From the NCBI GenBank assembly GCA_910587335.1, contig CAJUMG010000001.1, forward strand, positions 88,201 through 152,200: DNA of 64,000 nucleotides. The letters run 5' to 3'. The position numbers were made by a program, and so were the translations under genes. The notes beneath the pieces are model-generated. The model saw only the letters and a list, made by a program, of their open reading frames with translations. It was not told the DNA's origin and did no database searches. This document shows positions 1 to 64,000 of this stretch, piece after piece (positions within the stretch are counted from its first letter, which is position 1; the number at the start of each line of letters is the position of its first letter). This DNA is from an uncultured Oscillospiraceae bacterium (GTDB lineage: Bacteria; Bacillota; Clostridia; Oscillospirales; Ruminococcaceae).

Positions 1-243
1 CCGTTAAAATATGCCAATCAGTGCAAAACGCCGACTCTCTTTATCCACAGCGATGAGGACTACCGCTGCTGGCTGGCGGAAGGTATTCAGATGTATTCCG
101 CGTTAAAATATTTTGGAGTAGAAGCTCGCATCTGTATCTTCAAAGGGGAAAATCACGAATTAAGCCGCAGCGGCAAGCCGCTGCACCGCATCCGCCGCTT
201 AAAGGAGATTACCCAATGGTTTGACCAGCATCTGAAAGCATAG
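1..243 (+). CDS. C-terminal fragment of an S9-type serine peptidase / alpha-beta hydrolase (5' end lies outside the window)
   Basis: Frame 1 is open from base 1 to TAG 241-243. Translation ...TLFIHSDEDYRCW...FKGENHELSRSG... resembles the Asp/His end of prolyl-oligopeptidase-family hydrolases. Confidence 0.6.
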   Translation, partial: PLKYANQCKTPTLFIHSDEDYRCWLAEGIQMYSALKYFGVEARICIFKGENHELSRSGKPLHRIRRLKEITQWFDQHLKA

Positions 244-255
244 ATCGCATAAAAA

Positions 256-289
256 GGCCCTGTCTCTAAAAAAGGCAGGGCCTTTTTTT
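256..289 (+). terminator. rho-independent terminator
   Basis: GGCCCTG (256-262) pairs with CAGGGCC (276-282), followed by T7. Confidence 0.8.
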
Positions 290-382
290 CATCCGAAAGA
301 CCCTGTTATTTTTGGTTGCTTGCCGCAATGACCTTTGGGATGCTACAATCGGATCACAGCATGAAAAAGGAGGCTGAACGCT

Positions 383-922
383 ATGCTGCAAGAAAATCTG
401 CGCGCTCTTCGAATAAAGAAGGGGCTGTCGCAGGAGGAGCTTGCCGGTCGGATCCATGTGGTACGCCAAACGGTTTCCAAATGGGAAACGGGACTTTCGG
501 TGCCGGACGCACAGACGCTTATCCAAATCGCCCAGGTGCTGGAAACATCGGTAGCCAGGCTGCTGGACGAAGAACCGCCGGCAAATAATGAAAAGGAAGC
601 GGATAAAATCTCTATCATCGCGGAAAAGCTGGAACAGTTAAATAGCGAAATGGCCCGAAAAAATGCCATACATCGCCGAAAAAAACGGACAGGATACGCT
701 ATAGCAATTGTTCTTTCGTCGGTGTTTTTGATCATTCTTTTCCTTTTCGCGGTGGAATTGCTCACACGTCAGCCGTTAGGGCCCGGCGTCATCGGCGGGG
801 CAGACCGGCCGACGGGGATTTTCCTTTTTTCAGAAGTAGGCTGGCCGGGCATTTGCATCGGCGGGATTCTTTGCATAGCAGTGATCATTCTGGCCGGAAT
901 ATTCCTGCACCGCACAAAATGA
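383..922 (+). CDS. XRE-family HTH regulator with C-terminal transmembrane segments
   Basis: N-terminus LRALRIKKGLSQEELAGRIHVVRQTVSKWETG is a classic Cro/C1 HTH. The C-terminal half has two hydrophobic helices. AAGGAGG RBS lies upstream of the ATG. Confidence 0.8.
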   Translation: MLQENLRALRIKKGLSQEELAGRIHVVRQTVSKWETGLSVPDAQTLIQIAQVLETSVARLLDEEPPANNEKEADKISIIAEKLEQLNSEMARKNAIHRRKKRTGYAIAIVLSSVFLIILFLFAVELLTRQPLGPGVIGGADRPTGIFLFSEVGWPGICIGGILCIAVIILAGIFLHRTK

Positions 923-1025
923 CGAAAATAAAAAAACAGCCCCCGTATGGAGCTGTTTTTTATTCGGGCAAAATCCAACGGAGAAAGATACGTCTATACA
1001 TAAGGAAAGAAGAAAAATTTTTATC

Positions 1026-2189
1026 CTACCGCATCTGTAGCAATTTGTTTTTCAGATCATCCTCGATCCGACGAAGCTCGGATTCCGCCTCCTGCCGCTT
1101 CTGGCGGCCCTCCTGTTGAATGCGCATAACCTCGTCAAGGGTGGAGATCAGCGATTCATTGGTCATTTTCAGCGTCTCGATGTCCACAATTCCCCGCTCC
1201 GATTGCTTGGCAGTTTCGATGGAGGACATCTTGAGTGTTTCGGCATTTTTGCGCAGCAGCTCGTTGGTCATATCGGTAACCGCTTTCTGCGCGTCCGCCG
1301 CCTGCTGAGAATGGGCTACGCCCAGCGCCAGCACCATCTGACTTTTCCACAGAGGAATCGTATTCACCAGGGTGGACTGAATTTTCTCGGTCATCAGCGT
1401 ATCGTTGTTTTGAATCAGACGGATCTGCGGCGCCATCTGAATAGAGATGGTCCGGGTCAATTCCAGATCGTGAAGCTTTTTTTCGAATCGGTTGCACATG
1501 GCTGACAGATCGTTGGCCGCCTGCGCATCCTCCGGCAGACCGCTCTGTCTGGCCTTTTCCTGCGCGGCGGGAAGCTCGGTGGACTCTACCTCTGCCAGCT
1601 TTTTTTTGCCCGCCAGAATATACATGGAAAGCTCTTTGAAATAAACCTTGTTCATTTCATACATTTTGTCCAGCATGGCAATATCTTTCATCAGCTGAAT
1701 CTGATGGTTTTCCAGTACGCTGCAAATGCGGTTGACATTGGCCTCTGCGCTGGAATATTTCGCTTTATAGGTAGAAATTTTGTTGCCAGAGCGTTTGAAA
1801 AAGCTGAACAGCCCTTTCTCCTCTTCCTCCACGTTGAATTTTTTCAGCTCAACCACGACATTGGTCAGCATTTCGCCAACCTCGCTCATATCCTTGGTCC
1901 GGACGTTGTTGAGGGCCGTCTCGGAAAAATCGGCAATTTTTTTCTGCGCGCCGGAACCGTACTGAAGGACCAGATTGGAATTATCCAGCTGAATCTTTTG
2001 CGCAAAGTCATTGACCATCTTCCGCTCTGCTTCTGTCAGGGAGCTTTCGTCAAAAACAGCTGTTTGAGGCTGCTGTGGCTGAGGCGCCAGCGGCTGTTCT
2101 TCGGCCGTCTCCAAATTTAAGGTAAGCGTTGGAACCTCCTGAGTATCCAGGGAAAGCTGCGGGACAGTCTCTGTTTTCTTTTCATCCAT
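1026..2189 (-). CDS. telA: TelA-family toxic anion resistance protein
   Basis: 387-aa ORF. Segment IQLDNSNLVLQYGSGAQKKIADFSE...VRTKDMSEVGEML matches the TelA/YaaN family pattern. GGAGG RBS present. Confidence 0.8.
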   Translation of the reverse strand: MDEKKTETVPQLSLDTQEVPTLTLNLETAEEQPLAPQPQQPQTAVFDESSLTEAERKMVNDFAQKIQLDNSNLVLQYGSGAQKKIADFSETALNNVRTKDMSEVGEMLTNVVVELKKFNVEEEEKGLFSFFKRSGNKISTYKAKYSSAEANVNRICSVLENHQIQLMKDIAMLDKMYEMNKVYFKELSMYILAGKKKLAEVESTELPAAQEKARQSGLPEDAQAANDLSAMCNRFEKKLHDLELTRTISIQMAPQIRLIQNNDTLMTEKIQSTLVNTIPLWKSQMVLALGVAHSQQAADAQKAVTDMTNELLRKNAETLKMSSIETAKQSERGIVDIETLKMTNESLISTLDEVMRIQQEGRQKRQEAESELRRIEDDLKNKLLQMR

Positions 2190-2216
2190 CGGTAATTTCC
2201 TCCTTACTAAGATCCA

Positions 2217-3521
2217 TCATCGGGGCTGCCCATCGAAATCCTTTTGGGTCAATCCCTCCTGCGCGAGCATGGTTTTCAGTACGCTGATATCAGCGGAAAT
2301 ATCAATCGCGTCGTTTTGAAACAGGCTGTCCAAAAGCGAGGCAAACGCATTGTTTACCGTGTCAAGGATATCCAGTATCTCCTTTTTGGCATTCTGAATA
2401 TTCTCTCCCTGCACCGGCTGATTTTCAAATTCCCGGTAGGATGTAACCAGTTTCACCGTGGTAGGCAGATAGTAGCTCATAAATCGGCGAATCTCCGGCA
2501 ATTTCTCCGGATGCTTTTCTACACAGGCAAAGATTTTCCCGGTAACCGTCTCCAGCTGATCCAGCTTTTCCGAAATTTCCTGCCCTGGCAACGCGTCGTT
2601 TGCCTCTCGAATTTTCCGGATCCAACCCCGGCCCTCGGCAATAACAGCGTCAAATCCATCGGGATTCTCCTGAATCTTCGCCTGCTCCAATTCCCGTTTT
2701 TTGCGGTTTGCCTGACCGACCCGATACTGCGCATACGCCTCATCGGTCAAAATCAGGCAGGACTCTTCGTCGTCCAAATGCCCTTGGGGAAATAGGCCGC
2801 TTTTTATCATATTTTTTATATCCCGCAGCACAAACCTAGTGGATTTTTTCACCGCCGAAGCCAATACGCTGACAGCGCAAACCTGCCTGCCGCCAATCGC
2901 CAAATGGTATTGCAGATACCTGCGTTTGCGAAATCTCCCGGTACAGTGGGCCGCGAACCAAAAGCTTGCGGTCATCAGCAGCAAAAAGAGCGCCAGGCTG
3001 GAAACCGTCGAAAAGGCAAAGGCTTGATGGAGAAGCTCCATGAGCGTCTGATAGACCATCTGCAAAGAGAGAATTCCCAATCCAAGCCCTAAGAAAACGC
3101 CGATGGTCGATGCCGCCTTGCTGGGCAGCCGGGCCGTCTTTTTCTTTTTGGGGACAACCGGCCTTTGCCAATTGGTAACATAGCGAGAGGGCACCCGCTG
3201 CACCGGAACCCGCGGCGGCGCAGTACCGGGCGCCTGCTGGGAATTTGGGCGCTGAAAATGCCCCGACCCGTTAAAAAGGTGGGTAATCTGCGTACTAAGC
3301 TGTTCGCAGCCGGAGACGGTCTGTTTCATCACATATTCGGCTGTACCACTTAATGTCTGCTTTAATTTGGAGAAATCACCGGAATGAAGCGCATCTTCTA
3401 TGGTTTCGCTGATCATCTTTTCCCAATCCGGCTCCTGATTGTTTTTCAATGAAACCCCTCCGTATCTCGCAAAGGCCCGAGATCCTTTTATTTTTAGAAG
3501 CGAAGAGTATTCGAAATTCAC
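2217..3521 (-). CDS. xpaC: XpaC-like 5-bromo-4-chloroindolyl phosphate hydrolysis family membrane protein
   Basis: 434 aa with central TM helices and C-terminal ...RRFMSYYLPTTVKLVTSY... typical of the family. The usual partner telA lies immediately downstream. GTG start. Confidence 0.65.
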   Translation of the reverse strand: MNFEYSSLLKIKGSRAFARYGGVSLKNNQEPDWEKMISETIEDALHSGDFSKLKQTLSGTAEYVMKQTVSGCEQLSTQITHLFNGSGHFQRPNSQQAPGTAPPRVPVQRVPSRYVTNWQRPVVPKKKKTARLPSKAASTIGVFLGLGLGILSLQMVYQTLMELLHQAFAFSTVSSLALFLLLMTASFWFAAHCTGRFRKRRYLQYHLAIGGRQVCAVSVLASAVKKSTRFVLRDIKNMIKSGLFPQGHLDDEESCLILTDEAYAQYRVGQANRKKRELEQAKIQENPDGFDAVIAEGRGWIRKIREANDALPGQEISEKLDQLETVTGKIFACVEKHPEKLPEIRRFMSYYLPTTVKLVTSYREFENQPVQGENIQNAKKEILDILDTVNNAFASLLDSLFQNDAIDISADISVLKTMLAQEGLTQKDFDGQPR

Positions 3522-3580
3522 TTATTTTCTCCGCTTACATGCCGAATACGGCGCCATTCACCTATGCGGACTATAATCAT

Positions 3581-3589
3581 ATTATACCA
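3581..3589 (-). promoter_or_regulatory. extended -10 element (TGGTATAAT), candidate promoter of xpaC-telA
   Basis: Minus strand reads TGGTATAAT about 60 nt upstream of the xpaC start. Confidence 0.35.
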
Positions 3590-3651
3590 TTTATTCCCTA
3601 TATTTATAGTACCCGTCCGGCCCTTTTTCAGATAACCTACAAAAAAACCAT

Positions 3652-3697
3652 AAATATGGTATAATAGCCGCTCATAGCTATTATACCATATTTTTTT
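3652..3697. terminator. perfect palindromic hairpin, probable bidirectional terminator downstream of birA
   Basis: ATATGGTATAATAGC (3654-3668) and GCTATTATACCATAT (3677-3691) form a perfect inverted repeat. T7 follows on the plus strand, and ATGG then T7 follows on the minus strand. Confidence 0.6.
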
Positions 3698-3758
3698 CGC
3701 TTGACAATCTGTCTCGCTCGATTCTTTTTCCCGATCTCTTCAAAGGTTCTTCTCATTT

Positions 3759-4526
3759 TTAGACATAGCCATAAAGTCCCCGTACCGACGCTTCTCCTGC
3801 GCGGACCGAAAAGGATTTCCCATCCTTTTCGCAGATCAGGCTGCCGTCCAGCGCCACCGATACCGCCTTCGCCTGTATCGTTTCGCACTCCAAAACGACC
3901 CGGACCTGACGATTTAGGGTAATGCAGCGGTCGCAGTAATCCTGCAGAAAGGGGGCAAAGCCCTCCTTCCGGTATCTGTCCAAAATCGGCTCCAGCGCAC
4001 CGAGCAGCTTTGCCGCCACCGTTAAAACCGGAAGACTCTGTCCCGTAGCGGCCAGCAAAGAGGTGGCGTAAGGCAGGCCGTTCTCCTCAAAAAAAGATGC
4101 CGGCTGACCGAGATTCATCCCCAGCCCGCAAACCGCCAGAACCTGCTCCCCTTGTATTCTGCTTTCACAAAGAATGCCGCAAACCTTTTTTTCACCCAAC
4201 AGCAGATCGTTTGGCCATTTGATCACGGCCGTTTCTCCCAGACTTTGGGCGGCGGCCAACCCGCACAGCAAAGGCAGTAACCCCATGTCGTCAATCTTCA
4301 TAGAATGAAAAAGTACCGAAAGATACAACGCCTGCCCGGCCGGAGCGCCGGACCAATTCTTCCCCGAACGCCCCTTTCCCGCTGTCTGCCGGTCTGCAAT
4401 CACTACGGTGCCATCGGGAAAATCACCGCTTTTCAGATAATCGTTGGTGGAACCGATCTCCTCCAGATGGATAAACTTGCGCCCGCACCATTTTGTGTCC
4501 AAATTCGGAAGTTTTTCCATCCTCAT
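3759..4526 (-). CDS. birA: biotin--[acetyl-CoA-carboxylase] ligase, class I (no N-terminal DNA-binding domain)
   Basis: Motifs TAGKGRSGKNW and KWPNDLL are present. The start at 4526 forms an ATGA overlap with the yfcE stop (an alternative ATG is at 4520). The ORF-track N-terminal extension to 4697 is rejected. Confidence 0.85.
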   Translation of the reverse strand: MRMEKLPNLDTKWCGRKFIHLEEIGSTNDYLKSGDFPDGTVVIADRQTAGKGRSGKNWSGAPAGQALYLSVLFHSMKIDDMGLLPLLCGLAAAQSLGETAVIKWPNDLLLGEKKVCGILCESRIQGEQVLAVCGLGMNLGQPASFFEENGLPYATSLLAATGQSLPVLTVAAKLLGALEPILDRYRKEGFAPFLQDYCDRCITLNRQVRVVLECETIQAKAVSVALDGSLICEKDGKSFSVRAGEASVRGLYGYV

Positions 4527-4996
4527 ACCTCCACAATATTGGTCATGATTCCCTGGCTGGTAATATCCAAAATGCCATAGGATGCTCCTCCCTGCCGGGG
4601 AACCGATAGACTGCCAGGATTCATAATATAAAGGCCGTTGTCGTATTCGGTATGGGCAACATGCGTATGACCATATAGCGCGATATGGGCGTGGCAAATT
4701 CTAGCGGCGCTTTTTAGCTCCGATAAAGACTGTTTCACATAATAAGTATGTCCATGGGTAAGCAAAACACTTTTTCCGCACAGCTTTACCAAATCGCTGG
4801 AGGCTGTATCCGACCCAAAGTCACAATTTCCCGCTACCCATAGATAACGACGGTCCGGGTAAAGATCCTGCACGCTTTCAAATTCCCGTTCTCCGTCCCC
4901 TAAATGAATATAAAGATCCGCATCCGGGTGCCGGTCTACTACACGCAGCACGTTTCGAAAATTCCGGTGACTGTCTGACATCACGATAATCCGCAT
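4523..4996 (-). CDS. YfcE/MJ0936-family metallophosphoesterase
   Basis: MRIIVMSDSHRNF...GDGERE...GNCDF...THGH metallophosphatase motifs. The start is taken at the MRIIVMSD ATG. Confidence 0.85.
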   Translation of the reverse strand: MRIIVMSDSHRNFRNVLRVVDRHPDADLYIHLGDGEREFESVQDLYPDRRYLWVAGNCDFGSDTASSDLVKLCGKSVLLTHGHTYYVKQSLSELKSAARICHAHIALYGHTHVAHTEYDNGLYIMNPGSLSVPRQGGASYGILDITSQGIMTNIVEV

Positions 4997-5134
4997 AAAA
5001 AAGGACCTCCTCTCTCCGGTTTTGGCCGGAAGTCTGTCCAGGCAATAGAATCTTTTGTGGAATCGTGCGCGGACAGGAATAGATAAGTTTACTGTATCAT
5101 AGAAATAGAACAATTGGAATAGGTGGTGAGCAGA

Positions 5135-5377
5135 ATGCATGAATTTTTCATTGAAGGAGAAAGGCTGGAAGAGCTGCTTGCACTTGCAAGCGAAAAAACA
5201 GGAATTCCCAAACAGCAGCTTCAGGAGAAGCTTTCCGGCATCATGCAGGATGGCAAAATTGCTGTAAACGAACAGGTTTATAACCTTCTTTCTGATCCGA
5301 AAAAACTGGAGATGCTGTTAAATTCGGGGATCGTCGGCCGGCTTTTAAAGGAATTTGGAGGTCAGAAAAAGCCATGA
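5135..5377 (+). CDS. small hypothetical protein
   Basis: ORF with AGGTGG RBS (a GTG at 5123 is an alternative start). Its stop overlaps the next start (ATGA). Confidence 0.5.
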   Translation: MHEFFIEGERLEELLALASEKTGIPKQQLQEKLSGIMQDGKIAVNEQVYNLLSDPKKLEMLLNSGIVGRLLKEFGGQKKP

Positions 5378-5760
5378 ATGAGCTTTCCGACCTGTTAAGC
5401 GGACTGCTGGGAAGCGAAAATGGCAAAGAATCCGACGATCTCGGCGGTCTTTTCGATCTTTTGGGCGGACTGATTCAGTCCACTCCAACAGATAAAGGCG
5501 AACCGGACAATGAACGTGTATCCAATACAGGGGATCTTGATCAAATATTAAAAATCGTTTCGAAGTTCCAGGAGGATGACAAAAATATCCGTTTGCTGCG
5601 CGCATTACAGCCTCATCTCACACCGGAACGGGCCGCCCGGGCCGAAGATGTTATTAAACTTATGCGGCTGACAAATCTGCTTCCGCTTTTACAGATCTTC
5701 GGAGAATCGGAGAGAAAAACAGTCCATAGAGAGGAGCGAGACGATGGAGCATTGGAATAA
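5374..5760 (+). CDS. hypothetical protein (acidic, Gly/Leu-rich N-terminus)
   Basis: 128-aa ORF, translationally coupled to both neighbours. No family recognised. Confidence 0.5.
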   Translation: MNELSDLLSGLLGSENGKESDDLGGLFDLLGGLIQSTPTDKGEPDNERVSNTGDLDQILKIVSKFQEDDKNIRLLRALQPHLTPERAARAEDVIKLMRLTNLLPLLQIFGESERKTVHREERDDGALE

Positions 5761-6589
5761 AGGGGGGCTATCTCAGGAGGAATTTGTCCGAATGAGGGAG
5801 GAGGCCATGCGCAGATTACAGGATTTGGCCAAAAGACAGGCGCCCAAGACCGAAAAACCGCCTGTCCCCACGCAGACAGACAAGGCGAAACATTCTTTGC
5901 CAAAACAGGAAACTCTTTCGGTACCACAGGCAACCATCTCCCCAAAAACGGCGGATACATTCGGGCAGGAAAGCGCCAAAAAAGTAGAGAATTCGTCCAC
6001 TGTGCCCTCTACAGAAAAAGAGGAGGATAAAGCGCCTTCTTTGCAGCGAGAACAGCATATGTCTTTTCCAAAGGGTCAGCCGGACTTTGAAAAAAGCCCC
6101 AGCAGCCCCACGCCGGAGCCGGACCAAAATCCGGTGGAAGCGGAACGAGCTTACAATCTTTCCGTCCCTGCTTCCGCCCCTTCTATCGAAACCATGGAAA
6201 AGCCATCTGATGATTTTATGCCTTCGGAAAATTTACTACAAACCATCCAAAACATATCCCAGACAATGGCAAATACAGAAAATCCCTTGGCAGAACCACC
6301 GGCTGTTTTGCCGCCTGATAAAAAAGTAAAAGCGCCGGAACCGGCGCCTTCAGCCCCCGTTTTCGATCCTCCTTCCAAACGGACTTCTTCCATGGAGCCG
6401 CCTTTCATCCCGCCTCATCCTCCTTATCATCCAGATGGCTTCATACCAGGAAAAACCGAGCGAAAGCCGGTTTTCCATCCGGATGCGGTGCGGCCGGAGA
6501 AGGGATATTATCTGCCGCCGCAGCCGCCTCAAAGGCCACCCTACCGGCAGGAAAGACGGCAGAAAGACGGCAATTTTAAAAAAAAATAG
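5744..6589 (+). CDS. proline-rich low-complexity hypothetical protein
   Basis: 281-aa ORF, Pro/Glu/Lys-rich. It ends ...NFKKK* inside an A9 run (see finding). Confidence 0.5.
   Translation: MEHWNKGGLSQEEFVRMREEAMRRLQDLAKRQAPKTEKPPVPTQTDKAKHSLPKQETLSVPQATISPKTADTFGQESAKKVENSSTVPSTEKEEDKAPSLQREQHMSFPKGQPDFEKSPSSPTPEPDQNPVEAERAYNLSVPASAPSIETMEKPSDDFMPSENLLQTIQNISQTMANTENPLAEPPAVLPPDKKVKAPEPAPSAPVFDPPSKRTSSMEPPFIPPHPPYHPDGFIPGKTERKPVFHPDAVRPEKGYYLPPQPPQRPPYRQERRQKDGNFKKK
6578..6586 (+). repeat. A9 homopolymer (A AAA AAA slippery-type run) at the end of the proline-rich ORF
   Basis: Counted directly: caatttt-aaaaaaaaa-tag. Confidence 0.95.
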
Positions 6590-6720
6590 AAGGAGATCGT
6601 TTTCCCAATCGGCGGCCTTTGCAAAAGGATGAACTATTGTTATTAGGCATCCTGGCCGCTTTATATGTAAATCAAGCCGATAAAAAGCTGATGATCGGCA
6701 TTCTTTATCTATTGCTGTAA

Positions 6721-6748
6721 AAAACAGCCGCTATAGCGGCTGTTTTTT
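6721..6748. terminator. bidirectional rho-independent terminator
   Basis: ACAGCCGC-TATA-GCGGCTGT hairpin flanked by A4 and T6. Confidence 0.85.
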
Positions 6749-6808
6749 ACATTATGAGGGACCTTGTGCCGGTACAGAGCCACACGCGATGCAGCAATCT
6801 ATTTCCGA

Positions 6809-7177
6809 TTATCCAACCTGCGTCTGATCCTGTATTCTTTCTTCTTTTCCCACTTCTTCCCGAATGGCAACCTCCTGCGTCAGCGTCCGAATTTTTGCAT
6901 CGAGCTGGGAAAGGCGAATGGAAAGAGAAAAAGACTTTAGAATGAGAATAAAAATGATCGCCAAAAAAATAAAGTTAACAGGGGACAGAATTCCCAAAAT
7001 GCCTGCGGCCCAATTTGCAATACTGGGAAAAATACTCAGAATGACCAAAACAGCGGAAAATCCCAACCAAAAAATCGAATCCTCAATCTGCAGCTGAGAT
7101 TTGCGGATCTTTCTGGCAGTATACCACAAGGTCAACAACGATACGACAATCAATGAAACGCGCAGAAACCCTGACAT
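6809..7177 (-). CDS. DUF2304-type small membrane protein (usual partner of the adjacent GT2)
   Basis: 122 aa with 3-4 TM helices and a C-terminal coiled segment. It lies directly downstream of a GT2 gene, with a 1-nt gap. Confidence 0.7.
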   Translation of the reverse strand: MSGFLRVSLIVVSLLTLWYTARKIRKSQLQIEDSIFWLGFSAVLVILSIFPSIANWAAGILGILSPVNFIFLAIIFILILKSFSLSIRLSQLDAKIRTLTQEVAIREEVGKEERIQDQTQVG

Positions 7178-7178
7178 C

Positions 7179-7871
7179 CTAACCCCTCCTTTTGCGGAAC
7201 CATTGTAGCAGTATGATAGAGGTACACATTCGAATCATGTATTCCACCGACCGGCGCAGATTAAAATAACTTTCGCCTGCGATGCGATCCATCATCTGTA
7301 CCTGGACTTCTTCTACCTTTGCACCGTTGCGGATCAGATACGCAATCGTATCCGGTTCCGGTCCATAATTGAGATTTTGGGCAAATTCATGAATCATAGA
7401 CCGATTCAACAACCGCATTCCAGAAGTAGTGTCTTTGATTGTAATGCCGGTAGTCATTTTTATCGCCAGCTGGATCATCTGATTCCCCATCATCCGAAGG
7501 CTGAGGTGCTTCTTTTGATCCTTAAAGCGGGACCCAATGACGATATCCAGGCCCTTTTCCTCCATCAGCGCCGCCATTTCTCCAATGTAGCTGGGATTAT
7601 GCTGGCCATCTCCATCGAACTGAATCGCCATATCGTAGCCTTGGCGGTCCGCAAAGCGCAGGCCTGCCTGAAAAGCACCCGCCAACCCTAAATTGACCGG
7701 TAAATCCAAAAAATGATATCCCCGATCCCGACAGATCTGGGCGGTTCGATCCTTCGAGCCGTCATTTACCACTAAATAATCATACTGCGGATAATTCTCG
7801 ATCAGGTTATCTACGACTCGCTCGATATTATCTTGCTCATTATAAGCCGGAATGACAATCAAGAGCTTCAA
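7179..7871 (-). CDS. family 2 glycosyltransferase (polyprenyl-phosphate sugar synthase-like, soluble form)
   Basis: LIVIPAYNEQDNI...VNDGSKDRT...QFDGDGQH motifs of GT2. Confidence 0.85.
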   Translation of the reverse strand: MKLLIVIPAYNEQDNIERVVDNLIENYPQYDYLVVNDGSKDRTAQICRDRGYHFLDLPVNLGLAGAFQAGLRFADRQGYDMAIQFDGDGQHNPSYIGEMAALMEEKGLDIVIGSRFKDQKKHLSLRMMGNQMIQLAIKMTTGITIKDTTSGMRLLNRSMIHEFAQNLNYGPEPDTIAYLIRNGAKVEEVQVQMMDRIAGESYFNLRRSVEYMIRMCTSIILLQWFRKRRG

Positions 7872-7912
7872 ATTAAACCCTACTTCCTAAAAATGTTTTT
7901 CCTTTATCCCTT

Positions 7913-8875
7913 TCATCTCATCGGATGAAAAACCAATCGTAAACCCGGCGTCCGATCCATTCCCTTTTCCAGCAAAACCGGAATCAAATTCCCCAAAACG
8001 CAAAGAATACACATCCATATAATGGGGACAACCGAAGGGAGCAAACCAAACAGATAAGGGGAAAAGGCAAATAAGATCTGGTGGACTAGATAAATCTGCA
8101 TGGTATACTGGCCAAGCCGCGAACAGGGATTTTCCTTTGTGTTCGCAAAAATGCGGGAGAATAACAGCATCAGCCAACAGCTTCCGGGCAATCCCAGCAG
8201 CAGCTTAACATAACTGTTTGCGATTCCATCGGTTCCTCCCTGGGTTCGGTAACAGACCAGCAAGGCCACTACAAAGATTGCCAGAGAGCCTATTTCTATG
8301 GCGATCTTTGCACCCCCCCCCCGTGGCGTATCTATCATTTCTTTTATTCTACCTGCGAATACAAAAATGAAAAAGTAGCCCAAAAACTTTCCTATTTCAT
8401 TATTCCAAAAACCGCAGACCAGCCACCCTGCTCCTAACAGGATCTCGATCCAAAGGCGTTTGTTTTTGCAGATGATTAAAAGCAGCGGATAAAAGCCTTC
8501 TAAGAGCATGAGAACGCCGAGGAACCAAAAAGACTTTAATGTTACACTGACCGAAGCCAGCAAGCTTTGATCCTGATGCGTTAAGAAGCGCAACAGAACA
8601 TTGATCGCGGAAAAAACAGCGGTAGGAACGATCAGCGCAATCTCCCGGCGAAATAGGAATTTCTTCTTATCCTCTGCCAAAATCCATTTGGGATAGAATA
8701 AAAAGCCGCTTGCCGCAAAAAAGGCCATCATATGAAAGGAGTAGATAAAATACCAAATTTTTTCTCCTAACACCGTCTCATCCAGTTCAGTATATTGCAT
8801 GGAATGCCCTAACACCACCGAAAAAATCAAGAATCCTTTCAGCATGTCCAGCCAAACAATCCTCTTTTTTCCCAT
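7913..8875 (-). CDS. acyltransferase family 3 membrane O-acyltransferase (in frame, carries a G10 tract)
   Basis: 320 aa, polytopic. N-terminus WLDMLKGFLIFSVVLGH is typical of acyltransferase-3. The poly-G tract encodes ...TPRGGGAK... Confidence 0.8.
   Translation of the reverse strand: MGKKRIVWLDMLKGFLIFSVVLGHSMQYTELDETVLGEKIWYFIYSFHMMAFFAASGFLFYPKWILAEDKKKFLFRREIALIVPTAVFSAINVLLRFLTHQDQSLLASVSVTLKSFWFLGVLMLLEGFYPLLLIICKNKRLWIEILLGAGWLVCGFWNNEIGKFLGYFFIFVFAGRIKEMIDTPRGGGAKIAIEIGSLAIFVVALLVCYRTQGGTDGIANSYVKLLLGLPGSCWLMLLFSRIFANTKENPCSRLGQYTMQIYLVHQILFAFSPYLFGLLPSVVPIIWMCILCVLGNLIPVLLEKGMDRTPGLRLVFHPMR
8313..8322 (-). repeat. G10 homopolymer on the coding strand (C10 as given) inside the acyltransferase-3 gene
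   Basis: Counted directly in cacccccccc|cc. Confidence 0.95.
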
Positions 8876-8890
8876 TTTCTACCTTCTTCC

Positions 8891-9916
8891 CTAAAACTTA
8901 AAATCAACATGGAACAGCTTGGTCATGCAGCGATAGCACCACAGGAACAAGCGGAAGCAACCGATTTTATGCAGGATCAGGCTTCCCCAAATGGCCAGAC
9001 CCTTTATTCCATGTTTTTTCAGCTGAGACAGGCGCATCCACCGGTTATCGCTGAACCAGGCATATTCTTCTTTAAAGTAGCTTCTCGTCCACTTTAAATG
9101 CCGGTGCAGATTGATCGCAGGATTGTCGCTGGCCCGCAGAGCCATAGAAAGACCGATATGAATGAACGCCAAAAGAGCAATGATGTCCTTTTCCGCCGCG
9201 TTCTCTGTCTGCCGGTATTGCGCCGCCAGTTCCCCGGCAAACTGATGGATGGTTTCCTCGGCCGTATTGGAGATAATGGATACGCCCCGCACCCGATAAT
9301 GAATCAAAATCTGATCTGTGAAGGCAATCCGCTGGCAATCCCCATAAACCGCCTGTTGGTAGCACAGATCCTCCCCCACCTTAAAATCCGGTATCCGGTG
9401 CGCCAACGCCAGTGTACTGCGGAACATTTTGTTCCACAAAGAGCCGTTGACAAAGGCCAGCACATCGTCTTCCGGCGGAAGAACAATCTCAGCGGGAAAG
9501 CCCCGCATTTCCGTACAGAGAACCTTGCCGCTCTCTTCCATGCGGTCGTAGGCACAGACAGCTACGTCCGCGCCGCTTTTTTCAAGCATGGTATGTAACG
9601 CCTCCAGGTACTGCTGCTCCAACGAATCGTCACCATCTAAGAATACCACATATTTTCCGTCAATGAAACCGGAATTTAACGCCCAATTTCTGGTTTTTGC
9701 CGGGCTGCCCAAATTCTGATCCAGAAAAAAGGCATGAATCCGCCCAGGATACCGCTTGGCGTAATCTTGAATGTAATCTCGCGTCCCATCCTCGGAACAA
9801 TCGTCTACAATCACAATATCAAAATCCTGATAGGTCTGTGCAAAAAGCTCCCCCAAGCAGCGGCCGATATATTTTTCCAGATTATAGGTTGTGATAACGA
9901 CTGTAATTTCAGGCAT
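8891..9916 (-). CDS. family 2 glycosyltransferase
   Basis: ITVVITTYNLEKYIGRCL...VIVDDCSEDGT...DGDD motifs. Confidence 0.85.
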   Translation of the reverse strand: MPEITVVITTYNLEKYIGRCLGELFAQTYQDFDIVIVDDCSEDGTRDYIQDYAKRYPGRIHAFFLDQNLGSPAKTRNWALNSGFIDGKYVVFLDGDDSLEQQYLEALHTMLEKSGADVAVCAYDRMEESGKVLCTEMRGFPAEIVLPPEDDVLAFVNGSLWNKMFRSTLALAHRIPDFKVGEDLCYQQAVYGDCQRIAFTDQILIHYRVRGVSIISNTAEETIHQFAGELAAQYRQTENAAEKDIIALLAFIHIGLSMALRASDNPAINLHRHLKWTRSYFKEEYAWFSDNRWMRLSQLKKHGIKGLAIWGSLILHKIGCFRLFLWCYRCMTKLFHVDFKF

Positions 9917-11126
9917 TTTTCATCCTCCTGAGAGAAAAATGTAACATACCAAGCGATAAAAGCCCGGACAGCAAAAAGGAAATGAGAAAGCTCCACGAAG
10001 CGCCCAAAATACCATATGCCCGCACGAGCGGTATTCCCACTACAAAGCTTATAACAGACACGGCAGCGTAGTTTAATAAAATCAGCTTTTGCTGCCGCAG
10101 CAGCACCAGTAAGAAGTATAGCAAATTGACAATTGCCATAAAACCGCCGCCGATAATAATAAGGAGCAGCGGAACACGATATGCTGACAGATCGGCTTTG
10201 TATAAAAATCCCAATACAGGCGTACCGAATATCCATGCTCCAACGCAGCAAAGCATCTCCAATCCAAACAAAAAGGCAATGTTTTTCCCAAATATTTTAT
10301 AGAACAAGGAGAAGTCCTGTTTTTTAAATGCCTCTCCGTATTCGGCCAGCAAAGGCTTAAACACAAATCCGCTTAATAAATTGATGACTGTTGCAGGCAT
10401 AAAGATCATATTAAAATGTCCCTGGGTAACATCGTCAGACAAATGCTCCAAAAGATATTTGGAACTGTTGATTAGAAGAAGCGATAAAAAGGCCGACAGA
10501 AAAAGCGGAATACATGCCTTTATAAGCCGAAACACCTCGTTTTTTCTCCACGCCAACCGGCCCAGATCAAACTGCCTTGCCAGCCAAAAATCCCACCACC
10601 AGGTCAAGGCCAGATTGGTTAGCAGCAGCACAGCTAAGCTAAACACGATATTCTGAGAAATACTCAAGCACAGGATAAAAGCGAGTGTTGAAAAAAAAGT
10701 TCGGTAAAATAAAGATTTTCCGCTTAAATCAATCCGTTTTTTTTGAAAGTACATGCTCTGATACAGTTCCGCAATGGAATTTAAAATCATAAAAGAGGTC
10801 AATAACACTGTAAAAGATCTTTTATTCCCAGAAAAACCCAAAAACTGAATCGCAGCCACACAGCCGAATACCATTAGGCCGGTAGAAAATATCTTAACCC
10901 AAAAGTAATCGGCAAAGCGATATTCCTCATTGTAATCGGTCATCTGAAAGGAATTCATTCCAAATATACCAATTGTATACAGGATGTGGGCGGTGGTCCA
11001 GGCGATACCAAACTCTCCCGCTACCGCAGCTCCTTTTATCCGGCTGATCAGCATCAGCATGAAAAAGCTGTTGGCAGCGAACATGCCGCTGCCCAGCGTA
11101 TTCCAAATAACGTCCTTTTTCTTCAT
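9909..11126 (-). CDS. Wzx-like polysaccharide/oligosaccharide flippase (MOP superfamily)
   Basis: About 405 aa and about 12 TM helices. The start is taken at MKKKDVIWNTLG just after the licD stop. It overlaps the downstream GT2 by 8 nt. Confidence 0.7.
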   Translation of the reverse strand: MKKKDVIWNTLGSGMFAANSFFMLMLISRIKGAAVAGEFGIAWTTAHILYTIGIFGMNSFQMTDYNEEYRFADYFWVKIFSTGLMVFGCVAAIQFLGFSGNKRSFTVLLTSFMILNSIAELYQSMYFQKKRIDLSGKSLFYRTFFSTLAFILCLSISQNIVFSLAVLLLTNLALTWWWDFWLARQFDLGRLAWRKNEVFRLIKACIPLFLSAFLSLLLINSSKYLLEHLSDDVTQGHFNMIFMPATVINLLSGFVFKPLLAEYGEAFKKQDFSLFYKIFGKNIAFLFGLEMLCCVGAWIFGTPVLGFLYKADLSAYRVPLLLIIIGGGFMAIVNLLYFLLVLLRQQKLILLNYAAVSVISFVVGIPLVRAYGILGASWSFLISFLLSGLLSLGMLHFSLRRMKNA

Positions 11127-11136
11127 GTTTTCTCTC

Positions 11137-12006
11137 TTACGCTTCTTCCATTTTTTCATCGCCAAAGGACAGGAAATACGGATAATGATTTGTCCGTTTC
11201 TCGGCTGGCGGAATCTGCATATAATCGCCAAATGCGTCTTTTAAGATTGCGTCATAATTGTTGGGCACCGAAACCAGCATATCCTCAAACGGCATTTCAA
11301 TGGTCGGAAAAATATCGCTTCTCTTCATAATATCCATCATCGGATAGGTACAATTGAAAACTTTGACATATTCTGTTTTCTGCCCACTGCACATTTCTGT
11401 GTATTTGCGATATTTTCGGTAGATCCACTTAGGGGAAATACAAAGCAGCTTCATTCCATAATGGGCAATCAGGCAGCAAATCCTGATAAGAATTTGCTTA
11501 AAACCCGACATGCTTATATTGGGAGATGGCATTTTTCGCAGCATATAAAGCTTTTGCCAGAACCAGCCCCGGTAAATCTGTTTTTTCCTCTCCTTTTGGC
11601 CGTCCGCCAGATTGTACACCGGTATCACTTCAATTGCGATTCCCGTATCAAAAGGCAGTTTTTTAAAGGATTCCTTGATAAATTTTGTGCCTTTTTTGCA
11701 GATCTGTAGGGTCGGAATGGGAAAATCATTGTCCTCTCCCATAATAAAAAACTGATATTTATCCTTCATCAGTTTTGTCCCCTCTTTTAGAAACAGGTCC
11801 AAATCTTCCCGCATCATGAAGGTGTCAATATCATCATCCCAGGGAATAAATCCCTTATGCCGAACCGCCCCGATCAATGTGCCGCACGGGCCTAAAAAAT
11901 ACTGTATGCCTATTTTTTTGCAGACTTCTGAAAAATCCTTTAAGATTTCCACTTCTTCCAATTGCAGCCTTCTTAGCACATCCGGCTGATATTCTCCATA
12001 AATCAT
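11137..12006 (-). CDS. licD: LicD-family phosphotransferase (phosphocholine / polyol-phosphate transfer to glycans)
   Basis: GTLIGAVRHKGFIPWDDDIDTFM is the LicD signature. Confidence 0.8.
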   Translation of the reverse strand: MIYGEYQPDVLRRLQLEEVEILKDFSEVCKKIGIQYFLGPCGTLIGAVRHKGFIPWDDDIDTFMMREDLDLFLKEGTKLMKDKYQFFIMGEDNDFPIPTLQICKKGTKFIKESFKKLPFDTGIAIEVIPVYNLADGQKERKKQIYRGWFWQKLYMLRKMPSPNISMSGFKQILIRICCLIAHYGMKLLCISPKWIYRKYRKYTEMCSGQKTEYVKVFNCTYPMMDIMKRSDIFPTIEMPFEDMLVSVPNNYDAILKDAFGDYMQIPPAEKRTNHYPYFLSFGDEKMEEA

Positions 12007-12102
12007 AATGAAACTCCCTTTTCCATAAAGTACGTTATTTCAAAGAAAAAACACCCATATGACACTGACTGCTGATTGAACGCCCTTTGAAGTATCCTTT
12101 TA

Positions 12103-13236
12103 TCAATATTTTTCACAAAGCTCGAGACTGAGTTTTTTCACCTCCTGTTCCATACAGGCGCTTCTTTCACCCAGTACAGCTTCGATCTCATGATAATGCT
12201 CCAGCACCTTTTCTCCCATCGCCCGCGTATTGAGGGAGGTGATCTGCCCCATTTGCAGCCCGTATTCCTCCATACCCAAACGCCTGAGCAATTCCAGATT
12301 TTTTTGATCATACAGCAAAGCGATCACCGGAACCCTTTGGCGTGCCGCAAAGATGATCGAATGCATTCTCATCCCAAACAAAAGATAGCTGTTTTCCACT
12401 ACTTCCGCCATTTGTTTACAGTTCCAGTCATCCGGAACCATTTGAAAATCAATATCGGATAGCTTTTCCTGCAAACGCCTGCCCAAAATGGCATCGTGAA
12501 AAACCGTTGGAACGAATAAGATCTTTTTGGAAAAAAATTTTGATAATTCCCGAATACATACCGCCAGTTCATTCTCTCGCTCTGAAAAATTCATTTGATC
12601 TCTTTTCCAGAAATTTGACGATTCAAACCACTGACATGCGGTAACGCAAAGATATTCTTTTTCTTTCACCTGCAATATTTGCAAGGTTTCTCCATTACAA
12701 ATATTTTTCTTTTTTACACCAAAGGCGGCATCAGCCGTGAGCCGTACTTTTATTCCAAGCTCTTCACAGGTATCGAACCCCAACTCGTCTCGCGCAGTAA
12801 CATCCGCTTTTCTCAAAAAAAACCGACTCAAAGCCCGGCTCCAATTCCTTTTTAAAGGCCTAATGCCCATACAATAATAACAAACTTTTTTTCGAAAAAG
12901 CATTGCAAAAGCCTGCCACAAATATAAAAAGGGAAGGTTGTACGGTGTCAAATCATGAATCAAGCTTCCCCCACCATACATAAGCATATCGCACCGGCAT
13001 ACTTCTCTGAGTATACCGAACGAATCTTTTATCATGCTCCACAATACGGAAAATGAAAAGCCCTCATTTAACCGGCACGGAACATCCTTTACCGGCAAAA
13101 AAGAACTAACCTTTTCATATGCGCCACAGGTTGCGCTAATCTGCGCATTGGGAAACTGCTCGCAAATACTTTGTAAAATCGCATCATCCCCTCGATTTCC
13201 GCATCCATAGGAGCCAATTACAAAAATTTTCTCCAT
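12103..13236 (-). CDS. polysaccharide pyruvyl transferase family protein (CsaB/WcaK-like)
   Basis: N-terminus IFVIGSYGCGNRGDDAILQSI and the overall length fit the PS_pyruv_trans family. Confidence 0.75.
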   Translation of the reverse strand: MEKIFVIGSYGCGNRGDDAILQSICEQFPNAQISATCGAYEKVSSFLPVKDVPCRLNEGFSFSVLWSMIKDSFGILREVCRCDMLMYGGGSLIHDLTPYNLPFLYLWQAFAMLFRKKVCYYCMGIRPLKRNWSRALSRFFLRKADVTARDELGFDTCEELGIKVRLTADAAFGVKKKNICNGETLQILQVKEKEYLCVTACQWFESSNFWKRDQMNFSERENELAVCIRELSKFFSKKILFVPTVFHDAILGRRLQEKLSDIDFQMVPDDWNCKQMAEVVENSYLLFGMRMHSIIFAARQRVPVIALLYDQKNLELLRRLGMEEYGLQMGQITSLNTRAMGEKVLEHYHEIEAVLGERSACMEQEVKKLSLELCEKY

Positions 13237-13913
13237 CTAATTTTCCTCCAGAAGAGACGTATCAAAACTTCTTAAGCGATCTAAATTTTGGTAAATCTTT
13301 TCTGTATCCCAATTCCACCACTGTAATTTTTGAAGCAGATCCATTTTTTCCTGCTCAAAACGGTACTTAATCACCTTGGCAGGAGCCCCAGCGGCAACCG
13401 CGTAAGGAGGAATGTCCTTTGTCACGACAGAACGAGCGCCAATGACCGCGCCGTTTCCAATCTTTACGCCGCCTTTGATCACAACATCCTGACCAATCCA
13501 AACATCATTCCCAACAATTGTCGGCGGCGGAATAAATACCCCCCCCCGTGCTGTATCCTATTATAAAAGGGGGAAGTAATGCCATTCATTCGGTAGCTGC
13601 TGAATTCGCGGAAAGGGTGTTCGTTCAATCCTACGGTAAGTCCATCGGCAATGCAACAGAATTTTCCAATCGAAACATTTGACATAAAAACATTTTGTTT
13701 CATAAAACTGTAATCGCCAATCGAAACATTTCGGGAAAAAACCGACCAGCCGTATAGAAAAACACCTTTTCCAATTTTCGGTTTATAAACCACCTTGGAA
13801 ACCCAATGTTTCAGCGGTAGGGGAAGCTTATGAAAAATCTGTATTAAAAATTTAGGGTAGAATTGCGATAAAAATTTACTCACTTTCATTCTCCTTAAGA
13901 AGAGTCTCATCAA
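13237..13913 (-). pseudogene. XAT-class hexapeptide-repeat O-acetyltransferase, copy 1, frame-disrupted at a G9 tract (candidate phase-OFF state)
   Basis: ORFs 13479-13913 and 13237-13482 together form one acetyltransferase (...NVSIGKFCCIADGLTVGLNEHP... / ...[30 protein letters not shown]...YRFEQEK...LQWWNW). The frames differ such that G10 restores a single ORF. The true start is probably at 13889 (ATG) or 13883 (GTG). Confidence 0.8.
13539..13547 (-). repeat. G9 homopolymer on the coding strand (C9 as given)
   Basis: Counted directly: aataaatacc|ccccccc|gtg. Confidence 0.95.
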
Positions 13914-14509
13914 ACTTCTTAAGGCGGTCTAAATTTTGGTAAATTTCCTCTGGAGTCCAGTTCCACCACTGCAGTTTCTCTAAAAAATCAATTTTCTCCT
14001 GTTCAAAACGGTACTTGATTACCTTAGCGGGAACACCCGCAACAACCGCATAGGGAGGAACGTCCCTTGTCACAACAGAACGGGCGCCGATAACCGCGCC
14101 GTCTCCAATCTTTACACCGCCTTTGATCACAACGTCCTGACCAATCCAGACGTCATTCCCGACGGTGGTAAAGGTGTCGTTTAATACCCCCCCCCCCGTG
14201 TCGTATTCTATTGCAGAGAGGAGACCAAATTTCATTCATCCGATAGCTGCTGAATTCATGATAGGGGTGCTCGTTTAATCCTACCGTAAGCCCATCGGCA
14301 ATGCAACAAAATTTTCCAATGGAGACATTTGACATAAACGTATTTTGCTTTAAGTAGGAGTAATCGCCAATAGAGACATTTCGGGAAAAAACCGACCAGC
14401 CAACCAGCGAAACCTTTTTTCCCAGCTTTGGTTTATATATCCATTTGGAAGCCCAGTGCTGAAAAGGGCGGGGCAAGCGGTAATAAACTTTATAGAAAAA
14501 GGTTTTCAT
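13876..14509 (-). pseudogene. XAT-class hexapeptide-repeat O-acetyltransferase, copy 2, frame-disrupted at a G11 tract (candidate phase-OFF state)
   Basis: ORFs 14153-14509 and 13876-14235 are paralogous to copy 1 and break at the same ...NRI(R/Q)HGGG position. Removing one G (to G10) fuses the frames. Confidence 0.8.
14187..14197 (-). repeat. G11 homopolymer on the coding strand (C11 as given)
   Basis: Counted directly: ttaatacccc|ccccccc|gtg. Confidence 0.95.
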
Positions 14510-14519
14510 CCTTTTGTTC

Positions 14520-15959
14520 CTACTTCCCTATCTTTTTAATCCGGAAGGCGATATAGGTAAAGCCCGCCTTCATCACCCGTTTAAACTCCACCCAGCTTAA
14601 ATTGGCCAGGAAGGTTTTGAAAATATAGGTAAAGGAGAAGTAGTAGCGGCTCATCAGGTGATCCCGCAGCTTTTCAATCTCCTTGGCGTTGGCGTAAGGG
14701 TAATTGACCAGGCAGTCCAAATACCCATCCTGATTCAGCCATTTGGAATAATCCTCGGTCTTAAGGTACCCTTCGTCCTTCACCCACTGATAGAACGCCG
14801 TTCCGGGGAAGGGAACCGCCTGTTGGAAAAACACCTCGTTGGCATAGACCTTTTTCGCAAAACGGAAGGTATCCTCTATGGTGCTCAGATCATCGCCCTT
14901 CAGACCGATCATAAAGCAGCCGAACACCTTGATTCCCAGCTTTTTGGTGTTTTGGGCAAAGGCCAGGGAATCCTCTAGCTTAATTCCCTTGCGGGTTTCA
15001 TCCAAAACTTTCTGATTGCCGGATTCGTACCCTACAACCAAAAGCCGGCAGCCCGCTTCCTTCATCTTGGCCATAACCTCGTAAGGAAGATCCGCCCGGG
15101 TGTTGCAGGACCAAACCAGCTTCAGTCCCCGGCGCTTAATCTCATCGCAGATCTCCACCACCCTCTTTTTATCCACGGTGAAGGTGTCGTCCTCGATAAA
15201 AATTTCCTGGATATAGGGCATATGTACCGCGATATATTCTAATTCGTCCACAAAGCTTTTCACGCTGCGCTTGCGAAAGCACCGGCCGCTCATGGTCTCT
15301 GGATAGGAGCAGAAATTACAGCGGAAAGGGCAACCGCGGGCGCTGAAAATCTGGATCATGGGTTTGCGGGCAAAGGCGTAGCAATAATCGTTTACATCCA
15401 AAAACTTCTCATAGATTTTCGACACAAACGGAAGCTCATCCAAATCCTCTGTCCAAGGACGGTCCGGGTTTTTCACAATCTGCCCATCCTTACGCCAGGT
15501 AACGCCCAGAACATTTTCCAGCTTTTCTCCCGCTTTCATCACTTCGTCCAGCGTGAAGTCATATTCCTGCCGGACAACCACATCAATCGCCGCGCACTCT
15601 TCCATCACCCGCTCGGACAAGGCGGTGGCATGGGTGCCCCCAATAATGATTTTTCCCTGTGGGTGAGCCTTTTTTATCGCATCCAGGGTTTCATAGTCAT
15701 GGAAACAGGTCGAAGTGGTAATCTCTCCCATCACGTAATCCGGCGCAGATTTGCGAACCAGCTCTGCTGTCTCTTCGGTGGTCATTTTTTTTGCGATACA
15801 GTCAACCAGCTCCACCTCGTATCCCCGATCCATGCAAACGCCGGCGGCATAGCACAGCCAATAGGGATAGTACATGGTGCCGCTTTTGGTCTTTTCCGGC
15901 CAGCGGCTGGAACGGCTGATGGCAAATTTGTAAGGCAAATTTAAAAATAATATTTTCAC
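14520..15959 (-). CDS. B12-binding-domain radical SAM enzyme (class B)
   Basis: The N-terminal Rossmann-like B12 domain (MKILFLNLPY...ELVDC...IIIGGTHAT) is followed by the CPFRCNFC CX3CX2C cluster motif. Confidence 0.85.
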   Translation of the reverse strand: MKILFLNLPYKFAISRSSRWPEKTKSGTMYYPYWLCYAAGVCMDRGYEVELVDCIAKKMTTEETAELVRKSAPDYVMGEITTSTCFHDYETLDAIKKAHPQGKIIIGGTHATALSERVMEECAAIDVVVRQEYDFTLDEVMKAGEKLENVLGVTWRKDGQIVKNPDRPWTEDLDELPFVSKIYEKFLDVNDYCYAFARKPMIQIFSARGCPFRCNFCSYPETMSGRCFRKRSVKSFVDELEYIAVHMPYIQEIFIEDDTFTVDKKRVVEICDEIKRRGLKLVWSCNTRADLPYEVMAKMKEAGCRLLVVGYESGNQKVLDETRKGIKLEDSLAFAQNTKKLGIKVFGCFMIGLKGDDLSTIEDTFRFAKKVYANEVFFQQAVPFPGTAFYQWVKDEGYLKTEDYSKWLNQDGYLDCLVNYPYANAKEIEKLRDHLMSRYYFSFTYIFKTFLANLSWVEFKRVMKAGFTYIAFRIKKIGK

Positions 15960-16138
15960 GATTCGTTCTCCTTCTTACTGATAGTAATAACTGAGCGGCT
16001 TGGAAAAACCATCTATCTATAGCGATGCCATTGGCCCCAAGGGCAATGGTATTATAGACTTAGTTTATAGAAAAATCGATATTTGGCGTCCGGCCCCATC
16101 CTGGGGAATCGGGAGCATTCATAATAAATGGGATCCCT

Positions 16139-17182
16139 TTACAAAATCCCAAAACGCGCAGGACCCGTATCAGCGTTCTCTTTACCGAAAGCACCGGAAA
16201 GGTCGCCGCTGGCCATATGCTCCCACCAGCTCCTGTTCTCCAAATACCAGCAAATCGTTTTTTGGATCCCTTCATCAAATCCCGTGGTTGGCAGCCAGCC
16301 CAATTCCGCCTGTATTTTTGTCGAATCCACCCCATACCGCCGGTCATGTCCCGGTCGGTCGGCGACAAATCGGATCAAGCTTTCCGGTTTGTTAAGTACA
16401 CGAAGGATCGTTTTGACTACCTCCAAATTTGTGCGTTCGTTGTGGCCGCCAATATTATAGACGCCGCCAGCTTTACCTTTTTGTACAACCAGATCAATGG
16501 CGGCGCAGTGGTCGGCGACATAAAGCCAGTCCCGGACATTTTCACCCGTACCGTAAACCGGCAAAGGCTGATTCTTCAGCGCACGAATCAGCATCAGCGG
16601 GATCAGCTTCTCCGGGAACTGGTAAGGCCCATAGTTGTTGGAACAGCGGGAAATGCTGACTGGAAGCCCAAAGGTTCGGTGATAGGCCTGTACCAACAGG
16701 TCGGCCGACGCTTTGGACGCCGAATAAGGGCTGGAAGCGCAAAGCGGCGTGTTCTCTGTAAAAAACAGATCCGGACGGTCCAGCGGCAGGTCGCCATACA
16801 CCTCATCGGTGGAAACCTGATGATACCGCTTTATGCCATACTGGCGGCAAGCATCCATCAAAACACCAGCGCCTAAAATGTTGGTCTTTAAAAAGATGTC
16901 CGGCTTCGTCACCGAACGGTCCACATGGCTTTCCGCTGCAAAGTTGATCACCACATCCGGCTTTTCCTTTAGGAATAGATCGCAAACCGCTTTCCGGTCC
17001 GTAATATCCGCTTTGATAAAGGTAAAGCGGGGATTCTCCATGACCGATTCCAATGTTTCCAGGTGGCCTCCATAGGTCAGACTATCCAGGCATATGATTT
17101 GGTCTTCCGGGTATTTTTCTATCAGAAAAAACACAAAATTGCTGCCGATAAATCCGGCTCCCCCGGTGACTAACCATTTCAT
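16139..17182 (-). CDS. rfbB: dTDP-glucose 4,6-dehydratase
   Basis: MKWLVTGGAGFIGSNF..., YSASKASAD catalytic YxxxK, and length about 345 aa. Confidence 0.9.
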   Translation of the reverse strand: MKWLVTGGAGFIGSNFVFFLIEKYPEDQIICLDSLTYGGHLETLESVMENPRFTFIKADITDRKAVCDLFLKEKPDVVINFAAESHVDRSVTKPDIFLKTNILGAGVLMDACRQYGIKRYHQVSTDEVYGDLPLDRPDLFFTENTPLCASSPYSASKASADLLVQAYHRTFGLPVSISRCSNNYGPYQFPEKLIPLMLIRALKNQPLPVYGTGENVRDWLYVADHCAAIDLVVQKGKAGGVYNIGGHNERTNLEVVKTILRVLNKPESLIRFVADRPGHDRRYGVDSTKIQAELGWLPTTGFDEGIQKTICWYLENRSWWEHMASGDLSGAFGKENADTGPARFGIL

Positions 17183-17820
17183 CCTTCCTTCTCCCTATAA
17201 CAAAATTCACATTGCCGCCCGGCAAAAGCAGCACCTCCTGATCCTTTTTAGATGGAAACCCGTCATGATCTCTCAGTCTATTCTCGCCCCGGCGCTGTCA
17301 TTTTACCCTGATCGCATAACATAGCTTCAGCTTAAAAAGCATGGCCTTTTGGCCCTTTTGCGATCCACATTCTACTGTCTGTTGTCAAACCCATTCACCC
17401 ATTATGTACATAAAAAGACGGTGCTGACCGATTTGTCTACGTTTGTCCCGCTTTTCTGGTCTGTCTTTTTGTATGTACAAATGCTTTTCCCAATCTGATC
17501 TGGCTACCCAAGTATCGGCCTATACGGCGATGTGAAGAAGCTTCCTTGTCTGTCACCGACAAAATAGAGGGCAGGGCTTCTCTCCCATAAGGGTATCTAT
17601 CCCAAAAGGGCGCAGTTCCCCCTATTCTCTCACATGTCATTTTAACCGATGGCATGACAAAACACAAGCTTTTATCCTCTTTTTTTCAAATCTTTCCAAA
17701 ACATTTGAAATTTCTACTCAGTTTATCCTGTTAACCAAACAGAAAAGCACCTGGAAGCTCCTCCCCCATCCATTTTCTGAAAGCCAACCGCAAAGCGTGA
17801 TATAAAATGAGCGATTCTTA
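17183..17820 (-). promoter_or_regulatory. about 640-nt non-coding leader upstream of rfbB and the glycopolymer operon (function unknown)
   Basis: No convincing ORF. A candidate promoter TTGTGT-17-TAAAAT lies near 17640-17670 (minus strand). A repeated motif and a long hairpin are also present (see finding). Confidence 0.4.
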
Positions 17821-17865
17821 AAAAGAAATCCCGCTTAAACACCATGTTTAAACGGGATTTTTTTG
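17821..17865. terminator. bidirectional rho-independent terminator
   Basis: AAATCCCGCTTAAAC ... GTTTAAACGGGATTT hairpin with flanking A and T runs. Confidence 0.75.
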
Positions 17866-17920
17866 CAGCAGCCGGTCAAAGCCACTATGTGCAGGGCGCG
17901 GGCATTTCCTTGAAGACATG

Positions 17921-17953
17921 GAAAAGGCCCAGAGCGCGAACTGGCTCCAGGCC
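17921..17953 (-). terminator. hairpin plus U-tract downstream of tRNA-Gln
   Basis: GGCCUGGAG/CUCUGGGCC pairing (two G-U pairs), followed by UUUUCC on the minus strand. Confidence 0.45.
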
Positions 17954-17962
17954 CTTGCCTGA

Positions 17963-18038
17963 TGGCTGGGCTGGCTGGATTCGGACCAGCGGAATGACGG
18001 AGTCAAAGTCCGTTGCCTTACCACTTGGCGACAGCCCA
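17963..18038 (-). tRNA. tRNA-Gln (UUG), with an unusual UCCGAAU T-loop
   Basis: The cloverleaf was folded by eye: acceptor UGGGCUG/CAGCCCA, discriminator G, CCA; anticodon arm ACGGA-CUUUGAC-UCCGU. Confidence 0.8.
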
Positions 18039-18122
18039 ATATGCAACTGTATCTTTGCCCGAACAGGCTTTCCCTATTCAGTACAGATATGAAAAAAAGG
18101 CAAAAAGCCTTTTCTTTTTTAG

Positions 18123-18200
<78 letters not shown>

Positions 18201-18205
18201 ATATT

Positions 18206-18282
18206 TGGCGCGCCAAAAGGGACTCGAACCCCTGGCCTATTGCTTAGAAGGCAATTGCTCTATCCAGCTGAGCTATTGGCGC
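18206..18282 (-). tRNA. tRNA-Arg (UCU)
   Basis: GCGCCAA...AUUGC-CUUCUAA-GCAAU...UUGGCGC-G-CCA. Confidence 0.9.
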
Positions 18283-18307
18283 ATATGTGAATGCCGACAA
18301 ATGATAA

Positions 18308-18381
18308 TGGAGCGGGTGATGGGAATCGAACCCACGTAACCAGCTTGGAAGGCTGGCATTCTACCATTGAACTACACCCGC
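18308..18381 (-). tRNA. tRNA-Gly (UCC)
   Basis: GCGGGUG...anticodon loop CUUCCAA...CACCCGC-U-CCA. Confidence 0.9.
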
Positions 18382-18402
18382 AGACTTTGAACGACAGGTA
18401 AT

Positions 18403-18431
18403 ATTTTATCAAAACAGCCTGCATTTGTCAA
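18403..18431 (-). promoter_or_regulatory. sigma-A promoter of the tRNA Gly-Arg-His(-Gln) cluster
   Basis: Minus strand reads TTGACA, a 17-nt spacer, then TAAAAT. Confidence 0.7.
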
Positions 18432-18571
18432 TGCTTTTCCACAGATTCTTGTTTCAATTCTGTTTTATCTTGTGGGGTACCAGGACAAAACAGCGGTGAA
18501 AGGCCTTCCAGCATTGTTCTTTCCGGAAAACGGCAGAAAAAGGCGAACGGAAAACCGCTCGCCCTTCTTTT

Positions 18572-20890
18572 TTACGCGGATACAATCTCGATCGCGCCTT
18601 CTTTATCAATCGCCTTCACAAGCGCGACCTGTCCGTCGATCTTCTCCACCAGCAGCATACAGATCGGATCCTCCACCTCGCGGCGGATCACCCGGCGCAG
18701 GTCTCGCGCACCGCTCTTGTTGCCATATGCCTTTTTAGCAATCAAGGTCAGTACCGCTTCATCCCACCCAAAGGTAATGCCCTTTTCCTGCATGGGACCC
18801 ACCAGCTCCTGAAGCATCAGCGCCGCGATCCTCTCATAGTCCTTCTCGTCCAGCTGACGGAAGGTGACAATTTCGTCAATCCTTCCCAAAAATTCCGGCC
18901 GCAGAAATTGAGACAACGCCTTATAGGTATGATCCTTTCTGGCCTGCGCTTCGTTTTTAGTGAAACCAACCGTGCTTTCCTTCTGTTCACTGCCGGCATT
19001 CGAGGTCATGACAATCACCGTATTTGCAAAAGAGACATTTCGTCCATGGGCGTCTGTCAGCTTGCCCTCATCCAAAATTTGCAGCAGAATATTCATCACG
19101 TCCGGATGAGCTTTTTCGATTTCATCGAACAAAACCACCGAATAGGGCCGACGGCGGATCTTTTCGGTCAGCTGACCCGCTTCATCATAACCCACATATC
19201 CAGGAGGCGCTCCGACAATTCGGGAGACCGAATGCTTCTCCATAAATTCCGACATGTCCAGCCGAATCAAAGGATCGGTGGAATCGAACAGTTCCTGCGA
19301 AAGCACCCGAACCAACTCGGTCTTTCCCACACCAGTAGGCCCGACAAACAGGAAGGATGCCGGCCGACGGCGACCGGAAATTTGCACGCGGCTACGGCGC
19401 ACCGCCGAAGCCACCAGCTCCACCGCTTCATCCTGGCCGATGATTTTCTTTTTCAGCGTTTCCTCTAAACGGGCTACCTTGTTTAATTCCGACTCCTTAA
19501 TTTTGCTGGCCGGAATACCGGTCCAAAGCTCAATCACCTTGGCGACATCCTCGCTGGTGACTTCTGCACCCAATGCCTTTGGCTTTAACCCATCCATCTT
19601 GGCGGCAATCTGTAGCTGATCGGCCTTGATTTTTGCCAGCTGCTCGTAGTCCAGATGCTCCGGGTCCCCTTCCATCTCCTCTGCCGCACGGTGAGAGTCA
19701 TCCAATTTTTTATTCAGCTCGTCGTACTCCGCCATTTCTTTATTACGCAGCGCGGCACAGGAACAAGCCTCGTCCAGCAGGTCAATGGCTTTGTCCGGCA
19801 AAAAACGGTCGTTGATGTACCTCTCGGACAACACCACCATATTTCTGGCCATTTCAGGCGTAACGGTAACCCGATGGTACTTTTCATAATAGCCGCGGAT
19901 CCCCTCGATCACCTTCACCGCATCTTCGATAGAAGGCTCGTTTACCGTTACCGGCTGGAACCGGCGCTCCAAAGCGGAATCCTTCTCAATATATTTGCGG
20001 TATTCCCCAAAGGTGGTGGCGCCGATCACCTGAATCTCTCCTCTGGAAAGCGCCGGTTTTAGGATATTGGCGGCGTTCATCGAACCCTCTGCATCCCCCG
20101 CGCCCACTAGATTATGGACCTCGTCAATAAACAGGATAATGTTGCCAAGCGCGCGCACCTCGTCGATCAATCCCTTGACCCGGCTTTCAAATTGACCGCG
20201 GAACTGGGTCCCCGCGACCAAAGCGGTCATGTCCAGCAGATGAATTTCTTTATCCTTCAGCTTGAGCGGAACCGTGCCGGACGCGATCCGCTGGGCGATC
20301 CCCTCGGCAATGGCGGTTTTACCAACACCGGGCTCACCGATCAGACAGGGATTGTTTTTGGTTCTCCGGTTCAGGATCTGCACAACCCGGTAAATTTCCT
20401 CATCCCGGCCAATGATATTGTCCAAACGGCCATCCCGGGCTTTTTGGGTTAAATCGGTGCAATATGCCTCCAAAAATTTGCGTTTAGGCGCTTTTTTTCC
20501 TTTTTTCTCCGCCTTTTTGGGGCGTTCCGGCGGATTTTGGCGCTGCCCTGGATATCCGTCCATTTTACCGAACATGTTCTGCAAAAACGGGAAGGTCTGG
20601 GCGCCGCCGGGCACAAATCCCGATTTCTCTGATCCTTCGTCAGCACCGCTTTCCTCGTCTATACCTTCATCGCCCTCGTCAATCATACCCATCAGCTGAT
20701 CGTTCATGCTTTCGATTTCGTCGTCGGTAATCCCCATTTTTTCCATCAGCTCATTAACAGGGCCAATACCCAGCTCGCGAGCGCATTGCAGACATAAGCC
20801 CTCGTTGATGGTTTTTCCATTTTCCATCCGGGTCATAAAGACCACCGCGACCCTTTTTTTGCATCTTGAACATAACATACTCATTGCCAA
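18572..20890 (-). CDS. Clp/Hsp100 AAA+ ATPase with N-terminal zinc-ribbon (ClpE-like)
   Basis: N-terminal CSRC...CLQC motif. Two Walker A sites (GEPGVGKTAIAEG, GPTGVGKTELVR). 772 aa. Confidence 0.85.
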   Translation of the reverse strand: MAMSMLCSRCKKRVAVVFMTRMENGKTINEGLCLQCARELGIGPVNELMEKMGITDDEIESMNDQLMGMIDEGDEGIDEESGADEGSEKSGFVPGGAQTFPFLQNMFGKMDGYPGQRQNPPERPKKAEKKGKKAPKRKFLEAYCTDLTQKARDGRLDNIIGRDEEIYRVVQILNRRTKNNPCLIGEPGVGKTAIAEGIAQRIASGTVPLKLKDKEIHLLDMTALVAGTQFRGQFESRVKGLIDEVRALGNIILFIDEVHNLVGAGDAEGSMNAANILKPALSRGEIQVIGATTFGEYRKYIEKDSALERRFQPVTVNEPSIEDAVKVIEGIRGYYEKYHRVTVTPEMARNMVVLSERYINDRFLPDKAIDLLDEACSCAALRNKEMAEYDELNKKLDDSHRAAEEMEGDPEHLDYEQLAKIKADQLQIAAKMDGLKPKALGAEVTSEDVAKVIELWTGIPASKIKESELNKVARLEETLKKKIIGQDEAVELVASAVRRSRVQISGRRRPASFLFVGPTGVGKTELVRVLSQELFDSTDPLIRLDMSEFMEKHSVSRIVGAPPGYVGYDEAGQLTEKIRRRPYSVVLFDEIEKAHPDVMNILLQILDEGKLTDAHGRNVSFANTVIVMTSNAGSEQKESTVGFTKNEAQARKDHTYKALSQFLRPEFLGRIDEIVTFRQLDEKDYERIAALMLQELVGPMQEKGITFGWDEAVLTLIAKKAYGNKSGARDLRRVIRREVEDPICMLLVEKIDGQVALVKAIDKEGAIEIVSA

Positions 20891-21008
20891 AATTCACACC
20901 TCATATATCTTTCCAAAACGGCAAATGCCGCAAATAAAATTCGACTTACCCAATTATAAAAATCAAATATGAACTGGCTGTGAAAAAAAGTTCGCACAGA
21001 AAAAAACT

Positions 21009-21773
21009 TTACCACCCCATAAAGGACTGTAAAAACGCCTGGCCGGTGGAAATCAGCCCCGAAAAATCCGGCACCGGTAACGAGCCCAGCGCATTTTTTT
21101 CCAAGAATATCCGTAAAATCCAGGTGTTTTCCAGCGTTTGGCGATTGAAATACGGAATGCTGTCACCCGTCAGCGCCAAAATAACGCTTGCGATCGCAAC
21201 GATTAGATACAAATACAAAATCCCTTCTACCGCGCCTACAAAGCCGCCCAAAATCGAATTGAGCGGTCCGACAATCGGAATCCGCCGAATCCCTGTAAAA
21301 CAGCGGGAAATTGCGCGGGTCAAAAAGCGAAAAAGGGAGAAAAACAAAAGAAAAAATATCGTGGAAAACAGCGCGATGCAGGTAGGGCCTATGGTCTGTT
21401 CCACAAGATTCCCAGCCAATTGCTCTGCACTTCCGGCGACAGAGGGCAGCGCAATCTCTGCCGACAGGCCCGCAAATTCCAGCACCCGCAAAAGATAGGC
21501 GGGTATGCTTTCCAAAGCTGCTTCTAATGCTTGTAAAAAATCCCCGGCAGAGCCAACCGATAAAATCTGTTCCGAAATTTTGTCGGTCAGTCCCTCTTTA
21601 ATAAAGTGTTCGAAGGTATAGCTCGCCGCAGCACCTGATAAGGCGTTCGCCAAAAACAGCGAAATAAAAAATCCGACCAGCTGCACCGCTGTTCGCACAA
21701 ATCCTCTACGGGCCGACGAGCGGATATACCCCACTACAAACAAAACCGCCAGCAGATCCAAAATAAGCGGCAA
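21009..21773 (-). CDS. CvpA-family membrane protein
   Basis: N-terminus ILDLLAVLFVVGYIRSSARRGFVRT and multiple TM helices are typical of CvpA. Confidence 0.65.
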   Translation of the reverse strand: MPLILDLLAVLFVVGYIRSSARRGFVRTAVQLVGFFISLFLANALSGAAASYTFEHFIKEGLTDKISEQILSVGSAGDFLQALEAALESIPAYLLRVLEFAGLSAEIALPSVAGSAEQLAGNLVEQTIGPTCIALFSTIFFLLFFSLFRFLTRAISRCFTGIRRIPIVGPLNSILGGFVGAVEGILYLYLIVAIASVILALTGDSIPYFNRQTLENTWILRIFLEKNALGSLPVPDFSGLISTGQAFLQSFMGW

Positions 21774-21832
21774 AAACTTTTCTATAGCAATCCCTTCTCT
21801 CTTTCAAAGCGTTTTCTTTACATCATGCACGG

Positions 21833-23005
21833 TTAAAAAAGCGACTCCTGGCAAATGGCGTTTGGCGTTACATAATAAAGATGCCCGTTGCTCAGCGCCA
21901 GAAACAGTACATCCTGATCCGGAGAAATTTCTTTCACCATTTCTCCTTTGGAATTGAAAACCTCAATGCTCCCCCCTGATAAAAGCGCCGTGCGGCTGCC
22001 GCAGACATCCATAGCCTCTATGGGAGAGCGCAAGGATACGGCGCCTGTTTCCTCGCCAGAAGCACTCAATATAGACAGCTTAACCGATTTGAATTCCCGA
22101 TAATCTCCTAAAACCAGCGCAGATACCTTTTCTCCTTTGACGCAGAAGGCCCGCAGCGGCTCGCTTTGAAAATAAAAGGCCCCTTTTTCCTTGCCGGATT
22201 CGGAGTAATAATAGGCCGCCTGGCTGGTCAATACCTGCAATTCGCCATTTTGGTAGCTCAGATCATGAATCACCTCGCCTACATACTGGCGCTGTACAAA
22301 TGGGCTTTCCTCATCTAAACGATACATGGTCAGGCTGCTGATTAGGTCCCCGCCGCTGACCTGCACCGAGGATACGGCAATGCTTTTTCCATCCGGCGCA
22401 AAGGCCGCCCCATACAGATAGTTTTCCGCCGATTTCCAAGAAAAAACCGGCTCTTCCAAAAAATGATCATAAACGGATATCTGCCCTAAAAAACGCTGGG
22501 TATTGGTAATCACCGCCAAGTCGTTTTTGGGAGAGAGGGTGGCAAACAAAATCGGCTCATTAAAGCTCATTTCCTTTACCGTTTTGGTTTTGCTTTCCAC
22601 CCGCAATAATTTCGAGGATGGATCGTACAAAATAATCCGGCTTCCCGAACACTTCATCACCGGATTGGGATAATCATGCTGTACCTCCCGCAGCAGCTTT
22701 CCGTTTTTATTATAAATATGCAGATGTGTATCGGTCAGAACTAACAATACATTTCCCATTGACTGAATCTGCCGGATGGTCGCGCTGGAAATTTCCATTG
22801 GATAACCCGTACCGGAACCCAGCTCTGCAATTCCGCCGGCAAGCTGCTCTGCCAGACTGGTTTCTTTTACCCGCTCCCAAAGAAACCACATGCCAAAAAA
22901 GATCGCCAGAATCAACAAAAAAGCGCCCAACCGTTTGAAATTTTGCCGCCGGTTGCGTTTTTTTCGCAGCCGTTCAATATCTTCCAGCTGACCCATTTGA
23001 CACAT
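21833..23005 (-). CDS. membrane-anchored hypothetical protein, beta-propeller-like repeats (possibly DUF5711-type)
   Basis: 390 aa. Basic N-terminus plus a single TM helix, followed by a beta-rich region. Confidence 0.5.
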   Translation of the reverse strand: MCQMGQLEDIERLRKKRNRRQNFKRLGAFLLILAIFFGMWFLWERVKETSLAEQLAGGIAELGSGTGYPMEISSATIRQIQSMGNVLLVLTDTHLHIYNKNGKLLREVQHDYPNPVMKCSGSRIILYDPSSKLLRVESKTKTVKEMSFNEPILFATLSPKNDLAVITNTQRFLGQISVYDHFLEEPVFSWKSAENYLYGAAFAPDGKSIAVSSVQVSGGDLISSLTMYRLDEESPFVQRQYVGEVIHDLSYQNGELQVLTSQAAYYYSESGKEKGAFYFQSEPLRAFCVKGEKVSALVLGDYREFKSVKLSILSASGEETGAVSLRSPIEAMDVCGSRTALLSGGSIEVFNSKGEMVKEISPDQDVLFLALSNGHLYYVTPNAICQESLF

Positions 23006-23061
23006 CCTTTCTTTTCCCTATAGCAGACAAAACCCGCCAAAAGCAGCAGGGAACGGCAGCC

Positions 23062-23844
23062 TTATCCCTCACCATCTTTTGATAACTTTCTATCCCATTC
23101 GGCCGGACGGGTATAGAATACCTTGTCCAGATACAATCCGCATGCCGGGACCGTAATACCGGCTAAAGACCGGTCCTTTTCTGTCAGCGCCCGGTCCACC
23201 TGAAAAAGGTCCAGCTTCCCCTCATTCACCCACAGCAGGGTACCCACCATAATGCGGACCATATTGTATAAAAAGCCGTCTCCCTCTACAATAAAGGTAA
23301 CGAGATCCCCCTGGCGCTGGACTTCACAGCGGTAGATGGTGCGCACCGTATTTTCCTGATCGGTCTTTGTGCTGCAAAAGCCCCGAAAATCGTGGGCCCC
23401 ACATAACAGCTTACAAACCGGATGCCATTTTTCCAGATCAATCGGCCTCCAGTATTCTAAGGCACGCCCTGTATAAAAGGGATTTTTGCCATCGCTGTTC
23501 CAGATCAGGTATCGATACCGTTTCCCCACGCAGCTGTATCTGGCATGGAAGTCCGCCGGCACCTCGCGGCAGTCCAGCACACCAATATCCTTGGGCAGCA
23601 ATGCGTTGAGACTTCGCTTTAACGCATATAGCGGTATATCGCTTTGGGTGTGAAAGCTCATGCAGAACCGGTTGGCGTGGACGCCTGCGTCGGTGCGGGA
23701 ACAGCCCTTCACATCCTCCCTCCTATGCAGCACAATTTCCATCGCGTCCTGTACCGCTTCGGTCACCGACCGGGCATTAGCCTGCACCTGGGAACCGTGG
23801 TAGGCGGTGCCAACATAGCAAAGAGTTAAAAGAATATTCCGCAT
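23062..23844 (-). CDS. truA: tRNA pseudouridine(38-40) synthase
   Basis: YVGTAYHGSQ...RTDAGVHA catalytic Asp motif. Confidence 0.9.
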   Translation of the reverse strand: MRNILLTLCYVGTAYHGSQVQANARSVTEAVQDAMEIVLHRREDVKGCSRTDAGVHANRFCMSFHTQSDIPLYALKRSLNALLPKDIGVLDCREVPADFHARYSCVGKRYRYLIWNSDGKNPFYTGRALEYWRPIDLEKWHPVCKLLCGAHDFRGFCSTKTDQENTVRTIYRCEVQRQGDLVTFIVEGDGFLYNMVRIMVGTLLWVNEGKLDLFQVDRALTEKDRSLAGITVPACGLYLDKVFYTRPAEWDRKLSKDGEG

Positions 23845-23897
23845 ACAGCTCCCCTCTTTCCATCCGATTCAGGTTCATCGGCTGCCTCATGGACGCT

Positions 23898-24710
23898 TTA
23901 AAAAATCACTGGCGCGAAAATATTGACCGTGATCACCGCGCCAATAGCCGCGGCCGTCACTGTCGCTGCAACCACATCCTGCCAGCTGTAGTGCAATTGT
24001 TTCATCCGGGTGCGGCCCACATCCCCACGATAGCAGCGGCATTCCATAGCCAATGCCAGCTCATCCGCCCGGCGGAAAGCCGAGACAAACAGCGGAATCA
24101 GAATCGGTATCAACGCCCTGGCCCTTTGCATAATGCCGCCGCTTTCCAGATCGGCTCCCCGGGCCTTTTGGGCGCTCATAATTTTGTCCGTTTCCTCAAT
24201 CAGCGTCGGGATAAAGCGCAGGGCAATGGTCATCATCATAGAAAGCTCATGTACCGGAAAATGAATTTTTTTAAGCGGCTTCATCAGTCTCTCCAATCCA
24301 TCCGTCAGGGCGATGGGCGAGGTGGTGTAGGTCAAAAGCGAGGTGCCGGCAATCAAGCAGATGATGCGGATGGTCATGACCACCGCCGTCAGCAGTCCCT
24401 GGCGGGAAATGTGAAAAATCCACCAGTCAAACAGCGGGTCCCCCTGGACAAAAAACATATTCAGCACCGTTGTAAAAATGATAATGGGGATCACCGGCTT
24501 TAAGCTTTTGCTGATCATACGCGGCGGAATGCCGGAAATGGCGTAAGAAAAAATGAGAAAGGTAATGCCCACGCACAGTCCCAACGGATTCGACACCGTA
24601 AAGAGCATGACAATATATCCGATTGTCAAAAGAATTTTCATTCTGGGATCTAGGCGGTGCAGCACCGACTTGCCCGGAAAATACTGCCCAATGGTGATAT
24701 CCTTAAGCAT
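23898..24710 (-). CDS. ecfT: energy-coupling factor transporter transmembrane subunit
   Basis: 270 aa, polytopic, with C-terminal ARG...A..CR motif region. It follows the two ecfA genes. Confidence 0.85.
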   Translation of the reverse strand: MLKDITIGQYFPGKSVLHRLDPRMKILLTIGYIVMLFTVSNPLGLCVGITFLIFSYAISGIPPRMISKSLKPVIPIIIFTTVLNMFFVQGDPLFDWWIFHISRQGLLTAVVMTIRIICLIAGTSLLTYTTSPIALTDGLERLMKPLKKIHFPVHELSMMMTIALRFIPTLIEETDKIMSAQKARGADLESGGIMQRARALIPILIPLFVSAFRRADELALAMECRCYRGDVGRTRMKQLHYSWQDVVAATVTAAAIGAVITVNIFAPVIF

Positions 24711-25572
24711 TGGCGCTACCTCCCCCGCTCAAAACCTGTTCCAAGGCGTTTTTCGCCTGCTCCACCGTATAAATATTGGCGGGCACCGGCCATCCCTTTT
24801 CGCTCAGCGAGAGGAATACCCGGGACACCTGCGGCACCGCAAGGCCCATCTCCTCGATCTCGCGGCTGCGGGAAAAGACCTTCTCCACCTGGTCGAACAT
24901 AGCCACCTTGCTGTGGTTCATGACCAGCACCTTCTCGGTGTATTTCGCCACGTCCTCCATGCTGTGGGATACCAGCAAAATGGTGTTTTTCTGCTCCTTG
25001 TGATATTCCAGTATCTGACCCAAAATCCGGTCCCGTCCTTTGGGGTCCAGTCCGGCGGTGGGCTCGTCCAGAATCAGCACCTCCGGGTTCATGGCAATCA
25101 CTCCAGCGATGGCCACCCGCCGCTTTTGTCCGCCGGAAAGCTCAAAGGGGCTTTTCTCCATATGATGCGGCTTTAATCCCACAAACAGCGCTGCCTCCTT
25201 CACCCGCTGGTCGATTTCCTCCTCTGAAAGCCCCATGTTTTTGGGACCGAAGGCGATGTCCTTGTAGACGGTATCCTCAAACAGCTGGTATTCCGGGTAT
25301 TGAAACACCAGCCCCACTTTAAAGCGAATGCGGCGGATCTCCTTTGGCTTTTCCCAAATATCCTCGCCGTCCACATAGATTTTCCCCTCTGTCGGGCGCA
25401 AAAGGCCGTTAAAATGCTGGATCAGGGTGGATTTGCCCGATCCCGTATGGCCGATAACCCCTATCATTTCCCCCTGGCCGATTTCCAAATTTACATCAGA
25501 GACCGCCGCTTTTTCATAGCTGGTTCCCTGTGAATAGGTGTGGGTCAAATGCTCTGTTTTAATGACTGACAT
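24703..25572 (-). CDS. ecfA2: ECF transporter ATPase subunit A2
   Basis: GHTGSGKST Walker A, LSGGQKRR signature. The start is at MSVIKTEHL. Confidence 0.85.
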
Positions 25573-26353
25573 GGCGTTCCTCCAACAATTTTTCAATGGC
25601 CTGGACGCATTCCTCTTCAAAGAGAATGTCGTCCGGCAGCTGGTAGCCGTCCTTTCGCAAAAGCCAGGCGAGCTCGGTCACCTGCGGCACGTCAAGTCCT
25701 ACGTTTTTTAGCTCCTCTACATGGGAAAACACCTGCCGCGGGCCTCCGTCCAGGATGATTTTTCCGTTATCCACCACGACCACCCGGTCGCACTGGGCAG
25801 CTTCGTCCATGTAATGGGTGATCAGCACCACCGTAATGCCAAACTGACTCCCCAGCTGCCGAATGGTCCGCAGAACCTCTTTGCGTCCTTGGGGATCCAG
25901 CATGGCGGTTGGTTCGTCCAGCACAATACATTTGGGCCGCATCGCGATGATGCCCGCAATGGCGATCCGCTGCTTTTGTCCGCCGGAAAGCTGATGGGGG
26001 GAATGCTCCTTGTAATCATACATACCCACCGCTTTTAGCGATTCATCCACACGACTGCGGATTTCATCCGGCGGAACACCCAGGTTTTCTAACGCAAAAG
26101 CCACATCCTCTTCCACAATGGTAGCGACTAACTGGTTGTCCGGATTTTGAAAGACCATTCCGGCCGTCTGGCGGATATCGTACAGCCGCTCTTCCTCTTT
26201 TGTATCAATCCCGCCGACGTAAACCGTGCCGGAGGTGGGAAGCAAAATGGCGTTAAAATGCTTTGCCAGGGTGGATTTGCCCGATCCGTTATGCCCTAAT
26301 ACCGCTACAAATTCCCCAGGCTGAACATCCAGCGACACATTTTCTAGCACCAC
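25559..26353 (-). CDS. ecfA1: ECF transporter ATPase subunit A1 (5' boundary uncertain; the conserved N-terminus continues upstream to about 26425)
   Basis: GHNGSGKST Walker A, LSGGQKQR signature. The first canonical start is the GTG at 26353, but an ABC-like beta-strand sequence continues upstream (see finding). Confidence 0.8.
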
Positions 26354-26446
26354 CGGAGGCAGCTTATCTTCCTCGTAATTTTCATACGCAAAGGATACAT
26401 CCCTTGCCGATAAAATCGGTTCTATGTGACATTCCTTCTTTCCCCA

Positions 26447-27316
26447 TTAGGATTGGCTCTCCCATACGGCGGTAGAGCCGCAGGGCAGCGAAAAACCAGA
26501 CGCGGTCACCGGCAGACCAATCTCAGAGGCCCAGACCCCTCCTGACCGGCCCTTACCTACCGTGACCCCCAACAAATATTCCATCACCGAAGCCGGAAGA
26601 CCGGTGGTGTAGGAGTTGAGCAAAAAGAAAATCGCATTGTCAGAAAGGACCCGGCTGGTGAGCAGGAGCAAATCGTAAATCTGCTCCTCCAGCTTCCAGA
26701 CCTCGCCGCCGGGGCCCCTTCCGTAAGAGGGCGGGTCCATCAAGATGCCGTCGTATCGGTTGCCGCGGCGGATTTCCCGCTCCACAAATTTTTTGCAGTC
26801 ATCCACAATCCAGCGGATGGGCTTGTCCCCCAACCCGGACAGCGCCGCGTTTTCCCGCGCCCAGGCCACCATGCCCTTGGACGCATCCACATGGCAGACC
26901 GCAGCGCCCGCAGCGGCGCAGGCCAGCGTTGCCGCGCCTGTATAGGCAAATAGGTTTAACACCTTTATGGGGCGACCTGCCTCCCGGATTTTTTTGCCCA
27001 TAAAGTCCCAGTTAACCGCCTGTTCCGGAAACAGGCCGGTGTGCTTAAAGCCGGTGGGGCTGACCTGAAAGGTCAGCTGTCCATACCGAATCCGCCACTT
27101 TTCTTTCTCCAGCGACCGGTTTTGCCAGCTTCCGCCGCCGGTGCTGGACCGAATATACCTGGCGTCCGCCTTTTTCCATAAAGGATGAGCCTTCGGCGTG
27201 TTCCAGATGATCTGCGGGTCCGGCCGGATCAGCAGCACATCCCCCCACCTTTCCAGCTTTTCCCCGCCCGAGGTATCTATGATTTCATAATCCTTCCATT
27301 GGTCGGCAACTCTCAT
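26447..27316 (-). CDS. class I SAM-dependent methyltransferase (RlmI/RlmK-related, Methyltrans_SAM type)
   Basis: VLNLFAYTGAATL SAM-binding motif, ILMDPPSYG motif IV. Confidence 0.75.
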   Translation of the reverse strand: MRVADQWKDYEIIDTSGGEKLERWGDVLLIRPDPQIIWNTPKAHPLWKKADARYIRSSTGGGSWQNRSLEKEKWRIRYGQLTFQVSPTGFKHTGLFPEQAVNWDFMGKKIREAGRPIKVLNLFAYTGAATLACAAAGAAVCHVDASKGMVAWARENAALSGLGDKPIRWIVDDCKKFVEREIRRGNRYDGILMDPPSYGRGPGGEVWKLEEQIYDLLLLTSRVLSDNAIFFLLNSYTTGLPASVMEYLLGVTVGKGRSGGVWASEIGLPVTASGFSLPCGSTAVWESQS

Positions 27317-27319
27317 ACT

Positions 27320-28660
27320 TTATCCTCGCTTGGCTTCAATCGCGGCGGCAATCTGCCCGGCAATCTCCTCGATCTGGGCGTAATCTGCGCCCTCGACCAT
27401 GACCCGCACCAGCGGTTCCGTACCAGAGGGACGCACCAGTACTCGACCCCGTTCGCCTAAACGATCGTCCAACTCTTTAAACAAGTCGTCCAGCTCCCAC
27501 AGCGAGGCTTTCAGTTCATCATCCGCCTGCACATTTTTTAACACCTGGGGATAGGTGGTCATCACACGGCGAAGCGCATCCAGTGGTTTTTTCTCCCGGG
27601 CCAGAATGCTCATCAGGTGGATGGCCGAAAGCTGACCGTCGCCGGTGGTCATATCGTCAAAGAAGATAATGTGGCCGGACTGCTCTCCTCCCAGATTATA
27701 TCCATCCTGCATAATGGTTTTTAGCACATACCGGTCCCCTACCTTAGTGGTTGGGGTGGCAATACCTTGCTCTTTGGCAAAATGGAACAGTCCCAGGTTT
27801 GACATGACCGTCACGACCAGACCGTTGTTTTTTAGTTTTCCCCGCTTTTTCATATCCAGCGCAAAAATAGCCATCAGGACGTCCCCGTCCACCAGCTCGC
27901 CGTTTTTGTCCACCGCTAAGCAGCGGTCGGCGTCTCCGTCAAAGGCAAGGCCCAAATCGCAGCCATGCTCTTTCACATAAGCCTGTAAGCCCTCCATATG
28001 GGTAGAGCCGCAGTCCTGGTTGACGTTGATCCCATTGGGTTTGGCATGCAGAACATGACATTCGGCTCCCAGACGCGCAAAAATCTGCGGCGCGGTTACG
28101 CTGGCACAGCCATTGGCGCAGTCCAAGGCGACCTTTAGCCCCGAAAAGGAGCCCTCTCCTAAAGAGACCAGATAGTCTATATACCGCTTAACCTCGCCAA
28201 AAGCGGTGGTCACCTGGCCAATCTGCTCCGGCGGCGCTTTGGGAGGGACCCGCTCGTTATCAATGATAATCGCTTCGATTTCCTCTTCTTCCTCATCCGA
28301 GAGCTTAAAACCGGTGCTGCTGATGATCTTAATGCCGTTGTCCTGAAACGGATTATGGGATGCAGTGAGCATAATGCCCGCATCCGCACCCAGCTCCCGG
28401 ACCAGGTAAGCCACTGCCGGCGTCGGCGCAACGCCTAATAGCTGCACATCGCACCCAACCGAGCAAAGACCTGCCGCCATCGCCGATTCCAGCATACTGG
28501 AGGACAGCCGGGTGTCCCGCCCAATGACGAAGCGGGGCTTATGCCCTATCCTTTCCCGTATGACCGTACCCGCCGCCTGCGCCACCTCCATGGCCAGATC
28601 CACACTTAATTCTTTATTGGCAATCCCGCGAATGCCATCGGTTCCAAACAGTTTTCCCAT
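27320..28660 (-). CDS. glmM: phosphoglucosamine mutase
   Basis: MGKLFGTDGIRG..., TASHNP active-site serine loop, 446 aa. Confidence 0.92.
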   Translation of the reverse strand: MGKLFGTDGIRGIANKELSVDLAMEVAQAAGTVIRERIGHKPRFVIGRDTRLSSSMLESAMAAGLCSVGCDVQLLGVAPTPAVAYLVRELGADAGIMLTASHNPFQDNGIKIISSTGFKLSDEEEEEIEAIIIDNERVPPKAPPEQIGQVTTAFGEVKRYIDYLVSLGEGSFSGLKVALDCANGCASVTAPQIFARLGAECHVLHAKPNGINVNQDCGSTHMEGLQAYVKEHGCDLGLAFDGDADRCLAVDKNGELVDGDVLMAIFALDMKKRGKLKNNGLVVTVMSNLGLFHFAKEQGIATPTTKVGDRYVLKTIMQDGYNLGGEQSGHIIFFDDMTTGDGQLSAIHLMSILAREKKPLDALRRVMTTYPQVLKNVQADDELKASLWELDDLFKELDDRLGERGRVLVRPSGTEPLVRVMVEGADYAQIEEIAGQIAAAIEAKRG

Positions 28661-28675
28661 TGTTTTACTCCTTTA

Positions 28676-29725
28676 TCAAAAATCCAGCTTCAGCTGATCG
28701 TCGTTCTCCGTCCCTGGCGCCGCCAGCCCCAAATGCTGATAGCCCATAGGCGTTACACAGCGGCCTCTGGGCGTTCGGCTCAAAAAGCCAATCTGCATTA
28801 AATACGGCTCATACACATCCTCCAGCGTCACCGCCTCTTCCCCGATGGCGGCCGCCAGCGTTTCCAGTCCAACCGGGCCGCCGCCATAATTTCGAATGAT
28901 GGTCAAAAGCATCCGCCTGTCGATGGAATCAAGGCCTAGACCGTCGATTTCCAGCCGGTCCAACGCCTGTTTAGCAATAGGCAGGGTAATGGCGCCGTCC
29001 CCTATCACCTGGGCAAAATCCCGCACCCGTTTGAGCAGCCGGTTGGCAATTCGGGGGGTTCCCCGGCTGCGCCTGGCCAATTCAATAGACCCATCGTAAT
29101 CGCAGGGAATGTTCAAAATGCCGGCGCTTCGCCGGATGATCTGGGCCAATTCCTCCGCCGTGTACAATTCCAGCCGCAAAAGCACCCCAAACCGATCCCG
29201 CAGCGGCGCAGTCAGCTGCCCGGCCCGGGTCGTTGCACCCACCAGTGTAAAGTGGGGCAGATCAATGCGGATCGATCTGGCCGAAGGTCCCTTTCCGATA
29301 ATAATATCCAGCGCGTAATCCTCCATGGCCGGGTAGAGTACCTCTTCCACCGCCCGGGACAAACGATGAATCTCATCAATAAAAAGGATGTCATTTTCCC
29401 CTAAATTGGTCAAAAGCGCCGCCAAATCCCCCGGTTTTTCGATAGCCGGGCCAGAGGTGATACGCAGATTGACATTCATTTCGTTGGCAATAATCCCGGA
29501 CAGAGTGGTCTTGCCCAGTCCGGGCGGACCGTACAAAAGCACATGGTCCAGCGGCTCTCCCCGCATGCGGGCGGCCTCGATATAAACTGACATGTTTTCC
29601 TTGGCCTTTTCCTGCCCGATATACTCCTGTAGCGTCTTCGGGCGCAGAGACCCTTCAATGTCCAAATCCTCCCGGCCGTACTCCGGCGTCACAATCCGGC
29701 TTTCAAAATCCGTTTCCTTTTCCAT
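28676..29725 (-). CDS. ruvB: Holliday junction branch migration helicase RuvB
   Basis: [12 protein letters not shown]..., GPPGLGKTT, canonical length. Confidence 0.95.
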
Positions 29726-29743
29726 TGTCCCCCGCCCCTCTGT

Positions 29744-30352
29744 TTATTTTCCTGTGGCAATCGCCCTAAGCCCCAGCCGGATCAGCTCCTCCACCGGCAA
29801 GGATGGGTCCAGCCTTGCCATGGCGGACGCTGCCTCTGATTGGGTGTATCCCAACACGACCAACGCGCTGATCGCCTCCTGCACATTGGCGCCTGCCAGA
29901 ATCGCCGGCGCCGGAATATCCTCCATCCCCACACCTTTGGCAATCTGCTCGTTCTGCACCTTGTCTTTGAGCTCCAAAATCAGCCGCTGGGCCAGCTTTG
30001 GTCCCACTCCCTGGGCCCGTGTGATGGACTTAACATCCCCGGTGGCCACACAAAGAGCAAACTTTTCCGGCGACAGCTGGGACAAAATCGCCAGCGCCGC
30101 TTTGGGACCCACTCCAGAGACGGTTAAAAGCATCTTAAAACAATTGAGCTCCCCTTGCTCGAAAAAGCCGTACAGCTCCATCGCATCTTCCCGGACCAGA
30201 AAATAGGTGTACAGCATCACCTCTGACTGCATGGCCGGCAGCTTGGAGAGGGTATTGTTGGTGACTTTCAGCGCAAAAGCAACGCCTGCGCATTCTACGG
30301 CGGCCATTCCATCTTCTATATGGATCAGTCTGCCACGCACACTGTATATCAC
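29744..30352 (-). CDS. ruvA: Holliday junction DNA helicase subunit RuvA
   Basis: MIYSVRGRL... plus the HhH motifs VSGVGPKAALAIL and GVGPKLAQRLILELK. Confidence 0.9.
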   Translation of the reverse strand: MIYSVRGRLIHIEDGMAAVECAGVAFALKVTNNTLSKLPAMQSEVMLYTYFLVREDAMELYGFFEQGELNCFKMLLTVSGVGPKAALAILSQLSPEKFALCVATGDVKSITRAQGVGPKLAQRLILELKDKVQNEQIAKGVGMEDIPAPAILAGANVQEAISALVVLGYTQSEAASAMARLDPSLPVEELIRLGLRAIATGK

Positions 30353-30368
30353 AGCTTTTCCCTCCTAT

Positions 30369-30869
30369 TTAACGATATTCTTTCAGCCGGTTCATCAGCG
30401 AACCGGAAGAGTGGGCATGACAGATGGCAATTGCCAGCGCATCCGCCGTATCATCCGGCTTGGGGACCGCATCTAAATGCAAAAGCATGCGGGTCATTTC
30501 CTGCACCTGCTTTTTCACTGCCTGGCCATATCCCACCACCGATGATTTAACCTGCAAGGGGGTATATTCAAACAGCTCTATCCCCGCTAACCGTGCCGCC
30601 AGCAGGATAACCCCTCTGGCCTGCGCCACATCAATCGCAGTTTTCTGATTGTTCTGAAAATACAGCTTTTCCACCGCCACCGCCTGCGGATGGTATTTTG
30701 TTAAAAGCATCTGCATTTGGCGGTAAATCATTTCCAGTCGCTGGGAAAAATCCATGCCTGCCGGCGTGGTAATCGCGCCATAGTCTACTGTACGAAACCG
30801 GTTGCTTTGATATTCCACCAACCCATAGCCAACAATCGCATACCCCGGGTCAATCCCTAAAATCAGCAT
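30369..30869 (-). CDS. ruvC: crossover junction endodeoxyribonuclease RuvC
   Basis: ILGIDPGYAIVGYG..., C-terminal DAADALAIAICH. Confidence 0.9.
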   Translation of the reverse strand: MLILGIDPGYAIVGYGLVEYQSNRFRTVDYGAITTPAGMDFSQRLEMIYRQMQMLLTKYHPQAVAVEKLYFQNNQKTAIDVAQARGVILLAARLAGIELFEYTPLQVKSSVVGYGQAVKKQVQEMTRMLLHLDAVPKPDDTADALAIAICHAHSSGSLMNRLKEYR

Positions 30870-31134
30870 ATATACCGCCTATCTGCGCCACTACGCGCCC
30901 TATTTTTGCAAACGATCCATCTTTATTTTGCCAACCATTCCGCACAGGACAGCTTTTGAAAGGCCGTACGCACAAATTCCCATATCCGCATAATTATAGC
31001 ATAAACAAATTTTCGAGACAACATCCCCACTGGATTTTCCCTTTCACCGGACAGCCAAAACAGCGGTAAAATCTGTCTTTACCCTTTATCAGACAAAAAA
31101 CTTGATTTTTTGTTCAAATTTTTTTAAAAATTTC

Positions 31135-31163
31135 TTGCATTTTGGAAAAGAAGCGGTTATAAT
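31135..31163 (+). promoter_or_regulatory. sigma-A promoter of tRNA-Val
   Basis: TTGCAT (31135-31140), a 17-nt spacer, then TATAAT (31158-31163). Confidence 0.75.
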
Positions 31164-31182
31164 ATTTTTTGTTATTTGTTTT

Positions 31183-31258
31183 GGACGATTAGCGCAGCTG
31201 GTAGCGCATCCGCTTGACGTGCGGGAGGTCAGGGGTTCAAGTCCCTTATCGTCCACCA
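31183..31258 (+). tRNA. tRNA-Val (GAC)
   Basis: GGACGAU...anticodon loop UUGACGU...AUCGUCC-A-CCA. Confidence 0.9.
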
Positions 31259-31289
31259 GGGGTGCTGTTCCTGCAATAGTGGGGGCGGC

Positions 31290-31520
31290 ATTTTTTTGTC
31301 CTTTTTTAAACGCAATCTGTCCGCGGCGTATCTGTCATAGCGGCGAAAGGCATTGGGAGACATTTCTTCCCATGCCTTTTTTCATAGGATTTCATCCAAG
31401 CTGCCCGGCTACGGCCCGCCTTGAACCGGAATTCAATCCGGCGCCCTGTAAATGCCAGATCATCCAAGCATATCCCTTTGGAACAGCATCTAAAGCACAA
31501 GGCCGGGATGTAAAGCGGAC
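31290..31520 (-). pseudogene. decayed remnant of the C-terminal HTH of an AraC-family regulator
   Basis: Minus-strand frames contain ...RRIEF..., ...VAGQLG..., ...KKAWEEMSPNAFRRY... These resemble the AraC second HTH but are split by a stop and frame changes. Confidence 0.4.
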
Positions 31521-31624
31521 CTTTCCTTCATTGACTTTCTTTTAGCATTTTATTATACTGTTGACACGGCAAAAGCCCATTTCAGAGCATTGACGAAACA
31601 AAAATAGCAGGAGCCGCTTAACCT

Positions 31625-32395
31625 ATGAAGATCATCATTTCCCCAGCCAAAAAAATGCGGGTGGACGTAGACAGCCTGGACTGTCTGGGACTTCCGATAT
31701 TTCTTTCCCGGACCGAACGGCTTTTGGCTGCCCTGCGCGCTCTTTCGCCGGACCAGCGCCGGGCTTTGTGGAAATGCAGCGAAGCGCTGGCCCGCCGGAG
31801 CAATGATCTTTTGGAAAAAATGGACCTATATCAAAACCTGACTCCCGCTTTGTTGGCCTACGAGGGGATTCAGTATCAATACATGGCGCCGGACGTGTTT
31901 ACCTATGAAGAGTTTGACTATCTGCAAAAGCATCTGCGCATTCTGTCCGGCTTTTATGGGCTGCTTCGCCCTTTCGATGGCATCGCCCCCTACCGGCTGG
32001 AGATGCAGGCAAGGCTTTCGGTAGACGGCGCCTTTGATCTGTACCACTTTTGGGGCGATTCCATCGCCCGCCACCTCTCGGCGGAAAGCGATGTAATTTT
32101 GAACCTTGCCTCCCGGGAATACAGCCGCAGCGTGATTCCCCATCTTCCCGGCAGCGTTCGGCTGGTCAGCTGCGTATTTGGAGAAGAGAAGGACGGCCGG
32201 ATCGTGGAAAAAGGGGTCCTTTGCAAAATGGCCCGCGGGGAGATGGTCCGCTATTTGGCCCAGCACCGTTGTCAAACCCCGGAGGAAGCCAAAAATTTTG
32301 ATCGTCTCGGCTTTCGTTTTCTGCCAGAGCGATCGGATGAAAAAAATTATGTATTTGGGAAAGAAGGAAAAAAAAATGTTGCCAGTTGGAAGTAA
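31625..32395 (+). CDS. yaaA: peroxide stress protein YaaA (UPF0246)
   Basis: MKIIISPAKKM... N-terminus and length are typical. Confidence 0.85.
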   Translation: MKIIISPAKKMRVDVDSLDCLGLPIFLSRTERLLAALRALSPDQRRALWKCSEALARRSNDLLEKMDLYQNLTPALLAYEGIQYQYMAPDVFTYEEFDYLQKHLRILSGFYGLLRPFDGIAPYRLEMQARLSVDGAFDLYHFWGDSIARHLSAESDVILNLASREYSRSVIPHLPGSVRLVSCVFGEEKDGRIVEKGVLCKMARGEMVRYLAQHRCQTPEEAKNFDRLGFRFLPERSDEKNYVFGKEGKKNVASWK

Positions 32396-32837
32396 GGCCC
32401 CTCAGTTTACCTTACCGGATCAGGAGGGAAACGCCGTCAGTTTGTCCGACTTTATAGGAAAAAAGGTGGTCCTTTATTTTTACCCCAGAGATAATACCCC
32501 CGGATGCACCCGCCAGGCCTGCGCTTTTGCCGAACGGCAGGAGGAATTTGCGCACCTTGGCGCGGTTGTCATTGGCGTCAGCAAGGATTCGGTATCCTCT
32601 CATCAAAAATTTGCGCAAAAATATAGCCTCCCTTTTCTTCTTCTCTCCGACCCGGATTTGCAGGTTTTAGAGACTTATGGCGTCTGGCAGGAGAAAAAAC
32701 TCTATGGCAAGGTGAGCATGGGGGTGGTCCGCTCGACCTATCTGATTGACGAAGAAGGCGTCATCGAAAAGGTGATGCCCAAGGTCAAGCCCGACCAGAA
32801 CGCCGCTGAAATTCTGTCGTATTGGAAGGGCGAATAG
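32376..32837 (+). CDS. bcp: thioredoxin-dependent thiol peroxidase (Bcp/PrxQ)
   Basis: KAPQFTLPDQEG...VVLYFYPRDNTPGCT peroxidatic Cys motif. The start is at MLPVGSK, overlapping the yaaA end. Confidence 0.9.
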   Translation: MLPVGSKAPQFTLPDQEGNAVSLSDFIGKKVVLYFYPRDNTPGCTRQACAFAERQEEFAHLGAVVIGVSKDSVSSHQKFAQKYSLPFLLLSDPDLQVLETYGVWQEKKLYGKVSMGVVRSTYLIDEEGVIEKVMPKVKPDQNAAEILSYWKGE

Positions 32838-32844
32838 GGGGCGA

Positions 32845-33270
32845 ATGCAGATGACCGAGGTTGTAGCCGCCTTAATCTGGCGGGAGGATCGTTTTTTGAT
32901 CTGCCAGCGGCCGGCCCACAAGGCCCGGGGGCTTTTGTGGGAGTTTGCCGGCGGCAAGGTTGAGCCGGGCGAAACAAAGGAGCAGGCATTGATCCGCGAA
33001 TGCCAGGAGGAGCTGTCTGTTGTCGTTTCGGTGCAGGACGTTTTTATGGAGGTTACCCACGCCTATCCGGATTTGACCGTCCATCTGACCTTGCTGAACG
33101 CCCGCATTGCGTCGGGCGCCTTGCGGCAGAATGAACACGCCGCTTTACGGTGGATCACTACCTCCCAGATCGACCAGTATCCGTTTTGCCCGGCGGACGA
33201 ACCGATTTTGCAGGCGCTGAAGGCCGCCGGCCCCAATCCGGACAGCGGGAAAGGCGGCGGTTGTCCATGA
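32845..33270 (+). CDS. NUDIX (deoxy)nucleoside triphosphate pyrophosphohydrolase, MutT-like
   Basis: Nudix box GGKVEPGETKEQALIRECQEEL. Confidence 0.8.
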   Translation: MQMTEVVAALIWREDRFLICQRPAHKARGLLWEFAGGKVEPGETKEQALIRECQEELSVVVSVQDVFMEVTHAYPDLTVHLTLLNARIASGALRQNEHAALRWITTSQIDQYPFCPADEPILQALKAAGPNPDSGKGGGCP

Positions 33271-33617
33271 CCACAAGGGAAGAGGCCATCGCCGCCTGTT
33301 TAGAGCTGCCCGGCGCTTATGAGGATTACCCTTTTCACGACAGCAACTGGACAACTATGCGGCACCGGGACAACCAAAAAATTTTTGCGATCATCTTTGC
33401 GCGGCAGGGCCATATCTGGGTCAATGTCAAGGTCGAGCCGATGCAGGGGGACTTCTGGCGGCGCGCTTTCTCCGCTGTGGTTCCCGCCTATCATATGAAC
33501 AAAGAGCATTGGATCAGCATCATTTTAGATGGAACCATGGCGGACGGGGATATTGGGCGCCTGATCGAGGATAGCTTTGCCCTGACCGCGCCGAAGAGAA
33601 AAAAGCGGCCGTCCTAA
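33267..33617 (+). CDS. MmcQ/YjbR-family DNA-binding protein
   Basis: ...LPGAYEDYPF...KIFAI...PAYHMNKEHWISI... pattern. The start forms an ATGA overlap with the Nudix gene. Confidence 0.75.
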   Translation: MTTREEAIAACLELPGAYEDYPFHDSNWTTMRHRDNQKIFAIIFARQGHIWVNVKVEPMQGDFWRRAFSAVVPAYHMNKEHWISIILDGTMADGDIGRLIEDSFALTAPKRKKRPS

Positions 33618-33641
33618 CCTCGATTGTCCGTTGCTTTACGC

Positions 33642-33682
33642 AAAAAAGCCTCCCTTTTTGTAAGGAGGCTTTTTTATTTTTT
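33642..33682. terminator. bidirectional rho-independent terminator
   Basis: AAGCCTCC...GGAGGCTT hairpin flanked by A6 and T-runs. It lies between convergent yjbR and cysS. Confidence 0.85.
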
Positions 33683-35075
33683 AGCTGCGGGTCCACTGCA
33701 CACCCTGCGGGGTATCCTTTAGAGCAATGCCCATACCAGCCAACTGATCGCGGATGGCGTCGGCCGTTCTAAAATCCTTGGCTTTTCTGGCCGCCTGCCG
33801 CTTCTCGATCAGCGCTTCGATATCCGCGTCCAGCGTTTCCTTTTTGCGGTTGTACAAAATTCCCAGCACATCGGCAATGGCGTCGAATACCTCGGCCGCC
33901 TTTTGGGCCAGCGCCTTGGACCGGGGAATTTGCAGCGCCGTGTTGATATCCCGGGTAAGGTCAAACAAAGCGGTCAAACCGTCGGCCGTGTTCAGGTCAT
34001 CGTCCATAACGGCAACGAATTTTTCCTGTGCCGCCGCAAACCTCCGCAAAAATTCCTCTTCCCCTTCTGCCGGCTCCTCCAGGCCGTTTTCCAACGCAAA
34101 CTCCAGCTTTTCCCGGCAGTTGTACAGCCGCTCCAGCGAATTTTTGCAGGACTCGATTACCTCTAACGTGTAGTTGAAGGGGCTGCGGTAATGGGACTGA
34201 ATCATCATCAGCTTGATGGTTTCGTATCCATATTTTTCCGCTACATCCCGAGTGGTGAAGAAATTGCCTTTGGACTTGCTCATCTTCACATTATCCACAT
34301 TGATATACCCGTTGTGCATCCAATAACGGGCATATTCCTTGCCGGTGCAGCACTCTCCCTGGGCAATCTCGTTCTCGTGGTGGGGAAAAATCAAATCCTG
34401 CCCGCCGCAATGAATGTCGATGGTCTCTCCCAAAAACTTTCGAATCATAGCGGTACATTCAATGTGCCAGCCGGGCCGTCCCTTACCCCACGGGGACTCC
34501 CAGTAGGGCTCACCCTCTTTAGCCGCCTTCCACAAGGCAAAATCCATGGGATCCTCCTTCTGGTCGGCAACGTCAATTCGGTTTCCGGCATCCAATTCCT
34601 CAATCGGCATATGGGACAGCTTTCCGTATCCCTTGAATTTTTTTGCCCGGAAGTATACGTCACCGTTCACCTCATAGCCGTAGCCATGGTCGATAATGTC
34701 CTGCACAATCCCAATAATTTCGTCCATCGTCTCGGTCGCCTTGGGATGAATGGTCGCCGCACGGACCCCTAATCCCTTGGCGTCGGTCCAATATTCCTGG
34801 ATATACCGCTCGGCAATGGTTTTATAATCGGTGTTTTCCTCGTTGGCCCGCTTGATGATCTTATCATCAATGTCGGTAAAATTTTGGACAAAGGTCACCT
34901 TGTAGCCCCGATATTCCAGGTAGCGGCGCATGGTGTCAAATACGCAGATGGGCCGGGCGTTTCCAATATGGATGTAGTTGTATACGGTTGGCCCGCAGGC
35001 ATACATTTTTACCTCTCCCGGCGTAATCGGGACAAATTCTTCTTTTTTTCTGGTCAGGGTGTTGTAGATTTTCAT
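33681..35075 (-). CDS. cysS: cysteine--tRNA ligase
   Basis: [14 protein letters not shown]..., HIGNARP (HIGH), KMSKS. The ORF-track N-terminal extension is rejected. Confidence 0.95.
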
Positions 35076-35084
35076 TTGCTTCTC

Positions 35085-35345
35085 CTTTCTGCCCAGAAAG
35101 CCGGTCCAAAAAAGAAACCGCCTTCGGGCCACCGGCCGAAGGCGGTTTTTCACCGCGGTTCCACTTCGATTTCTCACTCGACTTTGCCCTATAACGGAGG
35201 CTGTTTCCGCAGACCGATACTGAGAATTTCCCGGTCCGTGCTAACAGGCGCATTTCACCAAATCCAGTTCCCAAAGGCACTTTCAGCGGGTCATGCCTTC
35301 TCTCTGCCGGACGGTATCTGGCTACTTTTCCTGATCATCGCATTT
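35085..35345 (-). promoter_or_regulatory. T-box riboswitch leader (Cys-specific candidate) with intrinsic terminator
   Basis: Minus strand carries the T-box sequence AAGUGGAACCGCGGUG (35151-35166). A strong terminator AAACCGCCUUCGGCC...GGCCCGAAGGCGGUUU plus U-run follows. An upstream AGAGA-containing stem I is present, and a UGC triplet at 35250-35252 is a candidate specifier. Confidence 0.8.
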
Positions 35346-35357
35346 GCTATGCTAATA

Positions 35358-35387
35358 AAAATAACACACTTTTTCCCCTTTTGTCAA
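35358..35387 (-). promoter_or_regulatory. sigma-A promoter of the cysS T-box leader
   Basis: Minus strand reads TTGACA, an 18-nt spacer, then TATTTT. Confidence 0.55.
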
Positions 35388-35468
35388 GGGATGTTAGGCC
35401 GTCGCCTAAATTTTCCTCACCCCAAAACACGCTCCAAATGCCATTTCGGGATCAGATCCCGCACACGC

Positions 35469-36029
35469 TTATTTCATATCCTGTAGCACCGCGCGGTTCT
35501 TCCACAAATAATTGATGCCGCTGACAACCGTTAACACCAGCGTCACCCACATCAAAACCACATTCAGCTCGTTTAGGCCGGTTATCCCCATCAGCAATTC
35601 TTCCTCCAGATACATTTGCAGAAGCGTTGCCGCCACCCAGATCATTTGGCAAACCGTTTTCATCTTGCCAAAAATGTCCGCCGCGATCACAATCCCCTTT
35701 GGCGCGGCGATCAGCCGCAAAGAGGTGACGATAAATTCCCGCGCAATGATTACAATAATAATCGCCGCCGGGGTGACCCATAATTCCACAAAACAAATCA
35801 GTGCCGAGGTGACCAGAATCTTGTCCGCCAGCGGATCCATAAATTTTCCAAAATCGGTGATGAGTCCCCGCTTGCGCGCGATTTTCCCGTCCAGCAAATC
35901 GGTAAAGGACGCCGCTGCAAATAAAATCAGCGCCCACAGATAGTGGCCGGTAAAGGACAGCTCCATTGCAGCGACAAAAAACGGAACCATCAGCATTCTC
36001 AGACAGGTTAGTTTATTTGGCAGATTCAT
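35469..36029 (-). CDS. pgsA: CDP-diacylglycerol--glycerol-3-phosphate 3-phosphatidyltransferase
   Basis: CDP-alcohol phosphatidyltransferase motif DLLDGKIARKRGLITDFGKFMDPLADK. The start is at MNLPNKLT. Confidence 0.9.
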   Translation of the reverse strand: MNLPNKLTCLRMLMVPFFVAAMELSFTGHYLWALILFAAASFTDLLDGKIARKRGLITDFGKFMDPLADKILVTSALICFVELWVTPAAIIIVIIAREFIVTSLRLIAAPKGIVIAADIFGKMKTVCQMIWVAATLLQMYLEEELLMGITGLNELNVVLMWVTLVLTVVSGINYLWKNRAVLQDMK

Positions 36030-36067
36030 CAAAAGGTCTCCTCTCCACATTTTGCATGAACTCCAGT

Positions 36068-37393
36068 TTACAGCGCGCTGCCAATCAGGTCATAATCCAG
36101 CACATCGTCCACATGAATTGTCAGATATTGCCCCAAAGCCAGTTTCCTTTTGCTGCTGAAAAACACTTTCCCGTCGATGTCTGGCGCATCCGCCGCACTT
36201 CGGCCAAAATAGCTGGAAGCATAGCGGTCATAGCCCTCTACCACCACTTCCAAATCGGAGCCGATCAGCTCCTGATTATACTGCTCCATAACGCCTATCT
36301 GCAATTCCATAATAATATCCGCCCGGCGCTGGCGCACCTCAGGCTCTACCTGGTCGGCCCGCTCGCCGGCAGGGGTCCCTTCCTCCGCAGAATAGGGAAA
36401 ACACCCCAGCCGCTCAAAACGCATCTGCTGTACAAACTGGCAAAGCTCTTCAAACTGCTCCTCTGTTTCCCCAGGGAACCCAGCGATCAGCGTTGTCCTA
36501 AGTACAATACCCGGCACCTTGGCCCGAATCTTTTCCATCAGCGCCGCAAGGGATTTCTGGTCGCCGCGGCGGTTCATCTCCCGCAAAACCTTTTCGTTGC
36601 AGTGCTGCAAGGGAATGTCCAGATACTTTACGATTTTTTCTTCCTCCGCCATGACCTGTAAAAGCTCATCGGTGATCCAATCCGGATAGGTGTAAAGAAT
36701 GCGGATCCAATGCAGGTTCTCGATCTTTGCCAGACGGCGCAAAAGCTCCGGCAGCATCGGCTTGCCGTACAAATCCATACCGTACCGGGTGGTGTCCTGC
36801 GCCACCAGGTTTAATTCCGTAACACCATGCGCCGCCAGATGCGCCGCCTCCGCCACAATATTGTCCATCTCCCGGCTGCGGTACCGCCCACGGATCATGG
36901 GGATCGCGCAATAGGTACAGCGGTTGTCGCACCCCTCGGCAATTTTTACATAAGCGAAAAACGGCAGGTTGGAAAGAATCCGGTCGCCTTCCAGCGAAAG
37001 CGCCTCCTTGGGTCCAAAACGGCGAACCTTTTCTCCCGCCAGCGCCCGCTCGATGGCATCGCAGATCTCATCGTTGGAGCCGATGCCCAAAATCACATCC
37101 GCTTCCGGAATCTCCTTGGCCATCTCCTCCTGATACCGCTCCGCCAGGCAGCCGGTTACACAGATTACCTTGATCCGTCCTTCTTTTTTCAAGGTGACAA
37201 ATTCCAGAATATTTTCAATCGACTCCTGCTTAGCGCTTTCAATAAAGCCGCAGGTATTGACAATCACCACGTCGCAGGTGCCGGAATCGGTATGAATCTG
37301 ATACCCCTTTTCCCGCAGCTTGGCCAATAGGATTTCCGCATCCACCTGATTTTTGGGGCATCCCAGAGACACCATTCCCACTTTAACCGCCAT
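36068..37393 (-). CDS. rimO: ribosomal protein S12 methylthiotransferase
   Basis: VSLGCPKNQVDAE N-terminal domain, radical-SAM CDNRCTYC, C-terminal TRAM domain. Confidence 0.88.
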   Translation of the reverse strand: MAVKVGMVSLGCPKNQVDAEILLAKLREKGYQIHTDSGTCDVVIVNTCGFIESAKQESIENILEFVTLKKEGRIKVICVTGCLAERYQEEMAKEIPEADVILGIGSNDEICDAIERALAGEKVRRFGPKEALSLEGDRILSNLPFFAYVKIAEGCDNRCTYCAIPMIRGRYRSREMDNIVAEAAHLAAHGVTELNLVAQDTTRYGMDLYGKPMLPELLRRLAKIENLHWIRILYTYPDWITDELLQVMAEEEKIVKYLDIPLQHCNEKVLREMNRRGDQKSLAALMEKIRAKVPGIVLRTTLIAGFPGETEEQFEELCQFVQQMRFERLGCFPYSAEEGTPAGERADQVEPEVRQRRADIIMELQIGVMEQYNQELIGSDLEVVVEGYDRYASSYFGRSAADAPDIDGKVFFSSKRKLALGQYLTIHVDDVLDYDLIGSAL

Positions 37394-37396
37394 ACA

Positions 37397-38029
37397 TTAC
37401 TCCTCTATTTCCATAAAATTTTGCAGCGCTGTGCGGATCTGGTCATAATCATAGCCCAAACGCAGCAGAGCGTTTACCGTTTTATTCCGTCCTTTCAGGT
37501 CGCCATCCGCCAAAAATCTAGCGTATTTGCGCCGGATCAAATTTTCCAGCTGCTCGGCCGTTTCCTCTCCGGCAAAGGAATCCTCCATTTCTTCCAGCAC
37601 CTGGTCAACAAGCGCGCGGTCAAAGCCCTTTTGCATAAGGCTCTGTCGGATGCGGCGCGGCCCGTACTTTTTCTCCCGCCAGAGCATTGCGGCCCAGCGG
37701 CGGGCATAGCTTTCATCGTCAACCAGTCCCAGCTGGGCCATCCGGTCGGCTGTCTCCTCGGCAATCTCCTCCGGGACCGAGCGGCACAGCTTGTCAAACA
37801 GCTCCTTCCGGCTGTGACTGCGGCTTTCCAACAGATACAGCGCCCGTTCCCGGGCCCGGCGCCGGTCGCTTGCCCCCTTGATTTCATCCAACCGCTGCGG
37901 GGTGATTTCCTGCCCGCTTCTAAGACCTGTTTCCGCCAAAACCTCGGCGTTTAGGGTCAGAGCGTACTCCCCCTCCACAAACAGATGATAGCCCTTTTTG
38001 GCCTTTTCAATCGCCGTGATCCGCAGCAT
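37397..38029 (-). CDS. recX: recombination regulator RecX
   Basis: Three-repeat helical protein immediately downstream of recA. Its start overlaps the recA stop (TAATG). Confidence 0.85.
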   Translation of the reverse strand: MLRITAIEKAKKGYHLFVEGEYALTLNAEVLAETGLRSGQEITPQRLDEIKGASDRRRARERALYLLESRSHSRKELFDKLCRSVPEEIAEETADRMAQLGLVDDESYARRWAAMLWREKKYGPRRIRQSLMQKGFDRALVDQVLEEMEDSFAGEETAEQLENLIRRKYARFLADGDLKGRNKTVNALLRLGYDYDQIRTALQNFMEIEE

Positions 38030-39150
38030 TATTCATCCACTTCCACGTCGATGTTCACCGCCGGGGCGCTCTTTCCCTTCGCCGGCGACTTCGGCGGGTC
38101 CGCGGGCTCCGCCTCTGCCGTGCTTTCTTTTTTGGGCGCAACCGTTTTCCCACCGCGGGAAAAGCTCAGCCGGTCAGCGTCCGCCCGAATGAGCTTATCA
38201 ATTTCATCGGTGAATTCCGGGTGCTCCTGCAAATAGTTTTTTACATTGTCCCGGCCCTGCCCCAGCCGTTCCCCGTTGTAGCTGAACCACGCGCCGGACT
38301 TGTTGATAATGTCTAGCTTGACCGCCAGATCCAAAATTTCGCCCGCCCGGGAAATGCCGGTGCCGTACATAATATCGAATTCCGCCTCTTTAAAAGGCGG
38401 CGCTACCTTGTTTTTGACAATTTTAACCCGGGTCCGGTTGCCGATCATCTCGGTGCCGTTTTTCAGCTGCTCCACCCGGCGGACCTCCATCCGGACGGAG
38501 GAGTAGAACTTTAGCGCCCGGCCGCCGGGCGTTACCTCCGGATTGCCGTACACAACCCCGACCTTTTCCCGCAGCTGGTTGATGAACAGCGCCACCGTGT
38601 TGGATTTGGACACGATTCCCGTCAGCTTGCGAAGCGCCTGGGACATCAGCCGGGCCTGCAACCCCACGTGGGCGTCGCCCATCTCCCCTTCGATCTCCGC
38701 TTTCGGCACCATGGCGGCCACCGAGTCCAGCACGATTACGTCGATGGCGCCGGACCGGACCAACGCCTCGGCAATCTCCAGCGCCTGTTCCCCGGTGTCC
38801 GGCTGGGAAACCAGCAGCGAGTCAATGTCTACCCCCAACGCTTTAGCATAAACCGGGTCCAGGGCGTGTTCTACGTCGATGAACGCCGCCTCGCCCCCCG
38901 CCTTTTGGGCCTGAGCGACAATGTGCAGCGCAACGGTGGTTTTGCCGGAGCTTTCCGGCCCGTAGATCTCCACGATCCGCCCCCGGGGCACACCGCCGAT
39001 TCCCAACGCCATATCCAGTGAAATGGAGCCGGTCGAAATCGACTCTACATTCAGCGTAGCCGTGGACCCCAGCTTCATAATCGACCCTTTTCCAAACTGC
39101 TTTTCGATCTGGCTGATCGCTGTTTCAATCGCCTTTTGTTTATCGACCAT
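38029..39150 (-). CDS. recA: recombinase RecA (with a Lys/Pro/Ala-rich then acidic C-terminal tail)
   Basis: GPESSGKTT Walker A and canonical RecA core. Confidence 0.97.
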
Positions 39151-39422
39151 CTTTTTTCTCCATTCCGCGCGCCGCGCTATCGTTTAAGCATTGCTTTTTT
39201 TATCCAATGTACGGCCAACTCTTTTTTGACCATTATACAATATCCCCGCGGAAGATGCAACCGATCCGCGCAAAAAATCGAACATATATTCTCTTTTTTT
39301 TACAGGGATTGCTGTTGCGAAATTTCTGCCTGCGTATTATAATAAGAGCGGCTTTTGCAAGATTTTTTTCGTGGCGATTTTCCCGGAAAAAATCTTTATT
39401 ATGGGTGAGAAGGATTGGAATA

Positions 39423-40100
39423 ATGAAAGACAATATGTTATCAAACGGTTACTCCTTGGCGGACAAGGTTTTTAAAAAGCTGGAGGAGGAAATTCTAAAC
39501 GGCGCCTTAAAGGCCGGCGAAAACCTGACCGAGCTGCGAATCTCCGCCCGGCTGGGGGTGAGCCGCACCCCGGTGAGAGAGGCCATCCACCGCTTGGAGC
39601 AGGACGGTTTGGTCCAGCTGACCCCCAACAAAGGGGCGGTGGTGGTCGGCGTTAGCGAAAAGGACCTGCGGGATATTTACGCCATCCGCATGAAGCTGGA
39701 GGGTCTGGCCTCTCGCTGGGCGGCGGAGCAGATTTCGGAGGAGGACGCTAAGAGCCTGCGGGATATTCTCGAATTGCAGCAGTTTTACACCGACAAAGGG
39801 GACCTGGAGCAGCTGCGGAACCTGGACTCCCAGTTTCACGAGCGGATTTACGAAATCAGCGGCAGCCGCACCCTGCGCCGGACCCTGAGCAGCCTGCACC
39901 ACTCGGTCCAGCGGTACCGGAAAATGTCCTTTGCCACCAAGGGCCGCGCCCAAAAGGTGATGGGCGAGCACCAAAGAATCGTGGACGCCATTGCCGCCCA
40001 TGACCCGATTGGGGCGGAGGCCGCCACCAACGACCATATCCAAAGCTCCGCCGACAACATGCTAAAAAACCTTGGCCTTTCCGGCGGACAGGAGGACTAA
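39423..40100 (+). CDS. GntR-family transcriptional regulator (FadR/FCD subfamily)
   Basis: ...LRISARLGVSRTPVREAIHRLEQDGLV... wHTH plus a helical FCD domain. The start is at MKDNML. Confidence 0.85.
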   Translation: MKDNMLSNGYSLADKVFKKLEEEILNGALKAGENLTELRISARLGVSRTPVREAIHRLEQDGLVQLTPNKGAVVVGVSEKDLRDIYAIRMKLEGLASRWAAEQISEEDAKSLRDILELQQFYTDKGDLEQLRNLDSQFHERIYEISGSRTLRRTLSSLHHSVQRYRKMSFATKGRAQKVMGEHQRIVDAIAAHDPIGAEAATNDHIQSSADNMLKNLGLSGGQED

Positions 40101-40121
40101 CGGCCCCGGCGCCTTGCGGAC

Positions 40122-40160
40122 AAAAAAAGGGCTTTTGCCAAAACGGCAAAAGCCTTTTTT
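40122..40160. terminator. bidirectional rho-independent terminator
   Basis: GGCTTTTGCC...GGCAAAAGCC hairpin flanked by A7 and T6. Confidence 0.85.
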
Positions 40161-40172
40161 CTATGTACGAGA

Positions 40173-40343
<171 letters not shown>

Positions 40344-40423
40344 CTAAAATCCACCTCCTATCATTTTGAAAACATTGTATCACGTTCCCAAAAAAAATCA
40401 ACCGTTTCCGGCAGCTTTTTTTG

Positions 40424-40801
40424 CTATTCTTTGCTTTTCTTATGCGATACATTCAATCGAAAACGCTCGTCCTTGCGCAACGCCTCTTTTGTCGATTTTA
40501 GAATATCCACCAAAACCCGTATGTCATAGGGCGAACAGTCAGCAAGTATTTCTTGGGTTTCCTTGTTAAAAACGTGATTGGAGCATACCACGTTGTCGCA
40601 CAGCAACTCGTCAACAGACACCGAAAGAGCATTTGCAATAGCAATAATTGATGGCAAACTTATTTTCGCATTTCCATTCTCAACATTACTAATATGAACG
40701 ACAGATAACCCCGTTTTATCTCCTAAAACTTCCTGCGTGACTTTCGCTTTAATCCTCGCTATCTTAATGCGCATACCAATAGCGTCATAGTCAATAACCA
40801 T
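40424..40801 (-). CDS. XRE-family HTH regulator, paralogue A
   Basis: MVIDYDAIGMRIKIARIKAKVTQEVLGDKTGLSVVHISNVENG HTH. The start is at the ATG aligned with paralogue B. Confidence 0.75.
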   Translation of the reverse strand: MVIDYDAIGMRIKIARIKAKVTQEVLGDKTGLSVVHISNVENGNAKISLPSIIAIANALSVSVDELLCDNVVCSNHVFNKETQEILADCSPYDIRVLVDILKSTKEALRKDERFRLNVSHKKSKE

Positions 40802-40977
40802 AAACTCACTCCATATTGGCAAATTTACGATTATTATTGTAATTTTATCTGAAATATATTATAATATGCTAAAGAAAGAATTTTACCTGATTTAAGCAAT
40901 TTATTAAACTATAATAAATATATCTTTCTATAATTTATTAAAATAAAAAGATTTTATTTCAATATATAGTTGTATTT

Positions 40978-41337
40978 TTATATTGTATTCGCCCTAAACC
41001 GTTCATTTTTTCGCAATATCTCTTTTGTTGCTTTCAGAACTTCAACTAAAATTCGAATGTCATAGGAAGAACAGTCAGCAAGTACCTCCTGCGCTTCTTT
41101 GCTGAAAATGTGATTGGAGCATACCACGTTGTCACAAAGCAACTCGTCAACAGACACTGAAAGAGCATTTGCAATATTGATAATTGAGGGCAAACTCATC
41201 TTTGCGTTTCCTGTTTCAATGTTGCTAATATGGATATTTGACAACCCGGTTTTGTCAGCCAACATTTCCTGTGTAATTTTTGCTTTAATCCTCGCTATCT
41301 TAATGCGCATACCGATTGCTGTGTAGTCAATAACCAT
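40978..41337 (-). CDS. XRE-family HTH regulator, paralogue B
   Basis: Roughly four-fifths identical by eye to paralogue A. GAGGTGGA RBS. Confidence 0.75.
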   Translation of the reverse strand: MVIDYTAIGMRIKIARIKAKITQEMLADKTGLSNIHISNIETGNAKMSLPSIINIANALSVSVDELLCDNVVCSNHIFSKEAQEVLADCSSYDIRILVEVLKATKEILRKNERFRANTI

Positions 41338-41610
41338 AAATCCACCTCATTCTTGGCGTATTATGGTTATTATTGTAGTTTTTGGCGGAATATATTATAA
41401 TATGCTATAAAAAGAATATATCTATATTAGATATATTTATTAAATTATAAAAGTATATTATTCTTTTATTTTATTTAAAAATTGTTATTATTTTTTGCTA
41501 TAAAATAATATTTTAATATCTTGCTGTCTTGTTCTTATACACAGAGAAATTCTCCTATTTGACGCTTAGTAACTGTCACTTTTCTTATTGTAATGCTAAA
41601 TAATTAGCAT

Positions 41611-41633
41611 GTTGACACGCACTAAATGTCAAC
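41611..41633 (+). promoter_or_regulatory. perfect inverted repeat GTTGACA-N9-TGTCAAC overlapping a TTGACA -35 box (candidate operator/promoter)
   Basis: Read directly from the sequence. It lies 30 nt upstream of the 41663 start codon. Confidence 0.45.
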
Positions 41634-41662
41634 GAAAAATTTTTTTGAAAGGGAGTCTTTCT

Positions 41663-41974
41663 ATGAAAAGCATCCTAACAGCATTGTTCCAAGGGGAAAT
41701 CCGTCCGTCGGACCAGTACATCCCCACCGGCGAGGCGTACCGGGCCATTCAGGCGCAAAAACACCGCCGCTGCGAAGAGTTCAGGCAGGTCCTAAAGGAG
41801 CTGGACCCGGAGCTGGACAAACAGTTTATCCAGGTCCTGGACGGTCAGCTAGACGGCCTGTCCCAGGAATATTTCGAAATGTTTCTGGGCGGCTTTCGCC
41901 TGGGGGCAAAGCTCATGCTAGAAATTTTCCAGGATGAGCTATCCCCCAAGGAGGAAGACGAACTGTCCGAATAG
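41663..41974 (+). CDS. small helical hypothetical protein (resembles XRE-associated small proteins of Clostridia, possibly DUF6809-like)
   Basis: MKSILTALFQGEIRPSDQY... GGGAG RBS. The family assignment is from memory only. Confidence 0.5.
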   Translation: MKSILTALFQGEIRPSDQYIPTGEAYRAIQAQKHRRCEEFRQVLKELDPELDKQFIQVLDGQLDGLSQEYFEMFLGGFRLGAKLMLEIFQDELSPKEEDELSE

Positions 41975-41977
41975 GAC

Positions 41978-42018
41978 AAAAAAAAGCCCCTCTGCCAATT
42001 GGCAGAGGGGCTTTTTTC
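41978..42018. terminator. bidirectional rho-independent terminator
   Basis: AGCCCCTCTGCC-AATT-GGCAGAGGGGCT flanked by A8 and T6. Confidence 0.9.
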
Positions 42019-42022
42019 TCGG

Positions 42023-42889
42023 TTATTCCATAATTTCCTTTAGCGCTTCCATCTCTTTTTTGTCCACCCGAATCCGCCCGTCCCGCAGCAGATGGACCTC
42101 TTCTTTTGGGTAAATCCGCGCCGGCGCGTCCGGGTTCCCGTCCAACCGAACCTTTAGCAAACCGGATAGTAGGTTCACCTCGACTACCTTGCCTTTCCCG
42201 TCGGCGGTGCCCACCAGCGCCCCCACCTTCGGGGTGGAGCGCAAAAGATCCTCGTACGCCTCCTGCTCGTATTTTAAGCAGCACATTAACCTCCCGCAGC
42301 TGCCGGAAATCTTCACCGGGTTTAAGGATAGGTTCTGCTCCTTGGCCATCTTGATCGATACCGGCTGAAACTCTCCTAAAAAGGTGGCGCAGCAAAACGG
42401 CCGCCCGCAGATGCCCAGTCCCCCCAGCATCTTGGCTTCGTCCCGCACGCCAATTTGCCGCAGCTCAATCCGCGTCCGAAAGACCGACGCCAAATCCTTC
42501 ACCAGCTCCCGAAAGTCCACCCGGCCGTCCGCGGTAAAATAAAAGAGGATCTTGTTGTTGTCAAAGGTGTATTCCACGTCCACCAGCTTCATTTCCAGCT
42601 TGTGGGCCGCAATTTTTTCGTTGCAGATTTTCGCGGCGGCCACCTGCTTTTCCTGGTTTTTCCGCACCTGGACCAAATCCTCCGCCGTCGCCTTGCGGAT
42701 GACCTTTTTCAGCGGCTTTACGATGCTTTCGTCGTCGACCTGGCGATTTTCCATCGCCACCTCGCCGCACTCGATTCCCCGCGCCGTCTCGACAATCACG
42801 CAGTCCGTCTTCTGCGCCTGAATGCCGGCAGGGTCAAAATAATACACCTTGCCCACCTGTCTAAACCGTACTCCAATAACTTCCGCCAT
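42023..42889 (-). CDS. ricT: PSP1-domain regulatory protein RicT (YaaT)
   Basis: VIGVRFRQVGKVYYFDP..., Cys-rich GICGRPFCCATFL...SGSCGRLMCCL. It lies downstream of holB, as in Bacillus. Confidence 0.85.
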   Translation of the reverse strand: MAEVIGVRFRQVGKVYYFDPAGIQAQKTDCVIVETARGIECGEVAMENRQVDDESIVKPLKKVIRKATAEDLVQVRKNQEKQVAAAKICNEKIAAHKLEMKLVDVEYTFDNNKILFYFTADGRVDFRELVKDLASVFRTRIELRQIGVRDEAKMLGGLGICGRPFCCATFLGEFQPVSIKMAKEQNLSLNPVKISGSCGRLMCCLKYEQEAYEDLLRSTPKVGALVGTADGKGKVVEVNLLSGLLKVRLDGNPDAPARIYPKEEVHLLRDGRIRVDKKEMEALKEIME

Positions 42890-42901
42890 GGCTCCTCCAT
42901 T

Positions 42902-43861
42902 CTATTCCTCGAAAGCGCTGCCGATCCCGGCGCCCAGCCAGGTGGTCAGCAGCGGCATGCTCATATTTTGCCGGGCATATTCCATCCCCTTGTCTATTAT
43001 ACCAAGGACCTTGCCCGCCTGCAACGGAAGAATTCGGTACTTTTGTCCCTTTTGCGCCAAAAAAGCGTCTTTTGTGTTTTCCGCCAGCGTCTGCCGCACC
43101 TGTTCCAGGCACAGGGTCAAGCCCTCCCGGTCGCTTTCAAAGCCGGATAGAATCTGCAAAATGCCAAACCGGTCCGCCCTTTCGATTTTTTCGCACAGAC
43201 TCTGGGCCTTTTCCCCCAGCGCCGCGTATTTTTCGTCGGCCAAAAGCCGCCTTGCCCGCCCCAGATTGCCGCCGCTTTGCGCCGCGGCCCACTGGGCTTT
43301 CTCGGCATCCAGAGTCGGGTCCTCCTCCCGCAACGCTTGGGCGGTCAGCGCCTGACCCAGACGCTCCAGCGGCAGCGTCACCACCCGGGACCGCACCGTC
43401 TCCAGCAGCTTAAAGCGGTTGTCGCAGGTCAAAACAAAAAGGACGCCCGCCGGTGGCTCCTCCAAAAGCTTTAGCAGCGCATTTTGGGCCCAAGCGGTCA
43501 TGTACTGGGTCTCGCAGAGGATGTATACCTTGCGCGAAGCCTCGTTTGGCTTAATCCAGGCGTCCGCCCGCAGCCATTCCACCTGCTCTTTCTTAAAGGA
43601 CTTTTTCCCCGCCTCCGGACCAATCGTCTGTACATCCGGGTGGATGCTTTTCAGAATCTTGCGGCAGTGGCGGCACTGTCCGCACGGCGGCTCTTCCCCC
43701 TCGCAAAGGGCGGCCGCGGCGATGAGCCGGGCAAAGGTCTTCCGGCCGGTGCCCTCCTCCCCTTCCAGCAAAATTCCATGCGGAAAGCGCCCGTCTCTTT
43801 GATAAAAGACGAGCGCCTCTTTTGCCTTATGATTTCCATAAAACCCATCTAACAGCGACAT
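42902..43861 (-). CDS. holB: DNA polymerase III subunit delta'
   Basis: HGILLEGEEGTGRKTFA..., zinc module CGQCRHCRK. Confidence 0.85.
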   Translation of the reverse strand: MSLLDGFYGNHKAKEALVFYQRDGRFPHGILLEGEEGTGRKTFARLIAAAALCEGEEPPCGQCRHCRKILKSIHPDVQTIGPEAGKKSFKKEQVEWLRADAWIKPNEASRKVYILCETQYMTAWAQNALLKLLEEPPAGVLFVLTCDNRFKLLETVRSRVVTLPLERLGQALTAQALREEDPTLDAEKAQWAAAQSGGNLGRARRLLADEKYAALGEKAQSLCEKIERADRFGILQILSGFESDREGLTLCLEQVRQTLAENTKDAFLAQKGQKYRILPLQAGKVLGIIDKGMEYARQNMSMPLLTTWLGAGIGSAFEE

Positions 43862-43879
43862 TTCCTCTTCGCTCCCAGA

Positions 43880-44203
43880 TTACAGCTTTTTAAACTGTTC
43901 AACATCCAATACAAAGATGGTCGCACCGCCAACCGTAACCTCTACCGGGAAGGAGGTGTACATTCCCACCCCATAAGAAGCGGAGGACGGAACCATCTGT
44001 TTTCTTCTCTTACTGTGCTCGCCAATCACACCAATTGCCTTTTCCACATTTTCGTCTTCCGTACCAATCAGGAACGTCGTGTTTCCGCTCATCAAAAAGC
44101 CACCGGTGGTAGCCAGCTTGGTGACCGAAAAATTATTTTTGGTCAGCGCAGAAGAAACCATGGAGCTATCATCGCTGGAAACAATCGCAAGTATCAATTT
44201 CAT
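43880..44203 (-). CDS. darA: cyclic-di-AMP receptor, PII-like (DarA/YaaQ)
   Basis: MKLILAIVSSDD...VTKLATTGGFL...TIFVLDVEQF. Position upstream of holB. Confidence 0.8.
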   Translation of the reverse strand: MKLILAIVSSDDSSMVSSALTKNNFSVTKLATTGGFLMSGNTTFLIGTEDENVEKAIGVIGEHSKRRKQMVPSSASYGVGMYTSFPVEVTVGGATIFVLDVEQFKKL

Positions 44204-44322
44204 ATATAAGCCCTCCTTTTGGCACAACTTTATGTCTTGTGTTTATTATAGCACAGTTTTCCGGAAATTGCCATAGGTTTTTTGGTTACAAAGCTGTAAA
44301 ATTTGTATAAATTAGTGAAAAA

Positions 44323-45357
44323 TCAGTGCTTTTTTCGTTTTTCCCGAATCGCCATCGCCCATTCCACCAGCTTGCCGGTCAACGGACGATAGGTGTAGTT
44401 CCACTCCCCGGCAAATTCATCCAGTTGGCCGTTAAAGCCCTTTTTAAACCGGTATAGCCCATACATGGGACCGTTTTCGTCCAGATTGCCGGATACTCCC
44501 TGAAAATCATACAGGGTGCATCCCGTTTCTACCGCCCAACGGATCATCTCCCACTGCATGAGGTAATTGGGCATGACGTTTCGGTAAACGTTGTCCGAAG
44601 CGCCATATACATAGCAGGTTTTCCCCGCATAGTTGGTGGCAATGGCGCCGCAGACGGCCGTTCCCTCGTAAAAGCCCATATACAGCCTGGCATGCTCGCC
44701 CAGCGCATCCAGCATCCGCGCAAAATAGCTTTTGGGGCGGGTGCGGAATCCGTCCCGCTCGCCGGTTGTCTGCATAATCCGGACAAAATCGTCTAAGTAT
44801 TCCTGGCCCACCACCTTGATCTGTACGCCGTGCTTTTGGGCTACCCGCACATTATAGCGGGTTTTCTGGGTCAGATTTTTGAACAGTTCCTCTTCGCTGC
44901 GGCCATTTAAAAAAAGATGGTAGTTAAACCGCGCCTGAATGGTCTCGAACCCTTCCGGACCGGCAAAAAGGGTAAAACCCATTTCCTTCATGGTCTGGGC
45001 GATGGAGGTATCGGAGGAAAGGACCTCCGGGTCCCACTTGAGCTGATAGGCTTTATGGCGCTTTGCCAACTGATCCAAGCCGCTTTTTAGCTCCTGTAGC
45101 AAAGGCCGGTTCTCCAGGTCGCAGACCGGCCCCCTGGGCGCATATAAAAGCGAGGCGCCTAAAAGCGGCAGCTTTTGCACCAACACGGCACAGCCGGCAG
45201 TGATTTTGCCATCGCCGTCCCGCACCACTACTACCTCTCCTTTCCAGTTGTTTTTCACCTGGAACCACCGGGTAGACTGGGTAAATCCACCCCGGGGATG
45301 GCTTTTGCAAAAGGTTTCATACTCTTCATATTGTTCCGGCCGCAAAATTTCCGTCAT
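44323..45357 (-). CDS. FemAB-family peptidoglycan interpeptide-bridge aminoacyltransferase
   Basis: ...HPRGGFTQSTRWFQVK..., ...YGASDN...YLMQWEMIRWA... patterns of FemX/FemAB. Confidence 0.8.
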   Translation of the reverse strand: MTEILRPEQYEEYETFCKSHPRGGFTQSTRWFQVKNNWKGEVVVVRDGDGKITAGCAVLVQKLPLLGASLLYAPRGPVCDLENRPLLQELKSGLDQLAKRHKAYQLKWDPEVLSSDTSIAQTMKEMGFTLFAGPEGFETIQARFNYHLFLNGRSEEELFKNLTQKTRYNVRVAQKHGVQIKVVGQEYLDDFVRIMQTTGERDGFRTRPKSYFARMLDALGEHARLYMGFYEGTAVCGAIATNYAGKTCYVYGASDNVYRNVMPNYLMQWEMIRWAVETGCTLYDFQGVSGNLDENGPMYGLYRFKKGFNGQLDEFAGEWNYTYRPLTGKLVEWAMAIREKRKKH

Positions 45358-45361
45358 ATGC

Positions 45362-46198
45362 TTACTCTCCTATCTCCGTTCCGCTGCCGGACGGTTTTCT
45401 CTTTATTATGCGCAGATTTCGCTGTAATACTTTTTGTCCGCGATAGCCAAAGGCTTTTTCCTTTAACAGCCGCGGCAGGTCCTCTTCCTGAATCAGCCCG
45501 TCCAGTCCTTGGCAAAACGCGGGGATATCCGCCGGCTTTGGCGGATGGTTATACGGACACACATCGCTGCAAATATCGCATCCCCACGCCAGGCCGCCTT
45601 TTTGTATCTGCTCTTCTTCCCAAAGGGTCAACTCCCCTTTTTTCTGGGTGATGTGGGACCGGCAGCGGCTTTTATCCACCCCTGCCGGTGACAGAGCTTT
45701 TTGCGGGCAGGCGTCCAGACAGCGGCGGCAATCGCCGCACCCCTCCTGCACCGGCGCCGATGGTTCCAGCCAAAGTCCGGTGACGATTTCGGCAATAAAA
45801 TGGTAGGTGCCGTAGGCCGGACTTACCAAAAGCCCGTTTTTCCCCACAAAGCCCAAGCCCGCCAAATAGGCGGCGGTCACCTCGCGGATCGGTGAATTGT
45901 CGGTGAAAAACACAAATTCCTGCCCGGGCCACCGCGCCTTCATTCGGTCCACCACAGGGGAAAGAAGCTCCTGCACCAACAAATGGTAATCTCTCGCCCA
46001 GGCATATCGGGAAATATTATGCGGCCGCTCCCCCGCATAATACCCCAGTAGACAAACGATCACCGACTGGGCGTCCGCCGGCAGCCTGGACCGATTCCGG
46101 CATTCCAGCAGCGGCAGCGTTTTCTGGAAGGAGGCGATCCCCCAATGATTTATACCCGCTTGTGCCAAAATCCCTTCGATTTCTTCCTTTTCGTCCAT
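45362..46198 (-). CDS. queG: epoxyqueuosine reductase QueG-like (short form)
   Basis: GFVGKNGLLVSPAYGTYHFIAEIVT, CGDCRRCLDACP and CDICSDVCP ferredoxin motifs. Confidence 0.7.
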   Translation of the reverse strand: MDEKEEIEGILAQAGINHWGIASFQKTLPLLECRNRSRLPADAQSVIVCLLGYYAGERPHNISRYAWARDYHLLVQELLSPVVDRMKARWPGQEFVFFTDNSPIREVTAAYLAGLGFVGKNGLLVSPAYGTYHFIAEIVTGLWLEPSAPVQEGCGDCRRCLDACPQKALSPAGVDKSRCRSHITQKKGELTLWEEEQIQKGGLAWGCDICSDVCPYNHPPKPADIPAFCQGLDGLIQEEDLPRLLKEKAFGYRGQKVLQRNLRIIKRKPSGSGTEIGE

Positions 46199-46202
46199 CG
46201 GT

Positions 46203-46862
46203 CTACCCCACCCAAACGGCGATCAGCGCCTTAATCGGGATTCCTTCCGCCTCGAACATGTCCTCGTGCTCTGTGCGGATATTTCCGGTAAAATCGCTGT
46301 GTGCCAGATCCCAGGTTTCCCAACGGATGGAGAATCCACAGTCGAGAAAATACTGGCGGGAGTGGCGGAATAGCATATCATCGTCGGTTTTAAAGCGGAT
46401 TTCTCCGCCGGGGCGCAGAAAGGCTTTGTATTTTTCCAGCTGACGGGTATGGGTCAGACGCTTTTTAAAATGCTTTGGCCGCGGCCAGGGATTGCAAAAA
46501 TTGATGAAAATCCGCTCCACCGTGTCCTTTTCCGACACAATCTCCCCGATCCGCTCAATGTCATAGGCGGCTAAGCGCACATTATCCGGCTGCCGGTCTG
46601 TTGGGCCAAACAGCGCGTCGATCTTTCTGCGTCCCACCCCCAGCATGTTGCTGCTGATGTCCACCGCCAACAGGTTTACCTGGGGATTCTCCAGCGCAAA
46701 CTGAGCGGCAAATCCGCCCTTACCGCATCCCAGCTCCAGATATAATGGCTGCGGCCGGGCAAAAGCCTCCTGCCATCGTCCCCGATAGTCGGCAGGCTCC
46801 TTTATATATAACGGGCTTGCCTCCAGTTCCGGAACCGCCCACTTTTTTCTTCGCATCCGCAT
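46203..46862 (-). CDS. trmB: tRNA (guanine46-N7)-methyltransferase
   Basis: MRMRRKKW...LELGCGKGGF...FNFCNPWP-like motif (INFCNPWPRPKH). Confidence 0.85.
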   Translation of the reverse strand: MRMRRKKWAVPELEASPLYIKEPADYRGRWQEAFARPQPLYLELGCGKGGFAAQFALENPQVNLLAVDISSNMLGVGRRKIDALFGPTDRQPDNVRLAAYDIERIGEIVSEKDTVERIFINFCNPWPRPKHFKKRLTHTRQLEKYKAFLRPGGEIRFKTDDDMLFRHSRQYFLDCGFSIRWETWDLAHSDFTGNIRTEHEDMFEAEGIPIKALIAVWVG

Positions 46863-46932
46863 AGAATTTCGCTCCCTTTTTTGTGTTCTTTTTACTTTAA
46901 CACAGTTTTTTTCTCAAGACAAGCGGCTGCGA

Positions 46933-46961
46933 TTGTGTTTTTCTTCTTTGCGTGCTATAAT
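46933..46961 (+). promoter_or_regulatory. sigma-A promoter (TTGTGT, 17-nt spacer, TATAAT) preceding an about 200-nt leader
   Basis: Read directly from the sequence. Confidence 0.6.
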
Positions 46962-47158
46962 GACCTCAAAAAATAAAAATGGCTTTATTCTTATGGATAT
47001 TGCCTTGCGCCCGATCTAAACTATTGTTGACCGAAAAGACGGGCGGCATGCGAAAAATCCGCAAAATGCCGTCTTTCTTCCTACTCTTATGATCCCCAAT
47101 GGTTTTTCTCCGGTTCGGCGCAGACAAGCCGGACCGATCCCAAAAAGGAGGAGCACCC

Positions 47159-47899
47159 ATGTTTAAAACAAAAAATCTCACCCTGATCCTCATCGGCATC
47201 ATGTTATTCAGTCTTTTGCTGACGATTGTTGGAATTACCCTTCCCATCAGCCGAAAGTCGGATAAAATCGAGGAGGCCGGCAGTCAAAGTATGCTTTCTG
47301 GCGACGCCATCGCCATTGCCATGGGCCACTATAGCTCTACATCCCTGCGGCTGCTTCAGGAGTACCCCAGCGATTCTTCCGCCTACCGCAGCCTGTGCGG
47401 GCTGCTGGAGCGCATGCGGGAGCACTACCATTTCCAGGACGTCTACACTGTAACCCGCAACAATATGGGGTATTTTTATGTGCTGGACTCCCAATACGTC
47501 CAGTCCCAAACAGAGGGGTATCACCCCATCGGCTCTGACTTTTCCTTCGACCGGTATGGCAAAGAGGTTAAACAGCTTTTGGATGACATCTATGACGGGA
47601 ACAGCACCGGCGGATTTGTCCGTAAAGCGATCAAGTCAGAGGACGGTACCTTTATAGTCGCCGCTGCACCGATTATGGATGGGGAAAAGGTTTTGTCTGT
47701 TTTGTGTATGGATATCCCCTTAGATGGCATTCAATTTCATAAGCTGTGGTTTATCAACTTCCATTACGTTTCCTGGATTTGCGGGATTCTCTTCTTCCTT
47801 TCCGCTGGCGCACTGTTTTATCTGCATTACCACAACCGGCAGAAAAAACTACAGGAAAAGGGCGTTGCAGACCTGTCTGTACCGGAAGAGAATCTGTAG
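47159..47899 (+). CDS. membrane protein: two TM helices flanking an extracytoplasmic Cache/PDC-like domain, no output domain
   Basis: MFKTKNLTLILIGIMLFSLLL signal-anchor, an about 170-aa mixed alpha/beta region, a second TM helix, and a short cytoplasmic tail. AGGAGG RBS. Confidence 0.55.
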   Translation: MFKTKNLTLILIGIMLFSLLLTIVGITLPISRKSDKIEEAGSQSMLSGDAIAIAMGHYSSTSLRLLQEYPSDSSAYRSLCGLLERMREHYHFQDVYTVTRNNMGYFYVLDSQYVQSQTEGYHPIGSDFSFDRYGKEVKQLLDDIYDGNSTGGFVRKAIKSEDGTFIVAAAPIMDGEKVLSVLCMDIPLDGIQFHKLWFINFHYVSWICGILFFLSAGALFYLHYHNRQKKLQEKGVADLSVPEENL

Positions 47900-47926
47900 C
47901 GCGGCTTTGTCCGGCCTGTAACCGAT

Positions 47927-47960
47927 AAAAGCAGAGGAAAAATTCCTCTGCTTTTATTAT
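47927..47960. terminator. bidirectional rho-independent terminator
   Basis: AAAGCAGAGG...CCTCTGCTTT hairpin. Confidence 0.8.
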
Positions 47961-47962
47961 TT

Positions 47963-49726
47963 CTATCCCTTTACCAAAAGCGCCGCTACCTTTTCTTTGT
48001 CCGGGGTGACAATCGCCGTTTCAAATTTATCATAAATTACCTTGCCCGGCTTTGCTCCGGATGGCTTTTTGACATTTTTGACGATGGTGTAATCCACCGG
48101 GACCAACGCCGATTCCCGCGCGCGGCTGTGATAAGCCGCAATGACCGCCGCTTCCTCTAACGTCCGGTTGGGGATCTGTTTTCCACCCGCCATAACAACT
48201 GTATGGGAACCGGGGATTTTCTGGGTGTGGAACCACATATCATAATGATGGGCGTCCTTTAACGTCAGCCGGTCGTTCTGCACATTGTTTCGTCCTACCA
48301 GAATGGTAAATCCGTCGGAGGACCGATATTCCACCGGCAAAAGCTTTTCCGGCTTTTTGTTTTTGTCCTTATATTTTTTTATATACCCTGTCTGGCTCAA
48401 TTCTTCCCGAATGGCGGTAAGCTCCGATTCTTTCGCCGCCCGCGCCAGCGAATCAAACACAGAATCCAGATATTGTAATTCCTCCTGACTTTGGGCGATT
48501 AACTCCTGAAGCTTTTTCTCCGCCGTATCCTGTTTTCGATATTCACTGTAATATCTTTGGGCATTTTGAACAGGCGTCAGGGCCGGATCCAAGGGAATCT
48601 CCACTGTCGGCAGCGCTTCGTCATAAAAATTCTGGGCCCGCAGCACCCTGTCTCCCTTTGTAATTTGATAAAGGTTGGCGCTTATTAGGTCGCCGCTGAT
48701 CTTTAGCTTTTCCCGACTCGCGCATTCCTTCAACTCCTCTTGCTGGGCCGCGATTTTGCGGGCAATCCGATCAGAGGTGTTGGCCAATAGCCGGAGTAGA
48801 TCGTGGGACCGCTGTTTCATCCGGTCCATCTGGTCCCGCTCCGCATAAAAGCTATCGAGCAGCGCCGAATAGCTCTTCTCCTCCCGGCTGATCAGCGCTC
48901 CTCGGAACTGATGAATCGGCAAAAAGGAAAAATCCCGGGGCTTTTTAGAAGGCTCCAGCAAAATGGTCGGGACGCCGCTGTATTCCTGTAGCCGGAGCTT
49001 TAGCATAGACAGCCACTCCTCCAGCCGCTTTTTCTGCTGCTCATCCAGCTCGTCCGCCCGGACATTTGCTGTGCGGACCGCATAATTTTCCGCCTCCCGG
49101 CAGGTCAGTGGGGACATTCCCTGTACCGCCGACAGCAGCGCCTTGGAAACCTCCCGGCCGCCGGCCGCCGCCACCCGCTCTACAATCTGCGAAGCGCTGA
49201 CCGTCCGTAAATCCAGCTTGTCCGGCTGAGGAGGCGGTAGCTGATAGGTCATGCCCGGCAGAATCTGCCGCACACTGGACATCTCCGCGTCAATCCGCTT
49301 TACCGCGTCAATAATCTTCCCATTTTGATCCACCAGGATGATGTTGGAATGCCTGCCCATAATCTCCAGAACAAGGGTCAGTTCCACCAAATCTCCCAGC
49401 TCGTTTACCGATTCAAATACCAGGCGGAGCGTTCGGTCCATCCCCTCCTGCTCCAGCCGCATGAGCCGCGCCGAACCCAGATGCTTTCGAAGCAGCATGC
49501 AGAACATCGGCGGCTGCTTGGGGTTTTCCGGAGCCGCCTCGGTAAAATGGATGCGGGCCCCGCCGGCATTTGCTGAGAGAAGCAGCTTTCCGGAGCCGCC
49601 CTTCCAGCGAAGGGCAATGATAACCTCTTCCCGGGTCGGCTGATGAATTCGATCTACCCGCGCGCCAATGATCTTCTGCTCTAATTCATGGCTTAAAAGA
49701 TATAAAAACATTCCGTCAAAGGCCAT
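47963..49726 (-). CDS. rqcH: ribosome quality control factor RqcH (NFACT / FbpA family)
   Basis: MAFDGMFLYLLSHEL...RVDRIHQP N-terminus, 587 aa, C-terminal ...GSHTVV... motif. Confidence 0.88.
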   Translation of the reverse strand: MAFDGMFLYLLSHELEQKIIGARVDRIHQPTREEVIIALRWKGGSGKLLLSANAGGARIHFTEAAPENPKQPPMFCMLLRKHLGSARLMRLEQEGMDRTLRLVFESVNELGDLVELTLVLEIMGRHSNIILVDQNGKIIDAVKRIDAEMSSVRQILPGMTYQLPPPQPDKLDLRTVSASQIVERVAAAGGREVSKALLSAVQGMSPLTCREAENYAVRTANVRADELDEQQKKRLEEWLSMLKLRLQEYSGVPTILLEPSKKPRDFSFLPIHQFRGALISREEKSYSALLDSFYAERDQMDRMKQRSHDLLRLLANTSDRIARKIAAQQEELKECASREKLKISGDLISANLYQITKGDRVLRAQNFYDEALPTVEIPLDPALTPVQNAQRYYSEYRKQDTAEKKLQELIAQSQEELQYLDSVFDSLARAAKESELTAIREELSQTGYIKKYKDKNKKPEKLLPVEYRSSDGFTILVGRNNVQNDRLTLKDAHHYDMWFHTQKIPGSHTVVMAGGKQIPNRTLEEAAVIAAYHSRARESALVPVDYTIVKNVKKPSGAKPGKVIYDKFETAIVTPDKEKVAALLVKG

Positions 49727-49729
49727 TTT

Positions 49730-50428
49730 TTATCCCTCTCCCCTTTTCCATTTCTTTATAACAGCAAAAATTTCTTTCGCAAGATTGTAATATTCTTCTT
49801 GTTTATTGCTTTTTGTATTCGATTTTTCCAAACCTTTTGCCATGTTCCATAAAGACTGTGCCTGTCTTTCTAAATATTCTTCCGCCTCAGCGCAGGGGAA
49901 TTTTGGCAATAGTCCCACCCGGGCAAACAGATCGCTCACCGCCTGCGTTTTACCGCACCAGTGCGCCTGGATCACCGTATAGGCAAATCCATTTGCGGAC
50001 ACCGCTTTTTCTTTTAGCATTTCGTAGCCCCGCCGATACAACCCTTCTCGCAGGACATGGTGCTTGGTCATCGGCTGCAATAAAAATTTTTGGGACGGAT
50101 TTTCCCACCCGGCTTCGTCTAAAATATGCAAAATCGTGTCTGCGCCCATCCCCGCGATCACAATATCGTCTACCTGTTCCGGCAAAAGGCCGGTCAGCCC
50201 GTCCCCTAAAAGCAGCCGGGACCGATCCTGCAAGCCGTATTTTTTCAGCGTTTCCGCCGCTTTTTCCAAGGGCTTTTGGTGGATGTCACAAGCGTAGCCG
50301 AATACGGCTTTTCCCTCCAGCAGCAGCCGGGCGATCAGATAACCATGATCTGTACCGATGTCAGCTACCCGGCTGCCCGGCCGTACCATCGATTCTACCG
50401 CTGACAGTCTCTCATCTAATGTAATCAT
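49730..50428 (-). CDS. trmK: tRNA (adenine22-N1)-methyltransferase
   Basis: VADIGTDHGYL...ACDI...IAGMG motifs. Confidence 0.85.
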   Translation of the reverse strand: MITLDERLSAVESMVRPGSRVADIGTDHGYLIARLLLEGKAVFGYACDIHQKPLEKAAETLKKYGLQDRSRLLLGDGLTGLLPEQVDDIVIAGMGADTILHILDEAGWENPSQKFLLQPMTKHHVLREGLYRRGYEMLKEKAVSANGFAYTVIQAHWCGKTQAVSDLFARVGLLPKFPCAEAEEYLERQAQSLWNMAKGLEKSNTKSNKQEEYYNLAKEIFAVIKKWKRGEG

Positions 50429-50462
50429 ACGCCTATCCCCCTTTGGCTTTTTCTATTGTACG

Positions 50463-50502
50463 GCAAAAATGGGAAAAGGACAAGTAACAGCCTTTTCCCA
50501 TT
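50463..50502 (-). terminator. rho-independent terminator after the transporter gene
   Basis: AATGGGAAAAGG...CCTTTTCCCATT hairpin plus a U-run on the minus strand. Confidence 0.75.
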
Positions 50503-50559
50503 AAAGTTTTCTTTCTTTTTACTAAAAATCAATTCATCGCAGAAGGAGCGGAAACCTCT

Positions 50560-51846
50560 CTAACCCTCCACCTGTGCCGCCGTGGGATGGACATAGCTTT
50601 CCAATCGTTTGGCAGCAAGGGCGCTTACAAAAATCGCCGCGTATTGCAGTACCGTCAAAAGCAGAATGCCCCAAACGCTTCCGTAGGTGGTTTTGGGCAT
50701 CAGCATGACCAGCAGCACTCCGAATACCCGTCCGTAATCCAGAAAAAAGCTTTTTACTGTCGCAAATTCCGCTGATTCAATATTGGTCGGGCAGGTTTTT
50801 TGCAGCACACTGTAGTAAATTCCGTTGCCGGGAGAAATCAAAAAATTGTTAAAGAATGCATTGATCACACTGAACAGTAAAATCGTCGCCACATCCATCC
50901 GGACAAACAGAATCAATGTGCAGACTAACATAGTCGTCACCCCGCCGGTCATATAACGAACCCGGTTAGAAGGCTTCAGCCTTTTTCCCAACACCCAATA
51001 GGCCAAGATGGAGAACAGCCCTGTCAGCAGCGTATTAACGCCAATAAGCGCCTCGCTCTGAATCAGCTCAAACAGCAGAATGTTGAGATAAAACGCCAGC
51101 GTCCCCTCCCGGATTCCCTTGAGAAATTCGGCGCAGACCGTTTCCAGCATCAAAGGATTCCGGAAGGTTTTTCCAAAGCCCCGTTTTAGACTTACCCGGG
51201 CAGTGACAATTTGGTCCGCCGGCAGCTTTTTCAGGTAAAACACCGTAACGAGCGCCACCCCGATAGACAAAGCAAACATGATGTAATATCCTAGCAATCC
51301 GCCATCCATGATCCCTTCGCAGGCGGAGATGATGCCGCCGGTAATGGTGGGCATGATCAGGTTGACAATGCCGGTGCCCATTCCGATAACCGATAGAGAA
51401 ACATCCCGGTTTTCATCGGTGGTGTACAGCGGAACCTTCATGCTGTAGCCCATCCAGTAGTATCCACCCGCCCAGGATACCAAAAACGCAATCACCGGCA
51501 TAAACCAAACCGCCGCGTCCATTACACAAAGGAAGAACGCATATAAGAAAATAAACGTAAAAAATCCCAGCCGAAGAGCCTTGGTGGATCCCTTTTTGCT
51601 GGCGTAATACATGGCTAGCGTCGTCCCGATCGGGTTAAAGACATAGGTGATCAGGTTGTATTGTAAGGTAGCGTCTGCCCCTCCGGTCAGGCGGAAGAAC
51701 AGGGTATTGATAAATACCGTTTGAAGATTGTTAAAAATCAAAAAACCAAAGTGAAGTAGCGCAAAGGTCCGGAAGGTCCCGGTCAACCGGTCCAATCCCA
51801 ATAGTCTTTCGGCCCTTGCAAAGAGAGGATTTCCCTTGTCTTTCAT
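50560..51846 (-). CDS. 12-TM secondary transporter (MFS-like), substrate unknown
   Basis: 428 aa, polytopic. No diagnostic motif recognised. Confidence 0.55.
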   Translation of the reverse strand: MKDKGNPLFARAERLLGLDRLTGTFRTFALLHFGFLIFNNLQTVFINTLFFRLTGGADATLQYNLITYVFNPIGTTLAMYYASKKGSTKALRLGFFTFIFLYAFFLCVMDAAVWFMPVIAFLVSWAGGYYWMGYSMKVPLYTTDENRDVSLSVIGMGTGIVNLIMPTITGGIISACEGIMDGGLLGYYIMFALSIGVALVTVFYLKKLPADQIVTARVSLKRGFGKTFRNPLMLETVCAEFLKGIREGTLAFYLNILLFELIQSEALIGVNTLLTGLFSILAYWVLGKRLKPSNRVRYMTGGVTTMLVCTLILFVRMDVATILLFSVINAFFNNFLISPGNGIYYSVLQKTCPTNIESAEFATVKSFFLDYGRVFGVLLVMLMPKTTYGSVWGILLLTVLQYAAIFVSALAAKRLESYVHPTAAQVEG

Positions 51847-51934
51847 CTGATTTTCCTACCTTCCTGTTTTTCATCCGGCGCCTCCCGGTTTGTTCTATGA
51901 CATTATAATATGAATGTATCCCTTTTGCAACTAT

Positions 51935-51972
51935 AAAAATAAAAAACCGCCGTATCAAAACGACGGTTTTTT
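51935..51972. terminator. rho-independent terminator downstream of the zinc-ribbon gene
   Basis: AACCGUCGU...ACGGCGGUU hairpin (one G-U pair) with flanking A and T runs. Confidence 0.7.
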
Positions 51973-51994
51973 CTTTAAAAAGCGGCTAAAGCGA

Positions 51995-52273
51995 TTAGCC
52001 TTCCTCTTTCATCTTTGCAAAGCATTCGCTGCAGTATACAGGTCTGTCCTCTCTGGGTTTAAAAGGGACTCTTGCTTCTTTGCCGCAACCAGCGCAAACA
52101 GCGGTAAACATTTCTCTTTCAGGTCTCGCATTGTTTTTACGTGCGTCACGACAGGCTTTGCATCTCTGCGGCTCGTTTACGAAGCCTTTTTCCGCGTAGA
52201 ATTCCTGCTCACCAGCAGTAAAAACGAATTCCGCGCCACATTCTTTGCAAATAAGGGTTTTGTCCTGGTACAT
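51995..52273 (-). CDS. CxxC-x17-CxxC zinc-ribbon domain protein
   Basis: ...LICKECGAEFVFTAGEQEFYAEKGF...CKAC... and a second CAGCG...CSEC pair. GAGG RBS before MYQDK (an alternative start is at 52309). Confidence 0.7.
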   Translation of the reverse strand: MYQDKTLICKECGAEFVFTAGEQEFYAEKGFVNEPQRCKACRDARKNNARPEREMFTAVCAGCGKEARVPFKPREDRPVYCSECFAKMKEEG

Positions 52274-52399
52274 TTCTCTTACCTCGCTTAATGAATTGAA
52301 TTTGCCCATCGATATACCGCATCGACATTGATAAACAACGCTTCGCCTGATATTCCAAGGCATTATATTCCCAATAGCCTTGTTTGCAGGCTAATCGGT

Positions 52400-53008
52400 T
52401 CATGGATTGCTATGGCTTTGTTCCTTCCGCAATTTTCGGCGGACTCGCTGCAATGCGTTATCCACCGACTTTTCAGAACATTTCAGCTTTTGGGCCATCT
52501 CTTCATAGCTGCACCCTTTCAGGTAAAGCTGAAGCGTTTCCATCTCTAAAGAAGATAAAAGCGCGGTGACCTTTTCCCGCCTCCGACGGGACTCTTCCTC
52601 TAAAATGACTGCCGCTTCTGGTCCAGGCTGCTGCCAGTCGGATAAAAATTTTGTGTACTGTGTTTCCTCCAGCGGGACTGAATCGTTCAGCGGACGGTTT
52701 TTCCCCGCATTTTGGCGCCGGACTGCCGAAATCAGCTGCCGTTTCATACAAATGCCGGCAAAAGCAGAAAAGGGAACCTCCTTTTCCGGCCGAAAAGAAC
52801 GAATTGCTTTGAGTAAACCAAGATAGGCTTCCTGCAAAAGGTCATCTCGCTCCAAGCCGACCGCACAGTACCCACTGCATAGCCCTTCTGCCAAGCTGGC
52901 ATAACGGTCAATAAGGCAGCTCAACGCCCTGTCGTCACCTTTTTGCGAGGCCAACCACAGTTGCTCGTCCATTCCTGTATTTTGGGACCACCCATTTATT
53001 TTTTCCAT
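52400..53008 (-). CDS. sigH: sigma-70 family sigma factor, SigH-like
   Basis: Region 2 ...DLLQEAYLGLLKAIRSF... and region 4 ...LSSLEMETLQLYLKGCSYEEMAQKL... The start is uncertain (53008 or 53077). Confidence 0.7.
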   Translation of the reverse strand: MEKINGWSQNTGMDEQLWLASQKGDDRALSCLIDRYASLAEGLCSGYCAVGLERDDLLQEAYLGLLKAIRSFRPEKEVPFSAFAGICMKRQLISAVRRQNAGKNRPLNDSVPLEETQYTKFLSDWQQPGPEAAVILEEESRRRREKVTALLSSLEMETLQLYLKGCSYEEMAQKLKCSEKSVDNALQRVRRKLRKEQSHSNP

Positions 53009-53104
53009 AGGTATACTTTCCCGTTGACACTTGAATCCAGTTTCTTTCAGTGTATACCGTACCACTGCAAAAGTCAAGAGAAATCATGCCAAGGCGAAGG
53101 GAAT

Positions 53105-54505
53105 TTATTCCCCTTCCGCCGTAAGCAGATCGGAGGGTCCCTTCTTTTTGTCCCTGGTTACATCCGTTATCCAGCGTGTACCGCACAGCCGAATCAGCCC
53201 CGCAATACAGGTAAAGATCTCAGAGGAACGCAGGCACAAATATACAAGCCAGATTGGCCAGTGGAACACCAGCCCGGATAAAAAGCCCAGCGGCACCGAC
53301 AGACCCCACATCGCTCCAACATCGCAGATGAGGACAAACCGGCTGTCCCCGCCGCCGCGAAGCGTACCAAACATGTTGATATTTCCCATCGCCTGGAAAA
53401 TGCTGACCACACACATCAGATTCATAATAGAATAAGCGATTTCCTTGGTCGAATCCGCCACATTGTAAAAATCCACCATAAATCCGCGCAGCCCTAAAAT
53501 CATTGCGGAAGCGATGATTCCCAAGCCAAGACTGATAACAATAAAGGTTTTGGACTGTGCCCTGGCTTTTTCCTTTTCTCCAGCGCCAATGGTGTTCCCG
53601 GTCATGACCGAGGCGGCGTTGGCCGCACCCCAAATGAAGAACGACGTCATCTGAAAAACAATGTCGCAGATGCTGTTAGCCGCTACCGCTTCTGCTCCCA
53701 ATCGGCCTAGGACCACCGCCGCCATAGAGTTTCCCAGCGACCAGAACAATTCGTTGCACAGCACCGGCGCGCCGTATTTCATGAACAGCTTTAATGTGCC
53801 CATGTCAATCTTCCGCCAAAAATCCTTGAGCCGAAAACCAATTTTCTGGTCAATACGGAATAAAAACGTGGTGATGATGACAAGCTCTACCAGACGGGCG
53901 ATCATGGTCGCCAACGCCGCACCGGCAACCCCCATCTTCGGCATGCCAAATTTACCAAAGATCAGGCAATAGTTGAACGCCACGTTGACCACTAAGGACG
54001 CAAGCGTGCTGTAAAGAGCGATTTTAACCGTTCCCACCGTCCGAAGAATACTGGTGGTGGTAATGGTGAACGCATTGGCCAGATAAATCACGCCGCAATA
54101 GCGCAGATAACGAGCGCCCTCATAGATAATTGCTTCATCATTGGTGTAAATCCGCATCAGCATTTCCGGGAAAAAGGTAGCGCCTACCGCAAAAATCAGC
54201 GCGATTCCTATGGAAATGCGGTATGTAAGGCTCATAACCCTGCGGATGGAGTCCGTATCTTCTCTGCCCCAATACTGGCTGGTTAAAACGCCGGCGCCGC
54301 CGGTCAGACCAAAGTTGATCATCATAAAAATAAAACCTACCTGGTTTGCCAGAGAAGACGCACTCATGGCCACCTCTCCCAGCTGACCCAACATGATCGT
54401 GTCCAGCATACCGACTGCGGATGTCACCATATTTTGCAGCGCAATCGGCACCGCAATGGCCAGAACGGTTTTGTAAAAATTTTTGTCTTTGACTATCAGA
54501 CTCAT
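53105..54505 (-). CDS. MATE-family efflux transporter (paralogue 2)
   Basis: MSLIVKDKNFYKTVLAIAVPIALQNMV... 12 TM helices. The start is at MSLIV with an AAGGAGG RBS. Confidence 0.85.
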   Translation of the reverse strand: MSLIVKDKNFYKTVLAIAVPIALQNMVTSAVGMLDTIMLGQLGEVAMSASSLANQVGFIFMMINFGLTGGAGVLTSQYWGREDTDSIRRVMSLTYRISIGIALIFAVGATFFPEMLMRIYTNDEAIIYEGARYLRYCGVIYLANAFTITTTSILRTVGTVKIALYSTLASLVVNVAFNYCLIFGKFGMPKMGVAGAALATMIARLVELVIITTFLFRIDQKIGFRLKDFWRKIDMGTLKLFMKYGAPVLCNELFWSLGNSMAAVVLGRLGAEAVAANSICDIVFQMTSFFIWGAANAASVMTGNTIGAGEKEKARAQSKTFIVISLGLGIIASAMILGLRGFMVDFYNVADSTKEIAYSIMNLMCVVSIFQAMGNINMFGTLRGGGDSRFVLICDVGAMWGLSVPLGFLSGLVFHWPIWLVYLCLRSSEIFTCIAGLIRLCGTRWITDVTRDKKKGPSDLLTAEGE

Positions 54506-54540
54506 AAATCCTCCTTGCGCGAATAAAGCCTGCCCCTCCA

Positions 54541-54577
54541 AAAAGAACAGGACTTCCGCCAAAGCCGAAGTCCTGTC
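54541..54577 (-). terminator. terminator-like hairpin inside the leader of MATE paralogue 2 (candidate attenuator)
   Basis: Minus strand: ACAGGACUUC-GGCUUUGGC-GGAAGUCCUGU followed by UCUUUUU, about 35 nt upstream of the start codon. Confidence 0.55.
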
Positions 54578-54663
54578 TATGCCGCACCTCTGTGGCAAAA
54601 CAGGCCGATTTTTCTTTTGATCAATGCCGCTTAACGGTCAAATGATCAAAAGGAACGTAACCT

Positions 54664-54694
54664 ATTATAAACCTTAGATTTGCTCCAATGTCAA
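54664..54694 (-). promoter_or_regulatory. candidate sigma-A promoter for MATE paralogue 2
   Basis: Minus strand reads TTGACA, an 18/19-nt spacer, then (T)TATAAT. Confidence 0.45.
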
Positions 54695-54710
54695 TAGGCA
54701 TAACCCTGGC

Positions 54711-54741
54711 AGAAAAAAACGCCCGGTTCTCCCGGACGTTT
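54711..54741 (-). terminator. rho-independent terminator after MATE paralogue 1
   Basis: AACGUCCGGG...CCGGGCGUU hairpin plus U7 on the minus strand. Confidence 0.75.
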
Positions 54742-54747
54742 TTGGGG

Positions 54748-56151
54748 TCAGACCTGCTCAACCTCTTCTGCCTGTGCCTCTTTTTTCTCCTCTTCGTTTC
54801 TTGTCACATCCTTTATCCATTTGCCCGATAAAATTCGGAATATACATCCAATGGATTTAAAGATATCTCCGGAACGAAGGCACAGATAAACCAGCCAAAC
54901 AGGCCACTCAAATACCAGTCCCGCAAGCCAGCCCAGCGGCACCGAGAAAAACCACATAGAGGTTACATCAAAAAACAGCACATACTTGCTGTCCCCGCCA
55001 CCGCGAAGCGTGCCAAACATGTTGATGCTGGAAATTGCTTGGAAAACAACTAAAATACACATCATATCCATAATGGAGTAAGCAATCATCCGGGTATCTT
55101 CGGTTACCTTGTATAGGTCAATAACCGGATTTCGAATGGCAAACATCACCAAAGAGGAGACAAGTCCAAAGGCAATGCTGAGCACAAACAGGGTGAGCGA
55201 CTGATTGCGCGCCCGCTTATACTTCCCTTCTCCGATGGTGTTGCCCGCCATAACGCCCGCCGCCTGACCAACACCCTGGTTCACAACCGAGGTACACTGG
55301 AAAATGACCTGACAGATGCTGTTGGCCGCCACAAAGCCGGAACCCATGTGTCCCATAATAACCGACAGCATGGTGCTGCCAATAGACCAAAGCATTTCGT
55401 TGCACAGCACCGGCGCGCCATATCGCATATAAATGCCCAGGATCTCCCGGTCAATTTTCTGGAACAGATCCCGCACCTGAAAACAGATCTTTTTGTCCAC
55501 GTAAAATACGTATACAACAATAATCGCGCATTCCACCACACGAGCGATTACCGTGGCGATCGCCGCGCCTACAATTCCCATGGCCGGGAATCCCAAATGG
55601 CCAAAAATCAAACAGTAGTTAAAGAACACGTTGACAAAGAAGGAGACGATATACATGTACAAGGTGATTTTTACCGTTCCAACCGTCCGGAGAATGCTCA
55701 TCGAGGTCATGGTAAAACCACTGACCCAATAGGTAAATGCAATCACCCGTAAATAACGGGCCCCTTCGGCAATGACCTGCGGTTCCTCCGTATAAAAGCG
55801 CATCAGCGTGTCGGGAATGGTCAGCGCCAAAATCGTAAAAATGGTCGCCAGCGTCATAGAAATCTTATACGCCATGCTCATGACCTTTCGAATCGACGCC
55901 GAATCCTTTCGGCCCCAATATTGGCTGGTCAGAACGCCGGCGCCGGCGGTCAGCCCCAGATTCATAATCTGGTAAATAAACCCAATTTGGTTGCCCAGCG
56001 AAGAGCCGCTCATGGCCACCTCGCCCAGCTGCCCCAGCATGACTGTATCCAACAGGCCAACCCCAACGTTAATCAGGTTCTGCAAAGCCAACGGAATGGC
56101 AATAGCCGCCATTTTTTTGTAAAAAGCCTTGTCTTTTACCCAAAACCCCAT
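54748..56151 (-). CDS. MATE-family efflux transporter (paralogue 1)
   Basis: MGFWVKDKAFYKKMAAIAIPLALQNLI... It is colinear with paralogue 2. Confidence 0.85.
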   Translation of the reverse strand: MGFWVKDKAFYKKMAAIAIPLALQNLINVGVGLLDTVMLGQLGEVAMSGSSLGNQIGFIYQIMNLGLTAGAGVLTSQYWGRKDSASIRKVMSMAYKISMTLATIFTILALTIPDTLMRFYTEEPQVIAEGARYLRVIAFTYWVSGFTMTSMSILRTVGTVKITLYMYIVSFFVNVFFNYCLIFGHLGFPAMGIVGAAIATVIARVVECAIIVVYVFYVDKKICFQVRDLFQKIDREILGIYMRYGAPVLCNEMLWSIGSTMLSVIMGHMGSGFVAANSICQVIFQCTSVVNQGVGQAAGVMAGNTIGEGKYKRARNQSLTLFVLSIAFGLVSSLVMFAIRNPVIDLYKVTEDTRMIAYSIMDMMCILVVFQAISSINMFGTLRGGGDSKYVLFFDVTSMWFFSVPLGWLAGLVFEWPVWLVYLCLRSGDIFKSIGCIFRILSGKWIKDVTRNEEEKKEAQAEEVEQV

Positions 56152-56217
56152 GGATCCTCCTCCTCATATGATCATATAACCCGCTTTTTCATAAAGGTTG
56201 TTTTATCGTTCTATAAC

Positions 56218-56246
56218 ATTATAAAACAGGTTTTTGCTATATGCAA
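56218..56246 (-). promoter_or_regulatory. sigma-A promoter of MATE paralogue 1
   Basis: Minus strand reads TTGCAT, a 17-nt spacer, then TATAAT. Confidence 0.7.
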
Positions 56247-56303
56247 GTCCCTTTTCGAAATTCCCTCCAAAAGCAAAAAACTCTTTAAGAAAGCAAAAAA
56301 CTC

Positions 56304-56331
56304 TTGATTCTTTTTCATTTTTGTGTATAAT
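56304..56331 (+). promoter_or_regulatory. sigma-A promoter of tRNA-Leu
   Basis: TTGATT, a 16-nt spacer, then TATAAT. Confidence 0.7.
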
Positions 56332-56343
56332 AAATAGAGTAAT

Positions 56344-56430
56344 GCCGGTATGATGGAATTGGCAGACGTGCTGGACTCAAAATCCAGTGGTAGCGATACC
56401 GTGTCGGTTCGACCCCGACTACCGGCACCA
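56344..56430 (+). tRNA. tRNA-Leu (CAA), long variable arm
   Basis: GCCGGUA...CUGGA-CUCAAAA-UCCAG...variable arm...UACCGGC-A-CCA. Confidence 0.9.
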
Positions 56431-56432
56431 AA

Positions 56433-56475
56433 AAAGGATCCGAGCCAAAATGGCGTTTGGATCCTTTTTTCTTTT
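56433..56475 (+). terminator. rho-independent terminator after tRNA-Leu
   Basis: AAAGGATCC...GGATCCTTT hairpin plus a T-run. Confidence 0.8.
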
Positions 56476-56532
56476 ACGGTAGACCTTCGCGTTTATTCTA
56501 TGGCTTTTGCGGCAAAGATCGTACCCCGTGAC

Positions 56533-56567
56533 AAAAGCGGCTGTCTTTTTTAGAGACAGCCGCTTTG
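56533..56567. terminator. bidirectional terminator downstream of the solute-binding protein gene
   Basis: AAAGCGGCTGTCT...AGACAGCCGCTTT hairpin. Confidence 0.8.
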
Positions 56568-56594
56568 CTATGCCAGTTTTTCCTTTGTCAATTC

Positions 56595-58187
56595 TTATTG
56601 ATTGTTGGCCAGAAATTCATCTCTCTGGCGGTTCCATTCAGCCATATACGCCTCCAGGCCGCCATCCTTCAGCTTCCGTACAAACTCTTCATAGGTCTGC
56701 TCTGTTTTGTCGCCAAACATACCCAGATTGAAGGAAGCGTCATGCTCTGTGATCAGTGCGGAGATGACCGCCCACTCAGCAGAAACAGGGTTATAGTCAA
56801 AGTTAAAGCCCCAGTAAGGCCACTCTTCGTCCTTTACCTGCGTATCCTTCAAATGCTTGTTTGCAGCGTTGATTCTCTCATCATCCGTAGCCGGCCACGG
56901 GAAATTCGCATGACGGATACCCCAGGCCCAAACGTCGAATTCATAGTCGCTGGCCTCTTCGCCACGAGAAACGGTGTTGGTCGCTTCATCATAGATATAA
57001 TGTCTCCCCTCGATACCGCCAGCCAGCAGCATATAGGTGTCACGGTCGTTTTTGATGAAGTCCAGCAGAACCGCCGCTCTTTCCGGTCTCTTGCTAAAGG
57101 TGGGGATAGCCATACCGTCACCCACATAAGAGTCACGCAGCGCGCGGTAGTTTTCCGGATAGATGTCGAACAGCTCAACCTTCATGCCCTGCGCACGCAG
57201 ATTCGAAATGGTATTGATACCATTGTAATAGTTGTTGTAAGCGGTGGCAGACTGTTTATTCGTAAACAGGGTTGTGATGCTGTTGGTGTTGGAAATCGCG
57301 TCAGAAGGCCACACACCAGCCTTGGCCAGCGCGGCGTTCTCCAAGACATAGGTCTTGTACTGCTCAGAAGTGTGCAGGAAGAAGGGATGTTCAAACTTTG
57401 GATCGTTTAGCTGGCTGTAGTAAACATAGTCAGAGGCCTGGTTGTTGATCAGGTTAAAGCGGTAGCGCAGGCCAATGTCATACAGCGTCGCAGTAGAGGA
57501 TGCGTAGAATGCATACATACCGTTGGAAACCTCGTTGGTGCCAATGGCCAGCAGCATATTGTAGAAATCTTCATAGCTGTTGATCTTGTCAGCGGTATAG
57601 CCATACTTCTCCGCGATATCCATGTTGACCATTGGACCACGGTCCGGGAAGATCGCAGCGGTATTACGGGGCACCATGTAGATCTTGCCATTGATATAGG
57701 TCTCTTTCCAGGCAGCCTCCGGCAGAACTGCCCAGGTCTGCGGCATATACTGTTTTAAGAAATCCTCGCTCAGCTCTCTAAATCCGGCTTTATTCACCTG
57801 CTCCTGATAATAACACCAGTTTGCGGTGTAGATCAAATCCACATCGTCACCACCCGCCATAACCAGCGGATATTTGGTGGTCCGCTCAGAAGAGGGGATA
57901 AAGAACAGTTCCATGGTGGTGTTAATCGCTGCTTTGGTCTTCTCGTTGACCAGCTTCATAACCTCCGAGATGGCGTTGGGTTCCGTAGCGGTGACATAAA
58001 CCACAACATTTTCTTCTTTGCTCAAATCAATATTCGCATAAGGATTGTTTTCATCTCCCGCCGCGCCGCTGCCACTTTGTCCAGCACCACTGCTTGCAGG
58101 CGAGCTGGAGCTTGTAGAGCCGTTACAGCCGGTCAACGCCAAACCGAACAGCATTACAACAGCTAAAAGCATTGCAATTTTTTTCAT
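56595..58187 (-). CDS. extracellular solute-binding lipoprotein of a carbohydrate ABC transporter (LplA-like, large family-1 SBP)
   Basis: MKKIAMLLAVVMLFGLALTGC lipobox, Ser/Gly linker, about 530 aa. The start is at MKKIAML with a GGAGGAGA RBS. Confidence 0.85.
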   Translation of the reverse strand: MKKIAMLLAVVMLFGLALTGCNGSTSSSSPASSGAGQSGSGAAGDENNPYANIDLSKEENVVVYVTATEPNAISEVMKLVNEKTKAAINTTMELFFIPSSERTTKYPLVMAGGDDVDLIYTANWCYYQEQVNKAGFRELSEDFLKQYMPQTWAVLPEAAWKETYINGKIYMVPRNTAAIFPDRGPMVNMDIAEKYGYTADKINSYEDFYNMLLAIGTNEVSNGMYAFYASSTATLYDIGLRYRFNLINNQASDYVYYSQLNDPKFEHPFFLHTSEQYKTYVLENAALAKAGVWPSDAISNTNSITTLFTNKQSATAYNNYYNGINTISNLRAQGMKVELFDIYPENYRALRDSYVGDGMAIPTFSKRPERAAVLLDFIKNDRDTYMLLAGGIEGRHYIYDEATNTVSRGEEASDYEFDVWAWGIRHANFPWPATDDERINAANKHLKDTQVKDEEWPYWGFNFDYNPVSAEWAVISALITEHDASFNLGMFGDKTEQTYEEFVRKLKDGGLEAYMAEWNRQRDEFLANNQ

Positions 58188-58721
58188 TGTTTCTCCTCCG
58201 TTTTCATTCGCAGAAAGCGAAAACTTTCGTAGAAAGGAGCGGTTACCGCAAATACAGTACAATGAAGCATTTGGCCAACAGATGTGCTTCTGTATTGCCA
58301 AAATCCGGCATTTCTTTGACCTTGCAGAAGGTATATTTATATCAAATGCGTTTCATATACTGATTTTTTCAGAAGCCAAAAATCCTTTCCCGTATGAACG
58401 CCAAACCACACAGAGCGGTTTGACAAGTTCTATTCCTACTAAATAGCTTTGATAGGAATAGAGTATGCCTTTCATTATATTGATTCCCTGGCCAGATGCA
58501 AGTCCATTATTCCGTCTTTTTGCCATACAAAAGCGCTTTTGTTCTTTAAAATTTTGCTGTTTTTCCCTCAAAAAGCTTCGGTTGCTTTCTATGGATAACA
58601 ACAGTATGCCCACGAGATTGCCTTTTTACTCACCAAACAAAATCATTTTGCTTTACCGCTTTTTTATTTTTTGCGGTCAGATTTCAAGCCCTTTTCCTTA
58701 ACATCAAATTTTTTCTTGCAT

Positions 58722-58757
58722 AAAAAATCTCTGCGGAATCCTCCGCAGAGATTTTAA
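58722..58757 (-). terminator. hairpin between the permease and SBP genes
   Basis: AAATCTCTGCGGA...TCCGCAGAGATTT hairpin with flanking A/T runs. Confidence 0.7.
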
Positions 58758-58786
58758 ACAGATATAAATGGGTAAAAGGATTCGGA

Positions 58787-59701
58787 TTAACCCTTTACAG
58801 CGCCAATGGTCAAACCTTTTACAAAGTACTTCTGTACGAACGGATAAAGTAGCAGAATCGGTCCAGTGGTGATACAGGTCATCGCCATCTTCATAGACTG
58901 CTGCGGCAGGTTCGCAGAATCTTCGTTCAACAGGTTAACCTTACCCATGGATACCAGCTCCTGCAGCGCCTGAATGCTGGACAGCATCTCATGCAGGAAG
59001 TACTGCAGGTTCTTCATGTTATTCTTGTTCATGAACAACATACAGTTGTACCAGTCATTCCAGAAGTTCAGTGCCGCAAACAGGCTCAAGGTCGCGATCA
59101 AAGGTTTCGCCAGCGGAATAACCAGCTTCCAGTAGATCGTAAAGTCATTTGCACCGTCAACCTTCGCAGACTCGATAATCTCGAAGGGGATACCGCCCTT
59201 CATAAAGTTTTTCGCCAGAATCATCTGCCAAACGGAGAACAACAGCGGCACGACCAACGCCATGTAGTTGTTTTTAAAGCCCAGATAACGGGTACACATC
59301 AGATACCACGGAACCAGACCGCCGTTGAACAGGGTGGTGAAGTAAAAGAAGAACGAGAAACCATTTCTCCAGGGAAAGTCCTTTCTGTGGAGGACGTAAC
59401 CGGTCATGGTGGACATCAGTACCGAAAGAATGGTACCAACGATTGTAGCAATAATGGTATTACGATACGCAAAACCGATTCTTTCCGGGTTTTCCAAACA
59501 GGTGTTGTACGCTTCCAGCGTCCATTCGCCCGGCCAGAAAGAGTATCCGTTGCGCATAATATTTGCTTCCGACGTGAAGGAGTTCATAACAACCAGCAAA
59601 AACGGAAGGAAGCAAAGCATACCCCAGATGAAAACCAGAACATAGCCCAGCAGTTTAAATGCAGCCAGGTCCGCCTGGAAAATCTTATTATTCTTTTTCA
59701 T
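58787..59701 (-). CDS. carbohydrate ABC transporter permease (LplC/YtcP-like)
   Basis: 304 aa, 6 TM helices, EAA-loop ...IESAKVDGANDFTIYWKLVIP... Confidence 0.85.
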   Translation of the reverse strand: MKKNNKIFQADLAAFKLLGYVLVFIWGMLCFLPFLLVVMNSFTSEANIMRNGYSFWPGEWTLEAYNTCLENPERIGFAYRNTIIATIVGTILSVLMSTMTGYVLHRKDFPWRNGFSFFFYFTTLFNGGLVPWYLMCTRYLGFKNNYMALVVPLLFSVWQMILAKNFMKGGIPFEIIESAKVDGANDFTIYWKLVIPLAKPLIATLSLFAALNFWNDWYNCMLFMNKNNMKNLQYFLHEMLSSIQALQELVSMGKVNLLNEDSANLPQQSMKMAMTCITTGPILLLYPFVQKYFVKGLTIGAVKG

Positions 59702-59732
59702 GCGATTAACTCTCCTTTCTGCAAATTTTCGA

Positions 59733-60711
59733 TTAGAACAGGGTATAATCCGGCTCGATGATCTTTACAATCTTGTTTACAATCAAAATTGTCACAAAGC
59801 ACAAGCACGACTGATATAAGCCGGCCGCCGAAGACATACCGTAGTCGTTCGTCTGCATCAAGGAACGATAGATAAACGTATCCAAAATATCCGCCGCTTT
59901 CAAAATAACCGCGTTGTTCTGAACCAACTGATAGAACATACCGAAGTCGCCACGGAAGATCTGACCTACTGCCAACAGGCCCATGATAACCATGGTCGGA
60001 ATCAGGCTGGGCAGGGTGATATGACGGATTCTCTGCCAGATGTTGGCGCCGTCGATGGAAGCGGCCTCGTACATGCCCTGATCGATACCGGCAACCGCAG
60101 CCAGGTAAACGATACAGTCATAACCGACTATCTTCCACATCTTGAAGAAGACAAGCAAGACCGGCCACCCGTCAGGACTGGCGTAGAAGTTGATTCTCTC
60201 CGCTCCGAAAAACTCAATGATATGGTTGAAGATACCATATTCAAATCCGAAAATCGCCTGGAAGATCGCCTGTACCACTACCCAAGAAATAAAGTAGGGC
60301 AGGAACATAAAGGACTGGAAGATCTTCTTGAACACCTTGTTGGTCAGCTCGTTGATCATGATGGCGAAAGCAACCGCCAGAAGCATACCTAAGAAAATAA
60401 AGACAATGTTGTAAAGCAAGGTGTTTCTGGTCAAAGGCCAGAGCTTGTTGGAAATAATAAGGAATTTAAAGTTGTCAAATCCGACCCACGGGCTTCCGTA
60501 AATACCGTCAACGTAATTGTACTTTTTAAATACCTGTCATGGGTATGTAGGAGAAAATGATGACGTAGGTCAATGCAGGCAGCAGCATGGCCAGCAGGAT
60601 CTTACAGTCCCAAGCAGTCTTTAAAAAGTGCTGGAACTTCGACGGCTTCTGCCACTTTACTTCGGTGGCCTGCGAAACATCCCTTTCTACAGTTTGCGCT
60701 GTGTTTGCCAT
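59733..60711 (-). pseudogene. carbohydrate ABC transporter permease (LplB-like), frame-disrupted near 60523-60530
   Basis: ORF 60526-60711 ends ...FSYIPMTGI*. The next frame continues KKYNYVDGIYGSPWVGFDNFKFL...TRNTLLYN... (ORF 59733-60434). Together these form one LplB-type permease. Confidence 0.7.
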
Positions 60712-60977
60712 TGTGTAACCTCCCCGAAATAGAATGAACCGGAAATCCCATCTGAATGCCCGCGCATGTCACGTTTTGTGTATTTTTACCAAGCTGATCC
60801 CGCTTCGCAAACAGTTAATATGGTGATTTCGATTGCATAAGTAAATTATACTTGCTTTTTTCCATCAAAAATCTTAAAATAGTTGTGATTTCATTAAAGA
60901 TTTTGTCATTTATCTGTGACAAAATACACAAAATAAGGTTGTTAAAATTATCGTTTCCAGTAAAAAGGGAGAAAAAA

Positions 60978-62558
60978 ATGTTAAAAATTTTAATTGTTGA
61001 TGACGAAGCACCTACGAGAATGCGAATCATCAAGGGAATTGACTGGGAGGAATTTCACATCACGCAGATCATCCAGGCGGAAGACGGAGAAGAAGCGCTG
61101 CATCTGTGCGATACCTTTATTCCCGATATTCTCCTAACCGATGTGCGTATGCCGAAAACCGACGGCATTGAGCTGGCCACCCGGCTGACCCAGCGCTTTC
61201 CCGGCATTAAGACGATTTTCGTCAGCGGGTACACAGATAAGGAGTATTTTAAAAGCGCAATCCGCCTGGGCGCGGTGAGCTATATCGAAAAACCGGTTGA
61301 TTTGGATGAGCTGCGCAGCGTTCTGACCGAAACGGTCAGCGCTTTAAACGACGACCGCTCTACCGCCCATAAAGTCAAAGCCTTTGAGCAAAGCCGCAAC
61401 CTGCAAAAATTGATGGAGGTTGCCGGCGAGCTGTGCCAGCCCAGCTTTTATAATGAACAGCTGCTGGAAGAGCTGATGCCAGAAATTCGCAGCGCCTCTT
61501 TGTTTGTCACCGTCGTCGCCAAAATCTCTTTTTCCGCCAATGGCAGCAACCTGAGCTCTTTTATTCCCTTTATGTTCCAAAGCATCTATGAAATCAGCAA
61601 TGTGTACGACGCACCCAACCTTTCTCCTTTGTGTACCTGTAAAGGCAATCATATTATTATTCACCTGACCGGGCAGTCCACCGGCTCGAATTTTACCGAC
61701 TATAAAGTGATTGACCAATATTGTAATTTTGTGGTCGATAAGCTGTCCGGCTCCGGTATCAGCGCGGTCGTAGCCGTCGGTTCGGTTGTAAGCAGCTGGA
61801 AGGAGCTGGCCCGCTCCTATGAAACCGCCGTCATGGCGGTGCAGCAGTCCTTTTATCAGGAGAGCGACAGTGTCTGCTATTACAAAAAAACCGGCGCCAG
61901 TACCTATCAGTTCCTGCCGGAACAGGTAGAGATTTTCTCTCAGACCCTGAAAAAGCAAAACCGCAACCACGCGCTTTTGTATATTCACAATCTGACCGGA
62001 GAGATTAAGCAGTATCAGAACACCCTGGTCATCAACGTGCTTCGCCACTACTATTCGCTGATCTGCGAGCTGATGCGCCTTGCCCAGGAGGAACAGATCG
62101 TCCTGTATGAAAAAATTGGCAAAGAGCAGGATATCTGGGTCCATATCCAAAACTTTTCTTTCATCACCCAGCTAGAGGATTTTTTGGTCCAGGGCGTCAA
62201 TCAATACTACGACTCACTCAACGAGGGAAAATATGGCAACGCCACGGTAGACCGCATCGTCAAATTTATCAAAAACAACTATGCCAATCCGGACCTGTCC
62301 ATCACCGCCATCAGCGAATATACCAACCTTTCTCCCACCTATATCTGCCACCTGTTTAAGGATACAACCCAAATGACCATCAATACCTTTATATTAAATT
62401 ACCGAATGCAAAAGGCCCAACAGCTTTTAAAGGATCCGGTGTGTAAGGTCAAGGATGTGGGATTTTTGGTCGGATACCGCAATGGTAACTATTTTTCCTA
62501 TCAATTTAAAAAATTCACCGGACTTTCCCCGTCCCAGTTTCGGGAGAAAACACTATGA
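60978..62558 (+). CDS. response regulator with AraC-type DNA-binding output (YesN-like)
   Basis: MLKILIVDDE...DILLTDVRMP receiver domain. C-terminal AraC HTH ...LVGYRNGNYFSYQFKKFTGLSPSQFR. Confidence 0.88.
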   Translation: MLKILIVDDEAPTRMRIIKGIDWEEFHITQIIQAEDGEEALHLCDTFIPDILLTDVRMPKTDGIELATRLTQRFPGIKTIFVSGYTDKEYFKSAIRLGAVSYIEKPVDLDELRSVLTETVSALNDDRSTAHKVKAFEQSRNLQKLMEVAGELCQPSFYNEQLLEELMPEIRSASLFVTVVAKISFSANGSNLSSFIPFMFQSIYEISNVYDAPNLSPLCTCKGNHIIIHLTGQSTGSNFTDYKVIDQYCNFVVDKLSGSGISAVVAVGSVVSSWKELARSYETAVMAVQQSFYQESDSVCYYKKTGASTYQFLPEQVEIFSQTLKKQNRNHALLYIHNLTGEIKQYQNTLVINVLRHYYSLICELMRLAQEEQIVLYEKIGKEQDIWVHIQNFSFITQLEDFLVQGVNQYYDSLNEGKYGNATVDRIVKFIKNNYANPDLSITAISEYTNLSPTYICHLFKDTTQMTINTFILNYRMQKAQQLLKDPVCKVKDVGFLVGYRNGNYFSYQFKKFTGLSPSQFREKTL

Positions 62559-64000
62559 GGTGGCTTAAGCGCTTTTTTCACTTTCTGCAAAACCGGATTC
62601 GCTATTCCCATTTTTTCACAAAGGTCCTGACGCTGTTTTTGGTAGCGGCTTTCCTGCCCTTGTTTGTCTGTTCTTTTTTGCTGGTGACCGATACCATCCG
62701 CGTTTCCGGAGAGAATACCGCCGCCTCGATCCGCAATAACTTTCAGCAAACCTACGGCGTTTTAAACGACCGTTTCAGCCAGGTGAAAAAATGTGCCGAC
62801 CTGCTTTTAAACGATCCGGGCATCAATCAGTTTCTGCGCAGCGGCAGGGCCGAGGCTTCCTTTTACGAACAGCGTACCTTTAAAACCGATATGGACAATA
62901 CCATCTATTTTATCGAAAGCGCCCAGGATATTAAGCAGCTGCGGATTTATGTGGACCCTACCTATTTTTATATTTTGGATTCCTACCATTATTGCAGCAT
63001 CAACCTTTTGACCGGTCAAAATTGGTATACCCCGCTGGACCAGGATCGGGGACGTTCCCTCTGGCTTTCCTCCAAAGAAAACGATCTGCTGGACCAGGCC
63101 CGCAACGTCCTTTCCAGTCAGGATACCCTCTCCTATATGGTCAAAGGCGTGGACCTGACCAATCTGCGGCGGACTGCCGTGGTCTATCAGCTGGATTTTT
63201 CCCGGTCAGCGGTAGAGGAACAGCTGCGCGCCTGTCTGGTGCTGGATGGCAGCTGTGCGCTGGTGGTGGACGGGGACGGACAGATCATCGCCTCCTCAGC
63301 TTTGGGCAATGTCTGTGCGCTGGACGCTCTTCCCGATCTGGACGGACAGGATTCCATCCAGATTGACGGTGTGCTTTATCATGTCAGCTCTGCCGATTTC
63401 GATGTAGCTCCCTGGCGGCTGGTTACCCTTGTGCCGGATAAAAGCCTTTTCTCCTATTCGGACCTGGATCAGGTCCTGCTTTTTATCCTTTTGGCCTTTA
63501 TCGCCGGTACGGTGATCTTTTCTTCCGCATTCCGTTTCTCCTGGCGGGTCACCCAAAAAATCCGCTCGGTAGTCGAAGGGATGGAGGCGGTGCGCCACGG
63601 AGAATTTCGAAATCTTCCTGTCACCGGCACCCATGATGAAATTGACGAGCTCATTGATCACTATAATTATATGGTGGACGAGCTGGAGCTGCTGGTCGAG
63701 GCGAAATATCTCTCCGGCGTAGAGCTTAAGGCCGCTCAGCTGCGGGCCTTGCAGGCACAGATCAACCCACATTTTCTGTACAACACCTTGGAAATGATCA
63801 ACAGCTACGCCTTTTTAGAGGATCCCCAGAAGGTCGAACAGTTGGTCAGCGCCCTTTCCCGCTTTTATAAGCTGAGCCTGAATCACGGGAAAGACGTCTA
63901 TCAGCTGTGGCAGGAGTTGAAGCTGGTCGAAGCTTATTTCGAAATTCAAAAGATTCGCTATCCCGAAAATCTAACCTTAAAAATCGATGTTCCCTCCTCT
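62555..64000 (+). CDS. sensor histidine kinase, YesM-like (3' end lies outside the window)
   Basis: The start forms an ATGA overlap with the regulator gene. The frame is open to the window end (482 codons). It contains two TM helices, a HAMP segment, then LRALQAQINPHFLYNTLEMI (His_kinase/PF06580-type H-box). Confidence 0.85.
   Translation, partial: MRWLKRFFHFLQNRIRYSHFFTKVLTLFLVAAFLPLFVCSFLLVTDTIRVSGENTAASIRNNFQQTYGVLNDRFSQVKKCADLLLNDPGINQFLRSGRAEASFYEQRTFKTDMDNTIYFIESAQDIKQLRIYVDPTYFYILDSYHYCSINLLTGQNWYTPLDQDRGRSLWLSSKENDLLDQARNVLSSQDTLSYMVKGVDLTNLRRTAVVYQLDFSRSAVEEQLRACLVLDGSCALVVDGDGQIIASSALGNVCALDALPDLDGQDSIQIDGVLYHVSSADFDVAPWRLVTLVPDKSLFSYSDLDQVLLFILLAFIAGTVIFSSAFRFSWRVTQKIRSVVEGMEAVRHGEFRNLPVTGTHDEIDELIDHYNYMVDELELLVEAKYLSGVELKAAQLRALQAQINPHFLYNTLEMINSYAFLEDPQKVEQLVSALSRFYKLSLNHGKDVYQLWQELKLVEAYFEIQKIRYPENLTLKIDVPSS

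Follow-up and report, generated by a model that had tools for sequence, protein, structure and literature searches.

Most discussion of phase variation in gut commensals concerns invertible promoters, with Bacteroides capsules and Clostridioides difficile as the usual examples. The locus described here raises another question: does an uncultured mouse-gut species of Clostridia vary its surface by means of poly-G tracts that lie inside genes? We address it in a 64-kb stretch of DNA (the window, by which we mean the whole stretch that was analysed), where a gene for a membrane O-acyltransferase of the AT3 family carries ten consecutive guanines within its reading frame. Such a run could be a switch, an accident of sequence, a site of gene decay, or an error of assembly. 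We describe the locus and the gene, compare tract lengths among public assemblies and across the genome, and weigh these readings against one another.

The locus and its three poly-G tracts

The window contains a Gram-positive-type cell-envelope glycopolymer locus (Table 1). Its genes are, in order, rfbB (dTDP-glucose 4,6-dehydratase), a B12-radical SAM gene, hexA, hexB, a CsaB-like pyruvyl transferase gene, LicD, a Wzx-like flippase gene, a TuaG-like GT2 gene, the AT3 gene, a GT2 gene like those of polyprenyl-phosphate-sugar synthases, and DUF2304. Long G/C runs are confined to three of these genes. An earlier note on this DNA had claimed, by eye, that the window holds no other long G/C run, that all three runs fall in acyltransferase genes of one glycopolymer locus, and that each C-run is followed by GTG. 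An automated scan of the 64 kb finds G/C runs of at least 7 bases at three sites only (10, 9, and 11 bases long); Pfam assigns the genes that hold them to AT3 and to tandem hexapeptide acetyltransferases; and all three runs, each of them C on the + strand, are followed by GTG. The observations of the earlier note on the window are thereby confirmed.

Table 1. Coordinates of the locus, its acyltransferase genes, and their tracts within the window
Feature	Coordinates	Strand	Details
Cell-envelope glycopolymer locus with three putative switches	6809..17182	-	Pfam and NCBIfam; gene order the same in all public contigs
AT3 membrane O-acyltransferase gene, stand-alone	7913..8875	-	320 aa, ON in this assembly; PF01757
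Poly-G tract, the putative switch of the AT3 gene	8313..8322	-	G10 on the coding strand, in frame, codons 185-188 of the AT3 gene
Hexapeptide-repeat acetyltransferase gene B (hexB), paralogue of A	13237..13889	-	Cut at the tract
Poly-G tract G9 in hexB	13539..13547	-	OFF here; G10 = ON (215 aa); G11 = OFF
Hexapeptide-repeat acetyltransferase gene A (hexA)	13876..14509	-	Cut at the tract into 118-aa and 119-aa ORFs
Poly-G tract G11 in hexA	14187..14197	-	Frame broken, OFF here; G10 = ON (210 aa)

The AT3 gene and its product

Across the tract of the AT3 gene, the + strand reads ...tttgca-CCCCCCCCCC-gtggcg..., with a C run of exactly 10, that is, G10 on the minus coding strand. The tract codons are CGG GGG GGG GGT and encode R-G-G-G. 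The minus-strand ORF starts at an ATG, and its translation contains IDTPRGGGAKIAIE around the tract; the longer tract context in the ORF reads GRIKEMIDTPRGGGAKIAIEIG. All details match the earlier reading of this run as an in-frame C10 at about codon 185 of a 320-codon AT3 ORF.

The product is a well-supported member of its family. It matches Pfam Acyl_transf_3 (PF01757) with E=1.1e-30 and 107 bits (cut-off 31), and residues 7-302 align to profile positions 2-324 of 326, nearly the whole profile. A hydropathy scan, which is a crude method, gives about 10 hydrophobic segments. The AT3 domain is a bundle of about 10 helices whose essential residues line a central cavity; its essential motifs are R-X10-H in TMH1 and RXXR at the cytoplasmic face of TMH3 (PMC9833829). 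At the position of the TMH1 motif, the protein has K13-X10-H24 (WLDMLKGFLIFSVVLGH): the His is present, and Lys replaces Arg. Ahead of the third hydrophobic segment stands a basic cluster, KKKFLFRRE, with no exact RXXR. The tract falls in a hydrophilic loop, GRIKEMIDTPRGGGAK, between the hydrophobic segments at 160-175 and 188-210 (the sixth and seventh). Searches with the AT3 protein found no relative among PDB sequences and none in the genome contigs. The family, together with the two GT2 genes that flank the AT3 gene in the glycopolymer locus, points to acyl-CoA-dependent O-acylation of an extracytoplasmic glycan as the probable activity.

Tract lengths in public assemblies

Public assemblies were fetched by exact protein look-up, such that the frequencies of states among them do not amount to an unbiased census. 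Tract lengths were compared between consensus assemblies, some with low coverage (4-13x by contig names), and mouse-gut metagenomes are the source of several records. The cluster to which the AT3 protein belongs at 90% identity includes, besides proteins of 320 aa, one of 223 aa (P0006, 4 contigs) and one of 192 aa (P0011). Both short proteins match the full one residue for residue as far as ...IDTPRGG(G) and diverge right after, and their lengths of 192 and 223 aa are exactly those predicted for the -1 and +1 frames. At the DNA level, the tract is G11 in L016-L018, G9 in L019, and G10 in the window and in L020-L034; G10 is the commonest length among the full-length gene copies retrieved. There is also an interrupted allele, G6AG3, encoding R-G-E-G (L006-L015), and with this allele the gene is full length in 10 of the 10 contigs listed.

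The two acetyltransferase genes vary in the same manner. The hexA tract is seen as G10 (ON) or G11, and the hexB tract as G9, G10 (ON), or G11. The intact 210-aa form of hexA occurs in L007, L016, L020, L021, and L025, and the intact 215-aa form of hexB in L006, L016, L021, L022, L023, and L025.

An alignment of eight copies of the locus provides the strain comparison. Four of these copies stem each from a separate sample: L016 from ERZ14425205, L020 from ERZ14425192, L021 from SRR15510219, and L022 from SRR31301527. Over a core of 9,483 bp they show 0 substitutions, and across their full overlaps, which extend up to 13.3 kb, no more than 1; their core indels lie at the three tracts only. The tract lengths, given as (hexA, hexB, AT3), are (10,10,11) in L016, (10,11,10) in L020, (10,10,10) in L021, and (11,10,10) in L022, so none of the four is more than one tract away from the all-ON form. 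Since indels are confined to the tracts on a core without substitutions, length changes at the tracts occur at a far higher rate than point mutations; and since each of these near-clonal assemblies is at most one tract from all-ON, the three tracts change independently of one another. The window, at (11,9,10), adds a further state, and with it 5 of the 8 possible ON/OFF combinations have been found.

These comparisons bear on three points of the earlier note. It had held that a +1 or -1 change would truncate the AT3 enzyme, and the 223-aa (G11) and 192-aa (G9) forms in public assemblies are such truncations. It had called for a search for tract-length variation among strains; the AT3 tract occurs as G9, G10, and G11, and among the four near-clonal assemblies the tracts are the only core sites that differ. 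Finally, it had envisaged three independent switches giving up to eight acylation states. The single-tract differences support the independence, and five of the eight combinations are seen; the eight states, in turn, are to be read as genotypes, each of which might correspond to a distinct chemical acylation state. When JGI metagenome contigs were scanned for the exact pattern of the tract flanks, nothing matched; the flank used carries a strain polymorphism (GCA/ACA).

The genome-wide repertoire of long G/C runs

The genome (G000) comprises 2.03 Mb in 42 contigs, with 49.4% G+C. The best relatives of the ClpC encoded in the window are those of Clostridium leptum and of Oscillospiraceae/Acutalibacteraceae MAGs, at about 65% identity. 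Across the whole genome, the G/C runs number 1559 of length 5, 201 of length 6, 11 of length 7, 1 of length 8, 3 of length 9, 9 of length 10, and 1 each of lengths 11, 12, and 20. The distribution is bimodal: it falls steeply to 8 and rises to a second mode at about 10. Runs of at least 9 number 15, against 0.08-0.6 expected when the decay of the shorter G/C runs is extrapolated (Poisson P ~2e-16), and 3 of the 15 sit within 6 kb, all in one locus. A second peak of this kind, at about 10, marks selected contingency tracts. Random scatter, which the earlier note had named as the contrary outcome of a genome-wide scan, is not what the census gives: the long runs form a separate length class around G10 and, by gene listing, lie mostly in envelope genes.

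The glycan and surface part of the 15 tracts consists of the three acyltransferases of the locus, a GT1 glycosyltransferase, and four surface proteins (two with Cadherin-like or Cna_B domains). The remainder comprises a SAM-methyltransferase, a radical-SAM gene with C20, an Asp/Glu racemase, gatD by murT, a GntR regulator, and two non-coding sites.

Several of these tracts deserve separate mention. The SAM-methyltransferase gene (248 aa) adjoins a resolvase gene and has G12 at G000:C17:37837-37848; in public assemblies its tract occurs as G10, G11, G12 (ON), G13, and G14, mostly OFF. The C20 run, at G000:C10:68896-68915, encodes a poly-proline linker and parts a 358-aa radical-SAM ORF from a 136-aa ORF. 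Elsewhere this gene occurs in 354-359-aa versus 468-470-aa forms, and the existence of the fused 468-470-aa forms in other assemblies makes the long form the ON state. Two ten-base tracts, at G000:C8:52368-52377 and G000:C5:36903-36912, are peptidoglycan-related (gatD; Asp/Glu racemase). gatD lies directly downstream of murT; the racemase tract is a C10 that encodes P-P-P, and a truncated C9 form is present in one NCBI assembly.

A pair of surface-protein paralogues, of 665 and 283 aa, have C10 near the 5' end of their genes, at G000:C3:55892-55901 and G000:C3:100272-100281. They have no Pfam match, carry NPxTG-like motifs at the extreme C terminus, and show no obvious same-frame start codon upstream of C10; as the sequence stands, both may be OFF here. 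Of the two non-coding tracts, the G9 at G000:C3:51623-51631 lies just upstream of a AGGAAGGA ribosome-binding site of a minus-strand gene, and the G10 at G000:C1:33639-33648 is intergenic. Either could act on transcription or through the 5' UTR.

Origin of the AT3 tract and its counterparts in relatives

An AT3 orthologue of 58% identity reads IDNPKIQGAQ at the tract site, aligns there without a gap, and has no G run. It follows that substitutions created the G run, in a loop that tolerates them, and that the protein can do without it. A requirement of the AT3 protein for the G run can thus be ruled out: the orthologue has KIQG in its place, with the length unchanged. Once present, the tract stays at about 10 in lineages of the species that are 1-2.5% apart. 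In the congeneric G005, orthologous tracts are kept in the GT1, surface-protein, and GntR genes.

Other congeneric species carry tracts at different sites. In G008, an AT3 homologue (40-47% identity; L003/L054) is split by a G9 at G008:C16:51212-51220. This G9 occupies a different loop, which in the AT3 protein of the window falls between residues 139 and 150. Its surroundings are similar (...YTPRGG...), and a switch seems to have originated here independently within this gene family. G003 (L053) has an in-frame G10 (..YPHGGGVATGCSCGVD..) at G003:C14:185-194; the gene that contains it is uncharacterised, lies immediately upstream of the flippase gene, and shares the corresponding locus with an intact AT3 homologue. 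Judged from the sequences compared, poly-G tracts recur in these loci across the genus. In a search of 40 relatives, 19 proved to have no G9 run.

A shared sequence context

The long tracts resemble one another in their flanks. We examined 16 tracts of at least 8, the three of the window and 13 on contigs C1, C3, C4, C5, C8, C10, C17, and C25 of G000. Read on the G strand, AC stands immediately 5' in 10 of the 16 and TA immediately 3' in 12 of the 16. Among control runs of 5-7 G (n=1,771), the figures are 2.8% for AC and 5.7% for TA (binomial P ~2e-12 each). TAC recurs at -8 to -6 in several unrelated genes, in differing reading frames, and CCCCTC-G10-TA is common to three tracts. Part of the AC-Gn-TA bias is paralogy or orthology, and congeneric G005 shares the pattern at orthologous tracts. 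The pattern does not extend to the order as a whole: G025, which belongs to another family and has many G9 runs, shows no such bias.

One could read these data as a species-wide poly-G 'phasome' of about 15 loci in an Oscillospirales commensal of the gut, one that reaches past surface glycans into peptidoglycan chemistry, with the shared context pointing to a sequence-specific process that creates tracts or promotes slippage. If true, this would mean a sequence-specific process rather than chance G runs refined by selection. The peptidoglycan reach would consist of the Asp/Glu racemase, the gatD tract being invariant. We consider this extended reading unlikely.

Weighing the explanations

The differences among G9, G10, and G11 could in principle be errors that short-read assemblies make in homopolymers. 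Runs of 10 or more invite such errors, and at the low stated coverage of several contigs consensus errors at G10-11 are conceivable. Errors, however, would have to repeat themselves: one G11 form recurs in 4 contigs, which represent at least 3 samples, and the G13 form of the methyltransferase in 13 contigs. They would also have to be selective. The A/T runs of 7-8 in the same core (n=9) are of constant length, those of 8 included, even between lineages 115-246 substitutions apart. The gatD product is 241 aa in about 46 indexed blocks (23 contigs read), and the gene holds an in-frame G10 in both assemblies inspected; the short members of its cluster sit on short contigs. The GntR gene with its G9 has one protein form across 40 contigs. 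That the gatD G10 is kept in frame makes assembly error unlikely as a source of the variation, and purifying selection on an important gene would spare the gatD and GntR tracts, which assembly error would not do. Variation is limited to dispensable surface genes, and error would not respect such limits. We therefore see very little chance that the length differences are artefacts.

A second reading accepts the variation and denies it a function: the G run would be a chance or neutral mutational hot spot, and G9 and G11 would mark one-way gene decay. A change from ON to OFF is expected wherever an accessory gene decays, assorted mutations are known to abolish AT3 capsule genes (pneumococcal wcjE is an example), and the evidence here comes from assemblies rather than from direct reversion. 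Decay, in contrast, does not account well for run lengths that are bimodal with a mode at exactly 10, for +1 and -1 forms that both occur on a background with 0 core substitutions, or for a tract held at its length across diverged lineages, with tracts in other genes kept at orthologous sites in G005. The same design appears three times in a single locus, and the OFF alleles carry no further disabling mutation across the aligned core. On balance, decay without a switch is improbable. A different possibility places the variation downstream of the DNA, with transcriptional slippage or ribosomal frameshifting on the G run restoring the frame and DNA length tuning the amount of enzyme. Long homopolymers can provoke RNA-polymerase slippage, which is best documented for A/T runs, and this could coexist with DNA-level variation. 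The sequence does not demand it, though, and in-frame G10 is the commonest length among full-length copies, as expected if the DNA frame matters; recoding as the principal explanation is hardly probable. The reading that we favour, at a probability of roughly 0.8, is that G10 in the AT3 gene is a hypermutable homopolymeric tract and the gene a contingency locus, in which slipped-strand ON/OFF switching would make acyl decoration phase variable.

The genome retains mismatch repair genes. mutL is intact and there are two MutS-family genes, which rules out the loss of mismatch repair as the cause of instability; with mutS and mutL present, the instability rests on tract length and not on a repair defect. 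Neisseria and Haemophilus also retain mismatch repair. The mutS gene at G000:C7:14713-17410 seems split (into 612-aa and 340-aa frames), but the break is a 10-N scaffold gap rather than a frameshift, and mutL follows.

A model for variable acylation

The proposed mechanism begins with slipped-strand mispairing during replication, which would add or remove one G of the AT3 tract and would presumably be reversible within a population. G10 preserves the frame and yields the full 10-helix AT3 acyltransferase. With G9 or G11, the frame shifts in the loop that follows the sixth hydrophobic segment, and translation stops 4 (G9) or 35 (G11) codons on. The resulting products retain the N-terminal motifs (K13-X10-H24) and lack the last four membrane helices; they are predicted to be inactive.

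Two kinds of allele invite further predictions. In the OFF forms, about 290-390 untranslated bases precede the next gene, and such a stretch after an early stop makes polarity on the downstream GT2/DUF2304 pair possible; OFF alleles may thus act on these genes as well. The G6AG3 allele should represent a natural 'locked-on' form of the AT3 gene, and in C. jejuni tracts have been locked experimentally by interruption of the run (PMC8437040).

Acting together, the AT3, hexA, and hexB tracts would allow one clone to give rise to subpopulations with differing acyl decorations, with the cell-wall glycopolymer as the presumed acceptor of the acyl groups. The likely benefit would be that some cells evade phages or host IgA directed at the polymer, these being the presumed selective agents.

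If this model is correct, an uncultured mouse-gut species of Clostridia uses contingency genes of the Campylobacter/Neisseria style, varying on a background without core substitutions, to diversify the acyl decoration of a wall polymer, and its genome would hold about a dozen further such switches. For strain-level metagenomics, such 'frameshifted pseudogenes' would be live switches, which bears on the inference of gene content from MAGs. It bears equally on how phages and IgA see Gram-positive commensals. The mechanism itself would come as no surprise to specialists in phase variation.

Comparison with known systems

A limited literature search found no report of SSR contingency loci in Oscillospiraceae, Ruminococcaceae, Lachnospiraceae, or Clostridia. 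In other bacteria, the closest counterpart is pglI of Neisseria (NMB1836), a phase-variable pilin-glycan O-acetyltransferase gene with a genic G tract of 9-15 (PMC5953494, PMC9558356). Both systems combine an AT3-family decorator of a surface glycan with a poly-G tract inside the gene. PglI, however, is an AT3-SGNH fusion that acts on a protein-linked glycan in a Gram-negative pathogen, whereas the AT3 protein described here is a stand-alone protein of 320 aa, encoded in a wall-polysaccharide locus of a Gram-positive-type gut commensal; the kinship shown is that of the Pfam family only.

The oafA gene of H. influenzae encodes an AT3 O-acetyltransferase of LOS heptose III and is subject to host-selected ON/OFF switching through an intragenic repeat (PMC9558356; PMC6479036). 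It is likewise an AT3 gene with the switching repeat inside. It differs in that the repeat is a tetranucleotide instead of a homopolymer and in that the substrate is LOS.

At the level of the genome, the nearest parallel is C. jejuni, with 12-29 poly-G/C tracts per genome, mostly intragenic and clustered in capsule, LOS, and flagellar-glycan genes, and with 2^n phasotypes (PMC8437040). The genome studied here is alike in its 15 tracts of at least 9, clustered in glycan and surface-protein loci, and its species also has a natural interrupted allele. C. jejuni is AT-rich and is not known to possess MutS/MutL-type mismatch repair, unlike the present genome, which has 49% G+C together with mutS and mutL. 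The tracts here, unlike those of C. jejuni, also extend to peptidoglycan genes (gatD and the Asp/Glu racemase) and share the AC-Gn-TA context.

Invertible promoters control the capsules of gut Bacteroides and cwpV and flagella in C. difficile (PMC13742949; PMC11892184). These systems, too, produce combinatorial surface variation in gut bacteria; their mechanism is site-specific DNA inversion and not repeat slippage. Set against these precedents, the kind of switch proposed for the AT3 gene is well known from Campylobacter and Neisseria, and the present case draws its interest chiefly from the host group in which it is found and from the size of the poly-G repertoire to which it belongs.

Follow-up and report, generated by a model that had tools for sequence, protein, structure and literature searches.

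Three acyltransferase genes within one glycan operon of an uncultured Oscillospiraceae bacterium each carry a long poly-G run on their coding strand. These runs probably represent hypermutable simple-sequence contingency tracts, through which slipped-strand mispairing would phase-vary the acylation of a glycan. Two of the genes, XAT2 and XAT1, are tandem paralogues of the XAT-class hexapeptide acetyltransferases, and the third, AT3, encodes an acyltransferase of an unrelated, membrane-embedded type. In the analyzed stretch of DNA—64 kb in total and termed the window herein—frame translation gives the state XAT2 OFF, XAT1 OFF, and AT3 ON (Table 1).

Table 1 Features of the glycan operon and its poly-G tracts, numbered by position in the window
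Feature	Position	Strand	Description
Glycan biosynthesis/modification operon	6809..17182	(-)	Pfam assignments and DUF2304 match
AT3, Acyl_transf_3 (OafA/NolL-type membrane acyltransferase)	7913..8875	(-)	PF01757; 320 aa; ON in the window
AT3 poly-G tract	8313..8322	(-)	G10 in the window; read cGG GGG GGG GGt = R-G-G-G
Polysaccharide pyruvyl transferase gene	12103..13236	(-)	Pfam; its ATG abuts the TAG stop of XAT1
XAT1, XAT-class acetyltransferase paralogue	13237..13883	(-)	GTG start at 13883; 215 aa at G10; OFF in the window (G9)
XAT1 poly-G tract	13539..13547	(-)	G9 in the window; minus strand cacG9tattt; sequence and frame translation
XAT2, XAT-class hexapeptide acetyltransferase	13876..14509	(-)	210 aa at G10; OFF in the window (G11)
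XAT2 poly-G tract	14187..14197	(-)	G11 in the window; minus strand cacG11tatta; encodes Gly105-107 in the ON frame
B12-binding radical SAM gene	14520..15959	(-)	Directly upstream of XAT2; Pfam

Both XAT genes are split in the window, XAT2 into the open reading frames 14153..14509 and 13876..14235 and XAT1 into 13479..13913 and 13237..13482. An earlier, sequence-only reading of this DNA had located both splits at a poly-G run and had calculated that ten G would restore an ORF of about 210 residues in each gene. Both statements are confirmed on the minus strand, with restored products of 210 (XAT2) and 215 (XAT1) residues. When tract lengths from 8 to 13 were set in silico, an uninterrupted ORF was obtained in both genes at G10 and also at G13, but at no other length. 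The two restored proteins share 71% amino acid identity, and the overlap between the GTG start of XAT1 and the stop of XAT2 amounts to 8 nt. The intact 210-aa form of XAT2 is found in L003, L005-L007, L009, L010, L093, L094, and L111; XAT1 occurs as an intact 215-aa form (P0002) and as a 216-aa G13 form in L120. In the predicted structure, residues 79-113 form a non-regular loop, with pLDDT values below 50 at 103-108, and the tract-encoded residues 105-107 fall in the least conserved, length-variable part of the alignment. The position of the tract in this variable, low-confidence loop explains the tolerance of the in-frame G13 form. GGG accounts for only 22.7% of the glycine codons in the window.

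The third tract had escaped the sequence-only reading, whose two XAT tracts stand but do not make up the full set. AT3 matches PF01757 with 107 bits (cut-off 31) over residues 7-302 of its 320, and in the same in-silico series of tract lengths (8-13) G10 gives the full-length protein. Across assemblies, the tract measures 10 or 11, and a protein form in the -1 frame is found in addition; the OFF protein forms comprise 223 aa (P0131) and 192 aa (P0136). One strain group (L114-L118) carries an interrupted allele, G6AG3, which is the kind of allele expected to lock AT3 ON. A tract-less AT3 orthologue (L109) shows the same I-D-x-P codons and no length difference, and hence the AT3 tract appears to have arisen in situ by substitution. 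The 5′ flank ATAGA(A)TACG(A/C)CAC precedes the tracts of both XAT2 and AT3, yet the genes are unrelated and their reading frames differ; copying of tract and flank from one gene to the other was considered and rejected, the resemblance probably being due to chance.

The operon encodes, in order, a 4,6-dehydratase-like protein, the B12 radical SAM protein, XAT2, XAT1, the pyruvyl transferase, LicD, a Wzx-like flippase, a GT2 glycosyltransferase, AT3, a second GT2, and a DUF2304 protein. Housekeeping genes and a tRNA cluster flank it in the window, and CysS is 70-79% identical to Oscillospiraceae sequences, the best named relatives of this protein, which bears out the earlier guess of a Clostridia-type Firmicute. 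This gene order is identical in other assemblies and related in Anaerotruncus colihominis, and the adjacency of the radical SAM gene and XAT2 is kept in every related locus seen. The match of the flippase to PF01943 is borderline (29.8 bits, cut-off 28.2). The scan of ORFs in 6809-17182 revealed neither a Wzy-type nor a priming-transferase family; related loci contain an ABC transporter and DUF2142 instead. A promoter/terminator scan, which served only for placing plausible operon ends, gave no enrichment compared with shuffled sequences. From its gene content, the product of the operon is probably a polysaccharide of the cell-wall or capsule-like type, bearing pyruvyl groups and LicD-added phospho-substituents as well.

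The three acyltransferase tracts are the only G/C runs of at least 7 in the 64-kb window, in which runs of 4, 5, and 6 number 266, 46, and 7, respectively, runs of 7 or 8 are absent, and one run each of 9, 10, and 11 is present. Dinucleotide shuffles contain on average 1.93 overlapping G9 matches compared with the observed 6, a modest enrichment whose count is reached by 3 of 100 shuffles (p ~0.03), and a first-order Markov simulation predicts 14 runs of at least 7, as opposed to the 3 observed. Composition alone is weak evidence for the tracts. Since these null models give little support, the argument is carried by the comparative data.

The sequence-only reading had proposed orthologous loci as one place to look for tract polymorphism, and such polymorphism is found among otherwise identical strains, with lengths ranging from 9 to 13. 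All lengths are consensus calls of assemblies, the majority of which were built from short-read metagenomes with a coverage of 3-13x. The XAT2 tract is found with 9, 10, or 11 G and the XAT1 tract with 9, 10, 11, or 13. Of the eight ON/OFF combinations that three genes allow, five are seen. The contigs L093, L094, L095, and L111 differ by 0-1 mismatch over 9.9-13.3 kb, whereas their XAT2/XAT1/AT3 lengths read 10/11/10, 10/10/10, 11/10/10, and 10/10/11, respectively. The window and L006 are separated by 1 SNP in 4.8 kb and by an XAT2 tract of 11 versus 10, and L003 and L008 by 3 SNPs in 5.4 kb and an XAT2 tract of 10 versus 9. Between L120 and L122, without any SNP in 8.8 kb, XAT1 changes from G13 to G10, an in-frame difference of 3 nt. 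Furthermore, many half-length proteins in the public collection end or begin at GGG, which applies to all three genes and to a third allele group (P0003/P0141). Several contigs (L011, L096, L010, and L124) are broken at or beside a tract; these breaks are suggestive of heterogeneity among the reads, and poor read quality would act alike.

The tract is also retained over longer distances. It is kept between the paralogues XAT1 and XAT2 at a dS of 1.27 and in comparison with A. colihominis at a dS of more than 2, and it is present in the P0003/P0141 group as well. The earlier suggestion of a retained feature, which had been drawn from the two paralogues, thus extends to orthologous loci. In cultured A. 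colihominis, the tract lies at the same loop, with G10 in L098 and G13 in GCA_041223925.1. In alignments, the glycine run is absent from more distant homologues. A search of genome contigs with intact XAT2 returned only distant homologues of at most 45% identity; evidently, the searched collection either does not include the species representative or includes it without the locus. The search hence served as a negative control: none of its 80 distant XAT genes contains a G/C run of at least 8. Runs of C8-C10 near an XAT homologue in a Kiritimatiellae MAG (L057) were set aside as not comparable, the genome being of high GC content and the runs lying outside the XAT gene.

The most serious alternative is that all three genes are truly G10 and always ON, the ±1 lengths being homopolymer miscalls of sequencing or assembly. 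Library PCR and sequencing are prone to errors at poly-G runs of about 10, the assemblies are mostly SPAdes or Logan contigs at ~3-13x, the commonest tract length is G10, and contigs break at the tracts, all of which speaks for such an artefact. However, in the tabulated clonal comparisons (L093/L094/L095/L111 and L120/L122), all gaps are tract-length differences, and no indel is seen at the A/T runs of the operon, which in the window include runs of 8. The same non-G10 call also recurs in separate contigs, namely, G11 of AT3 in three (L111, L112, and L113) and G11 of XAT2 in L120 and L122-L126, which derive from six runs of the SRR315600xx series. The 3-nt change between G13 and G10, in XAT1 as well as in A. 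colihominis GCA_041223925.1, is atypical of consensus errors. Finally, miscalls leave unexplained the conservation, over a dS of more than 2, of a GGG codon run that three acyltransferase genes have and no other gene does. Even were the lengths in the window itself wrong, hypermutability of the tracts would remain the prediction. Artefact is hence an unlikely explanation.

In the proposed mechanism, slipped-strand mispairing during replication would add or remove a G, and each acyltransferase gene would shift its frame independently of the others. A tract of G10 or G13 would correspond to the ON state and one of G9 or G11 to the OFF state. OFF alleles of the XATs would yield truncated proteins without the C-terminal left-handed β-helix coils and the helical domain, and those of AT3 would yield proteins without the last third of the membrane domain; both are presumably inactive. 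With three independent switches, the glycan of a clonal population could be acylated in as many as eight patterns, among which pressure from phages, antibodies, or lectins could select. The rate and reversibility of switching within one population, the acetyl donor, the sugar acceptor, and the selective agent are parts of this scheme that we infer.

A tract of this kind could also act at the level of expression, with out-of-frame alleles being rescued by RNA polymerase slippage or ribosomal frameshifting and the tract tuning the amount of enzyme. Long homopolymers can cause RNA polymerase slippage, which is established for A/T runs of at least 9. Slippage on G runs, in contrast, is far less documented, and the variation in tract length is seen directly at the DNA level, which makes recoding an improbable substitute for a DNA-level switch. 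It could coexist with the latter as leakiness of the OFF states.

Both restored XATs match PF00132 (Hexapep) with 65 and 57 bits at a cut-off of 27, and their predicted structure consists of short β-strand coils with a mean pLDDT of 85. The best NCBIfam and PDB matches of both are XAT enzymes of the Vat/CatB type, as exemplified by VatD (1khr; E 3e-30, residues 43-204). The similarity to Vat, CatB, and PaXAT spans the entire core and takes in both the extended loop that bears the histidine and the helical domain at the C-terminus. Herein, the motif NEH of the query aligns with ANH of VatD, whose histidine we take from XAT structures to be the catalytic residue. Because Vat and CatB lead the matches, and because the A. 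colihominis homologue carries the NCBI name "antibiotic acetyltransferase" or "CatB-related," the XATs might be thought to modify xenobiotics or antibiotics, in which case the switch would vary drug resistance instead of glycan structure. Their scores, however, stay far under the NCBIfam equivalog cut-offs (137 vs 300 bits for Vat and 106 vs 350 bits for CatB), and hence they are not to be filed as resistance enzymes. Moreover, the genes are embedded in a glycan operon, where their start and stop codons overlap or abut; in every relative seen, a radical SAM gene adjoins them and pyruvyl-transferase or LicD genes follow downstream; and the third switched gene encodes an acyltransferase of the glycan type. 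A resistance function is hence improbable. Family membership and operon context point instead to O-acetylation of the operon's polymer, the transferred acyl group probably being acetyl.

Substitution patterns indicate that purifying selection acts on both halves of each XAT gene. In most comparisons, omega lies between 0.02 and 0.28 over both halves, and the highest value, 0.56, derives from only 6 substitutions; the 3′ halves, past the frameshift, show 0.09-0.28 in most comparisons (the single 0.56 included among the exceptions) and are thus as low as the 5′ halves. The notion that the XATs are ordinary pseudogenes, decaying duplicates broken by chance at a mutable site, can draw on both genes being out of frame in the window but is scarcely tenable, since no further lesion is present in either gene (a point that the sequence-only reading had named as distinguishing), the 3′ halves are as constrained as the 5′ halves, intact alleles are common in sister strains, and every OFF allele is broken at the same tract. 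All sequence-level tests that the earlier reading had listed have thus come out on the side of its interpretation.

The proposed phase variation by slipped-strand mispairing at the three tracts closely resembles that at the poly-G/C contingency loci in surface-glycan genes of Campylobacter jejuni, Neisseria, and Haemophilus (reviewed in PMC11868660, PMC6321876, and PMC4965091). Common features include an intragenic G tract of 9-11, ON/OFF control by frameshift, several independently switching glycan-modification genes, and clones that differ only at their tracts. Unlike those organisms, the host is a strictly anaerobic gut commensal of a Gram-positive lineage (Oscillospiraceae), with three tracts seen in 64 kb. 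Switched acylation of a surface glycan is likewise known from NeuO of Escherichia coli K1, a hexapeptide-family O-acetyltransferase that is phase-variable by heptanucleotide repeats (PMC13001214); from the AT3-family O-acetyltransferase OafA of H. influenzae, described as phase-variable where it is cited in PMC11868660; and from wciZ of Streptococcus pneumoniae, a capsule O-acetyltransferase gene with a TA repeat in serotypes 15B/15C (PMC5028725). Both superfamilies, LbH hexapeptide and AT3, therefore have phase-variable precedents in NeuO and OafA, and WciZ is an example of the principle from within the Firmicutes. The present system differs from these three by its mononucleotide G run, as opposed to hepta-, tetra-, and dinucleotide repeats, by the Vat/CatB-like XAT subclass, which is not among them, and by combining three switches, including a tandem paralogue pair, in one operon.

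A further parallel is Bifidobacterium breve, in which intragenic G tracts switch sortase-dependent pilus genes by replication slippage (PMC9187656). Both are Gram-positive gut commensals with an ON/OFF switch of this type, and equivalent tracts are conserved across the genus of B. breve; however, B. breve belongs to the Actinomycetota, and pili instead of glycan acylation are the target. Heterogeneity was measured there by error-corrected deep sequencing (PMC9187656), whereas the lengths given here are assembly consensus. Within the class Clostridia, Clostridioides difficile also varies surface and behavioral traits stochastically (cwpV, the flagellar switch, cmrRST, and pdcB). These switches are invertible DNA elements acted on by site-specific recombinases (PMC11868660), unlike the simple-sequence repeats of the present operon. 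In the literature searched, nothing specific was found on phase variation by simple-sequence repeats or homopolymers in Oscillospiraceae, Ruminococcaceae, Clostridia, or Anaerotruncus, an absence that is no proof. The earlier impression that the mechanism is not well described in Clostridia agrees with this, and in view of the Gram-positive precedents it is to be narrowed: the mechanism is new for this lineage and not new in kind.

Among gut bacteria living as commensals, the main known cases of phase variation are the invertible promoters of Bacteroides and the recombinase switches of C. difficile. An abundant and poorly studied lineage of Clostridia now appears to apply the homopolymer mechanism of Campylobacter and Neisseria to glycan acylation. 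Surface acylation of such a kind typically sets phage adsorption as well as antibody and lectin recognition, and hence the switch could affect all three. As a more far-reaching and tentative proposal, which may well prove wrong, poly-G tracts might be a strategy of ancient origin, common to one lineage of gut Oscillospiraceae that comprises Anaerotruncus and uncultured relatives. Several independent switches would give the cell-wall polysaccharide a combinatorial "acyl code," with phages and host IgA selecting among the states. It would have been overlooked because pipelines for MAGs and annotation take such frameshifts for pseudogenes or errors of assembly. Were this true, commensal Clostridia would have, besides DNA inversion, a second general means of diversifying their surface, namely, phase variation based on simple-sequence repeats. 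In MAGs of this group, "pseudogenes" that are split at G runs should be neither discarded nor automatically corrected, their state being a strain-level phenotype marker. The occurrence of the same tract in a cultured species, A. colihominis, makes the hypothesis directly testable.

The tandem XAT-class hexapeptide acetyltransferase genes XAT2 and XAT1 are each broken into two ORFs at a G run on the coding strand, which is G11 in XAT2 and G9 in XAT1. In-silico translation over tract lengths 8-13 gives an uninterrupted ORF in both genes at G10 or G13 only (ON, as opposed to OFF at G9 or G11), which bears out the sequence-only reading that both are split at poly-G and rejoined at G10. A third tract, absent from that reading, is a G10 lying in frame inside AT3, an Acyl_transf_3 gene of the same operon. 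The state of the window is XAT2 OFF, XAT1 OFF, and AT3 ON. According to ORF calls and family assignment, these genes belong to a compact glycan operon with housekeeping genes on both flanks. The CysS protein encoded in the window shows 70-79% identity to its best named relatives, which are Oscillospiraceae MAGs, Hydrogenoanaerobacterium, Angelakisella, Negativibacillus, and Marasmitruncus; by this protein, the organism is an uncultured member of the Oscillospiraceae, class Clostridia, in line with the Clostridia-type host assumed earlier.

Glycan operon, poly-G tracts, and neighboring features in window coordinates
Feature	Position	Strand	Remark
Glycan operon	6809-17182	-
dTDP-glucose-4,6-dehydratase-like enzyme	16139-17182	-	first in operon
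B12-binding radical SAM protein	14520-15959	-
XAT2 hexapeptide acetyltransferase	13876-14509	-
XAT2 tract	14187-14197	-	G11; lengths seen 9, 10, 11
XAT1 hexapeptide acetyltransferase	13237-13883	-
XAT1 tract	13539-13547	-	G9; lengths seen 9, 10, 11, 13
Polysaccharide pyruvyl transferase	12103-13236	-
LicD	11137-12006	-
Wzx-like flippase	between LicD and GT2 8891-9916	-
GT2	8891-9916	-
AT3 (Acyl_transf_3 acyltransferase)	7913-8875	-
AT3 tract	8313-8322	-	G10; lengths seen 10, 11, plus interrupted G6AG3 allele
GT2, second	7179-7871	-
DUF2304	6809-7177	-	last in operon
Four clustered tRNA genes	17966-18381	-	immediately upstream of operon
Strong terminator-like hairpin	17826-17860	-	after tRNA cluster, before operon
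T-box leader	35135-35347	-	104 bits, above gathering score; upstream of cysS
cysS	33681-35177

Counts of G/C runs in the window decay as 266, 46, 7, 0, and 0 for lengths 4-8, which renders three runs of at least nine very unlikely; all three lie within 6 kb on the coding strand of the acyltransferase genes. Composition by itself is weak evidence: six overlapping G9 matches are observed versus 1.93 expected, and three of 100 dinucleotide shuffles reach six. Since a 59%-identical AT3 orthologue of unchanged length carries PKIQGA at the site of PRGGGA, the AT3 tract arose in situ. The 5' flanks of the AT3 tract (8323-8337) and the XAT2 tract (14198-14212), both on the minus strand, are alike (ATAGA(A)TACG(A/C)CAC-Gn-T) in unrelated genes with differing frames; this likeness is probably due to chance, as a tract-less AT3 orthologue on contig L109 keeps the same I-D-x-P codons.

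Exact-protein look-ups of neighboring genes added about 35 contigs that stem from other samples. Length polymorphism in orthologous loci, a check proposed by the sequence-only reading, is indeed found, with lengths of 9-13 across near-identical strains, all being assembly-level consensus calls. Four contigs with 0-1 mismatch over 9.9-13.3 kb display the phasotypes (in the order XAT2/XAT1/AT3) 10/11/10 (L093), 10/10/10 (L094), 11/10/10 (L095), and 10/10/11 (L111). The window differs from L006 by one SNP in 4.8 kb and by XAT2 11 versus 10, L003 from L008 by three SNPs in 5.4 kb and by XAT2 10 versus 9, and L120 from L122 by no SNP in 8.8 kb, with XAT1 being G13 versus G10. Tract-length change explains every gap in the clonal comparisons with tabulated lengths, and the operon also contains A/T runs of 8. 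Of the eight ON/OFF combinations that are possible, five occur at the consensus level, and an AT3 protein in the -1 frame is present in the public protein collection (P0136). Four metagenomic contigs end in or beside a poly-G tract (L011, L010, and L124 at the 3' end, L096 at the 5' end); read heterogeneity and poor read quality would both produce such ends.

The main rival explanation, that the tract lengths are purely sequencing error, is weakened by identical non-G10 calls that recur in several contigs, by the occurrence of 3-nt changes, by a G13 in a genome assembly of Anaerotruncus colihominis, and by the evolutionary pattern of the tract. The poly-G feature is real, and the phase-variation reading is supported. 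Slipped-strand mispairing at the G runs would toggle each acyltransferase independently. Judging from what is known of both families, the site of action would be the cytoplasm for the soluble XATs, with a nucleotide-sugar or lipid-linked intermediate as substrate, and the membrane for the AT3 enzyme. Because the XAT2 stop and the GTG start of XAT1 share 8 nt (GTGAGTAA, 13876-13883, minus strand) and the XAT1 TAG directly adjoins the pyruvyl transferase start codon, ATG (13234-13239, minus strand), early termination in OFF states might reduce expression of downstream genes by a polar or coupling effect. Transcriptional slippage could make the OFF states leaky but is no substitute for length variation at the DNA level.

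The restored XATs are paralogues of 71% identity that both match PF00132. Their nearest solved structures are VatD (1khr, E 3e-30), CatB, and PaXAT, and their His-bearing motif NEH aligns with ANH of VatD. A role in drug resistance is unlikely, however, as the scores fall far under the NCBIfam cut-offs by which genuine Vat and CatB enzymes are recognized and the genes sit in a glycan operon. Gly105-107 of XAT2 form the most variable, length-polymorphic stretch of the family alignment and are located within an irregular loop (residues 79-113) of the AlphaFold model, whose pLDDT averages 85 and drops below 50 at residues 103-108. Such a loop fits the tolerance of in-frame G13 alleles, which add one Gly in XAT1 of L120 (3076) and in the A. 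colihominis XAT of L110 (3311). G13 occurs in both species, so a change in length is tolerated by the loop, and the tract is able to drift in steps of whole codons.

Nei-Gojobori estimates of omega are 0.02-0.28 in most comparisons of the XAT 5' halves, XAT 3' halves, and AT3; the highest value, 0.56, stems from one 3'-half comparison with just six substitutions. The tract is held at the same alignment position between the paralogues (dS 1.27) and relative to the A. colihominis orthologue (dS >2). Together with low omega on both halves, this rules out pseudogenes and sustains the earlier view of a kept feature rather than random decay. Of the Gly codons in the window, just 22.7% are GGG.

In design, the present tracts match the classic poly-G contingency loci known from Campylobacter, Neisseria, and Haemophilus (PMC11868660, PMC6321876, PMC4965091). 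Phase-variable O-acetyltransferases exist in both the hexapeptide and AT3 superfamilies, examples being NeuO (PMC13001214), OafA (via PMC11868660), and WciZ of pneumococci, which has a TA repeat (PMC5028725). In Bifidobacterium breve, a gut commensal, slippage at a G tract has been demonstrated to act as a switch (PMC9187656). Among Clostridia, a 2025 review gives only invertible-element switches, in C. difficile (PMC11868660). In the literature searched, no report of SSR phase variation turned up for Oscillospiraceae or Anaerotruncus, which agrees with the earlier remark that the mechanism is not well described in Clostridia-type Firmicutes. The system is of interest for its host lineage, its three-switch combinatorics, its tandem paralogues, and a cultured relative usable for testing.

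This relative, A. colihominis, possesses a related locus in which a single XAT gene is preceded by a radical SAM gene and followed by genes for a pyruvyl transferase, a Wzx-like protein, two GT2 enzymes, and DUF2304. At its tract, L098 has G10 and GCA_041223925.1 has G13; truncated forms occur too. A third group, of alleles or orthologues (P0003/P0141; 72% identity), has the radical-SAM neighbor as well and shows G10 or G9 at the corresponding loop; it is represented by numerous half-length database entries, which begin or finish at GGG. XAT homologues of approximately 64% identity or below carry other residues in the tract loop, and none of 80 distant XAT genes contains a G/C run of at least 8, the background being seven such runs per Mb. 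C8-C10 runs at 4022, 5447, and 5565 of L057, a high-GC Kiritimatiellae MAG contig, sit downstream of its XAT homologue at a distance of 0.3-2 kb; lying outside the gene, they are probably compositional. Radical SAM and XAT genes are adjacent in every relative seen (L099-L109, L098). In some of these, additional genes encode an ABC transporter, a methyltransferase-GT2 fusion, DUF2142, and a cytidylyltransferase adjoining LicD, a gene content suggestive of a rhamnan-like backbone whose side chain is phospho-substituted.
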